Assembly: GCA_951406725.2 (NCBI GenBank)
Contig: OX597837.1
Span: forward strand, 8,618,001 to 8,682,000
Direction: 5' to 3'
Length of the DNA stretch: 64,000 nt
DNA from: Octopus vulgaris
Taxonomy: Eukaryota
Position numbers and translations under genes: made by a program. This document shows, piece after piece, positions 1 through 64,000 of this stretch. Position 1 is the first letter of the stretch; every line of letters begins with the position of its first letter. Under the pieces are notes generated by a model that saw nothing but the letters and a program-made list of their open reading frames with translations, did no database searches and was not told the DNA's origin.

Positions 1-53
1 CTCCCTAGCATTGCTTGACAACCGATGCTGGTGTGTTTACGTCCCCGTCACTT
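1..53 (+). mobile_element. Internal fragment of CORE-like tRNA SINE (family B)
   Basis: ATTGCTTGACAACCGATGCTGGTGTGTTTACGTCCCCGT matches the central segment of the full copy at 5658-6072. Confidence 0.8.
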
Positions 54-274
54 GTGCCTACAGTAAAAAAAAGTGTTGTTGACAGTACATGATCTGGATA
101 GAGGTGGTTCTGTGATGACGTAGTTTGGGGCTTTTATGCTGGGGATGATGGCGATAGGAACCACAGCAGTGGTGGTGGTGGTGGTGCTGGTGGTGATAGT
201 TGTATTAGTATTAGAAGTATATAATAAAAGTAAAAATATCAGAAACGAGAAGAGGAAGAGGACAAAGAAGACCA

Positions 275-435
275 AGTAGTAGTAGTAGTGGTAGCAGCAG
301 CAGCAGTAGTACTAGTAGCAACAGAAGTAGTAGTAACAGTAGTAGTAGTTGCAGCAGCAGCAGCAGTAGTAGTAGTAGTATTAGCAGTAGTAGCAGTAGT
401 AGTAGCAACAGTATTATTATTATTATTATTATTAT

Positions 436-521
<86 letters not shown>

Positions 522-735
522 AAAGGAAAATGAAGCAGAAAAGAATGGGATAAGGAGAAATAAATGAAGAAGGGAAAAGAAAGGGAAAGAAGAAGAAGAA
601 GAAGAAGAAGAAGAAGAAGAAGAAGAAGAAGAAGAAGAAGAAGAAGAAGAAGAAGAAGAAGAAGAAGAAGAAGAAGAAGAAGAAGAAGAAGAAGAAGAAG
701 AAGAAGAAGAAGAAGAAGAAGAAGAAGAAGAAGAC
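275..735. repeat. Compound trinucleotide microsatellites (AGT/AGC/ATT)n then (AAG)n
   Basis: Direct reading; these explain the poly-V/L/F ORFs. Confidence 0.97.
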
Positions 736-1299
736 GACGATGATGATGATGGTGATGGAGATGCTGAAGGAAAAGAAGATATGAAGATTAATGGCGTCTA
801 CTTTGAGTTTGAAACACAAATTTAAAAAAGTAAAATTAAATTGTAAGGAAGCTTATAAATATATCATAATTTTTCCTTAATAAAAATGGAACAACAAAAA
901 GCAAAGAAACCCCATATAACATGAAGAATAAAACCTAAAACCGATTAAATTGCTGCAACAAATCAAATAATTTCAAGAGAAAAACGAGAGAAAGCTGTAA
1001 TCTAATCTAGAACGATGGGAATAAATTCTGGTGAGATTTAAAAAGAATGAGAATATATTTCCTAATATTTTACGTGAAATTTATAGGAATTGAAATACTC
1101 CGGGCAACGAGACAAACTTCTTTCAAAATTCCACAGTTTGGGAAGAGAGTCCGACTGAATAGGTTCCAGGTTTTAAAAGGGAGGCTGTAGAAAGATTTAT
1201 TTGTATAATTCTTTGGAGGGTTTTGAAACCGTTCAAGGAACTACCTTGAAGGGTTTAAAACAGTGGTTCACAAAGTAGACAGTATTTCCCCTCTGGGGG

Positions 1300-1445
1300 C
1301 TGTGGATATTTCCCCAAGATATCTGTTGAAGGCTGGAGGGTATATCAGCCGAAATGTTGTGCTAACAACAAACAAAATGAGGACAAATATCCGTCAAATG
1401 CAAATAATGTACATAATTCCTCGTCTCTCAAATATAGAACTGTAT
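1300..1445 (+). mobile_element. Probable Penelope-like terminal fragment with decayed hammerhead core
   Basis: CTGTTGA-A-GGCTG...CAGCC-GAAA at 1323-1354: stem II intact, core one substitution from CTGATGA. Confidence 0.4.
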
Positions 1446-1523
1446 AGTCAGAAGGTAAACAGACAAAATACCGCCAAGCATTTTGGCTGGCACGATTCAG
1501 GTCAACGCTTTAGACCCACAATG

Positions 1524-2289
1524 AATATCGGTTTCAAGTTTTAGCACAAGGCCAGCAAATTCGAAGCAGGGATCAACTTGATTACATCGGCCACAGCGCT
1601 CGATAGGTACTTATTTCTTCGACCCCGAAAGTATGAAAGGTAAAAGTGCAATCAATGCAATTTGAACTCTGAACATAAAGACAGATAAAATGCCGCTAAG
1701 TATTTGGGTTTGGTGTGCTAAAGATTCTTTTCTTTTCTACTCTAGGCACAAGAACCTAAATGTTGGGGGAAGGGGCAGGTCGATAAGATCGACCCGAGGA
1801 CGCAACTAGTAATTAATTTATCGATCTCGAAAGGATAAAAGGTAAAGTCGACTTCGGCGAAATTTGTACTCAGAGCGAAACGAAACACGAAATACCTATT
1901 TCTTTACTAGTCACAAGGGGCTAAACACCAAGGACAAACAAACGAATTAAGTCGATATTATCGACCCCAGTGCGTAACTAGTACATAATTTATCGACCCC
2001 GAAAGGATGAAAGGCAAAGTCGACCTCGGCGGAATTTGAACTCAGAACGTAACAGCAGACCAAATACGGCTACACATTTCGCCCGGCGTGCTAACATTTC
2101 TGCCAGCACGCCACCTTAAAGAATCTTTTCTACACTAGGCACAAAACCCGAATTTTCGGGGAGGGGGCCAGTCTATTAAATCGACGAAGATACGCGACTG
2201 GTATTTAATTTATCGACCCCGAAAGCATGAAAGGCAAGGTTGACCTCGGCGGATTGTAAACTCAGAACGCCAGCTCGCCGCCCGCCTTA
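1524..2289 (-). mobile_element. Cluster of four family-A tRNA SINE copies (Meta/MESC-like core) with three different tails
   Basis: Repeated TCGACCCCGAAAGGATGAAAGGCAAAGTCGACCTCGGCGGAATTTGAACTC core at ~1620, ~1820, ~1993 and ~2213; B-box-like GAGTTCAAATT on minus strand. Confidence 0.85.
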
Positions 2290-2914
2290 GAGACAATAAA
2301 CATCGCAAGGCAATTTTGTCGTACTCTTTAACGTTTTCGCCAATGCGCCATTTATACAGAAATGCACTGAAATAAACCAAAATTAAAAGTATATAGAAAC
2401 AGATATTCGCTCACAAACGAGGATAATAATGTTAACATGATTAGAGCGCGATGTAGTAAACCTATAAATTAGAAAAATATGATGCGAGTGTGTGAAAGTT
2501 TATTTCGTTCTGGAACCAGACAAATAGAAATTCGTTACGACTGTACAATATCTAAAGCCAGATTATTAACCAAAGACAAGCTATCAAGATTAATTGTGAG
2601 AAATATGTGTGAAACAAGCTACCGATATGGACACAATAATATAACATAATAAAATTACATATATATATATATGCCTGTATAAATATGCCTATGTTTGTAT
2701 GTATAATTCAATTACCGTTTGCCAAATACACACTATATTAAATCGTGGAATTGATTGGCTGTTTTGTATATATTATATATAATATATTTCTATTGGTTAA
2801 GTGGCCTTCATATTTGTCAAATCGGAACTGACGGTAAAATTATATCTATTATGTATTACACCCAACCAGATCATTATTATGAAATTGTACATATTGATAT
2901 TGCAATATACAAAA

Positions 2915-2949
<35 letters not shown>

Positions 2950-2960
2950 TATAGACAGAC

Positions 2961-3004
<44 letters not shown>

Positions 3005-3060
3005 TGATAAATAGATAGATAAATAGATAGATAGACAGATAGATAGATTGATAGATACGT
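2915..3060. repeat. (GT)n + (GATA)n microsatellite
   Basis: Direct reading. Confidence 0.95.
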
Positions 3061-3191
3061 AGATAATTTGGTAGGTAGGTCGACTATTACATAAATAAAT
3101 ATAAATATTTGTATAGGAGAGTGTGTTTTTATGTGTGGTTATGTCTGTGTGTTAGTGTGTGTGTATGAGTATATATATATATATACATATA

Positions 3192-3440
3192 GGAAGGCGC
3201 GTAGCTTAGTGGTTAGGGTGCCAGCATCATAATCGTAAGCTTGTGATTTCGATTCCTGGACCGGGCGACGCGTTATGTTCTTGAGCAAAACACTTCATTT
3301 CACGTTGCTCCAGTCCACTCAGTTGGCAAAAATGAGTAACGCTGCGATGGAATAGCGTCTCGTCCAGCTGGGGAACACATACGCCATAGAAACCGGGAAA
3401 CCGAGCACATGAGTCTGGCTAAGCTTTAAAAGGGCGCATT

Positions 3441-3442
<2 letters not shown>
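3192..3442 (+). mobile_element. tRNA-derived SINE family C
   Basis: tRNA-like head GGCGCGTAGCTTAGTGGTTAGGG...TTCGATTCC, then TGTTCTTGAGCAAAACACTTCATTTCACGTTGCTCCAG shared with the copies at 34680 and 50489; flanked by (TA)n. Confidence 0.85.
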
Positions 3443-3477
<35 letters not shown>

Positions 3478-3480
<3 letters not shown>

Positions 3481-3587
3481 TTTATTTAAAGCAGCAGAAA
3501 ATTCAACAAAACCTGTTACTCTGAGTTCCCCGTTGCCGTTCATCGGACAGTTTTTTCCACCTTGTTTCACATTTATGTGTTTACTCC

Positions 3588-3590
<3 letters not shown>
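3478..3590 (-). mobile_element. Short (TA)n-embedded insert with damaged minimal hammerhead (Penelope-like end)
   Basis: Minus strand CTGT-CCGATGA-ACG GCAA CGG-GGAA-CTCAGAG-TA-ACAG: stem I CTGT/ACAG, GNRA-capped stem II, GTA triplet. Confidence 0.6.
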
Positions 3591-3629
<39 letters not shown>

Positions 3630-3699
3630 TGGTGCTATTAAGTTAGACATGGCCTGGAACAATCTTTGGTCGAAACATATCTAAGTTTATCTAAGTCTA

Positions 3700-3742
<43 letters not shown>

Positions 3743-3913
3743 TGGGTTATGTTTTTCACTGTTTGATTTGCCTAATAGTGGTTTTATCTCTAATTTAATA
3801 TAATATAATATATTTATACTATAAAATTGGATTTAATCCTAAATCTAATTTTTCCCTGTAAGTTTGGATTTATTCCCTAATATTATTATTATTATTATAC
3901 ATACATATATATA

Positions 3914-5561
3914 CACTTGCGTCAGAAATTAATTAGCACTTCTCAAATTTCTACATTTTCTTACATTTTCTTAACTTATTCAGAAACGAACACGTTTTTA
4001 ATCAAAAATTTATTAAAACATATCCCAGCATACCACATAATTGTTATTAATCGTGAAATTTAGTCAATATCTTGTTGCTCCTCCTTTGGCAGCAATGATA
4101 GCTGCTACGTGGGCCGGCATGCTGTCTATGAGTGCCTGCAGGTACTGTGCAGGGATGGCCCTCCATGCAGCAAGAAGTGCCCCAAACAGCTCGTGTCGGT
4201 TCCTGTATTGCTGCACATTCAAATCCCTACCCAATCGACTCCAGAGAGGTTCTCAGGTGAGGGTTCAGGGTCAGACCGTCATGGTCCTTGAAGAAACCGG
4301 TTGTGAGCTTGGCTGTGTGGGAAGGCGCGTTGTCCTGCTGGAGCACGTACTCCTCGCCACCAAAGAGGTATCCCGCTGAGGGTAGGGCAGCATTCCGTAC
4401 TATCTCAACGTACTTTGCTGCGTTAATGTTGCCTTCGACAGCATAGAGCCGCCCAACACCACTGTAGCTGAACGCCCCCCACACCATCAGACAACCCCTA
4501 CCATGCTTCATGGTGGGAGCAATGCAGTCTTTGTTGAAGCGCTCACCCCTGCGGCGTCGCACATGGACAGGCTTGTCACTGACGAGACTGAATCGCGACT
4601 TGTCAGTGAACATCACTGTCCGCCACTGCTGCACGGTCCATGTCTTGTGGGCACGGGCCCAGACCAGCCGCCTCTTCCGGTTTTGAGCTGTAAGACCAGC
4701 TTCCAGTAATCTCGTATTGACGGTGGTTGTAGACAACTGCTTCCCTGTCACCTTTTGCATCTCCTCCGCCAGTTGCCGGCTCGTTGCCATTCGGTTGTTC
4801 AGTGACTTTCGGATCAGCATCCGGTCCTCCCGCTGGGTCGTCAGCCTCTTCTGTCCCCTACCCTTTTTGTCAGCTGCTGATCCGGTTTCCTCGTATTTCT
4901 TAAATAAGCACTGAATTGTGCGCCTGGCTACACCAAGTTTTCTGGCTATTGCAGTCTCTGACAGCTTGCCACGCTACGTGAGAGCCTCGTACCGTCTCTC
5001 CAAGGTCATGCAAGGTCTTGGGCCCATTTAGGAATGAATGATAAAAAACAGTTATTTTCATTAAAACTATTCATTTGAATAATGTTATGCTATAACAAAA
5101 CTGCTATGAGTTATTATTCATTAAACAAAAAAGAAAGAAAGCAGAATTTCTCACCTTATTTGATGTATAACAGGGAAGTGATGTCACGAAGCAGAGTGTA
5201 GGAGAATTTGTGAGGAAAAAAAATCTTGCAAATACACAAATCAATTAACCTACAAGCTGTTCAAAATGTCTTACGCGATGAGAAAACTTAGTACGGTGTG
5301 ATTTCGGTCCTTGCAAGGCGCTACCTATATCTATTAAACAAAGGAAGATTTGTCTGCATCCGCACTCCAAGTTGTTGTTGCACTGCTATGTCAACATCAT
5401 TAGGCTGTAGACTTTCAAACCGCTCTGCAAACAAAGTTACGTCATCGTTCTGCGCAACAGTGAACTCGCAACAAAGCAATAGTTCGAGATATGGCCACTA
5501 GGTGACAGCACATACCTTGAGTGAAGAGCAAATCAAGGGTGCTAATTAATTTCTGACGGTA

Positions 5562-5564
<3 letters not shown>
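3914..5564 (-). mobile_element. Full-length Tc1-family DNA transposon (~1.65 kb)
   Basis: 26-bp TIRs 3914-3939 and 5539-5564 (CACTnnCGTCAGAAATTAATTAGCAC, 24/26 identical), TA on both sides, internal transposase. Confidence 0.95.
4064..5027 (-). pseudogene. Tc1 DDE transposase, inactivated
   Basis: ATG at 5027 (MGPRPCMTLERRYEALT*RGKLSETAIARKLGV, in-frame TAG), HTH region, VMFTDKSRF, MVWGAFS, QQDNAPSH, scrambled SPDLNPIENLW region, canonical end LIDSMPAHVAAIIAAKGGATRY* at 4064. Confidence 0.93.
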
Positions 5565-5649
<85 letters not shown>

Positions 5650-5657
5650 GTATGCAT

Positions 5658-6069
5658 CGCAGGAGTGGACATGTGGTAAGTAGCTTGTTTACCAACCACA
5701 TGGTTCCGGGTTCAGTCCCACTGCGTGGCACCTTGGGCAAGTGTCTTCTACTATAGCCTCGGGCCGACCAAAGCCTTGTGAGTGGATTTGGTAGACGGAA
5801 ACTGAAAGAAGCCCGGCGGATATATATGTATATATATGTGCCTGTGTGTTTGTGTGTCTGTCTTTGTCCCCCTAACATTGCTTGACAACCGATGCTGGTG
5901 TGTTTATGTCCCCGTTACTTAGCGGTTCGTCAAAAGAGACCGGTAGAATAAGTACTGGGCTTACAAAAAAAAGAATAAGTCCCGTGGTCGAGTTGCTCGA
6001 TTAAAGGCGGTGCTCCAGCATGGCCGCAGTCAAATGACTGAAACAAGTAAAAGAGTAAATGAGTAAAGA

Positions 6070-6072
<3 letters not shown>
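5658..6072 (+). mobile_element. Full-length CORE-like tRNA SINE (family B) with internal TA/TG tract
   Basis: tRNA-like head, CORE-like CACCTTGGGCAAGTG, internal microsatellite, tail GGCGGTGCTCCAGCATGGCCGCAGTCAAATGACTGAAAC + (AAGAGTA)-like repeats. Confidence 0.9.
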
Positions 6073-6126
<54 letters not shown>

Positions 6127-6155
6127 CGAGAAAGAAGCAACAAGAATGGATTAGT

Positions 6156-6246
6156 TTTTAGTACAATTGTTTCATACAAAGACAGGCTTTATTACAAGTT
6201 GCAAAAATTGCAGCAGATAAAAGTGTCCCGTACTCATCAGCTAAAA
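6156..6246 (-). ncRNA. Type-I hammerhead ribozyme fold with canonical core (within ~6127-6510 insert)
   Basis: Minus strand TTTTAG-CTGATGA-GTAC...GTAT-GAAA-CAATTG-TA-CTAAAA: 6-bp stem I, long stem II, palindromic stem III, GTA triplet. Confidence 0.8.
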
Positions 6247-6647
6247 TACATATGAGTTCTCTAGATATCTTAGTGGGTGAGGTTATACTCATGAAATATT
6301 GGAGATAATTCCATTAGAGGCAGATATAGGTTGTAAACAGTTTTCCAAAGTTCCTTAATGATGATGTACAGTCTTATCACAAATTTTAAAAAACTTATTA
6401 GTTTCGAAGAGAAGATGAATCAATCCATAGTGTAGATTTAAATTTCCAGAGATATGAGGAGGAGGATGCACAGACTTATCGCAGGTTTTTAAAGACTTAT
6501 TAGCATCACAGAAAAGGTAGATACACACACACACACATACATATATAACATAGATAAATATTTATATACGTACATATTTTGGGGATATATACACCCATGG
6601 GTAGATGTGTGTCTTACTGCTGACGCTTCAGCTATTACATCTGCCTA

Positions 6648-6782
<135 letters not shown>

Positions 6783-6783
6783 A

Positions 6784-7100
6784 GGCGGCGAACTGGCAGA
6801 AACGTTAGAACGCCGGGCGAAATGCTTAGCAATATTTCGTCTACCTTTACGTTCTGAGTTCAAATTCCGCTGAGGCCGACTTTGCCTTTCATCCTTTCGA
6901 GTTAGATTAAATATGTACCAGTTATGCACTGGGATCGATCTAAGTATCAGTTGTGTTTACGTCCCCGTAACTTAGATAGAATGAGTACTAGGCTTACAAA
7001 AAATAAAACCTGGGGTCGATTTCTTCGACTAAAGCCGGTGCTCCAGCATGGCTGCAGTCAAATGACTGAAGCAAGTAAAAGAGTAAAGTGAGCAAAGAGT
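6784..7100 (+). mobile_element. Chimeric SINE: family-A head/core joined to family-B tail
   Basis: GGCGGCGAACTGGCAGAAACG head and CCTTTCATCCTTTCG core, switching near 6950 to GTGTTTACGTCCCCGTAACTTAG...CAGTCAAATGACTG. Confidence 0.8.
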
Positions 7101-7656
7101 ATGGTTTATGAGTAATATTTATTTTGCAACAGAATTACAAGAGAACATTGTAACACAGAAACATTTCAGGATTAGCATAATGTATAGCATTGCCACAGGG
7201 TCATACCTCGGTACTAATAGTAGAGATTTAATGATTTTGAGTCTTAGTTACAGCGGAGGAGAATTGTGAAGATTGCAATCGTTACCATCGTGAAATTTTA
7301 TTAATTTTGTAAATTATGAATGGATGACGTTAGCAAAGCGTCTGTCAATCTATTCAAAGAGTTGGATCGAGGCAGATAGGAATCTTGGTTTAGCAAATTT
7401 CCTCGATTTAACTAAAAACTTTCGTACTTGTAAATATTGCTTTTATAATGAATCGAGCGCTATCTGGCAGAATGTTACCGTCAATTCTAAACGTCTCATA
7501 ATGATACTGAAAGGGCCAGTTAATATGATTAATACGCACATATCTGGCTTATTCTGTGACGGGAAGCCCTTTACATCGCGCCGTTTATTAATACAGTGAC
7601 GCGTTGAAATACACACAGCATACTACACTACCTTCACGGAGGAATAAAACGCCTGA

Positions 7657-8065
7657 GGGATCATTTCGGTTTAAACGGCAGTTTTTTCTAGCGTTGTCAT
7701 ATGAAATTGTCACCCATAATTATGACCCTAGTATCGATCTATTGCATTTCAATCTGTTTTAGGGGTGGGGGAAGGGTATCTTATTTTCTTCACAAATGTC
7801 AATAAACCCAATCTGTTTCTTAAACGAGGGACATATTCATGCGGCACAGAATGTTTTTTTTTTTACCTCAATAGACGTCATTAATTGGTTGAAATTGCAG
7901 AAATTGAAGAAAAAACAACAAATATTTTACAAATAATAGAATTTTCTCAATAAAGCTAAGAGAAAAAGATGAATTATAAACACATTCTTCCAGTATACGA
8001 AGTTTAAAAGTGTTTAGTTACGTGGAAATTATTTTTAAAAACTGCCGTTCAAAACGAAATATCCC
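7657..8065. mobile_element. MITE with ~29-bp TIRs and probable 6-bp TSD
   Basis: Left GGGATCATTTCGGTTTAAACGGCAGTTTT vs reverse complement of right end GGGATATTTCGTTTTGAACGGCAGTTTT; flanks GCCTGA / GTCTGA. Confidence 0.85.
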
Positions 8066-8113
8066 GTCTGAGACTGTCACATCACAAGCATTCCAGTTCC
8101 TATTGAATATAAT

Positions 8114-8506
8114 CTTTTATCTTTTACTTGTTTCTGTCATTAGACTGTGGCCACGGTGGAGCAACGCCATGAAAAATCTTATTTGAATGAATCCACCCCA
8201 GTACTTTGTACTTTCATGCCAGGTACTTATTTTATCGATCTCTAGGTGATTATTCAATTTGCAAGAAATCATGTCCTCGCTAAGCTGAGGGGACATAAAC
8301 GTCCCAGCACCGGTTGTTAAGTGGTGGTAGAGGGATAGCATAGTCATAAACGCAAACACACACGGATGTAAATAATCCACGCATAAGGGTTTGGTAGACT
8401 CGAGGCTATAGAAGAAGACATTTGCTCAAAATGTCACGCATTAGGATTGAACCCAGAACAATGTGGGCGGCAAGCAAACTTCTTACCACACAGCCACACC
8501 TGCGTC
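8114..8506 (-). mobile_element. Diverged family-B SINE
   Basis: Tail TTACTTGTTTCTGTCATTAGACTGTGGCC and head CTTACCACACAGCCACACCTGCG recognisable. Confidence 0.8.
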
Positions 8507-9009
8507 TTTTAGGAAACACTTATCACGTCATGGACCGCTGGAAACACTTTTGAAGGTGCTCAATAACTTCAAGAGGAAAACTGTAATAAAATTCGATTGA
8601 AAGGTGCTACGGAAACCAGGCTTAACGCAAAACTAATACATTTAAATAATTTATATGGCATTTAGTGAACAATAGCGTCGGTGTTTGTAAATTTCCAGCC
8701 AGCTAATCAATTTTTCTTTCTTCCATTTCTGCTGCCGAAGTAAACTTGTGAAACACTCGAGCTAATGAATGCATTTTGCAACAACCAGTTTATCGCTGTT
8801 CTATTTACATATTTCGTAAAATAATGTCACATGTCCATCATGTGTGACATCACGTGTGATACTGAAAATTGTTTAGTAAATGCAGGAACGATTATATTAT
8901 AATAATGTAATAAGCTGAGTAAAACTCTTTTGCAGACGCGAAAATAAATAAGTACTATGTTTAGTTAACATAGGTATAATTCCAGAAATTTTAGAGGTTC
9001 GTATTAAGC

Positions 9010-9130
9010 GTTTACATCGACACAAGTGGTATTTATTTTATCGTCGCTCAAGGGATAAAAGCCAAAGTCGTCCGCGGCGGAATTTGAACTCAGAGCGTTA
9101 AGACAGACGAATGTCAACGGTTTTGCCAGC
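9010..9130 (-). mobile_element. Partial family-A SINE
   Basis: GCGGAATTTGAACTCAGAGCGT and decayed core. Confidence 0.65.
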
Positions 9131-9689
9131 TTTGTAATATTACAAAACGAGTCATATTTCATGTAAAAGTGAATTTTTTCACATTTTAAAACAAATGTCC
9201 ATTAAACGTATTTAGTTTCCCTGGGGAGATAAGTTTATTTCTAGCGAAGCTTTTATCAGCTGGATTTTTTTAATGCAGATAATTTTTGAGTGTTGAATGA
9301 TTACTATACCTACCGGCATATTGAAAGCTACTAACTTTTTATAACACGAAAGCTGTTAAATTTAAGTGTAAAATCTATGCCGATGTAAAGCAACTTCATT
9401 CGATCGATGGCGTGTGTCGCATAGAACGTGTTGCGATATTTGTTATAAATCTCAGCTACAGACTGAGTTGAAATTGCGACGAGGTGATCTTTTTGCAGAT
9501 GGGTAATAACAATCCTGCCCAGTTTTGATAGAACCATTGCCTTTCTGCCTACTTCGTTCTGGATGTTCCATAAAAATATGTGGTAAAATATAGTTTGAAG
9601 AGATTGGACATCGATGACCTCAGCTGGACGAGAATGGATGTGGACAGAAAGCCATATTTGACTTCGTTCGCATTTAGGTCATGGAATAT

Positions 9690-10021
9690 CGAGGTGACGC
9701 GAAGGTAGAATGGTAAACACCCCGGACGAATTTCGTTGCAGCATTTCGACCGTCTTTCCGTTCTGAATTCAAATTCAAATGCGGTCAACTTTGCTTTTTT
9801 ATGCTTTTGGGGTCAATAAAATCAGTACTATTTGAGAACTGGAGTCGATTTAATCGACTTGCTCGACGCTCTCGAAACTGCTGCCCCGGCACTAAAAATT
9901 GAAACTGTTATTATTATAATACGTGAGCTGGCAGAAGTGTTAACACGCCGGGCGAAATGCTTAGCGGTATTTCGTCTGCTGCTACGTTCTGAGTTCAAAT
10001 TCCGCCGAGGTCGACTTTGCT
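9690..10021 (+). mobile_element. Two family-A SINE pieces (diverged copy ~9690-9905; head ~9923-10021)
   Basis: GAGCTGGCAGAAG...GTTCTGAGTTCAAATTCCGCCGAGGTCGACTTTGC. Confidence 0.75.
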
Positions 10022-10201
10022 ACTGATTATACTTACGTTGCAGCTGTTACGTCTGCTGGTAGTGCCCCCTCTAAAAGTACCACTAATGATAACGTACAAC
10101 AATAGCGTTAAGAACTACAAGCTTAACAATGATTGTAACGGTAGTGATAATAGTTGTCATATTAATAACCATGAGTCTATTAATAATAATAATAATAAAA
10201 A

Positions 10202-10944
10202 AACAAAATAAAACCATTGATCATGTTGTCTCCAAGTGCAGTCTTCTAGCGCCTACAGAGTATCTCAACAGGCATGATAGACCTGCACAATATATTCACT
10301 GGGTAATTTTCAAAAACCTGGATTTGCCCCATGAAAAAGACTGGTGGGAACACAAACCACCTCCAGTGCTTGAAACTGACCTCATCTCACTCCTCTGGAA
10401 CTTCACCATTCAAACTGACAGAAAGATAGATGTAAATAGGCTAGACGTCATATTGAAAGACTTCAGACAAAGAACATGCCTCCTCATTGATATGACTGTC
10501 CCAATCGATATAAACGTATCTGTCAAGACCTACGAAAAACTGAGCAAATATAAAGATCTTGAAATAGAAATCAGCAAAGTGTGGAACCTGAAAACTAAAA
10601 CAATACCTGTTGTCATAGGTGTCCTGGGAATGATAGCAAAAGGGTTGATTGCTACGTAACTCAGATACCAGGAAACCCCAAAATGGCAGAAATTCAAAAG
10701 ATAGTGCTCATGGGAACTGTTCATATCCTACGCAAAATACTTTCTATGTAATCTCAGGGTTTAAAACAAACATAATTTTGGGGTTTTTTTTTGACATTCA
10801 CATGTACAACACAAAAAGACAAACAAACAAATATATGACACACTAAGCATAACAACAACATGAACTTCCAACCTGTTGTCTCTTGAGGTCTCTGGGTGAG
10901 ACTTGGAGCCAACTTGTACAAATATAATGCAAAAGTCAAACATA

Positions 10945-10945
<1 letters not shown>
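10202..10945 (+). mobile_element. 5'-truncated R4/Dong-type RLE LINE (endonuclease end + 3'UTR) in (TAA)n
   Basis: Highly similar to 57845-58602: TIDHVVSKC, RHD, LLIDMTVP, KYKDL; frameshift near 10645; ends CAAAAGTCAAACATAG followed by (AAT)n; TAA repeats also on the 5' side. Confidence 0.93.
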
Positions 10946-11034
<89 letters not shown>

Positions 11035-11102
11035 ATTTCGTCCGTTCAAACGTGTCTTTATGTGGCTTCTGGATTATCTATACAGTTAAATTACACGAAA
11101 GA

Positions 11103-11700
11103 ATGTGAAATTTGGATTAGAAAAATGTGCTAAAGCAACCCTGAAGAGAGGAAAACTAGTTAAGAATAGCAACATCACTATATAAAGCCAATGAAATAAG
11201 AGAATTAGACCAAAGCCAGCCATTTAGGAATTAACGAACTAGATATGATACAACATACACAAATGAAAGAGAAAATAAAGAAAGAATACTATAGATGAGT
11301 TAGATCAATACTGAAATCAGAACTCAATGCTGAAAACAAGATAATAGGTATTAACACTTTAGCCGTCCCAGTTATAAGTTGCAGCTACAATATCCTTAAC
11401 TGGAGACTAAATGAACTAAGTAAAATAGACTGCAAAACAAGAAAAATAATGACAGGATCTAAGATGCACCACTCAAAATCTGACATAGAAATGCTATATA
11501 TACAACGTATAAAAGGTGCTAGAGGCCTTATACATCTGGAAAACTATTATAAAATAACCACCATAAGACTGCAAAAATATCTACTTCAGAAGGAAGGGAA
11601 ACTAATACAAATTGTCACAAAACACGAGCTAAACAAAACAATGATTTCAGTATTTAAGGAAGCTGACACAAACAAAAAATCATACTACCTAACAAATATG
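11103..11700 (+). pseudogene. Older, distinct R4/Dong-type LINE fragment (RT C-terminal/thumb region)
   Basis: FGLEKCAKATLKRGKL...MKEKIKKEYYR*VRSILKSELNAENKIIGINTLAVPV...MHHSKSDIEMLY...GARGL parallels the 56950 ORF. Confidence 0.85.
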
Positions 11701-11789
11701 AAGAAGAAGGTAGAGGAGGAGGAGAAGAAGAAGAAGAAGAAGAAGAAGAAGAAGAAGAAGAAGAAGAAAAGAAGAAGAAGAAGAAGAAG

Positions 11790-11940
11790 ATATGAGAACA
11801 CCATATGACGCAAATGTGGTTGTGATGTATGTGCCTGGTGAACCCTTATCAGACGGTTAATTATGATGGGTATACTGGGATTCATATATTTGTACCCTAG
11901 TGTCACTTTGATGGCACGCATTGCTCTCTCACTCAATAAG
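11790..11940 (+). mobile_element. Possible 3' tail of an unclassified retroelement ending in a TAA/TGA array
   Basis: Unique segment between (AAG)n and (TGA/TAA)n, ending TGCTCTCTCACTCAATAA. Confidence 0.35.
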
Positions 11941-11950
11941 AATAATGATA

Positions 11951-12036
<86 letters not shown>

Positions 12037-12039
12037 AAA

Positions 12040-12109
<70 letters not shown>

Positions 12110-12126
12110 GTAATAATAATAATAAT
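11940..12126. repeat. (TGA)n(TAA)n microsatellite
   Basis: Direct reading. Confidence 0.95.
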
Positions 12127-12337
12127 GGTTTCAAATTTTGGCACAAGGCCAGCAATTTCATGATAGAAGGTAAGTCGATTATATTGATCCCTGTACTCAA
12201 CTGGTAGTTACTGTATGAATTCCGAACGGCTGAGGCATAGTCAACCTCGTCGGAATTTGATCTCGGAACGTAAAAACGGACGAAATGCGGGCTAATCATT
12301 TTGCTTAGTGTGCTAGCGATTCTGCCAGCTCGCCGCC
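12127..12337 (-). mobile_element. Family-A SINE inside a TAA array
   Basis: Tail GGTTTCAAATTTTGGCACAAGG, head TCTGCCAGCTCGCCGCC. Confidence 0.85.
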
Positions 12338-12931
12338 TTAATAATAACAACAACCGCAATGATGATGATGATAATGTTAATGATGATTATGATAAAGATA
12401 ACGATCATAACAACAGCAGTAATACTAACAACAGCAACAAACAACAAGAGAAATAATTTGCTTTATTGGCAATGAGGACCGGCGTCTGACATTTTTTTTT
12501 TAATTGTTACATATTAAGCGGGTGATAGGGACATAATAACGTAACGAAAAGGTTCCTATATAAAATTAAATGTACGCCAATGCTAATAACCATAATTCAT
12601 GGCTTTTTATAATGGATTTGATGGAATTGACACCTGACTAAAAGAGCGTTTAAAGAGAATCGCATTGTTAATTGATATGCAATGATATTGTGATACATTA
12701 TTATTATGTTTTTGGTGTGTGTTTTCCTTTTATAATTTGTTGTGTGTGTATTATGTGTATTGTATTTTATTCTTTTGTTTATTTTTGCTCTCAATTTTTA
12801 TTTTTTGTTTTTGTTTTTGTTTATTTATTGTATTATCTGCTAAACATCGGGTGTGAAATCGTAGCATATTGTAATTTCTGTTAAGAAAAATGAGGCATTT
12901 TATCATTGCAGGAAGTAGAAAAAAGGGTGTG

Positions 12932-14250
<1,319 letters not shown>

Positions 14251-14874
14251 TGAGGAGGCGGAAAGAAGGAGAAATATGGAAATAGCCGAAATTATCAGGC
14301 TGAAATGAAAAAAAATAGGAAAAAATATATATGTATAAATATATATAAAAATGAATAAAGAAAAAAGAAAATAATTTTAATCAATTATACATAGCAAATT
14401 TAATTGCCAAAATTTCATAATGCTTTAATCAATATATTATAATTGTTGGTAGAATGGAAAATCATAAAAAAGGATAACAACAACAACAACAATTGATGAT
14501 GATAATAATAATAAGAAGAATAAGAATAAGACGAAGAAGAAGAAGAAGAAGAACAACAACAACAACAACAATAAGAAGAAGAAGGATAACGCACAAGCAA
14601 ATTAAAATGCACAATTATACATACATATATATATATATAACATATACATGTATACATGTATGTCTGTGTGTCTATGTATACACACAAACACATTCACAAA
14701 TACACACATACATTATTATATATATATGTTGTAAATGTGTACACATAAACGCAATTATATACATATTCATGCACGTGCACCATTGAGAAAATAGTTACAT
14801 ATGCGTACATAGATACATACACATACATACTTGCATGTATATATAGATATATACATATGTATGTATACATATAT

Positions 14875-14932
<58 letters not shown>

Positions 14933-15088
14933 TAAGCATACATATAACACTTATTTTAGTGCTGTTCACACTGCCGGATTGAATTGTTCTGCCCAGGTGT
15001 CGAAAGCATAATGAATCCGTGGGGCAGCTGATGATGGAGGATGATGTTGGATTGTTAGCCTGGCTGTTATTTGTATGAGACATCCATT

Positions 15089-15165
<77 letters not shown>

Positions 15166-15182
15166 TATACACGCACACAGAA

Positions 15183-15345
15183 GCGCTGTCTTGGCTGTGT
15201 GGTAAGGATCTTGCTCCCCAACCTCATTGTTTCGGGTTCATCCTACTGCGTGGTAATTTGGGTAATTGCCTGCAACTATATCCTGTGTTGACCAAAGCTT
15301 TGTGAGTGGTTTTGGTAGACGGAAACTGAAGGAATGCACTGATGT
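15183..15345 (+). mobile_element. Family-B SINE head, diverged
   Basis: TGGCTGTGTGGTAAG...TTGGTAGACGGAAACTGAA. Confidence 0.75.
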
Positions 15346-15688
15346 ATATATACTACTACTACTACAACTACTACTACTACTACTACTACCAGTAGTTTCA
15401 TATTAAGATGAAGACCATATTGAATAAATATGGAATTAAATAAATGCAGTTGTTCAAATAATTAGCAAATAGGAAAAGAAATCAATAGCGAAAAATGATA
15501 AACAAATGTAAATAATTTGAATAATCTAATAGTTAAACATTGAAACAAAGAAATAAAACAAATGAAATAATTAGGAAATTAAATTTAATTATCATGGCGA
15601 TAATAATGATAAAAGGCCAAATCATTATATATTTATTTTGTTTTTGTGGTAGATGATAATGATATATGAAACGGGATACATACATACG

Positions 15689-15720
<32 letters not shown>

Positions 15721-15722
15721 AC

Positions 15723-15762
<40 letters not shown>

Positions 15763-15827
15763 TATGTGTGTGTATGTATATATCTATCTATCTATCTATC
15801 TATTTATCTATCTATTAATCTATCTAT

Positions 15828-15950
<123 letters not shown>

Positions 15951-16494
15951 CATATATATGTATATATCTATATATATACAGATGTATACATTGTGAAGGC
16001 GCAATGGCCCTGTGGGTCAACTTCAAAACTTTCCCATCCTCTCCTCAATCTAGCTAAGGTAGAATGACTATCCTGGGGTTGGGGAACTAAACCCTTTCTC
16101 TGCAAGTAGTTGATAACATGTCAAATTTTTTCCATTTTAAAATGAAGTCGATACTCGTTACATGTTAAGTGTTTGAACTGTCAGACACTCGTTATCCATA
16201 AGAGGAATCCTTCATAATCAATCCAAGAACCTTTCCACCTGTGGCGGATTTTGGTTTCATGGAACAGAATTCTTAGATTAACCTTTGCTCTGTTTGTTTC
16301 GTCGTCTGGAAATCGGATGTGTCATTCACCTCCAATAATAGAAAGCAGTCGCCATATTTTCTTCCGTAACTCTATTCTCTGAGGCGCACAGAGATACATA
16401 ACCATTCTGTTATATAACTTCCCGTTGAACCCTTAGTGCAAAACCGATTGCTATGATCAGCCGTAAAGGATACATAATATAGTACACTTCGATA

Positions 16495-16710
16495 GGCGGT
16501 GAGATGGCAGAAACATTAGCATGTGGGTCGAAATGCTTAGCGGTATTTCGTCTGTCTTTACGTTCTAAGTTCAAATTCCGTCGAGGTCGACTTTGCCTTT
16601 CATCCTTTCTGGGTCGATAAATTAAGTACAAGTCGCGTACTGGGGTCGATCTAATCGTCTGGCCTACTCCCCCAAAATTTCGAGCCCTGTGCCTAGAGTA
16701 GAAAAGAATA
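16495..16710 (+). mobile_element. Full family-A SINE
   Basis: Head, core CCTTTCATCCTTTCTGGGTCGATAAATTAAGTAC, tail GTGCCTAGAGTAGAAAAGAA. Confidence 0.88.
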
Positions 16711-16809
16711 TTGTACACTTCGATTAATACACCTCAATTTTTACACACACACTCTCTCTCTAACACACACACACGCACATATGTATACGTATACATATAT
16801 ATGTATATG

Positions 16810-16883
<74 letters not shown>

Positions 16884-16961
16884 GATATATTCATATAAGC
16901 AATTCTCTTTGCATGAGTATACTTATAGACACACAAAAGTAAACTGGTATAAGTATATGTG

Positions 16962-16999
<38 letters not shown>

Positions 17000-17359
17000 C
17001 ACACGCACGCACATATCTTGTTTATTTATTTTCAATCTCCACTCGGAAATATTTGCTTTTATATTACTGTTTTCTATTAACCTATAATATCCTTTTAACC
17101 GTGCAATAAACTATATTTTTCTCATTATACTAACGTGTTTACTTTTAATCTGTCAGTCGGGCTTATAGTCGCTAAGTAGCTATCGTATTCGTTTCTACTA
17201 TTAACTTACAATATTATTTAAACTATGGATGTCAAATAAACTGTTTAATTTTGGTTACTTATTTACTTCGTTTCTCTCCACCCGCCCCTCGTGGCTGAAG
17301 CATTGGCCCGCCTTATTGTCGAAATTGCTTACTCAATCATTTCAAAGTTGTCATGGTAT

Positions 17360-17755
17360 ATCGTGGAACTCCGTCGGTTGCGACGACGAAGGTTCCAGTT
17401 GATCCGATCAACGGCGGAACGGCCTGCTCGTAAAATTAACGTGCAAGTGGCTGAGAACTCCACAGATATGTGCACTCTTATTGTAGTTCTCAGGGAGATT
17501 CAGCGTGACACAAAGTGTGACAAGGCTGGCCCGTTTTTTGAAATATAGGTACAACAGAAACAGGAAGAAAGATTGAGAGAAATTTGTGGTGGAAGAATAC
17601 ACCATGGTTCGCCACTCAACCCCGCTGAGGGAGCCACGTGAAGCATTAGGTGTTTTTGCTCAATAAACACTCAGAACGCCCGGCTTGAAAATCGAAACCG
17701 TGATCCTACGACCGCGAGTCCACTGCCCTAATGACCGTGCCATTGCGCCTCCATA
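17360..17755 (-). mobile_element. Family-C-headed SINE with long alternative body and 9-bp TSD
   Basis: Minus-strand head GGAGGCGCAATGGC...GGACTCGCGGTCGTAGGATC; TCATGGTAT at 17351-17359 and 17756-17764. Confidence 0.82.
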
Positions 17756-18050
17756 TCATGGTATGTCATGACATTATGAAAGCCTTTGAAAAAGTTGATT
17801 GCGGCTGTTAATCTGCAAAATAACTTGACGTATGTTGGAAATTAAGGGAATGGTTGGTTGGCATTTTTTGAAACGCTTGCAACCTATATTGCTCTCTCGA
17901 ATAAAATAATAATTTCGAAAGAGTCCTAAGTTGAACAGTGTTTTAAATATTGCTTCTTGTAATGATTCTAAAACAATACCTTTGAATATATATAAACAAC
18001 AGAATGTATAAACTCTGCCTCCATAAAACACAGATGTTGAATATACTACA

Positions 18051-18381
18051 CTAGCACTATGACCCGGCAACGCTGCGTGCGAGCGCACATACACGCAATT
18101 ACTGTCCAAATCTCCGACCAATCACATACAGCTAGATGGCATTCAATTGGCGTATCAAGTTTCGGGCATTTTGATTGGGTTTTGGATAGAGAATTCACCA
18201 AAAGTCACTTCTATTGATTTTTTAATGGCTTTGCGGGGTGACTGGGGAAACGTAAAGATGTGCACCATCACCCTTGGACGGTTTTGAATGACCATAGAGA
18301 GTGCGAGCCCTCTAACTGAAAAATTGTGGATTGGTATAAAGGACACACACGCAGGCAGTTTGCTGTTTATATATAGAGAGA
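18051..18381 (-). mobile_element. Non-autonomous Helitron-like element
   Basis: Minus strand starts TCTCTCTATATATAAACAGC and ends GCGTTGCCGGGTCATAGTGCTAG; similar layout to the 30123 and 53150 elements. Confidence 0.7.
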
Positions 18382-18844
18382 TATTGGTTCAACTACTAAA
18401 AGATCAATGAAGCCCTTTGCGCGATACAAACAGAGCAACAACCATTTGTGAGTCATTATAAAATTCCATTACCAGAATGTTGACATCTAATTACGAAGCT
18501 TTTAAATACTGGAGATAACTTTGATATTTTGACACTTGCATTGTCAAATTAAATCATTAAAACCAATCAAAACAAGCCTAACTGCTGGCAAATCCTAGAC
18601 ATAATAAATCCGCTTTGTGAACAGCTAAAAGATAACCCCATGTCTTGAAGTGAACACTCGAAATATACACGCCCTCTTAAAAAGTTATAAATACAGGACT
18701 AAATTCTAAAACTATCAAGACCTCAAATGGAAACAATAATAAATCCTCCAAAACACATCACTACCGCAAACCACACAACAATTTAATAATCACTCCCTTC
18801 AGACACACAAACTCACGAAAAATTTTAACATGATGAATACTATA

Positions 18845-19175
18845 TATCGCCATAACTATCACTAGAGATAACTCCAAACACCATGATGTTGACTGGATGT
18901 TTGATAGTTATCACTCTCGGTACATGTCCTAAGATCGTACTATTCTCAGATTGACACCTAAACACACTGAAATGTTCGTATTGAAGCTTGCGGGGCGAGT
19001 GCAAAGCAGTACAGGATGTCGTTTCTAGCAGACTTATTTGCGTCAATGTTGTTTTCTTTCACGGACGGTGCCCAGCTGACACACTAAACTCTTTAGACGA
19101 CAAAATCCAAATCACACTATGGTCATGCACAAACTTAAAAATATAAAATGGCGACAACTTACCCATCGCACCCTG
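18845..19175 (-). mobile_element. Tc1/mariner (maT/DD37D-like) remnant: one TIR plus transposase scrap
   Basis: TA|CAGGGTGCGATGGGTAAGTTGTCGCC end at 19175; VPRVITIKHPVNIMVFGVISSD resembles the motif following the first catalytic D. Confidence 0.65.
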
Positions 19176-19219
19176 TACATATATATATATGTATATATAT
19201 GTATATGTATATATATATG

Positions 19220-19260
<41 letters not shown>

Positions 19261-19270
19261 CTGTGTGTGT

Positions 19271-19304
<34 letters not shown>

Positions 19305-19391
19305 ATGCAACGGGCATATATAAATATATATGCATGCATGTGAGTGTAAATCGATACAAACGCAAGCACAGTTACACGCATACACACATGC

Positions 19392-19433
<42 letters not shown>

Positions 19434-19496
19434 CACATATATATATAAAGTGAAAGTTTACTAAAATATATATATACATGTATATATATATGTATA

Positions 19497-19528
<32 letters not shown>

Positions 19529-19617
19529 AATATATATGCATGCATAGTGAGTGTAAATCGATACAAACGCAAGCACACTGTTACACGCATACACACATGC
19601 TCATGCATATACATGAA

Positions 19618-19648
<31 letters not shown>

Positions 19649-19651
19649 AAC

Positions 19652-19696
<45 letters not shown>

Positions 19697-20020
19697 TATA
19701 CATACACCATCGTATATAAATTAAATCAACCTTGTTATCAAGTATGTTTTTTTCTCGTTTATATTTTTAATGCTTTCTTTGAGGTGAAACTAATTTTCTA
19801 AATTGAACCGGTGTGTTTATTGTATTTAGGTAATCGTTTTATACATCTGGATTAATTTAAATGTATAATGTTGGTTTTTACTGTTGTTGCTGTGGTTTGT
19901 ATTGAGTTTATTTGCTATTACAAAATATATGTTATTTGTATTATATGTATATATACACGGATATATAGATAGATAGATAGGCAGATAAATAGATATGCAA
20001 GCGTATATGTATATACATAC

Positions 20021-20071
<51 letters not shown>

Positions 20072-20292
20072 AGTATATATATATTTACGTATATACATAG
20101 ACACACTTTCTTACCGACATTACTACCAACCTACACATTTATCTAACTTCTACATGCATATAGGCGCACACACACACACACTCATGTCATCTATCTATCT
20201 AACCTTCTATTTATCTATATATCTATCTATTCATCTATCTCTCTCTCTGGTCTGAGTCTGTGTATCCCTTTATATATATGTGTGTGTGTATG

Positions 20293-20333
<41 letters not shown>

Positions 20334-20335
<2 letters not shown>

Positions 20336-20643
20336 AGGTGCAATGGCCTAGTGGTTAGGGCAGCGGACTCGCGGTCGTAGGATCGTGGTTTCGATTCCCA
20401 GACTGGGCGTTGTGAGTGTTTATTGAGCGAAAACACCTAAAACTCCACGAGGCTCCGACAGGGGGTGGTGGCGATCCCTGCTGTACTCTTTCGCCACAAC
20501 TTTCTCTCACTCTTTCTTCTGTTGGCCTGCTCGCTTAGCCAGCGGGTGGCGTCATTTGAAGGCTAAAACAAGGCGAAGCGCATTGTGACCAGCGATGTGT
20601 AACAACATCTGATAGCCTGGTCGGACACGGTGATCACGGTGAT
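20334..20643 (+). mobile_element. Family-C SINE with third body/tail (ends ACGGTGATCACGGTGAT)
   Basis: Head GGAGGTGCAATGGCCTAGTGGTTAGGGCAGCGGACTCGCGGTCG...TTCGATTCCC; (TA)n flanks. Confidence 0.85.
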
Positions 20644-20669
20644 ATATATATATAATATATATATATATA

Positions 20670-20765
20670 TGTGTTTGCTGTGTAGTAAGTAGCTTGCTCG
20701 ACTAAAGGCGGTGCTGCAGCATGACCACAGTCAAATGACTGAAACAAGTAAAAAGAGAGTAAAGA

Positions 20766-20767
<2 letters not shown>
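20670..20767 (+). mobile_element. Internally deleted family-B SINE (head joined to tail)
   Basis: GTAAGTAGCTTGCT joined directly to CGACTAAAGGCGGTGC...GACTGAAAC, apparently via TTGCT microhomology. Confidence 0.75.
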
Positions 20768-20859
<92 letters not shown>

Positions 20860-21234
20860 AAACATATATATACATATATAGACACACATATTTTGTGTAT
20901 ACATACATATATATATTTCTATATAACTATCTATCTATATATTTATATATGTTTCTATACATATATTTGTATACACACAAACACAACACACACACAAACA
21001 CACGCATAAATGATCTTCAGAAACACGATTTGCTGTTTAAGAGGCTTCCTTTTCTGTCGTGTGGTTTCTGTTTTGAATGTATTAATAGATTAATCTGTTG
21101 TTTTGCACTTGGGAGAAGAGATCTTCAATCACTTCAGGTCTAATGTTGGCAGCGCCAACACCGAATGCTTGCGGTGGAGTGTTAGGGAAAGTCTTGCAGT
21201 TTTAGAGTTTCCATCGACTTCTGTATACATATAA

Positions 21235-21277
<43 letters not shown>

Positions 21278-21449
21278 TGTATGTATATATATAAGTATAT
21301 GTGTATATATATATATGTATATATATGCACATATATACATATATATATATATATCTTCACACACATATATATATACATACATATATATATACATCCATAT
21401 ATACATATACATATAAGTATATATATATATGTATAAATATATATATATG

Positions 21450-21480
<31 letters not shown>

Positions 21481-21482
21481 TC

Positions 21483-21516
<34 letters not shown>

Positions 21517-22038
21517 ACATTCATATATATCCATGCATAGTGTATATAAAGCGTTTGTCTGATGGTGTTAATAACCAGTATCTACTATAAGCGTTCATTT
21601 TAGTTTACCACTAAACTTTGGTTTGAAGTGCAACAGAAAAAAGGCATCGTTGAAACTTCCTATCAAAAGTAAACGATATCATATGGTATCACTTTAGAGC
21701 ATTTAATTTATCATTTCGATATTATGCGTTTTAGTTTTAGTAAATAGGCCTATAGCTTCATTGATGCAATACATACTCCACACTCTGCTTAAATTGTACA
21801 TTAAATGATTTGATGCAATACCATCTGCTTCGTGTGTAGTTCTAATATTTCTTATCGAACCCTGTATTTATGTAAGCATATATCGGGGTAAGTTTGCGCT
21901 TGTGTGTATAAGGGTGTCTGTGTGTGTATGTGAGTGTCCGTGTGTGTCTGTGGGACTGTATGTCTTAATTTTTACTTTTTCATTTATTAAATTGCTGCCA
22001 TGCTGTGCCACAGCCTTGAAGCGACCCCCATTGTATAT

Positions 22039-22748
22039 GTTAGTTAGTTAGTTAGTTAGTTAATTTGGCTCAAAAGCAAATAGCAAGGCCATGTAGGGGG
22101 ACATGGAGTTAAGTACAGGGTGGTGTTCATGTAAAGAGTTCAGGCCACTTGAGGTCAAGGGAGGCTTTGAACAAAGCGGTCGTCGGCATCTTCACCATCT
22201 CGTCTGGCAGCTTGTTCCACGGATCCGCAACCCGGACGGAGAAAGCTCCTCTCCTTCGATTGAGATGAAATCGTCGCAGGTAGAGCTTTTCGGAATGACC
22301 CCGCAGCCGACGCTCCGGAGCAGGAGTGAAGAACAGCTCCTTCGAGATGTTACACTTCCCGCTTATGATGTATTGGGCGAGAATGAGATCACCACGGCGG
22401 CGGCGTTTTTCAAGAGAATAAAGGTCGAGCGTCCTCAGCCTTTCTTCGTAGGACAAATTTTTGAGACCATGAACCATGCGGGTAGCCAGCCTCTGGACTC
22501 TTTCAAGGTGCTGTATGTCTTTGAGGAGATAAGGAGAAGAGGCTTGAATCCCATACTCCAATATGGGTCTCACCAGCGTGACATAGAGTGGCAGGAATAT
22601 GGCTGCTGTGAGCATTCCGAATGACCGTCGAATCAAAAACAGAATTCCGCACGCTTTGTTGGCAGCATGGACGCACTGGGCCGAAGGCGAAAAGGAGGAA
22701 TCCACCAAGATACCCAGGTCCTTTACCTGATCGGTCCTCTCCAGCAGC
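22039..22748 (-). mobile_element. 5'-truncated CR1-clade LINE with (TAAC)n tail
   Basis: Uninterrupted ORF2 C-terminus 22127-22750 (KDLGILVD, LYVTLVRPILEYG, LERVQRLATR, YEERLRTL, RRRRGDLI, RGH, FSVRV..WNKLP); short 3'UTR; (GTTA)n at 22039-22062. Confidence 0.92.
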
Positions 22749-23138
22749 ATGTTTACGTCTGCTGTTTATCTTGTAGGTGAATTTTGAAAATTACTAACTT
22801 ACGGGACCACGACAGACACCGACAGCCAAGCGGTGAAGCTATATTAAAAATGCGTACGAAACAGCTGTAATGAACTGACAGTTATCCATCGCCTGTTATT
22901 ATTAATTTGCTATATTACACCAAGAGGATGCACGATACGTCGGACAGCCTAGACTACCTACACTATACCAAGTAACGTATGACTAACTCAACATGTGCTT
23001 TGACCAGACCCTGGGCGACAAATTCACATGAGTATTTTACCGGATATTTATTCGATTAAAGGTAGTGATCACAGGTTAACTCAACCCTACCTGAACATAT
23101 CATCTAGTACCCAATTCTCTAAAGAATCCTTACTACTG

Positions 23139-23177
<39 letters not shown>

Positions 23178-23179
<2 letters not shown>

Positions 23180-23397
23180 TCTTTTACTCTTTTACTTGTT
23201 TCAGTCATTTGACTGCGGCCATGCTGGAGCACCACCTTTAATCAAGCAACTCGACCCTGGGACTTATTCTTTTATAAGCCCAGTACTTATTCTATCGGTC
23301 TCTTTTGCCGAACCGCTAGGTAACAGGGACATAAACCCACCAGCATCGGTTGTCAAGCAATGCTAGGGGGATAAACACAGGCACACTAACACCCACA

Positions 23398-23454
<57 letters not shown>

Positions 23455-23616
23455 GACGGGCTTCTTTCAGTTTCCGTCTACCAAATCCACTCACAAGGCT
23501 TTGGTCGGCCCGAGGCTATAGTAGAAGACACTTGCCCAAGATGCCACGCAGTGGGACTGAACCCGGAACCATGTGGTTGGTAAACAAGCTACTTACCACA
23601 CAGCCACTCCTGCGCC
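23178..23616 (-). mobile_element. Full family-B SINE with internal (TA)n
   Basis: Complete head, body and tail; internal TA tract ~23400-23453. Confidence 0.92.
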
Positions 23617-23893
23617 TATTATATATATACATATATATATTTTTTTAAATCCAAAACATTTGATTGCACGCTGTAAGATTCCAACCAGGACAACGCTTAG
23701 TTCATCCTCCTGACTACGCAATATGTTTGAAGAAGTAAGTAGATCCGAAAATGCTGAAAGAACCAAGTAGCAAGAAGGCTATGAACAAAACTTCGAAGTC
23801 CCTTTTAACATTTTACTCGTAGAAACAATTACCAAGCTGGAATTTTTATGTCTATTAGATCCTTGGGTTGTGTTACATCATTAACATATATAT

Positions 23894-23944
<51 letters not shown>

Positions 23945-24249
23945 CATACATGCATATATATATGTATATATATGTATATATATATATGTATATGTTTGTG
24001 TGTATTATATACATACACACACGCATATATATATGTATAATTACATATAAACATATATATATATATATATATGTATGCATATATATATATGTATGTATCC
24101 ATGCATATATATATATATATATAAACACACATATATATATCACTAGCTGATTTGTTTCTCCTTTTTGTCTTCTTCTCCATGGCAGAAATTTGTCTATCGC
24201 GTACATAAGGGCACTTGTGAAAAATATATAAGGGCTTATTGTTTATAAA

Positions 24250-24265
24250 ATTATTATTATCATTA

Positions 24266-24347
<82 letters not shown>

Positions 24348-24388
24348 CACCATTATTATTATTATTATTATTATTACTATTATTATCC

Positions 24389-24449
<61 letters not shown>

Positions 24450-24451
24450 CA

Positions 24452-24488
<37 letters not shown>

Positions 24489-24526
24489 TATTATCATTAT
24501 TATTATTATCATTATTATTATTATTA

Positions 24527-24557
<31 letters not shown>

Positions 24558-24562
24558 CATCA

Positions 24563-24599
<37 letters not shown>

Positions 24600-24656
24600 T
24601 ATTACTATTATTATTATTATTATTATTATTATTAGTAGTAGTAGTAGTAGTAGTAA
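24250..24656. repeat. (TTA)n-dominated microsatellite
   Basis: Direct reading. Confidence 0.95.
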
Positions 24657-24859
24657 TATTTGCCGTTATCGTCATGTCCAGACAATTAAATATATTCGTG
24701 ATTAAGAGTTTGAATTTCGATGTTGTCTGAGAGATAATTTCTTCTCAACGTAATTAAGTTTTATGTTTCTTGAAGAATCTGTGTTCTAGATGTAGCTATG
24801 CAAATATCTATAAAACTATGTTTATATAAGAAAACATATGCATATACACACAGCACAAT

Positions 24860-24896
<37 letters not shown>

Positions 24897-27364
24897 TGGA
24901 ATTAATATATGTTTGTGTACATATATATATGTATATATACATTTGTATATATGTATATAGACATTTGTATATATGTATATATGTATATATACATATATAT
25001 AAACACACACACACACACAGACATATATATATATATATATATATATATTACACAGATGTACACATATACTTGAATACACGTTTCTTGTGTGTGTTTACAT
25101 GTCTTAATTTGTGTCTGTATAATCTTAAGGAATTTCGATCGAAAATCAAAAGTATCTCAAGACGAATTTATTTATTCTTTTTTTATTGTAAAACGCAAAT
25201 AATAGATTTCTTTATTCTAACTACTTTTAATTATGTTTCAATAGCTTTTGCAATCAGAGAAATAAAACAATTGTGAAAGCAACGAAAACGGAAAGAAACG
25301 AAACAATTACGTACAGAATAACAGGTTAAACAGAATACAGCCATACTCTTCCACGGATACGCGTAACTGTGTTTAATTTGGAAATATATACAACACACTG
25401 ACATAAAATTATGCATACATACTTAGATATATATACTCGTATACGCCAACATGTATACATGCTGATACACACATATGAAAATATAGATTTTTGTATTTAC
25501 GTTCATATTGCTTTTATTCTTTCACACTTAAATGTATGAATACAATATTGGTTTGCATATGTTTGGTATGTATATATGTACGTATCTGCGTTTATCGGTA
25601 TAGATGTTTATACGAATGTGCGCGTATAAGCATGTATGTTTACTCATATGCACAAGCAGACACGCGCGCACACACACATACATATACACACACACAACAA
25701 TTTATTTCTGATTTTGTGAATCTAATACTCATACCTCTCCATCTATAATTATATGTACATGTGTATATATATATGTGTGTGTGTGTATATATATATGTGT
25801 GTGTGTTTGTGCATGTGTGTACAAACATACGCTCATATATACATAGAAGCTAAATATATGTACATATATATATATGTACGTATATACGTATACACATATA
25901 TATGTCTGTATACACACACACACATATATATATGTGTGTGTGTGGGTGGTTGTAAGCGTGTGTGTACGTGTGTGTATGTATATGTGTATGGGTGGGTGTA
26001 TATATATATATATATATATATATATGAGTGTGTGTTTGTGTATGCGTGTGTGCATTCGCTTGTAGGCATGTGCTACATTATACATCGGTAATATAGAAAA
26101 TTTTCTTTTGTGTATAATTTTACACCTCTTATTTCAGAAGACGAGAGTTAACTTCGCTCATTTACGGCTTTCGTGATTTGTAGAAGATGAAGAAATTGAA
26201 CCTCAGACCAGAATCCTGGCATGAAACCTTGCAATATAGTAAACCACGATAAATCCAAATGTCGAGCAGGGTGTAGCGTTAAAGTGGTAGTTTTGCTTAT
26301 ATATCTCATTTAGAAGATAGTTACTACTTTCGTTCACTTATCCACGCATGCTGTATTGACAGTTTGACTGGCGTTAATAATCATTGTCCTTATGTTTTTC
26401 ACTCTATTGTCTTGTTCCTCAGCGATTATAATTAGCGATGCAAGTTCCAAACTTTGAACTAAGCCAAGCATATTTCAACTTTCAGTTTATCGGTTTGTAA
26501 TATCTCCCAACCTAAATACTAAATGCATGAGATTTTTACATGCATAAAGCAGATTAGATAAACCTCTAAGCTTTAAATATATTCCGCTATTACGAGGTGA
26601 ATACTTCATTTCTTTTCTTTTTTTCTTTTTGCTTTACAAAGGCTGCATTATAATAAATTATGAGTAACCTTCACGTTAAAACGAAATCGCTTATTAAACG
26701 TCCTTCTTACTCTTGCTATCAGTGTAGCTATCTGCGTATAATGCTATTAGTTTTGAGATAAAGGCCTAAAAATTTTCTCAGATTGTTATCAGGAGAAATA
26801 CGTAGGTTTCAACATTGATGATTATAATAATAACAGCAACATCAACAACAACAGTTGTAATAAAGATAATGCTCACGATAATGTTGAAAATAACGCTTGT
26901 CCCCCCACACCAAGGAATATTATGTACGTACCTGCGTTTATCACGTTCGTTCAAAATTCTAACTCAAATTACATACAGTAAGAAAAAGGAGAGAAGTAAA
27001 GGAGAGAAAAGGAGAGAGAGAGAGAGGAGGGGGAGATAAATCGATTGGTTGTGAAACGTGTGATATCTGATATTGGCCTTTTGTGGGTAATTTTGGACCA
27101 ACTGCAATATCAGAATCAGCATCATGAAATATTAAGTATGATATCTTGATGTACGTAGTCCATACATACATACGTAAATACATACATACATACATACATA
27201 CATAATGTAGCATACGTATCTACTCACGTATTTATAGATAGGTATATAAGTAAATGTATGCACATATACATATAAATATAAATACATATGTGTATGTATA
27301 TATATATATATATATATAAAACTATACATACATATATATATGTATATGTATACATATATATATG

Positions 27365-27412
<48 letters not shown>

Positions 27413-27454
27413 TATACATACATATATATATGTATATGTATACATATATATATG

Positions 27455-27506
<52 letters not shown>

Positions 27507-27660
27507 TTTATATATATATATATGCATATGTGTATATTATGCTTTTGCGTGTGTTTCGTATGTATCTGAGTATATGTTTATGCGTATGCGCGTTCTGGAA
27601 TCCAAGAGAAACTCAGAACTCTACGCAAAAGTCGGGCTGCATTGGCTGCGAAGTAGAGAT

Positions 27661-27725
<65 letters not shown>

Positions 27726-28066
27726 GGGGGAGAGAGGGAGAGAGAGAGAGAGTTAAGGTGAGAGCAGGTGTGTCTGTGTGGGGGTGGAGACAAAGAGAGG
27801 TGAGAGACGGAGGAAGGTGGAAGCAATAATTCCCTGATAAAACTGAAATATTTTCGTGGCCTTCAGTTAAGCAACGATCCTGGCAAGCAATTTGAGAATC
27901 GCAAACGAAGCAAATAGGTCAACGAAAGGAGAATTTCGCGGCATTTATTTGTTTTATTGTTGAACACTAACTACCTCATACAGGCATAAACATGCAGGCG
28001 TGAGCTTATAGCAATGGAGACGTACATACATATATGCATACACACATACACATACATATATATAAC

Positions 28067-28128
<62 letters not shown>

Positions 28129-28204
28129 CACATATATACATATACACTCTGTTAGTCATACATTTGTTCAAAAACATTTATATAATATAAATATATATAT
28201 ATCT

Positions 28205-28249
<45 letters not shown>

Positions 28250-28310
28250 CATATATATATGTATAGATAGATATATTGATATATACATGTATATCTATAT
28301 TTATATATGC

Positions 28311-28361
<51 letters not shown>

Positions 28362-28791
28362 TATGTATGCGTGTGTATATATATACACATATATATATGT
28401 GTGTATGTATATATATATATAGACATATGTATATGTATATGGATATATATATATGTGTATCTATTTATGTATATATCTATCTATCTGTCTGTCTATCTCT
28501 CTTTCTCTCTCTCTCTCTGTATATATATATATATATATCCCCCCACACACACACCTACATTGATATGTAGGTGAAACCGGAGCCAAGCAGCAATAAAGGG
28601 TTAAACACATGTAGCTAGATACAGTAAAAATACAAAGAACTGAAGAAAAATGAACTGAAGAATACCGAAAAACAACGTGCAAGCGGGAGCTGATCAATGG
28701 CGGAGAGAACTGAAGAGAAAAGGAAATTCTAAATAGATGAGGAAAAGTGACATGACAGAGACAGAGAACGTAAGAGAGACAAAGAAAAGAA

Positions 28792-28828
<37 letters not shown>

Positions 28829-29405
28829 AGATTGAGTGTAGGAGAAAGAGAGATTTGGGGAAAGAGCGTAAGAGACAGTTAAATAACGATGTGAAGGCCA
28901 TATTGCTGTGGAAAATACGGTAATACAAAAATAGTAGAGAAACTGAAAAGGAAAGATGGCGGAACAATGGAGTAATATTATAAAATACAAAACAAAAAGA
29001 AAACGAAAGAAAAATAACGGAAGACAAAGAAAAAAGATAACCTCTATGGTGGAGCAGAATTGGGATATCTTAAAATGAGATCTAATTATCATTGCGAACA
29101 CGAAAGGGATATGAAAAACTTGCTTTAGCAATCGTGCTGTTCTTTATGTTATTTGTTTTTTTATTATTATTATTATTTGTTCTCAGTCTTTTCTGTGTAT
29201 CGTTTAATACTTTCCTCGACACACACACACACACAGAGTATGTATGAACATGTTTGCGTGTATGTGTGTGTGTGTGTGTGTACGCATCTAAATCATTGTT
29301 TCAATTTGTTTTAATAGAGTTAGAAAGAAACGCGAGATCCAGATACAAAGATCAAGGTAAGAGAGAAAAACATCTGTAGGTAAAGACAGCAATATACGCA
29401 CATAT

Positions 29406-29480
<75 letters not shown>

Positions 29481-29529
29481 CGTATATATATATATATATA
29501 TATATATCCGTTTATATATATATATGCAT

Positions 29530-29568
<39 letters not shown>

Positions 29569-29808
29569 CGTACATGCACACACACAAATGCAAATGTATT
29601 TGCGTGTGTGTATGTATGTATATAAGTGAGTTTGTGTATTTATGTGTATGCCTGCTTGTGTGTAAGTTAGTTCGTTACAGACATCGTGATAGGGTGACAT
29701 TCTTGGAAATACATTGGTAAACAGATACACGCACACACACATACACACACACACACACAGAAACACAGAAACAGACAACCACACACACACACACATCTGT
29801 AAAGCACG

Positions 29809-29852
<44 letters not shown>

Positions 29853-29968
29853 TGGATATATTTCTAAATATATATATTTTTTTTTATATCGATGTATATA
29901 ATCTATTAACGTGTATTTGTGAGTGTCTTTGTTTCAGCGTTTATCGAGTTACAAAAGTTGAAAGAAAT

Positions 29969-30028
<60 letters not shown>

Positions 30029-30122
30029 AGCTGTAACCTTTCTTTAACAGAGGTCTTGAGAAATGCAAGGGATATTATCATTCAGTTCAGCTACTGATTA
30101 AATCCAACTGTTTTATTAGTTA

Positions 30123-30628
30123 CTAGCAGTATCGCCCGGCGTTGCTCGGGTTTGTAAGGGAAATAACTATATAAGCATTTTTAGAGAGTTACTTCCCTTA
30201 TAAATTCGGGCTTTCTTAGCCATTTTTGTTTTGGTGTCTTCAAGCCATGAAGTCGTTGTTCTAAAAGAACGCTGGTCTCCTTCACAACGCATTACGACGT
30301 TGATTTCTTTACACTCCCTTCCCCACAGCTTCACGAGGGAGGGAAGGGGGAGAAGCAAACAGGTGCAGCTGTGAGCGTGGACGCCAACTCCGCCGCCATC
30401 GACATACGATGCATTTTATGCATTAAAATGGAATAAAAAATGATGTTAAATTATTTTTAAAATCGTAGACTCATCGTAGACGCGCGCTAATAGTCAGACG
30501 GGCTCGATATGAATCACGACTATAAGATACCCGAATTTGGTTAAACTGCACCGCAAAATGTGGGAGGAGTTAGGAATCTAAATCGAAGGGGACAGACACT
30601 CACACAACTAGAGTTTTATATATATAGA
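30123..30628 (-). mobile_element. Non-autonomous Helitron
   Basis: Minus strand 5' TCTATATATATAAAACT; 3' CCCGAGCAACGCCGGG hairpin followed by CGATACTGCTAG; inserted between A and T. Confidence 0.85.
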
Positions 30629-30738
30629 TTTCTCTCCGTTTTTTTCCTCTTCTCGTGCTCCCTTTTTTGTCTTTATCTCTCTTTCGCTTTCTCTCTCTCT
30701 CTCACTCTATCTATCCCTCCTTGTGTTCTGTCTATGTT

Positions 30739-30794
<56 letters not shown>

Positions 30795-30836
30795 GGGACA
30801 GTTTACGAAAAAAACAAAAGACGAAGACAGGTGATA

Positions 30837-30926
<90 letters not shown>

Positions 30927-31322
30927 TCCTACAGATACACGCATACACACATATATGTATATATATATACACACATACATACATACTTACATATACTCCT
31001 GTCAACACATATACACGCAAACATGCACACACACACATACACGTACACAAACATATACACAGACATTCAGAAACGCATGTTCATATGAATTTACGTGCTT
31101 CTACACGATCTTTTGACCTAATAGGATTCGCAGCCAAAACTTGCCGCACGTCATACACTATCGTTAGAAAAATTCATAAGAAATACATTACCCAAAGTCT
31201 GTTTAGAAATACTGAAACGAAAAATAGGATCAAGAATAATGTTCTCCTTCTACATTGTCAATATTCCCTCATATTTGAGAAGAAATCTTATGTATATTGG
31301 TAAATTTAAAGTAAATTTTGTA

Positions 31323-31926
31323 ATCTTCTCAGTTCGGCACACAGCCTTTTAAGTTATTATCTTTTTAAATTTAACAGTTTGAAACTTCGTATACTAGTGT
31401 AATTTCATACGCTGAACATGGGTTACGTTCAATATTTTTCACATTTTGTATTGTAGAAGGTTTTTGTTGTTAAACTTGTCCCATTTGAGTTATTTTAACC
31501 AATCAACGATGTGTATTCGGCTGAAGAAACCTACTGCTCTTTGCGATAGTAATCGAAGTGCAACAACATCCGGGTCATCTTTACTAAATGTAATTTCCAA
31601 CAACCTGCAGATTGTTCGGTGTGTTCTTCTGCTAATCCACGCGTGATTGAAAAATAAATTTAGTAGAGATGACCTGGAATTTGTTGCACTTCGATTACTA
31701 TCGCAAACAACAGTAGGTAGGTTTCTTTAGCTGAATACACGTCGTTGAATGGTTAAATTTACCCAAATACGACACCTTTATCACAAAAAAACTTCTAAAA
31801 TACGAAATTTAATAAAAAATGTTGAAAGTAAGCCGTGTTCAGCGTAAGAAATTACATTAGTATACGAAGTTTCAAGCAGTCTATTAACACTTTTTTTTAA
31901 ATTTGTGAGTCAAACTGAAGAGATCC
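31323..31926. mobile_element. Foldback/MITE with ~270-bp imperfect inverted arms
   Basis: GAAACTTCGTATACTA / TAGTATACGAAGTTTC; TTTGCGATAGTAATCGAAGTGCAACAA / TTGTTGCACTTCGATTACTATCGCAAA; central loop ~31590-31657. Confidence 0.9.
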
Positions 31927-32671
31927 AAATTTTGTATAGTTACAGAAGAACGGAAGCGTAAAATATGCGTATAAACACTTATGTAACGACAAGAATATAA
32001 AGTCTGCCTGGTTGTGAATTATTAATATGTCTTTATGCGGGAATTGATTTATGATATTCCATTAGGAGACAAGTTCTGGAAAGAAGATAGAATTATCGTG
32101 TTGAACAGGAAATTCTTCCTACTGCGTCGCCTCAAAAATGGTTTGTAACCTAAAACGGGACAAGATGTCCATTAAGAATTATTTTAAAATCCTGATAATC
32201 TACTCTTTCTTTATGGAAAGAGGAACAACATTAAGGCGTCAGATAAATTTATTCATATCTTTTCTGTTTTATTTTATTTTCATCTTTTGCAATGATATTT
32301 GAATTTACATGAAAAATAAGTTTATCATAATGTATTATGTATTTTTGTACCTTAATTCTTTCTCAACAAATTTTGCTTAACTTTTTTTAAAATTTGAATA
32401 AGTCTTACATATTTACAGGTTTAGGACAATCGAGTACTAAGAAGAAAATAAACGAGTGAATTTATCTGAGAATTGTAATCTTCACTTACTTCTGTCAACA
32501 TGCTCAGTTTCTATACCAACTCAAAATGGCATCGTTTTCTTATAATATGATTTCTTCCGCTATCCATATAAATAGATTAACTTGAACTAAACAATTTCAA
32601 CTGATTTCTATGGCTGCACTTAACTTTGGATATAGATGACGTTGTTTTTAAATGATCGCTATTTACACAAA

Positions 32672-33091
32672 TATATTCCTAGCCATAAGACAATACGAGA
32701 TTTGAAGACATTTCAAATATAGAATTTTACGCAAGCAAGCGTAGAGAATAACTTGCAGAATACTTGCAGAATAGAGAAATATTGTCCTGGTTCTATTTTA
32801 TTATATCCTTTATGAAAAGAAAAAAGTGAACTTAGAAAAAAGAGAAGAGGCGAGAATAATCTAGTACTCTTTACTCTTCTACTCCTTTACCTGTTTCAGT
32901 CATTTGACTGCGGCCATGCTGGAGCACCACCTTTAATCGAGCAACTCGACTCCGGAACTTATTCTTTGTAAGCCCAGTACTTATTCTATCGGTCTTTCTT
33001 GCCGAACCGCTAAGTAACGGGTACATAAATACACCAGCATCGGCTGTCAAGCAATGCAAGGGGGACAAACACAGACACATAAACACACACA

Positions 33092-33144
<53 letters not shown>

Positions 33145-33516
33145 ACATATATACGACGGGCTTCTTTTCAGTTTCCGTCTACCAAATCCCCTCACAAGTC
33201 TTTGGTCGGCCCTGGGCTATAGTAGAAGACACTTGCCCAAGGTGCCACGCAGTGAGAATGAACCCGGAACCATGTGGTTGGTAAGCAAGCTACTTAACAC
33301 AAAGCCACTCCTGCGCCTATATTTCTAGCCATAAGACAATACGAGCTTTGAAGACATTTCAAACATAGAATTTTACGCAAGCAAGCGTAGAGAATAACTT
33401 GCAGAATACTTTCAGAATAGAGAAATATTGTCATGATTCTATTGTATTATATCTTTTATGAAAAACAAGAGAAATATGCACTTAAGAAAAAGAGAAGAGG
33501 CGAGAATAATCTAGTA
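32672..33516 (+). repeat. ~195-bp direct repeat (32672-32866 / 33318-33516) flanking the SINE
   Basis: Both copies run TATATT.CTAGCCATAAGACAATACGAG ... GAGAAGAGGCGAGAATAATCTAGTA. Confidence 0.93.
32865..33317 (-). mobile_element. Full family-B SINE
   Basis: Complete head-to-tail match to the 23178 copy. Confidence 0.92.
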
Positions 33517-34679
33517 TGTATCAATAAAAATGGAATTTTAACCAGGATATTAATTTGGATTTTTATGTGTGAAAATATATTACAACTACTTTCATTACAA
33601 ATGAATAACTTTATCGTTTATAAAGGGAGTAGATTTTAGAGAAAGCCTATACCTAATTCGATTTATAAAATGGGCGAATGAAACATGGCGGCAGCACTTT
33701 AGTAGGGCAGCATCTGTAATATGTAAAGTTATACGACTTCGTCATTAAAAGACAGAGTAAAAAGGAGCCGCCAAGACTTCCACTGCAAAGGAAATGAAAT
33801 GATAATGGCGAAGCGTTCAAAAACAAGGAAAAATAGTTGAGACAAGAAAATCGCCGCCACAAAGGAAAGGGATTGAAATAAGGAAAGAATCCATTTTGCA
33901 GAGAGACATATGTCTTGGACCCTAAGAGAAAAAAACAACTTATCTTTAAAAACACAAACAGATTTCCACTGCAAAAGAATAGAAGTGGATTGAGGGGGGG
34001 AGCGATATTTAATATATCACAAACAAGAACGATACAGTGATCGACGCATACAAAATTCCTTCGTGTAATTGTGGTCCTCAGGAACCGGAAGTCTTGATTG
34101 TGCTGAAAAAATGTTGGGCTAAAAGTAATTCAAATCTAATGTTATAAAGATAAATGCCGATGTGCCACGAGTGCCACATTTTATTTACTAAATTCAAATG
34201 AAGACAGGCTTTCTTTCTCCAATGCCCAAGTATTTATTTGTTCTTATGCATGCACGCAAAGTTAAATGCATGCGTACGATGGCGTTTCATATGGTTTAAT
34301 ATGTCTTTGCGGGCGATCGAGTTTACTGATGTCGATTATGTAACGCTTTCAGTCTAGGTATTAACGTAAACATATCTAACTATCCATCTATCTAGCTAGC
34401 CAGCTATTTCTCTGTCTGATTATCTTCTATATATTTGGCAATGTTCTCTGTCTATGCACCCGTCTCTTTGTCTATGCATTTATCCAACAAAGTATATTTA
34501 CATACGTGTGTGTGTGCGTGTGTGTGTGTGTGTATTTATGTCTGTGAGCATGTATAAATATATAGATCCAGCGATGAAGCCAGACAGTGAACTTCAGCAT
34601 ACTACGAGGGACATACCGAAAATCCAGTTTAAATTTTAAATTTAGATCTAAATTTTTAATTTGAACTTATATAGAGGGT

Positions 34680-34985
34680 AAAGAGCCATCTTGGGTCATG
34701 AATGACTATGGGATTACACCTAAAAGGTTACCCTCCGAGGCACAAGTCCAGGCAAAGTTGTTTAAGGAGGACCAGCTGTTACTCATGCATACCAGCTCAG
34801 CCCCGCATTTCCACACCACCGATGTTGTCCAAGGGAAAAGCAAAGAGGACGATACAGGTGAGTGAACTGGAGCAACGTGAAATAAAGTGTCTTGCTCAAG
34901 AACACACATGCAGCCCGGTCTACGATTCGAACTCACAACCTAATAATAGTGAACCCGATGTTCTAACCACTGAGTCATATACCAT
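34680..34985 (-). mobile_element. Family-C SINE
   Basis: Reverse complement matches the 50489-50828 body (GGAGGGTAAC...TAGGTG.AATCCCA). Confidence 0.8.
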
Positions 34986-35145
34986 ATATGTTTCTCTCTC
35001 TCTCCTTCTCTCTCTCTCTCTGTATATATATATATATATATATACGCACATACTCCCTCATACACATACACACGAATAGTGTAAGCGAGAGATAACGGTA
35101 AGACATATATATACATCTGTTTTCCGGTGCTTAAGTGAGTGGATG

Positions 35146-35177
<32 letters not shown>

Positions 35178-35527
35178 CATGCGCTTGCGCATAAACAGTC
35201 TCTCTCACTCTCATACACATACACACATATAAATATGCACGTGATAAACCACGAATATGACATATTAGATAGATTTCCATATTAGTAAATATACGTTTCC
35301 AAATAATTGACGTTGAATCTAACTGGCTGGAGAAATATAGCAGACAACTTGACAGCTACCATAAGTTCTATGTATGTATGTATGTATGTATGTATGTATG
35401 TATGTATGTATGTATGTATGTATGTATGTATGCATGTATGTATCTATCTATGTATCTATCTACCAACATATGTGTCGACATACATATCTATCTATCAATC
35501 TGTCTATCTATCGACATATCTACCCAT

Positions 35528-35561
<34 letters not shown>

Positions 35562-35566
35562 CTCTC

Positions 35567-35608
<42 letters not shown>

Positions 35609-35986
35609 GACCTATCTATACATCTATCTATGTCCGTCTGTCTGTCTCTCTCTCTGTTTGTCTGTCTATCTATCTATGACCATGTCTGTGTGTATGTCGG
35701 TATTTGTAAGCTTGTTATTAATTTTATTAATCGATTTTTATAAATACAATGCTTGTCTTACCCACACTTAAGTATAGATAAATATACACACACAAACACA
35801 CACTCGAAGACACATAATACGAAATTATACGTACAAGTTTAAATGTATTAATTATATGTATCATTTCTTACATACATACATGCATATCCATACATACATA
35901 TATACATTTACATACATATATACATATACATACATATGCACTTACATATATATGTATATATATATATAAATTCATGTATAAATATA

Positions 35987-36033
<47 letters not shown>

Positions 36034-36075
36034 TATATATATACATACATATAGATATATAAATGTATATTTTAA

Positions 36076-36111
<36 letters not shown>

Positions 36112-36270
36112 CAACAATTGAGGGTAAAATTAATTAATTATTAATCAATTTCACCAAGTGTTCAGTATGCAAAGGGACCATTTAAGGCGAATTCAAATTA
36201 TTACAGCCCTTTTATATAATATATATATATATATATATGAATATATATATACATACGCACATACACACAT

Positions 36271-36320
<50 letters not shown>

Positions 36321-37053
36321 AGTTAGAGATGTATATGGATATGCCTGTATGTAACAGAGATAGATCACGCCACATATATACACACACATGCACATAAAAC
36401 GTGCATCTGTTTCATATCTGTGACAAAGTCTTTGTGAGCAACAATGCTAAACATTTCCCCCTCCTCACATCTGTAGTACAGTACGACCGAGAATCATTCC
36501 ACTGACACGTAAATAGATATACGATAATTACGTATGCATTTATTTTTAGTGAATGTTCCCCTAATGAAGTTACCACTTCCAGAGTTTGGCAATCGTGCGT
36601 TGTTGTCGAACTGTTGTTCATCATATACGCTTAATGATTATTCACGTTACACACACACATACACACACACATATATATATATATTTATATATAAAGGCCA
36701 CTATAAAGAAATACACAAATAAAATTTATCCACCAATGCGGTGTTGAGCACTCGTTCGCATTGTTCGACATTTACGTACACACACACACACACATACACA
36801 CACACACACATAAGAAAAAGTAACAACAAAAGATTGAGACATCCATATTAGAGAAAGAGAGGATTGTTTACATATTTTATAATTTAGCACGAACATATAC
36901 CTACACATACATAGATACATACATAAATATGGATATATATAGGTTTTTGCTCACACGTGACCATCGTCCAATTTTCTTTTCTTCATGCGAACATATTTCT
37001 TTTCCTGCACGGACTTTCACTAGAACGGACGATTTTATTTATTTATATATCTA

Positions 37054-37098
<45 letters not shown>

Positions 37099-37142
37099 GT
37101 TTGTCTATCAATCTATCTATCTATCTGTTTGTCTGTCAATCC

Positions 37143-37259
<117 letters not shown>

Positions 37260-37370
37260 TATATCATATCTTTTGTCTTTTCAAGAAAATACTTCTCCCA
37301 ACGTTCACTATTTTCCTCTCGTTCTGGTCTAACGACCCTCCATGTTTGTTTTCTTTCGGTTTCCTTGTAT

Positions 37371-37426
<56 letters not shown>

Positions 37427-37439
37427 GTATGTATATGTT

Positions 37440-37509
37440 GTCGCCCGACCTGTATGGAATTATCAAATACATATTCGTTTATTTGACAATTGTATTCAGG
37501 TCGGGCGAC
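37440..37509. other. 70-nt imperfect hairpin (30-bp stem, 10-nt loop)
   Basis: GTCGCCCGACCTG/CAGGTCGGGCGAC perfect 13 bp; AATTATCAAATA/TATTTGACAATT 11/12. Confidence 0.85.
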
Positions 37510-38229
37510 TGCACATAGACTGTGTTGTTATCTCGGAATCAACGTAGTAACATGTTTAAATGGATATTTGTTCTGTACATATAATGCTATACATAAACGT
37601 ATAAATGCATGTTAGACATAGTTGGATTATGAATTTGATATAGATTAAGAAAGAGGGAAGACGGCGAAGGAAACCAAGAAATAATAAGATCTATAAACAA
37701 GAACCTTAAATAAATAAATAAATATATATTTTACAGGAGAAATAAAAAAAAAGTAGATCTCTATATAAACACAAATCTTGTCTTATTTATATCACAATCT
37801 CCCTTGGTTACGAGACGAAGAGGAAACCGTATTTTATCGATTTTCGGTTGACTCAAAACACATATGGTCTAAAAAAATTTGCTTTGTAATTTATGGCAAA
37901 CAGCTGCCGAACCATTTTAAAACTATCGTTATATACTGTAATAGCTGCCTAGTTAAGTAGTGTAGTTCGCATCCTCTTCGTTCTGGGTTCGTTTGCGCTG
38001 TTTACTGACTTGGTGTTTTCTCGCGCGTACAATGAAGTGGATTGACTAAATGAAAAGATACTTAAATGCAATTAACAAGAGCGGTAATACTAGGGAGGTC
38101 AAAATGCATTATGATTCTGGGATATTCCGAGTAGGATTTGATAGACCGAACTCGTGTATCAAAGGCTGCGTTTATGTATGTTGTATGTATATATATATGT
38201 ATGTATGTATGTATGCATGTATGTATGTA

Positions 38230-38435
38230 TTCTATTCTTTTACTTGTTTCAGTCATCTGATTGCGACCATGCTGGTGCACCCCATTTAGTGGAACAAACC
38301 GTTTTCAGAGCTTATTCCTTGTAAGCCTAGTACTTATTCTATTGGTGTATTTTGGCGAAACGCTAAATTACGACGTAAGCACTCCAACATCGATTGTCAA
38401 GTGATGCCGGGGATGGGGACAAACATAGACACACA

Positions 38436-38440
<5 letters not shown>
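38230..38440 (-). mobile_element. Family-B SINE 3' half
   Basis: TTTTACTTGTTTCAGTCATCTGATTGCGACCATGCTGG...GGGGACAAACA. Confidence 0.8.
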
Positions 38441-38472
<32 letters not shown>

Positions 38473-38477
<5 letters not shown>

Positions 38478-38866
38478 GTCATCCTATATGTTCTGTCCGA
38501 TTTTACCTTTGTTTAAACTGATTGAAATTTAATAGTATTTTAGAATGTCTAATAGAATTTAAAATTATTTTTATGCATTTGTGTAGCTTGAAAGTAATTA
38601 AATATTATTTTACTGAATAATAGAATTAAGATTTCTTTGATTAAAATCCTTTCTAACATAGAAGTATCGAAAGAGCATTTAAGCAACATAATGTTTTATG
38701 AGTACAAAAAAGGAATCTCTGCAGACGAAGCGACTCGAAACACACACTCAATGTACGGGAAAGAATGCTTGAATGAAAGGATTTGCAGAAGATGGTTTGC
38801 ATAATTCAGAAGTGGAGATTTCAGCCTTGAAGATGAAGATCGAACAGGACGTTCAGCTGAGTTTGG
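38473..38866 (+). mobile_element. Mariner left end with decayed transposase N-terminus
   Basis: TA|TCAGGTCATCC...TTCTGTCCG TIR-like start; 38658-38866 reads EVSKEHLSNIMFYEYKKGISADEATRN...ERICRRWFA*FRSGDFSLEDEDRTGR (Mos1-type HTH). Confidence 0.85.
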
Positions 38867-38936
38867 AAATGTGAATGCAATATCTATATATATGTGTGAA
38901 CATCGCTGCATTAAGATCTGAAATGTTCCACCTTTT

Positions 38937-39015
38937 CAGCCCTGATGACGGAGACTCGTCTTATCCATTACTGCCGCACATTATGATGAACGACAGCCAG
39001 AAACAGCTGTTGGAT
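38937..39015 (+). ncRNA. Decayed type-I hammerhead fold
   Basis: AGCC-CTGATGA-...long imperfect stem II...-GAAA-CAGCTG-TT-GGAT; triplet GTT, possibly a deaminated GTC-G. Confidence 0.5.
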
Positions 39016-39401
39016 CCATACCATCTTTATTGCACACCTTTAATTCTATCTGTCGTTTGCACTTTGAGTAAGTTGGAGTTATTAATATAAATACTAATAT
39101 ATTTATACTTAAATATTCATCGTCTGAAAGTCTCCATCTTTTGCTTTCTCTCGTTTTTCATGTTTAAATATATATATATATATATATTGTACTTCATGCC
39201 CAAACTGTTATATTTTGTATTTATATCCGCTCAACTTGATCCTTCTAATTAGCTTTTTTTTTCCTCGTGGAATTAATCACATGTAAAGATATTGGAGCCC
39301 AAGATTGAATCTTTGAGCAATAATAACTGTCTTCTATACTGAAAAACTCTGGATCCCATTTCTGGACTATACATACATACATATATACATACATACATAC
39401 A

Positions 39402-39461
<60 letters not shown>

Positions 39462-39463
<2 letters not shown>

Positions 39464-40023
39464 CAATTAATCAATATAGGGTAGTAAAAAATTCAATAGA
39501 AATTTATCGCCACCAGCGGTCTAGTGAGAAAAAGAAAATAGTCAAAGACTATATATATAAATTCAACAACAATTGAGGAATGGCCTTAATAGGCCATTCG
39601 ACCCACTAGAAAGAGCAGCCAGGACTCAAACCGTCAAGTAGTAGTAATTCAGAAATTAGAGAAAATTTAAAAACATTTACCCTAAATCATCTTTAGACAA
39701 TGCATCGTTTCGGTGTTTTTAATGGCAAACCAGCTTAATTAAATTAAATCAAGTCAATCCACCAAAGGCTACACCTCGTCGGTAAAGAGGCCAGGAGAGA
39801 CGGATATACACGAGGCATCTGTATCTATGCCCTAGGAATATCTGCCCTAAAATTTTCAAAACCATCGTACTCGCGCCAACTTATCAACAGTAAATATAAA
39901 CTGCTGATTCAATTTCAGAATTAGTCAGAAAAACATCAATTAATCAATATAGGGTAGCAAAGAATTCAATAGAAATTTATCGCCACCAGCGGTCTAGTGA
40001 GAAAGAAAAAATAGTCAAAGACT
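39462..40023 (-). mobile_element. 473-bp unit plus 89-bp terminal direct repeat, in (TA)n, containing a hammerhead (Penelope pseudo-LTR / retrozyme-like)
   Basis: ATCAATTAATCAATATAGGGTAG...GTCAAAGACT at 39462-39550 and 39935-40023; no ORF called. Confidence 0.8.
39690..39788 (-). ncRNA. Type-I hammerhead ribozyme fold, U4C core variant
   Basis: Minus strand TCTTTA-CCGACGA-GGTGT...ACACC-GAAA-CGATGCATTG-TC-TAAAGA: 6-bp stem I, 5-bp stem II base, near-palindromic stem III, GTC triplet. Confidence 0.8.
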
Positions 40024-40104
40024 ATATATATATACATACATAATAGTATGTATGTATATATGGATGTATAATTATATATATGAATAATTATAGATACATA
40101 ATTG

Positions 40105-40135
<31 letters not shown>

Positions 40136-40934
40136 ATAATCAGGCAAACTATAAGGTATCCTGTGTAGCTCTGCGTCGGCAAGACTCGGAAAATATAGAA
40201 AAATATAGGAGTACAGTGAACTTGCTGCAAAGAGTGGAATATCCAATGTTTCTGTTGTAATTGGCTGTCAGCGGGTAGAGTAAACGAGAAGTTGAAGTAA
40301 GATAGCGTTTACATCCTCTCGGTTTGAAAAATTGGCTGTCAGTTTTTCAAGATGACTGGTTGCAGATTTCTCTTTTTCTCTACCCTCTGACGAAAGATTA
40401 CATCCAAAACATTGGAAACCTTTCTCTCGAAGGCCAGTTTGTTATACCCCTTTCACTTTTAAATATATATGAATATACATCTAATATATGGGTAACATTT
40501 TCGAAAAATAATTTTATCAGTAGCCAGCATATTAAAATATATATCAAGGTGAAAATATAAACAATTATAAATAAGGGCAAAAGAAGTAAATTTCTATGCC
40601 AATATGCTGAAAAATAGACCTTAGATCATTTAACCACATACAATATTTATCACTATAAATACACAGCCTGGTGAAACAATGAAACGAGCTGTACACTTAA
40701 TCTCCTTTAATTTTAATCCTCCTCTGCTCATTTCGTTTTACCTGATGTGATTAAATTTATATTTCTCTAAATGATTTGGCCTGCTGTATCATTGCCAAAC
40801 GCCAATGTCCCGGTAGGTTTTTGTTTTCTTTCTATTAAAAGCCGAAGTTCAAACGCTTTTAGCTCAAATATCAGTATACAGACATATGTATATATACATG
40901 TACGTATACATAAATATATGTGTATATATATATT

Positions 40935-41297
40935 GGCGCAAGAGTAAGTAGCTTGCTTACGAACCACATGGTTCTGGGTTCATTCCCACTGCGTGGCACC
41001 TTGGGCAAGTGTCTTCTACAATAGCCTCGGACCGACCAAAGCATTGTGAATGGATTTGTTAGACGGAAACTGAAAGAAGCCCGTCGTATATATGTATAGA
41101 TATACATGTATGTGTGTCTGTGTTTGTCCCCTCTACATTGCTTGACAACCGGTGGTGGCGTGTTTACGTCCACGTAACTTAGCGGGTCGGCAAAAGAGAC
41201 CAATAGAAAAAAATACTAGGCTTCAAAAGAATAAGTTCTGGGGTGCTCCAGCATGGCCACAGTCAAATGACTGAAACAAGTAAAAGAAGAAAGAGTA
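40935..41297 (+). mobile_element. Family-B SINE (small deletions)
   Basis: Head, CORE-like segment and tail all match. Confidence 0.88.
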
Positions 41298-41685
41298 TAC
41301 CTTTGCATAGAAGTAGACGTGCATGTTGCACGTACACAGAGAGAGAGAGAGAGAGAAAGAGAAAGATATGGAGAGATAGAGAGAGAGAGAGGGGGAGTGA
41401 GAGAAAAAGTGAGAGAGGCATAATACACAAATATACACCATAAAAATATATGGACATGTGCCTGTGTACATATGTATGTATGTATGTATATATATGTGTG
41501 TATATGTATGTCTGTGTGTATGTATTGTGTGCATGTATGTGTATCTCTACATATGCATGTGTGCGTATGTATGTAAATATGTATGCATGTATGAATATGA
41601 ATGTATGTCGTTATGTCTATACACACGGTAACTGAAAATATACCAACTATACACACGTTCAATCGCAGATACACACAAATAAAAT

Positions 41686-41725
<40 letters not shown>

Positions 41726-41728
<3 letters not shown>

Positions 41729-41873
41729 CCTTGCGGTTCGGCAAAAGAGACCGATAGAATAAGTACTGGGCTTACAAAAAGAATAAGTCCCGGGGTAGAG
41801 TTGCTCGATTAAAAGGCGGTGCTCCAGCATGGCCGCAGTCAAATGACTGAAACGAGTAAAATAGTAAAAGAGT
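41726..41873 (+). mobile_element. 5'-truncated family-B SINE
   Basis: GCGGTTCGGCAAAAGAGACC...GACTGAAAC inside (TA)n. Confidence 0.88.
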
Positions 41874-42515
41874 ATATATATATGTGTGTGTGTGTGTATG
41901 TGTGTGTGCGCGTGTGTGTGTGTGTGTGTATGAATAAATGTGTGTTTATATTCTAAGATTTGACAAATGTGTTCACGATTATATACAATATACATACATA
42001 CATCTTATACACTCACAAACACACTCACACACACCTCTAAAACACACGCACACTCACACACACAAACACACACACACACATACATACTTAAGTATGCAGA
42101 CTCATTACTTTACACTTTATGCTCTGAACGAATATAGTAATATAGCGTAAAAAATGAATCACAATTCGACTGAAGAATCACCTCATTGGTCGCTCTTATT
42201 CTAGAGCTTACACACTCCAAATCAGATTCCTTATCGCTATGCTATACCACAACCTTACTACAACGAAGAAGCATCGGCTGGCGCCTTGCTCATTATATCC
42301 GGCACATTGAGAGCGACTAGAAGCGTTGCAATATATCCGTTTAGTACGAATGCACTGGCATCCAATACGGAAATTTAAAGATTTAGGTTGTTTTTTTTTG
42401 CATGCATGGGTACATACACATTATTAATCGTATTCAAGTTATATGTTAGCTATGGTAAGCTTCACCATAGAGAGAAAACAAGCACTCTACTTCTACGTCT
42501 GAACCTATTTAAATG

Positions 42516-42568
<53 letters not shown>

Positions 42569-42650
42569 TACATACATGCATACATACATACATACATACA
42601 TATATATTTACATCCATACATACTTGCGTACATATATATATATGCATATA

Positions 42651-42699
<49 letters not shown>

Positions 42700-42866
42700 G
42701 CATGTATATATATATATGTATATATATGTATATATATAAATATATGTATATATTTATGTATATGTATATATATATATATATATACATGTATGTATATATA
42801 AACATTTATATACTTATGTATATATATATACACATTTATATATATATCTGTCTGTATATATATATG

Positions 42867-42960
<94 letters not shown>

Positions 42961-43079
42961 TATGAAATTTTATTGCTGTATCATCAAAAAATTCGACAAA
43001 AAATTACTCACACACAAACACACATATACGCAAACACACGCACGCACATACATATATTCCCACGCTCGCATACATTTAT

Positions 43080-43620
43080 ATGCGCAAATGTAATAGTGTG
43101 GTAAGAAAATTGCTTCAAAAACAAATGTTTCCGGGTTCAGTCCGACTGCATGCACCTTTAGCAAGTGTCTTCTGCTATAGCCCTGGGAAGGCCAAAAACC
43201 TTGTCTGAGGATTGTCTACAGGTAAACTGAAAGAAGCCCGTAACGTAAACTAGCGCACTCATGTCGTCGAATGGCAGTGGCGGACAAACAGAATTGTTAT
43301 GTGTGTGTATGAGTGTGTTGTTGTGTGTGAGCATGTGTGCGTGTGTGTGTGTGTGTGTTTATGTGTGTGTTTATGTGTGTGTTTGTGTGTGTGTGTGTGT
43401 GTATCTTAGTATTTGTATTTGTCTCCTACTACCGCTCGACAACCGGAGTTGGTTAGATTACGTCACCGTAACCTAACCGTTCGGCAAATACAAACGATGG
43501 AATATATACCAGGCGTAAACACTAAGGACATCGGTCGATTCATTCAAATAGAACCCTTAAGGGCTGTGCCCCAGCATGGCCGCAGTCCAAACACTGAAAC
43601 CAGTAAAATAATAGGAGAAT
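43080..43620 (+). mobile_element. Old family-B SINE with expanded internal (TG)n
   Basis: GTGTGGTAAG head, AACTGAAAGAAGCCCG, tail GTGCCCCAGCATGGCCGCAGT. Confidence 0.75.
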
Positions 43621-43676
43621 AGAACCATATAAATACATAATGAGAGAGAGACAGCGAGAAAGAAAGGGAATGAGAC

Positions 43677-43707
<31 letters not shown>

Positions 43708-44217
43708 GAGAAGGAAAGAGAATGAGACAGAAAGAGAGAGAGAGAAAGAAAGAGAATGATACATAGATTAAGTGAGATAGAGAGACAGAGAGAAGGAAAA
43801 AGAATGAGACAGAAAGAGAGAGATAAAGAGAGAAAGAAAGAGAATAAGACAGAGATAAAGAGAGAGAGACAGAGAGAATAAAAAAAGAAAGAGACAGAGA
43901 GAAGGAAAGAGAAAGGGGGGAGATATTTAAACATTTTAAAGCAATGAATCTTAGTTAAAAGCTGATTGGTCATAACCGATTGTTTTAGAGTTGCACTGAA
44001 TTGCGGTGTATATAATTATATATAATTTGCATTTTATTTGTAATAATATATGTTTGATTTCACTTGAAAGTACGATATTACAGTTTCTGAAGACTTTTCT
44101 CTTTTCCATTCTTTCAGTTTCGGATCATTAAAGATGGAAATTTTACTTAATTGATCAATGAATGTGTTTTCCGTGTTTATTTGCAAATAAAAATTACGTT
44201 TACACTTCAAATACCGG

Positions 44218-44258
<41 letters not shown>

Positions 44259-44345
44259 TATACCAATATATATATATTGGTATAATTATATTCGCATGTA
44301 TATATGTAAATGTACACCTCCCTTACCTTCTCTCTGTCTGTATAT

Positions 44346-44409
<64 letters not shown>

Positions 44410-44410
<1 letters not shown>

Positions 44411-44659
44411 TTTATTTATTTATTTATTTATTTATTTATCTAGTTTCAGCTCACAAGCTGTGGCCATGCTGGGGCACCGCCATTTGGTGTTGCTACATGA
44501 TTTTACTTCACGAATGCTTTTTAGCAATTGCCATTTGGTGCATGAGAGATTTCGATACAGCTGCCCTCATCTGCACCTCTTACCGTGAAGTTAGTTCATC
44601 TGGGACACCTGACAAGAAGAGATCCAGTTTCATTTTAATGACATCTGCATCCACCCCAT
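44410..44659 (-). mobile_element. 3' end of a CR1/L2-group LINE with (TAAA)n tail
   Basis: Minus strand reads [25 protein letters not shown]; 3'UTR ends GGCGGTGCCCCAGCATGGCCACAGCTTGTGAGCTGAAACTAG; homologous to 52365-52680. Confidence 0.8.
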
Positions 44660-44977
44660 TATATATATATAATTAATAATACTATACATTTATATATATT
44701 GATATAAAGGGACCAAAGGTGAAAATGACTTATATCCAACATACTTGAAGGTAACGGCACTTGGACCATGCTGGAGTTGTATAGTTTTCGCCCCAGCTCT
44801 CTTTATATAATTATATACATATGTATATTATTATTAATGTAATGAAATAATTGCCTATAAACTGTTATAGCATGCTAAATACTTGATAAAAAACCATCGT
44901 CTCTTTTCATTCCTCCACTTCACTCTCTATTTCATATCTTCTATGAAATAACTATTGTTTAATCATTTTCTCACACC

Positions 44978-45025
44978 GTCTCCGATGAAGGGATGTATAA
45001 AATATCCCGGAAACAGCTGTAAGAC
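44978..45025 (+). ncRNA. Minimal type-I hammerhead fold, U4C core variant (within ~44670-45090 insert)
   Basis: GTCT-CCGATGA-A-GGGAT...ATCCC-G-GAAA-CAGCTG-TA-AGAC. Confidence 0.72.
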
Positions 45026-45113
45026 CTTTTTAAAAATGTTCTGAAATCTTTCACAGTCCGGGATTTTTGTCTCATCCTGTTAATTTTATGTGTATACACA
45101 CACACACACACAC

Positions 45114-45177
<64 letters not shown>

Positions 45178-45188
45178 GTATATGTATA

Positions 45189-45227
<39 letters not shown>

Positions 45228-45289
45228 TATATATGTATATGTATTTGTATACATATACATATGTATGTATTTATGTATGAATGTATCTT

Positions 45290-45516
45290 TTTCTTTATTT
45301 TTACTTGTTTTACTAATTAAACACCGTCCATGCTGGGGCACCGCCTTGAAAAATGTTTTAGTCCAATGTATCAGCCCCAGTATCTATCTTTCTTTTCAAC
45401 CAGATACTTATTATATCGATATGTGTCTGCCAAACCGCTACGTTATGGTAACGTAAAGACGCACACACCACTTGTTTAGCAGTACTGGAAGACAATCACA
45501 GGTGTGCACACACACG

Positions 45517-45581
<65 letters not shown>

Positions 45582-45625
45582 CTTTAATATAAGCATCTTT
45601 CAGTTTCCGTCTATGAAATCCGCTT
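45290..45625 (-). mobile_element. Diverged family-B SINE
   Basis: CATGCTGGGGCACCGCC tail; CTTTCAGTTTCCGTCTA after a (CA)n tract. Confidence 0.7.
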
Positions 45626-46449
45626 AAATATAGCTCTAAACCTGGTCCCTGACTTAAATGTTGCCCACAACACCAACGAAAGCCAAAAGAGCATCTATGC
45701 AATATTCAGTGTCATCTTCAAGTAAAACGACAAATATCAGATATTGAACTGCAAAGTTCCAATCAGCCAAGTGAATAATGTAAAGTCTGCTGGACTGTAT
45801 ATAATGACATGCGCCTGTCCCTCAAATCGTTCTCTGGTGTTTAATAAAATAATATACTGGATAAAGTGATATTGTGGTCAATGACCTCCCTCCACATGGG
45901 AAAGGGATTGCATGGGTGCTACTGTTGGAATACCGAGTCACGTGTGATAGATCACGCGTTAATCTGCAAAGCAATACCAACATCTAGAACGGTTACGCTT
46001 GCATTATCATCAAACATAGCGAGAAATGCAACAATGGCAACGATGATATAACTCAGTGGAAAACAATTAGTTTGTTATGAAGAAACCATTGCGACAAATA
46101 TTTCTGAATGTTTTTTGAATATTTATTCGCTTTTTTATTATGGAGGTTGCGGAGTGAGGAAGGTTGTACTTCTTTACGAGAAGAAGAAGAAGATGTCTTC
46201 CTGTTTCACTTTTAAGGACCCAGGCAGAAAAATATGAAGAAACGTCACTAAATAAATTATCAATGCGTTTCAATATTTGGTTATAAAATTGCGAAAACAA
46301 GAAAAAAAACCACAGAAAGTCAGATTTGAAACGAAAAAGATGACAAAAAGAAAATTGCCGCAAATAATACAAAAATAAATCAAACAAAAATCAATAAAAA
46401 ATCCAAACATTAATAGCAAACATTTAACCTTGTATTATCATTGTGGTTG

Positions 46450-47074
46450 CTTCTTCTTCTTCTTCTTCTTCTTCTCTTCTTCTTCTTCTTCTTCTTCTTC
46501 TTCTTCTTCTTCTTCTTCTTCTTCTTCTTCTTCTTTCTTCTTCTTCTTCTTCTCTTCTTCTTCTTCTTCTTCTTCTTCTTCTTCTTCTTCTTCTTCTTCT
46601 CTCTCTTCTTCTTCTTCTTCTCTTCTTCTTCTTCTTCTTCTTCTTCTTCTTCTTCTTCTTCTTCTTCTCTCTTCTTCTTCTTCTTCTTCTTCTTCTTCTT
46701 CTTCTTCTTCTTCTTCTTCTTCTTCTTCTTCTTCTCCTCTTCTTCTTCTTCTTCTTCTTCTTCTTCTTCTTCTTCTTCTTCTTTCTTCTTCTTCTTCTTC
46801 TTCTTCTTCTTCTTCTTCTCTTCTCTCTTCTCTTCTTCTTCTTTCTTCTTCTTCTTCTTCTTCTTCTTCTTCTTCTTCTTCTTCTCCTTCTCTTCTTCTT
46901 CTCTTCTTCTTCTTCTTCTTCTTCTTCTTCTTCTCTCTTCCTTCTTCTTCCTTCTTCTTCTTCTTCTTCTTCTTCCTTCTTCTTCTTCTTCTTCTTCTCT
47001 TCTTCTTCTTCTTCTTCTTCTTTCTTCTTCTTCTTCTTCTTCTTCTTCTTCTTCTTCTTCTTCTTCTTCTTCTT
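46450..47074. repeat. ~625-bp pure polypyrimidine (CTT)n compound tract
   Basis: Direct reading; only phase slips seen, no purines. Confidence 0.95.
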
Positions 47075-47527
47075 CGCTGGCTTGTTTGTAAATTCGTTTT
47101 GCATAAACATTGCATTAGATACAAACAGCTACAACTGCTGATGCAAAAAGGAGGCAAAAACAAAACGAAACGAAACAAAACCAAAAACAGAAAAGAAAAA
47201 AAACCGCTAATAAATCGAAAATTCATAAAAAAGAGTCAACTAAATATATTAAAAGAGAACCGTATGAATATAAGAGAATTTGTAGAGAAATCAAATTGAA
47301 GAATGTTCAATTAAATCAAGAGTAAATTTAAAATAAATAAAATACTCTTTCTTTATATATTTATTTACCAATTTAATATAATTATTTACTTGTTTTGTAT
47401 AGTGTTAGCCGGAGGTTTACTGTTCAGAATGCTAAAAAATCATGTAAAATAAAAAAAAATCATTTTATATATCTATACATCTATATGTATGCTTCCAAAC
47501 ATAAATAAATGTGTGTGTGTGCGCGTG

Positions 47528-47579
<52 letters not shown>

Positions 47580-47598
47580 TATATGTATGTATATATAA

Positions 47599-47646
<48 letters not shown>

Positions 47647-47745
47647 ATATATATATATGTGGGTGTGTGTGTATATATATACATATATAAATATATATGT
47701 ATATGTATGTATATATATATATCTATATATAATATATATATATAC

Positions 47746-47787
<42 letters not shown>

Positions 47788-47847
47788 GTATATATATATA
47801 TATTATATATAGATATATATATATATACATACATATACATATAAATA

Positions 47848-47882
<35 letters not shown>

Positions 47883-48252
47883 GATATATATATATATATG
47901 TATGTATATTAAATATGTATATATGCACATATGTACGTGAAACTCGAGAATTATTAAATTCTGTTTTTCCTTGAGTAAGCAAGCAAAAAAAAAAAAAACA
48001 ACAAAACAATGTGCGTATGCATACATGTATGTGTATGTAAGTATTATACAAACGCACGCAGGCACACACGCACACACGCACACACACATGTATATATGTA
48101 CACTCGCATATATATGTACATACACAAATATAAATATTATGTCTGATGTAATTTACATATATACAAACATATATGTGCTTTTGTGTGTCTGTGTGTCTGT
48201 ATGTGTGTGTGCTGTGCATGTGTGTGCGAACGTATGTGCTTTCCTGTGTTCT

Positions 48253-48373
48253 TTTTTCTTCTTCTTCTTCTTCTTCTTCTTCTTCTTCTTCTTCTTCTTC
48301 TTCTTCTTCTTGTTCTTCTTCTTCTTCTTATTATTCTTCTTATTATTATTATTAATATTATTATTATTATTAA

Positions 48374-48406
<33 letters not shown>

Positions 48407-48600
48407 GATTATTATTATTATTAATATTATTATTATTATTATTAATATTATTATTATTATTAATATTATTATTATTATTAATATTATTATTATTAATATT
48501 ATTATTATTATTATTATTATTATTATCATTATTCGTATTAATATCATCGTCATCAACATCATCATCGTCGTCATCACCATCATCATCACCATCATCATCC

Positions 48601-48642
<42 letters not shown>

Positions 48643-48690
48643 CTATCATCATCATCATCATCATCATCGTCATCATCATCATCATTCTTA
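48253..48690. repeat. (CTT)n-(TTA)n-(TCA)n compound microsatellite
   Basis: Direct reading. Confidence 0.95.
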
Positions 48691-49091
48691 TTAATTCTTC
48701 AGGCTAGTATGTATTTCCCTTTTAACTATTTTCGAACATAATTTTTGTTGTTAGAAATATTTAATGTTATAATATTTCTTTATTGAAAACAGTTTTGAAA
48801 ATCCCTGCCTACCTCAAAATAGTATTCCAACATCTCTAGAGTTCTGGGGCTATATTTTAAGTGAAATGTTTTCTCATCAAAAATTTGAATTATGATTTGT
48901 TGTGTGCTTTCTTTTTTATATTTTTCGATTTCTCTGTCGCCAAAGCTTTCTCTCGCCCCCTCTTTCCCTCTCTCTCTCCCTCGTTATCTCTCTCTCCCTA
49001 ATACTGTATCTTGTTTTGTCTGTCGACTCTCAATCCCTCTCTTAAATGTGCGCACATTGTCACTGACTGAAACGCGTATACAAAGATTCAC

Positions 49092-49134
<43 letters not shown>

Positions 49135-49812
49135 AAAGCAAAAAGAACGCAACAAGAACGTAACAGGCGACAGCAAAACATCCGGACAGTTGGACGATAC
49201 AAAAGCGGACAGGAAAAACAAGGAGGTGTCATTCGGAGCTTCCTATCATCTGTCGATTTCCAGATCGTCTTTGCAGTTTCGGCCGGTTACGCTCGAGACT
49301 GCTACAATCTGACCGGCAGCAAGAAAATCTAGCCTAAGAGCACTAGACTCCTTGGAAGGAAGCAAGTGAATATATACGGAAACAAGGACGGAAAAATGGA
49401 GAACTGGTACACAATTACAAATACAAACAACAATACATTAACAACAGGTGTCTTTCGACTAAGGACGAATGATATTAAGCTGGCTTGTATGGAGTAAAGA
49501 CTTACGGCTGGAACATGAGTGGGTAACGTCATGGGGAAACTATATAAGAGAAGGTACACGGATGGAAGTCGAACCAAAAAGAAAGGTCAGGCTTGGGGAA
49601 CACCGGTCACATGGAAGGAGAGGAGAGAGATAGAAGGCAGAGGGACTGAAGAATTAGGGAGGGAGAGAAAGTGAGGAAAAGAAAGCAAAGGGACAGAGTG
49701 AGGTAAAAGAGAAGGGAAAGTAATTAGAATGAAGGGATGGCCAAGAAATGTGTGAGAGGGGGAGCGAGGAAAAGTAATGGGGAAAGAACGAAGTCTTCCA
49801 TAAACAACTTTG
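49135..49812. mobile_element. Unclassified ~680-bp insert between (TA)n tracts
   Basis: Sharp boundaries with TA arrays, purine-skewed, higher GC than flanks; no recognisable protein. Confidence 0.45.
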
Positions 49813-49907
49813 TATATATATATGTATATATATGTATATATGTATATATATATGTATATATATATGTATATATATGTATATATATATACATACATATATA
49901 TATATAT

Positions 49908-50003
<96 letters not shown>

Positions 50004-50488
50004 TCCATTTATTTATTCATATATTATTCAAAAAATTCCACGTAAACACTAAGGAGTTTATAAACAAGGAGTTATAACCTCTTCACTCGTGAGATTTTTG
50101 CTACCCTGGTAACTATTTATTATTTTTTTCCGTGTTAATTGTTAACAAGGTAAAAATACACTCATCTATTTATATATATATATATAAATTAGGGCCTTGT
50201 GCTTAAATTGGAAAAAATAGTTCGCTTTGTTTTATGAGTAAATGCCTTAGTGACAATCTTGACGTGCCATAATATTCAGAAAAAATAAATCAACGAAGTA
50301 AATCACACGTTGCAAGTAACCTGCATTACAAATACAATCTGTGCATTCCACGGTAAATGAATCTAAAACTGTTCTCAAGTTTAAAGTGTGATATTGCTGT
50401 TGTTTATTATCATTTGAAGCAGCTCATTCCTCAGAGAAAGATGTGAAATAAGTAAGAGCATAGAACACATACATACATATATGCATGT

Positions 50489-50828
50489 GAAGGCACATAG
50501 CCCAGTAGTTAGAGCGTCGATCTTACGATCGTGAGGTTGTGAGTTGGAATCCCGGACCGGGATGCATGTTGTGTCCTTGAGTGAGACACTCTATTTCATG
50601 TTGCTCCAGTTCAGTCAGCTGCAAAAATGAGTTGCGACGTCATAGGTGCCAAGCTCTATCGGCCCCTTTGCCTTTCCCTTGGATAGCATCAGTGGCGTGG
50701 AGAGGGGAGGACGGTATATATGGGTGAATGCTGGTCTTCCACAACCAGCCTTGCCCGGATCTGTGCCTAGGAGGGTAACTTTCTAAGTGCAATCCCATGG
50801 TCTGTGACGTGACCGGAGGGGGTCTCAG
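50489..50828 (+). mobile_element. Family-C SINE
   Basis: tRNA-like head, TGTGTCCTTGAGTGAGACACT...TTGCTCCAG, body shared with the 34680 copy. Confidence 0.82.
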
Positions 50829-50838
50829 ATATATATAT

Positions 50839-50891
<53 letters not shown>

Positions 50892-51102
50892 AGAGGAAAA
50901 AATATAAGAAGGCAGAACGCTAAATTGAAAGTGAATTTTAATAGAAATGGGTGTATGGAAAATTAAAAAAAAAAGAAAAAAATAATATATCAAATCGGTT
51001 TTCAATACAAGATAAATTTTCAAGATTTGGAAGGGGAAATTCCTCTCCTATCATTTCTCCACGTGCAGTTAACACAACTCCACCATTCACTGACATATAT
51101 AT

Positions 51103-51595
<493 letters not shown>

Positions 51596-51617
51596 TATAT
51601 ATATATATATATATACT

Positions 51618-51935
51618 CCTCTGGTTTCAGCCGCATGGCGCTGCACCCCATTATGCATTACGTGTTCGTGAGTTTCCGAGTAATCATTTTTCTAGGGAAA
51701 TGGCTTCAGCGTTTTGGGTCACGGTCACCAGATTTAACGCCCAGGACTTTTACTTATGTGACTACATTAAATCCCTTGTGCATTCTGAAAAGATTTGTGA
51801 CCAAGGACGTCTTCTTCAAAGAATTGCTGAAGCGTGAGAACAAGTCAACTGCAATGAAGAGCAATTTGAAGGGGTTCAAGGCAAAGCTTAAACTCCATAT
51901 GAACACTTATTTCGAGCATGTTTAGAGCATTTGTA
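51618..51935 (+). pseudogene. Tc1/mariner transposase catalytic C-terminal fragment
   Basis: WFQPHGAAPHYALRVREF and, after frameshifts, SRSPDLTP..DFYLCDYIKSLV (cf. WFQQDGAPxH...SPDLTPxDFxLWGYxK). Confidence 0.8.
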
Positions 51936-52051
51936 ATGGATTAACTACTTCATTGATTATCTAGTTTATTGGATTATCTACTTCAATAAATTGTATTCTT
52001 CATTGATAATAAGGCATACTTGATATCTCCCATGGTGCCTGACTTTGTAGC

Positions 52052-52099
<48 letters not shown>

Positions 52100-52245
52100 G
52101 TATGTCTTTATTTATGTATGTATATGTATGCAGCTGGATGGGGGTTATGTGCCTGTATAAATGTATGTAAATACACACACAAACACGTGTAGCGCGCAAA
52201 CATGCACAGATGCAATACATACATGTATACCAGTGTGAGTGTATT

Positions 52246-52278
<33 letters not shown>

Positions 52279-52364
52279 GTCCATATTTTTGTTTCATGGT
52301 GACTTTATGACGAATTAGTCATTATTGTGAGGCGTAACATTTATAAAAAATTTTTTAAAGTTTT

Positions 52365-52680
52365 TTTTAGTTCACAACTCACAAGCTGTAGCCATGCTGG
52401 GGCACGGCCATTTGGTGTTCCTACATAATTTTACTTTGGTGCATGAGAGAGTTTGCATGAGATGAGATGAGCTGCCCTCATATGCATCTCCTGCCACGAA
52501 GTTGGCTCATCTTGGATATCTGACAGAAAGAGGTCCAGCTTTATTTTGAAGACACCTACATCCACCATATGCAGGTCTCTCAGGTCCTTCGGGAGGATAT
52601 TGGAGAGCTGAGAACCTCTGAAGCCCAGGCTTGTCCTACATCTTGATGGCAAATTAGGAGTCCTTGGCACTATGCAGTGA
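52365..52680 (-). mobile_element. Second CR1/L2-group LINE 3' end
   Basis: SLGFRGSQLSNILPKDLRDLHMVDVGVFKIKLDLFLSDIQDEPTS; tail GTGCCCCAGCATGGCTACAGCTTGTGAG. Confidence 0.8.
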
Positions 52681-53149
52681 CACGCAGCTGAGAAGGTTTT
52701 TTTTTAGTGTTCTTCAAATATACTATTGTTTATGCTTTCATATACATTTTCATATATGTCTCTCATGGTTTATATGCATGTTTGCATATTTAAAGGAAAT
52801 ATTCACGTAGAATGTAATTAGGACAAAAAGAACAGGTCTGATTCCACATGAGCGTATTAAAAAGGTAAGGACTGTTCATAAAACAACACAAAAATAGCGA
52901 ATGTATTAGTTTCACAACGAAAAGGAAAAAATATAAATTTAGGCATGTGTAATGCTTCGGAGTTAAGTCTTTTCCCCCAGAGAAGAAATAAAAACTCTTG
53001 AAGAGTTTGAGGAAATATGGGCAATAGCATGTTGATTGATCGACATATAGAAAATAAATTGAATGTGAAAAATAGATGAATGTGTGTCTGAGAGAGAACG
53101 TCGTCAATAAATGCAAAATGAATATATATAGCCATATATATATATATAT

Positions 53150-53528
53150 ATATATATATAAACGGCAGTTTGTCTGTGCGTGTTTCTGTGTGTCTGTTTG
53201 GTTGTACCCTCACCCTGACCACGGCTTTCAACCGATTCTGATGAAACTTGACACGCACATAGCCCAATATCATAATTCAAAACTAACGCAGCGAAAATTT
53301 TGAAAAGTTCCCCCAGTTCTGAACAAAATCGATAAATTCGACATGGGGTCGAGAATCATAAACACAAACCACAAACTGTCTAGTGGACGCAACTCCACCT
53401 TTTTTAATTTAAAAAAAAATTACCATGATTTTTTTCCCATTTTTTTGCTATTTTTTGGCTATAACTCTCTAAAAATGCTTTATAGTTATTTCCCTTACAA
53501 ATCTGAGCAACGCCGGGCGATACTGCTA

Positions 53529-53529
<1 letters not shown>
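53150..53529 (+). mobile_element. Non-autonomous Helitron
   Basis: Ends ...GAGCAACGCCGGGCGATACTGCTAG|T; last ~70 bp shared with the 30123 element. Confidence 0.85.
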
Positions 53530-53582
<53 letters not shown>

Positions 53583-53587
<5 letters not shown>

Positions 53588-53776
53588 TAATCCAAACAAG
53601 AAAACAAAAAAGACAACAACGCAAAGAGGTGGAACAATTAAAGTATTATTAGGCGCTCAGGAAAAAAGGGAAGAAGGAGTGTATGCCGTTTCAAGCGGAG
53701 CTCTTCCTCGGAAACATAAGAGAAAGAAAGATCCCGAGGTGGGAGGACAGAGGGAAAAAAACGCGAGTGGTCTTCA

Positions 53777-53780
<4 letters not shown>
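53583..53780 (-). mobile_element. (TA)n-embedded Penelope-like end with decayed hammerhead
   Basis: Minus strand 53715-53681: GTTT-CCGAGGA-A-GAGC TCC GCTT-GAAA-CGGC-ATAC. Confidence 0.5.
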
Positions 53781-53827
<47 letters not shown>

Positions 53828-53829
53828 TA

Positions 53830-53965
53830 TGACGGGCTTTCAGTTTCCGTGTACCTAATCCATTCACAAAGGCTGTGGTAGGCCCGTGGCTATAGTAGAA
53901 GGCACTCGCCCAAGGTGCCCCGCAATGGGACTGAACCCAGAACCCAGAACCATGTTGGTAAGCTA
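53830..53965 (-). mobile_element. Family-B SINE head
   Basis: GACGGGCTTTCAGTTTCCG...GCCCAAGGTGCC...GGGACTGAACCC. Confidence 0.8.
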
Positions 53966-53995
53966 GATGATGAAAGAGATATGAAGTTAAAGTTG

Positions 53996-54063
<68 letters not shown>

Positions 54064-55082
54064 CATATGTATATATATATATGTATATATATATATGTAT
54101 ATATATGTATATATATATATACATATATATAAATATATATATATACATATATATATATGGACATATGCTCTAGTTTGTACATATGTACATCGTGTCCGCA
54201 TGTAGATACGTTTGCGCGTGCTAGGCATAAATCAAATGTATTATTATAAGTCATGTGTTATTATGCGTGCAGATATGTTTAGTGGAATGTGGTGTGTGGT
54301 GGTGTGTGCTGCTGTAAATGCGTTCGTATTTCGCTAGCTGCAAGAATCGATACAAAAGCCAGCCGATAAGCTAATCGGTGGGTGGAGCTGAGATGTCCAA
54401 AGCCGAAAGAAAATTTGTTGTTCATGTTGCATACGGAAACAAGAGATCACTCGTGAGGTACAACATCGAGGTACGTCGATCTACACACATCATTCTATAC
54501 AGACTCACATACACACACATACATACATATATATATATACATACGCATACATATATATGCATATGTATTTATATACGTTCATCTATATATATGTTTGTGT
54601 GTATTTATAAACACGGACACATACGCACAATCACATACACACATACACACACATATACACTTGCATACATATAGTACATATACATATACATTTATGTATG
54701 TATAAGTATATATATATATATGTATAAGTTCGATAGACATAAACCATAATAAATGTCATTGTCATGATGACAATAACAAATTTACTTCCACCTTTTATTG
54801 TTTTGTGTATTTCCATAACAAAATGGAACGAAATCAGTCTTCCTTTTGTGTGGCGATAAAGACATGCGTATGTATGTATGTACGTATGTATGTATGTATG
54901 TATGTATGTATGTATATATATGTACGTTTATACGTATGTATGTATGTATGTATGTATGTATATTTATATATATATATGTATATCTATATCTATCTATCTA
55001 TCTTTATATATATACTTATATATATATACGCATACATGTGCATGTGTGCCTATATAAGTATATAAATATATGTGTATATATT

Positions 55083-55116
<34 letters not shown>

Positions 55117-55183
55117 TATATGTACACGTGTATATGTCCCTGAATGTATGTGCCTCTATCTAGATAAATACACACACACACAT

Positions 55184-55260
<77 letters not shown>

Positions 55261-55261
55261 T

Positions 55262-55315
<54 letters not shown>

Positions 55316-55804
55316 GAGTATTCTCTCATATTGATAGGGGGATATACTTATGAGTCTTCTTGTGTGTCTTATACAGAGTTTGTTTTCTATTTGTTTGTGG
55401 CTATTTGTCAAAGTCGCCATTATATTAACATAATGTCAATTTGAATGCAAAGTCTGCGTCCGTGTAATGTGTATAAAAAGACCTCTCTCTCTCATAGGAA
55501 TCTAAATTCTTTGCTTCTGTGCCATTCCGCAGACAGGTCATTCACCGGAATAGGACTAACAGCAAAAGTAACTGCAACAAAGTAACATTAATAGAAGCGA
55601 TTTATTGTAATAGTAATGATTATCGTGATGAAAATATTAATAGTACCGGTAATAATAGAGTGGTGATAGAAATAATAACTAAAGTCACACAAACGATAAT
55701 AATAAACATATTGGTGGTGGTATTAATGATGAAGATAATGATAGTGGAAATAATGTGTCAGGAAGACACTCGGCAACAAATGGGAGCAGAATTGAAAGAA
55801 GATG

Positions 55805-56118
55805 CTGAATTCCAAATACAACAAATATCCAGAATTAGACGTAATAGAAACAAGTACAGAAAAAGCTAAGCGGATGAAAAACTGTGCTAAAACTGCTGAC
55901 GTAGATATCCCTACTGAGAAATGGGAAGAAAAACTTCTCAATGCAAATGCTCAAAGGGAGCTGATAATGCGGATGTTGACAAAGCATTTACCCATCTATG
56001 GTTAGTGTCTTCTAGATTAAAATCAGAAAGAGATGGGTTTATCATAGCAGCCTAAGATCAATGCCAACCTACAAGGAACTGCGAGGCCAACATATTAAAA
56101 AACGGCAGTAGCTCAACA
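55805..56118 (+). pseudogene. Older internal fragment of the same R4/Dong-type LINE family
   Basis: Aligns by eye to ~57512-57830 (ETS.EKA.RMK..AKTA, KW.EK, GFIIAA.DQC.PTRN, NILKNGSS). Confidence 0.85.
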
Positions 56119-56177
56119 TAAGAAAGTCAAGAAGGCACTTGGCAAAAAAATGGAAACAGAATTTAAAGATGATGATG

Positions 56178-56230
<53 letters not shown>

Positions 56231-56238
56231 TAATAATG

Positions 56239-56304
<66 letters not shown>

Positions 56305-56328
56305 GTAATAATAATATAGGAATATACC

Positions 56329-56368
<40 letters not shown>

Positions 56369-56380
56369 TTATAGGAATAT

Positions 56381-58602
56381 ACCTATAGTTTTTTAACAGA
56401 CAGCAGCATATTCCCTAATGAACAGAAAGGATGTAAACGTGGATCCTACGGCTGTAAAGACCAACTACTCATCAATAAGATGATCTTAGAAGATTGTCAC
56501 AAACGACACAAAAACTTATCAATAGCCTAGATAGACTATAAAAAGGCTTTTGATAGCCTACCACATAGCTGGATTAGGAAATGCCTGGAAATGTATAAGA
56601 TAGCACCTACTCTGCGAAACTTCTTGACTGTAAGCATGAGATCATGGAGAACCACACTAACTCTGAACAGTGACAATGAATCCCTAAATGCTGGTGATGA
56701 AAAATTTCGTGTGGCATTTTCCAGGGTGACTTACTGTCACCACTCCTCTTTTGTTTATCCTTAATACCTCTCTCAAAGCTGCTCAATGACGCGCAGTACG
56801 GGTATAAAATGTTTGATAAAAATATAAATCATCTCATTTACATGGATGATTTAAAGTTTTTTTGCAAAAAATGACCAACAACTCAAGGGCTTACTAGCGA
56901 TAGTCAAACAATTCAGTGACGACATCAGAATGCAATTCGGCCTCGATAAATGTGCAAATCTACCTTTATCAAAGGAAAAATGACAGAAACATCTAACGTT
57001 AGCCTTGACCAGCAGAATGTCATAAAAGAACTAGACCCAGTAGAGAGCTACAAGTACCTAGGGGTAATTGAAGGGAACGGAATAAGGCATTCAGAGATGA
57101 AGGAAAGGATCAGGAGAGAATGTTATCGAAGAGTGAGAGCAATACTCAAGACAGAGCTGAATGCAAGAAACAGGATCGAAGCGATCAATGCATTAGCCAT
57201 ACCAGTCGTGACTTACAGTTTCAATATTGTTAACTGGTCAATTACTGAAATATGTCAGCTCGACAGAAAAATAAGGAGACTGTTGACAATGCATAGAATG
57301 CACCACCCCAAGGCAGATACAGAACGACTCTATCTCCCAAGAAAAGAGGGAGGCCGTGGTCTTTTGCAACTGGCAATAACAATGAAGATTGCTACAATTG
57401 GCCTAGACACCTACCTGAAAAAGTCTGAGGACTGGATGTTAAAACTTGTCTCAAAACATGAAAACAAGAAAGCATCATACTCAGTCACAAAACAGGCAAA
57501 GGAATATCTAAGTGAATTCCGAATACAACCAATTTCGGAATTAGAGATAGACATACAAGAAACAAGCATAGAAAAAGCTAGGCGCATGAAAACCCGTGCC
57601 AAAACTGCGGCCTTAGATATTCTGAATAATAAATGGCAAGAAAAACCTCTCTATGGCAAATACCCAAAGAGAGCGAATAATGCAGATATTGACAAAGCCC
57701 CGACCCATCAATGGCTAATGGCCTCTGGCTTAAAATCTGAAACAGAGGGGTTTATCATAGCAGCTCAAGATCAATGCCTACCAACAAGAAACTACCAGGC
57801 CAACATATTAAAGAACGGCAGTAGCCCAACATGTCGTGTATGCCGACAACAAAATGAAACCATTGATCATGTTGTCTCCAAATGCAGTCTTCTAGCGCCT
57901 ACAGAGTACCTCAACAGGCATGATAGAGCTGCACAATATATTAACTGGGTAATTTGCAAAAACCTGGATTTGCCCCATGAAAAAAACTGGTGGGAACACA
58001 ATCCACCTCCAGTGCTTGAAAATGACCACATCTCACTCCTCTGGAACTTCACCATTCAAACTGACAGGAAGATAGATGCAAATAGGCCAGACATCATATT
58101 GAAAGACTTCAGACAAAGAACATGCCTCCTCATTGATATGACTGTCCCAATCGATATAAACGTATCTGTCAAGACCTACCAAAAACTGAGCAAATATAAA
58201 GATCTTGAAATAGAAATCAGCAAAATGTGGAAGCTGAAGACTAAAACAATACCTGTTATCATAGGTGCCCTGGGAATGATAGCGAAAGGGACTGATTGCT
58301 ACCTAACTCAGATACCAGGAAACCCCAAAATGGCAGAAATTCAAAAGATAGTGCTCATGGGAACTGCTCATATCCTACGCAAAATACTCTCTATGTAATC
58401 CCAAGGTTTAAAACAAACTTTTTTTCCCTTTCTTTTTTGTTTTTTAATTTTATTGTTATGTATTAGACATTCACTAGTACAACACCAAAAAAATAAAAAA
58501 AAACAAATATATGGCACAGAACTTCCAGCCTGTTGTCTCTTGAGGTCTCTGGGTGAAACTTGGAGCCAACTTGTATAGAAATAAAGCAAAAGTCAAACAT
58601 AG
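56381..58602 (+). mobile_element. 5'-truncated R4/Dong-type non-LTR retrotransposon (RT + CCHC + restriction-like endonuclease) inserted in (TAA)n
   Basis: RT motifs EQKGC..GSYGCKDQLLI, IDYKKAFDS, GIFQGD..SPLLF, HLIYMDDLK with one stop and frameshifts; 3'UTR 58399-58602; TAA repeats on both sides. Confidence 0.95.
56950..58398 (+). pseudogene. Open C-terminal 482 aa of the LINE ORF (thumb, CCHC knuckle, PD-(D/E)xK endonuclease)
   Basis: YKYLG, GGRGL, CRVC...HVVSKC, RHD, RPDI..LLIDMTVP..KLSKYKDL; no true start because the upstream RT is frameshifted. Confidence 0.92.
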
Positions 58603-58719
58603 AATAATAATAAGAAGAAGAACAATAGTGATGATGATGACTAGGTAACACAACAATAACGATAATAATAAGAGCCACAACAAGAACAACAATGATAATA
58701 ATGCTCTTAAATTTTAGTA

Positions 58720-58820
58720 GATATGAATGTCAACCTCGGTAAAATTCGAACGCAGAACGATAAAATGCTGAAATGCCGCCAAGCATATTGTCCGGCGGTT
58801 GCCGATTCTGCCAGCCCGTT
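58720..58820 (-). mobile_element. Decayed family-A SINE head
   Basis: GTCAACCTCGG...TTCGAACGCAGAACG...GATTCTGCCAGC. Confidence 0.6.
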
Positions 58821-58849
58821 GACATAATAATAACAACAACAACAACAAC

Positions 58850-58880
<31 letters not shown>

Positions 58881-58898
58881 TTAATAATAATAATAATG

Positions 58899-59199
<301 letters not shown>

Positions 59200-59200
<1 letters not shown>

Positions 59201-59221
59201 ACAATAATAATAATAGTAATA

Positions 59222-59270
<49 letters not shown>

Positions 59271-59368
59271 TGATGATGATGATGATTAGGATGATGATAA
59301 TAATGATAATGATGATGATGATAATGGTGATGATAATAATAATAATAGTAATAATAGTAATAATAGTA

Positions 59369-59409
<41 letters not shown>

Positions 59410-59455
59410 TATGATGATAATAATAATAATAATGATGATGATGATGATGATGATG

Positions 59456-59504
<49 letters not shown>

Positions 59505-59611
59505 TGATAATAATAATAATGATGATGATGATGATGATGATGATGATAATAATAATAATAATAATAATGATGATAATAATAATAATAATGATGATGATGA
59601 TGATGATGATG

Positions 59612-59666
<55 letters not shown>

Positions 59667-59680
59667 TGATAATAATAATA

Positions 59681-59712
<32 letters not shown>

Positions 59713-59746
59713 AATAATAATAATAATAATAATGATGATAATAATA

Positions 59747-59843
<97 letters not shown>

Positions 59844-59854
59844 TGATGATGATA

Positions 59855-59895
<41 letters not shown>

Positions 59896-59929
59896 AATAA
59901 TAATAATAATAATGATGATAATAATAATA

Positions 59930-59967
<38 letters not shown>

Positions 59968-59990
59968 AATAATAATAATAATAATAATAA
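59200..59990. repeat. Alternating (TAA)m(TGA)n higher-order array
   Basis: Direct reading; CTA variant recurs at 59471 and 59627. Confidence 0.93.
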
Positions 59991-60351
59991 TTGCCACATA
60001 CACTTAATCTACAATTGAAACTATTATATTCTATGTTGGAGAAGGATATCGATCGATCAATATAGAAGTGATTATTCGAAATTCAATAGAGTTTTGACAT
60101 TCTTTTCAGATTGAACTTAAATTGTGATTGTTTTCTCGACTTAAAATTACTTCTTCAAGATTTGAGATGTTGTCGGAATCGAAACGATGTCGGCGACACC
60201 CTGATGTTCTTTACCATATAGTTCTTTCTTTCTTTCTTTCATTCCTTTTTTATCTTTTATCTGTTTATTTCTTTCTGTTTCCTCATCCTGTCTTTGTTTC
60301 TTTTCCTTCTTGTTGATTCTTCACTTTCTGAAGCACTCTTTTCCGTTATAC

Positions 60352-60429
<78 letters not shown>

Positions 60430-60473
60430 GCAAATGCGACACACAAAGACACGCATAGGCACATATATATAGA

Positions 60474-60505
<32 letters not shown>

Positions 60506-61327
60506 GAGAGATAAATATGTACATATATGCATTTATCCTTACACACACACACATATATATATGTGCTTGTTTGTATGTGTATATGTGTGTTTGTGTGTAT
60601 GTCTGTGTGTACGTTGTGTATATCTGTATATGTATGTACAAGATGTGCTCAAAATATATCTGGAATATCGTTATGGTTACGCAGAGTGAAGCCGATTGGT
60701 ACACATTGACGACCATACAGACTGTCGAGCACACATACTTAGTTATATCCACCTTCCTCATTTCCGATGTCTATACCAGTGGTTAGAATTAAAGTGTATA
60801 GAGTGTGGTCGACTCCAAAAAAGAATCGCGTTTCAGCTGCTCAAAATCTCCTTCATTGTGTCTTCGAAGGCGAAATAATTTTCAAACGATGATAGCAGGG
60901 GACGAAACGTAGTTCCATAGCTATAACACCAAAATGAATGCTATGTGTACACGCGTGCGCGCGCACTCTATTAGATTTCCCCGATATCTTGAATTCTTGT
61001 TGGTTTCGGTTTCATAGCCGTAGAACCACGATTCGACACCTAAGTTGATAGTTTTGAAGAAGACCTAGTCTTCCTCAATACATTCAAGTTCCTGCTCAGC
61101 AGAAATCCGATTTTCTTTTTGAGACGACCACAATCTATACACTTTAATTCTAAGCATTGCTATAAAGAACGGGTGTAAGCGAGAATAGAGTATAAAGTCA
61201 ATCTATGCCAAGTGGCTTCACTCTGAGTACTTTAGCTCTGATACCATATCAATAGTCCTGATACACTTTGATAAGCCCTCGTATTTTGAGGCCTAACAAA
61301 TTTCTAATCTTTGGTGCTCAAATCATT

Positions 61328-61718
61328 TCTATATCTCTTATATAAAATCCGTTCTGTCTGTCTGTGTGTGTGTGTGTGGCATCTAGGATCTCGGGCATCC
61401 TCCATCCGATTGCACTCAAATTTGATATGTAGATACCGACGGTATCATAGCGTGTATATGTCTTGAAAAAAAAATTAAAAATCGATTCCAGGTGAGAATG
61501 CGATCGATATAGCCGTGGGAAATCGTTTTTCATTGGAATAGAAAAAAGTCTATATTTCTTTTGCTGCTGTCTCAAATTTAGGTTAAATCAGTGTTTCTCA
61601 AAGGGGAGGCCTATGGGACGGTCGGACAAGTTGTTTTGAGAAAATTTGGTTTATATGTTTGACAACTCAGCACCATCCATTGGACGGGGAGCGTTTTGCT
61701 CGTATTATATATAAGAGA
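61328..61718. mobile_element. Helitron-5'-like ends in inverted orientation
   Basis: TCTCTTATATAAAATCCG at left; reverse complement of right end TCTCTTATATATAATACG; left part resembles the 53150 element 5' region. Confidence 0.55.
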
Positions 61719-62268
61719 AGATCGCCAGGAGAGCATCTCGGCGATTGTGATACCTAGACTTTGATATAAAATTGGCGGCATTATTTGCATATTTTCAACA
61801 ATGAGGGATATTTAGTTACCATAGACATTTCCCTTGTACATCGAGTGGTTTACCTTTCTCATAAACAAATATAAAAATCTGCCATATTTTCGCAGGAAGA
61901 TATTCTGAGTTTAAAACGGACTTAGAGGCGGCAAGGTATTGAAGGTAATTCTGTTCCTGTAAATAACAAGTTATATTCTGACAGTACTATTTCTTTATAA
62001 TTCATTACTTTAGACAAATTCGTTCATCACTATTTTGGCGTTGCAGTATAAATTTCGCTGATACAATTCAACAATAATATATTGTCTCACACTCACATCA
62101 TCCGAGGAATTTTAGATATATAGTGGAAAAACAGACATCATAAAACAACAAAAAATCGATATAACACGAGATCATTTAGGGAAACGCAATACACACATAC
62201 AAAGAAACAAACCCAAAAACTCCACACACACATACACATATTTATATATATATATATGCACATATGTA

Positions 62269-62324
<56 letters not shown>

Positions 62325-62584
62325 TGTGCACATATATAAGTGTATGTATATGTATATATATAGTTATAGTAATATACATACATACACACATATATGCATA
62401 CATACAAACGAACCCGTACATATTTATATTTATGTATGTATATATGTATATGTGTGTGTGTGTGTATACATATGTGTTTGTGTGTGAATACATATGTATA
62501 TAAATATGCGTATGTAGATATATATATTCATATATATATATACATATACAGTTATATTTATACACACACAGTGACATAGACACA

Positions 62585-62659
<75 letters not shown>

Positions 62660-62781
62660 CTGACATAACAGCTACATCTATGGAAAATCTAATTCTTCGG
62701 AAAAATTATTCCGGTGTAAAAGCTACAAGTACAAAACAGTGATACATGCTATGGTCTGCTATTCTTCTTATATACACACAC

Positions 62782-62830
<49 letters not shown>

Positions 62831-63172
62831 TATATGTTTCTGTTTATGTATGTACGTATTTTAGGAAAAAGAGGTTCTCTCCGAATTCAATCAAGGAGAT
62901 TGATTGCATAAAGAAAATGGCGAACCTCGCTACAGAAAGCAATAATGTTGGGCATTATATAATGGCTCATACCTATTACCTGTACGTCAATTTACATTTT
63001 ACATCTAGTACTGGGTGCCTGCCATAGCCATGAATGATAATGCATATGTATGTATGTACGTATTTATATATATCTATATATATATATATATATATATGAT
63101 TAGATATATGCATATGTGTATACATTTATATGTATGCATACATATATATATATGTATATATATATAGGTATG

Positions 63173-63216
<44 letters not shown>

Positions 63217-63266
63217 CATAAGTGTATGTGCGTGTATTAACTTACACGAGTTTATGGAGACGTACT

Positions 63267-63307
<41 letters not shown>

Positions 63308-63363
63308 CTTTTTATCTATCTATGAACCATTATTTCTTTCTATCTATCTATCTCCATATCTAT

Positions 63364-63394
<31 letters not shown>

Positions 63395-63395
63395 G

Positions 63396-63478
<83 letters not shown>

Positions 63479-63552
63479 GTATGTATGTATTTATATGTAT
63501 ACGGTGTATCTATATACAAATATAACTGTACATATAATAATGGAAATATATT

Positions 63553-63588
<36 letters not shown>

Positions 63589-64000
63589 TATATATACACA
63601 CATATATATGCATATATGTATGTACGCACGCACACACACACACACAGACAGACACACATATATATATATATGTGTGTGTGTATGTATGTGTGTGTGTGTG
63701 TGTGTGTCTGTGTGTGTCTGTGTTGTATCCATATTTATTGCTGTACATACTCTTATTGTTCGCCTCGGTTATTTGATAATAACTCAAGCAAAACTCTCTC
63801 AGCCTAATACAATATACCGGTACAGACGTACTTACATCTTCCCTTCATTGCTACCAACTCTCTTTACGTCTCTGTATATTATCAGATTCTATAATAGGTC
63901 TGTTCTGATGTAGCTGTCACGCTCTTGCAATTTCCTTTAAAGACTTTACAATGATACATACAAATATATATAACATGTTTGATATGTTATGCGTGCTAAT

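What the first reader, a model, noticed from the sequence alone, without database searches (positions are those of the whole stretch)
39462..40023. 473-nt ribozyme-containing unit with terminal redundancy: candidate retrozyme or Penelope pseudo-LTR
Seen: an insert between TA tracts equal to 1.19 copies of a 473-bp unit (89-bp direct repeats), with no called ORF and a well-formed hammerhead at 39690-39788 (6-bp stem I, GGTGT/ACACC, near-palindromic stem III, GTC). Slightly-more-than-unit-length copies are what reverse transcription around a circular or tandem RNA template would give. Both non-LTR retrozymes and Penelope partial-tandem ends have this layout. Inference: a non-autonomous element that may propagate via a ~473-nt self-cleaved, possibly circular RNA.
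Basis: partly seen in the sequence, partly recalled or inferred. Interest (0 to 1): 0.85.

Follow-up and report, generated by a model that had tools for sequence, protein, structure and literature searches.

The report
Octopus hammerhead-bearing Penelope-type mini-element
A 562-base non-coding insert in what is probably octopus DNA is one copy of a many-copy parasitic repeat carrying a self-cutting "hammerhead" RNA motif with an unusually long side arm; the kind is known from many animals, and neither cutting nor an RNA circle has been shown for it.

Summary
In detail: a 562-bp insert between TA tracts, two 89-bp repeats 473 bp apart, no ORF, and a minus-strand type I hammerhead at 39690-39788 (0 of 3000 shuffles give one). 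Contigs of four public runs show a diverse multi-copy family whose unit closes on itself at 472-473 nt, with compensated ribozyme helices, truncated copies and ends in (TA)n; local duplication is refuted. The host is probably an octopus. Best reading: a non-autonomous Penelope-like element (retrozyme-type monomer) copied in trans by a TA-targeting PLE, Hydra clade the best fit, from a longer-than-unit template. "Retrozyme versus pLTR" is largely a false choice, since a 2026 preprint derives animal retrozymes from PLE ends. Cleavage, expression, a circle, true tandem arrays and the autonomous partner are not shown. Unusual: the long helix II, missed by Rfam and seen again in an unrelated insert in this window, and a subfamily that seems to have spread with U4C. 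New variant of a known kind; moderate interest.

The parts
39462..40023 (-). Whole insertion, 562 bp, read on the ribozyme strand as A1 - B - (TA)5 - A2
   Evidence: only copy in the window
39935..40023 (-). A1, 5' copy of the 89-nt repeat; begins exactly where the unit's internal TA tract would lie
39560..39934 (-). B, unique part of the 473-nt unit, holding the hammerhead
39690..39788 (-). Type I hammerhead: helix I 39788-83/39695-90, core CCGACGA 39782-76 (U4C), helix II 39775-71/39716-12, GAAA 39711-08, helix III 39708-39697, predicted cut between 39696 and 39695
   Evidence: family variants
39717..39770 (-). 54-nt insert in place of loop II, with a 10+7-bp hairpin at 39764-39723
   Evidence: its outer 10 pairs have probabilities 0.5-0.9
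39563..39599 (-). Two adjacent hairpins (9 and 5 bp) at the 3' end of B, just before the internal TA tract; candidate protein-binding or RT-start signal (inferred)
   Evidence: z -2.94 for 39560-39625
39550..39559 (.). Internal (TA)5 tract at the unit junction
   Evidence: bridged by contigs of other copies
39462..39550 (-). A2, 3' copy of the 89-nt repeat (tail-like extension)
39405..39461 (.). (TA)n target tract at the 3' end of the element
40024..40138 (.). TA tract and TA/TACA microsatellite at the 5' end; no target-site duplication can be told apart

Best explanation
A dispersed copy of a non-autonomous Penelope-like element (a non-LTR-retrozyme-type monomer) in a probable octopus genome. 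The family unit is about 473 nt: a 5' part A, a 3' part B with a type I, dimer-type hammerhead 136 nt before its end, then a short TA tract. A longer-than-unit RNA (read-through of head-to-tail copies, or a circle made from it by two hammerhead cuts and ligation) is bound in trans by the RT/GIY-YIG protein of a (TA)n-targeting PLE, Hydra clade being the best match. The protein nicks a TA microsatellite, starts reverse transcription inside the template (here 89 nt into the next unit, giving A2), copies one whole unit and ends at the upstream TA tract, which can anneal to the target. Shown: anatomy, multi-copy family, closed unit, TA ends, truncation, compensated helices. Inferred: the enzyme and its clade, internal priming, TA annealing, the form of the template. 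I put a linear tandem template at about 0.6 and a circle at about 0.4 within this reading. This copy is aged and probably inert as a source.
For: (4 runs laid of 24 listed): 1025, 318, 25 and 66 contigs lie on one unit, spread over four identity classes; joints go back 467-471 with 2-5 letters between, i.e. period 472-473, in 4 of 4 runs (shorter side at least 31 letters in X9 and X12, 22-27 in X1 and X2); the A-TA-B junction is bridged by at least 31 letters each side in 3 of 4 runs among the 31 records listed; X9 record 25 runs B-TA-A-B, an order absent from the window's copy; X9 record 28 is a roughly 350-nt truncated copy with TA at both ends and its 3' end at the end of B. Helix III keeps pairing and a UGCA loop in variants (39706 makes a perfect palindrome in 65-100% of depth; two loose-end consensuses change pairs on both sides); a sister subfamily has the canonical CUGAUGA core. 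Helix III is unstable as a monomer but the segment pairs with itself over 12 bp, as in dimer-type PLE hammerheads (PMC4209133). Hydra-clade PLEs insert into (TA)n, carry type I hammerheads near the 3' end with 4-bp near-palindromic helix III starting AC, and include Hydra-1_Obim (PMC8557442 section 11 and files S1-S2); by eye two Hydra consensuses also run on past a TA-rich stretch after the ribozyme. Internal RT initiation gives PLE tails (PMC11167929). Host: the closest listed relative of a LINE ORF in the window is an Octopus bimaculoides protein, 77% against at most 63% for the other 119 listed. O. vulgaris has 31 recently active PLE families (PMC13282606).
Against: No autonomous partner found: no genome held, no PLE domain in 141 window frames scanned, no alignable likeness by eye to the Naiad_Obim/Ovul 3' ends or the Hydra-1_Obim 3' end. 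The 89-nt extension is longer than the usual 30-40-nt tail. Loop II is 54 nt against 3-10 nt in the Hydra ribozymes listed. Record 25 is one contig of depth 3 and could be an assembly merge across two A copies. No listed contig spans two ribozymes or the whole unit. Only 24 of 160 loose ends and 32 of 1455 pieces were shown, so attachment to an ORF is not excluded. 5' and 3' halves of the variant ribozyme come from different contigs, so helix I and II compensation is inferred.
Confidence: 0.8

Rival explanations
1. A true circRNA-producing non-LTR retrozyme: tandem master arrays are transcribed, cut by paired hammerheads, ligated into an abundant 473-nt circle, and the circle is the obligatory template (a stronger form of the best explanation).
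For: Closed 472-473-nt unit and record 25; compensated ribozyme; 36% GC; circular monomer folds better than shuffles, z -2.1, 62% paired; mollusc precedent in Mytilus (PMC7229834).
Against: One ribozyme at this locus; U4C lowers activity in vitro (PMC3088659); in the folded circle and the whole element the core is sequestered; 8 of 9 Xenopus dimers tested did not cleave; cleavage dispensable for PAc insertion; no array with two ribozymes seen.
Confidence: 0.3
2. A 5'-truncated end (pseudo-LTR plus tail) of an autonomous PLE, the 473-nt period being an internal feature of that element's terminus.
For: Most PLE hammerheads are single dispersed motifs from truncated copies (PMC4209133); ribozyme near a TA-bounded 3' end as in Hydra elements; two other inserts in the window look like such fragments.
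Against: A truncated autonomous copy should run upstream into ORF or 3' UTR, not return to its own tail after 473 nt; that return is seen in 4 of 4 runs; the share of laid contigs running on into unlike sequence is 0 and 0.03 in the two large runs, though these contigs are short.
Confidence: 0.12
3. A TRIM-like mini LTR element with A as an 89-bp LTR.
For: A-B-A layout with 95% identical direct repeats.
Against: No TG...CA ends on either strand; no PBS or polypurine tract seen by eye; type I rather than type III ribozyme, and not in the repeat; copies ending at B and truncated inside B, in TA tracts.
Confidence: 0.03
4. A single-copy local duplication with a chance ribozyme-like motif.
For: Only one copy in the 64-kb window; no Rfam hit.
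Against: 0 of 3000 shuffles; over a thousand variant contigs, both junctions in other copies, compensated helices.
Confidence: 0.01

Closest known systems
Metazoan non-LTR retrozymes (Cervera and de la Pena 2020, PMC7229834; Li, Clavereau and Pollet 2026, bioRxiv 10.64898/2026.07.22.740005), e.g. the 350-390-nt Mytilus units
   Same: Non-coding unit of a few hundred bases, type I hammerhead with weak palindromic helix III, GC under 50%, unit that closes on itself, many divergent copies; dispersed monomers are a recognised class in the preprint.
   Different: One ribozyme here, so not an 'active' retrozyme by the preprint's definition; 473 nt is above the 150-450 of the 2020 paper though inside the 51-972 of the preprint; 54-nt loop II insert and U4C; no circle or cleavage shown; no cephalopod case found in the searches run.
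Hydra-clade PLEs, including Hydra-1_Obim (Craig et al. 2021, PMC8557442)
   Same: (TA)n targets, type I hammerhead near the 3' end, 4-bp near-palindromic helix III starting AC, 3' ends either at a TA-rich stretch or beyond it (by eye in the supplement).
   Different: No RT/GIY-YIG ORF; loop II 54 nt against 3-10 nt; no sequence link established.
PLE pseudo-LTR and tail, Poseidon of Anolis (Frangieh et al. 2024, PMC11167929); minimal PLE hammerheads (PMC4209133)
   Same: Partial-tandem layout, optional 3' extension from internal RT start, AT-rich targets, dimer-type ribozyme.
   Different: Unit is 473 nt and non-coding; extension 89 nt; helix III present.
Non-autonomous Chlamys elements such as MRC1, and Naiads (PMC8557442)
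   Same: Non-autonomous PLE derivatives with pLTRs and head-to-tail copies; microsatellite targets; octopus and squid Naiads are flagged as having hammerhead core halves 35-50 nt apart.
   Different: Naiads and most Chlamys lack canonical hammerheads; this one is complete; no likeness by eye to the octopus Naiad 3' ends.

Membership tests
Type I hammerhead ribozyme | Three helices around CUGANGA and GAAA with an NUH triplet, helix I open | tested here: met
   All helices and GUC present; one core deviation, U4C; canonical core in a sister subfamily
Type I hammerhead ribozyme | Helices conserved through sequence change | tested here: met
   Helix III variants within single consensuses keep pairing; helix I and II compensation inferred across contigs; no formal alignment count
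Type I hammerhead ribozyme | Match to an Rfam hammerhead model | tested here: not met
   No hit up to E=10; the 54-nt insert is the likely reason (inference)
Type I hammerhead ribozyme | Self-cleavage | not testable with these tools
   Monomer fold disfavoured in silico
Non-LTR retrozyme | Small non-coding unit, GC under 50%, type I hammerhead | tested here: met
   473 nt, GC 0.36, longest frame 58 aa
Non-LTR retrozyme | [quoted passage not shown] | tested here: not met
   1.19 units, one ribozyme
Non-LTR retrozyme | Tandem multimers elsewhere in the family | tested here: inconclusive
   Unit closes in 4 of 4 runs; one contig runs B-TA-A-B; none listed spans two ribozymes
Non-LTR retrozyme | Expressed as linear and circular monomer RNA | not testable with these tools
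   Only assembled contigs were available
Non-autonomous Penelope-like element | Dispersed multi-copy family with partial-tandem layout, 5' truncation and alternative 3' ends | tested here: met
   (records 25, 26, 28 and loose ends; few examples seen)
Non-autonomous Penelope-like element | Insertion into (TA)n as in Hydra, Naiad and Neptune clades | tested here: met
   This copy; TA loose ends at 39466, 39562, 39576, 39895
Non-autonomous Penelope-like element | Terminal sequence shared with an autonomous RT + GIY-YIG element | tested here: inconclusive
   No genome; by-eye comparison with four published octopus consensuses found no alignable match, only two 8-nt matches near the Hydra-1_Obim 5' end that chance could give
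Autonomous PLE | RT and GIY-YIG ORF | tested here: not met
TRIM or plant-type LTR retrozyme | TG...CA LTRs, PBS, PPT, short target duplication, type III ribozyme in the repeats | tested here: not met
   Ends read AGTC...TGAT; type I ribozyme outside the repeats; PBS and PPT judged by eye

The most novel reading that the evidence does not exclude
Octopus genomes carry a large, overlooked class of long-helix-II hammerheads on several unrelated TA-targeting PLE derivatives, invisible to Rfam and to descriptors that cap loop II near 17 nt. This family makes an abundant 473-nt circular RNA, the first in a cephalopod, and its U4C and canonical subfamilies form a natural experiment on whether cleavage matters for PLE mobility. 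The 'half-core' motifs flagged in cephalopod Naiads may be decayed members of the same ribozyme type, which would weaken the view that Naiads lack hammerheads.
Probability: 0.25. Interest if true: 0.62.

Novelty: new variant of a known kind. Interest (0 to 1): 0.4.

Why it matters
What hammerheads do for Penelope-like elements is an open question in the papers read. A family with two natural core types, a dimer-type helix III and a closed unit lets one test whether cleavage and circularisation are needed for copying. Two unrelated long-helix-II motifs in 64 kb suggest that current descriptors undercount ribozymes in cephalopods. As a single locus it is an aged transposon copy of a known kind.

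Tried and rejected
No whole genome was held, so no copy count or partner search. Rfam: only microsatellite-driven miRNA hits among the 150 of 390 window matches listed and 4 chance hits on the element. A degenerate ribozyme pattern gave 5 metagenome loci, none similar to the element by blastn and none with the element's helix layout, and 0 viral loci; the prokaryote genome collection was not scanned. No RNA holder listed: the two laid runs marked RNA are guesses, so nothing is concluded about expression. Those two runs have no cover at 39790-39823, and several contigs join across a divergent middle; I read that as subfamily divergence, not as an RNA end. Summed depth was not used as copy number. 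No PLE domain in 141 window frames and no tRNA gene in the window. Three short element motifs searched in the Craig 2021 supplement gave one chance hit in a coding region. Earlier findings: none by sequence, place or the words octopus hammerhead. Lunse et al. 2017 on dimeric PLE hammerheads is not held. A plus-strand reading (two insertions, ribozyme antisense) was considered and dropped because the A-TA-B junction recurs in other copies. The supplement of PMC13282606 was listed, not read; the bioRxiv supplements are closed; either could bear on whether the family is already annotated.

Full report
Observation. The insert 39462-40023 lies between TA microsatellites. Its ends are two 89-nt repeats, 473 apart, with 4 mismatches, extending to 98 nt through a TA tract. 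It is the only copy in the window; its longest frame is 58 aa. On the minus strand it reads A1 - B - (TA)5 - A2, with a type I hammerhead in B at 39788-39690: 6-bp helix I, core CCGACGA, 5-bp helix II, GAAA, near-palindromic helix III and a GUC triplet, with the predicted cut 136 nt before the end of B. My descriptor found 2 such sites in the window, none of this completeness in 60 block-shuffled windows, and none in 3000 shuffles of the element. The descriptor was relaxed to admit U4C and long loops after I had seen the motif; the shuffles used the same rules.

The core has C at position 4; a paper passage says U4C considerably lowers activity in vitro yet suffices for a viroid (PMC3088659, passages). 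Loop II is replaced by 54 nt holding a 10+7-bp hairpin. Rfam does not detect the motif. As a monomer the catalytic fold is 3.9 kcal/mol above the free minimum; helix III pairs with probability 0.01 while the same segment pairs with a second copy over 12 bp, the pattern of dimer-type animal hammerheads (PMC4209133, results and discussion read). The insert holds one ribozyme, so this locus cannot release a unit-length RNA by two cuts.

Family evidence. No genome was held. Twenty of 24 listed runs hold part of the stretch, 11 with a share of at least 0.2, under four organism labels; the best share is 0.33, so this copy has drifted from its nearest relatives there. I laid four runs (X1, X2, X9, X12; four studies at most, labels A and B) on one unit: 1025, 318, 25 and 66 contigs, in X1 split 68/268/485/204 over identity classes from 99+ to under 90. 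Joints going back 467-471 with 2-5 letters between give a period of 472-473 in 4 of 4 runs; the shorter side reaches 31 letters only in X9 and X12. The other junction, A-TA-B, is bridged by that standard in 3 of 4 runs among the 31 records listed. X9 record 25 (222 nt, depth 3) runs B-TA-A-B, which the window's copy does not contain; this points to a tandem or circular molecule but could be an assembly merge. X9 record 28 is a roughly 350-nt copy with TA at both ends, truncated inside B and ending at the end of B. Further TA loose ends lie at 39466 and 39576 (the latter, 10 contigs, may be internal or terminal). Only 24 of 160 loose ends, 32 of 1455 pieces and 40 of 73 variant rows were shown.

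Ribozyme conservation. Position 39706 is changed in 65, 72, 100 and 100% of depth in the four runs, making helix III a perfect palindrome; two loose-end consensuses give other helix III sequences with both partners changed and the UGCA loop kept; the three commonest changes in the 3' strand of helix II stay able to pair, though they are plain transitions. Loose ends in X1 and X12 show a sister subfamily with canonical CUGAUGA and different helix I and II sequences; matching them to complementary 3' halves seen in X1 and X2 is my inference across contigs. Position 7 is U in all depth laid there (3 runs). A change at 39781, which would be U4, is not among the 40 rows shown, whose lowest peak share is a third; if rows are kept by share, most close relatives also carry C4. 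That is an inference about the table, not a count.

Host. A LINE ORF at 56950-58398 has, among named hits, only marine-animal and similar relatives at 56% or less among near-length proteins and an Octopus bimaculoides protein at 77% among shorter ones, against at most 63% for the other 119 listed. The window's SINE-like repeats also look like octopus SINEs, from recall. The host is probably an octopus; this is not proven.

Mechanism. PLEs form partial tandems and carry an optional 3' tail (PMC8557442, passages); in the Anolis element the tail comes from RT starting inside the template at an AT-rich nick, and ribozyme mutants insert normally (PMC11167929, main text). Hydra-clade PLEs target (TA)n and carry type I hammerheads near the 3' end with a 4-bp near-palindromic helix III beginning AC and loop II of 3-10 nt; one is described from O. 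bimaculoides (section 11 and supplement parts 2 and 53). The insert fits a non-autonomous derivative copied by such an enzyme: priming at a nicked TA tract, start 89 nt into the next unit, one full unit copied, end at the template's TA tract. The last three steps are inferred. The 4.5% difference between A1 and A2 agrees with identical repeats that aged with the rest of the copy, which differs from nearly all X1 depth at 4 of the shown positions and from over three quarters at 9. The template may be a tandem transcript or a circle; nothing here separates them. The circular monomer folds only moderately better than shuffles (z -2.1, 1 of 60 as good; opposite strand z -2.6).

Comparison. It works like a metazoan non-LTR retrozyme (PMC7229834, parts 2-4 of 6; PMC7761336, passages) and meets the size, GC, non-coding and ribozyme-type features, but fails the two-ribozyme criterion at this locus, so I file it as a monomer of a retrozyme-like, non-autonomous PLE family. 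The 2026 preprint (parts 1-3 of 5) derives such elements from PLE ends and found cleavage in 1 of 9 dimers tested. No partner was identified: by eye the element does not align with the Naiad_Obim and Naiad_Ovul 3' ends or the Hydra-1_Obim 3' end, and a comparison by program was not possible.

Novelty. Seven paper searches (listings, plus the papers named) showed no description of a cephalopod retrozyme or of PLE hammerheads with a loop II this long; the O. vulgaris repeat paper has 0 occurrences of 'ribozyme' in its main text. Loops of 29-35 nt are listed for spike-moss PLEs, and Craig et al. capped the spacer at 17 nt and flagged octopus and squid Naiads as having core halves 35-50 nt apart. 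Repbase, Dfam and subscription journals could not be checked, so the family may already be annotated as a Penelope or unknown repeat. A second, unrelated insert at 6126-6520 has the same long-helix-II layout with a canonical core, though its active fold is not predicted. Earlier scan notes report similar units in other genomes, unchecked.

Verdict. Real feature; non-autonomous PLE or retrozyme-type monomer, 0.8; circle as the working template about 0.3; new variant of a known kind; interest 0.4.

Noticed in passing
window 6126-6520 (-): Unrelated 400-bp insert between TG/TA tracts with a type I hammerhead at 6246-6156: canonical CUGAUGA, 60 nt between the core halves, palindromic helix III, cut 35 nt before the TA flank; internal 55-nt repeat at 76%. 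Active fold not predicted.
   Followed up: partly
window 49133-49812 (-): Insert between TA tracts with a pyrimidine-rich 5' part and a 3' end like that of the 6126-6520 insert (86% over 37 nt, partly TA); a decayed hammerhead-like stretch near 49270-49320 seen by eye did not pass the motif scan.
   Followed up: partly
window 56950-58398 (+), fragments at 10093-10659 and 11299-11808: 3' part of a LINE ORF with zf-RVT match; closest listed relative an Octopus bimaculoides protein at 77%. The R4/Dong-like label is from recall.
   Followed up: partly
window 4227-4973 (-) and 38598-38801 (+): Tc1-type transposase fragment and a mariner Mos1-type HTH fragment.
   Followed up: no
window 39466, loose end in run X9: Beyond a short TA tract the loose letters resemble the first 20 nt of A in the opposite orientation, suggesting two copies inserted tail to tail with a third kind of 3' end; one contig only.
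   Followed up: no
PMC8557442 supplement, Naiad_Esco and Naiad_Obim/Ovul 3' ends: By eye, Naiad_Esco has CUGAUGA, 45 nt, then GAAA and a UGCA-centred hairpin; the octopus Naiads have a decayed core with a paired helix II. Possibly decayed long-helix-II hammerheads; not tested.
   Followed up: no
window 40936-41130, 41177-41292, 41728-41868, 5690-6060: Recurrent short interspersed repeats next to TA tracts; resemble octopus SINEs from recall.
   Followed up: no
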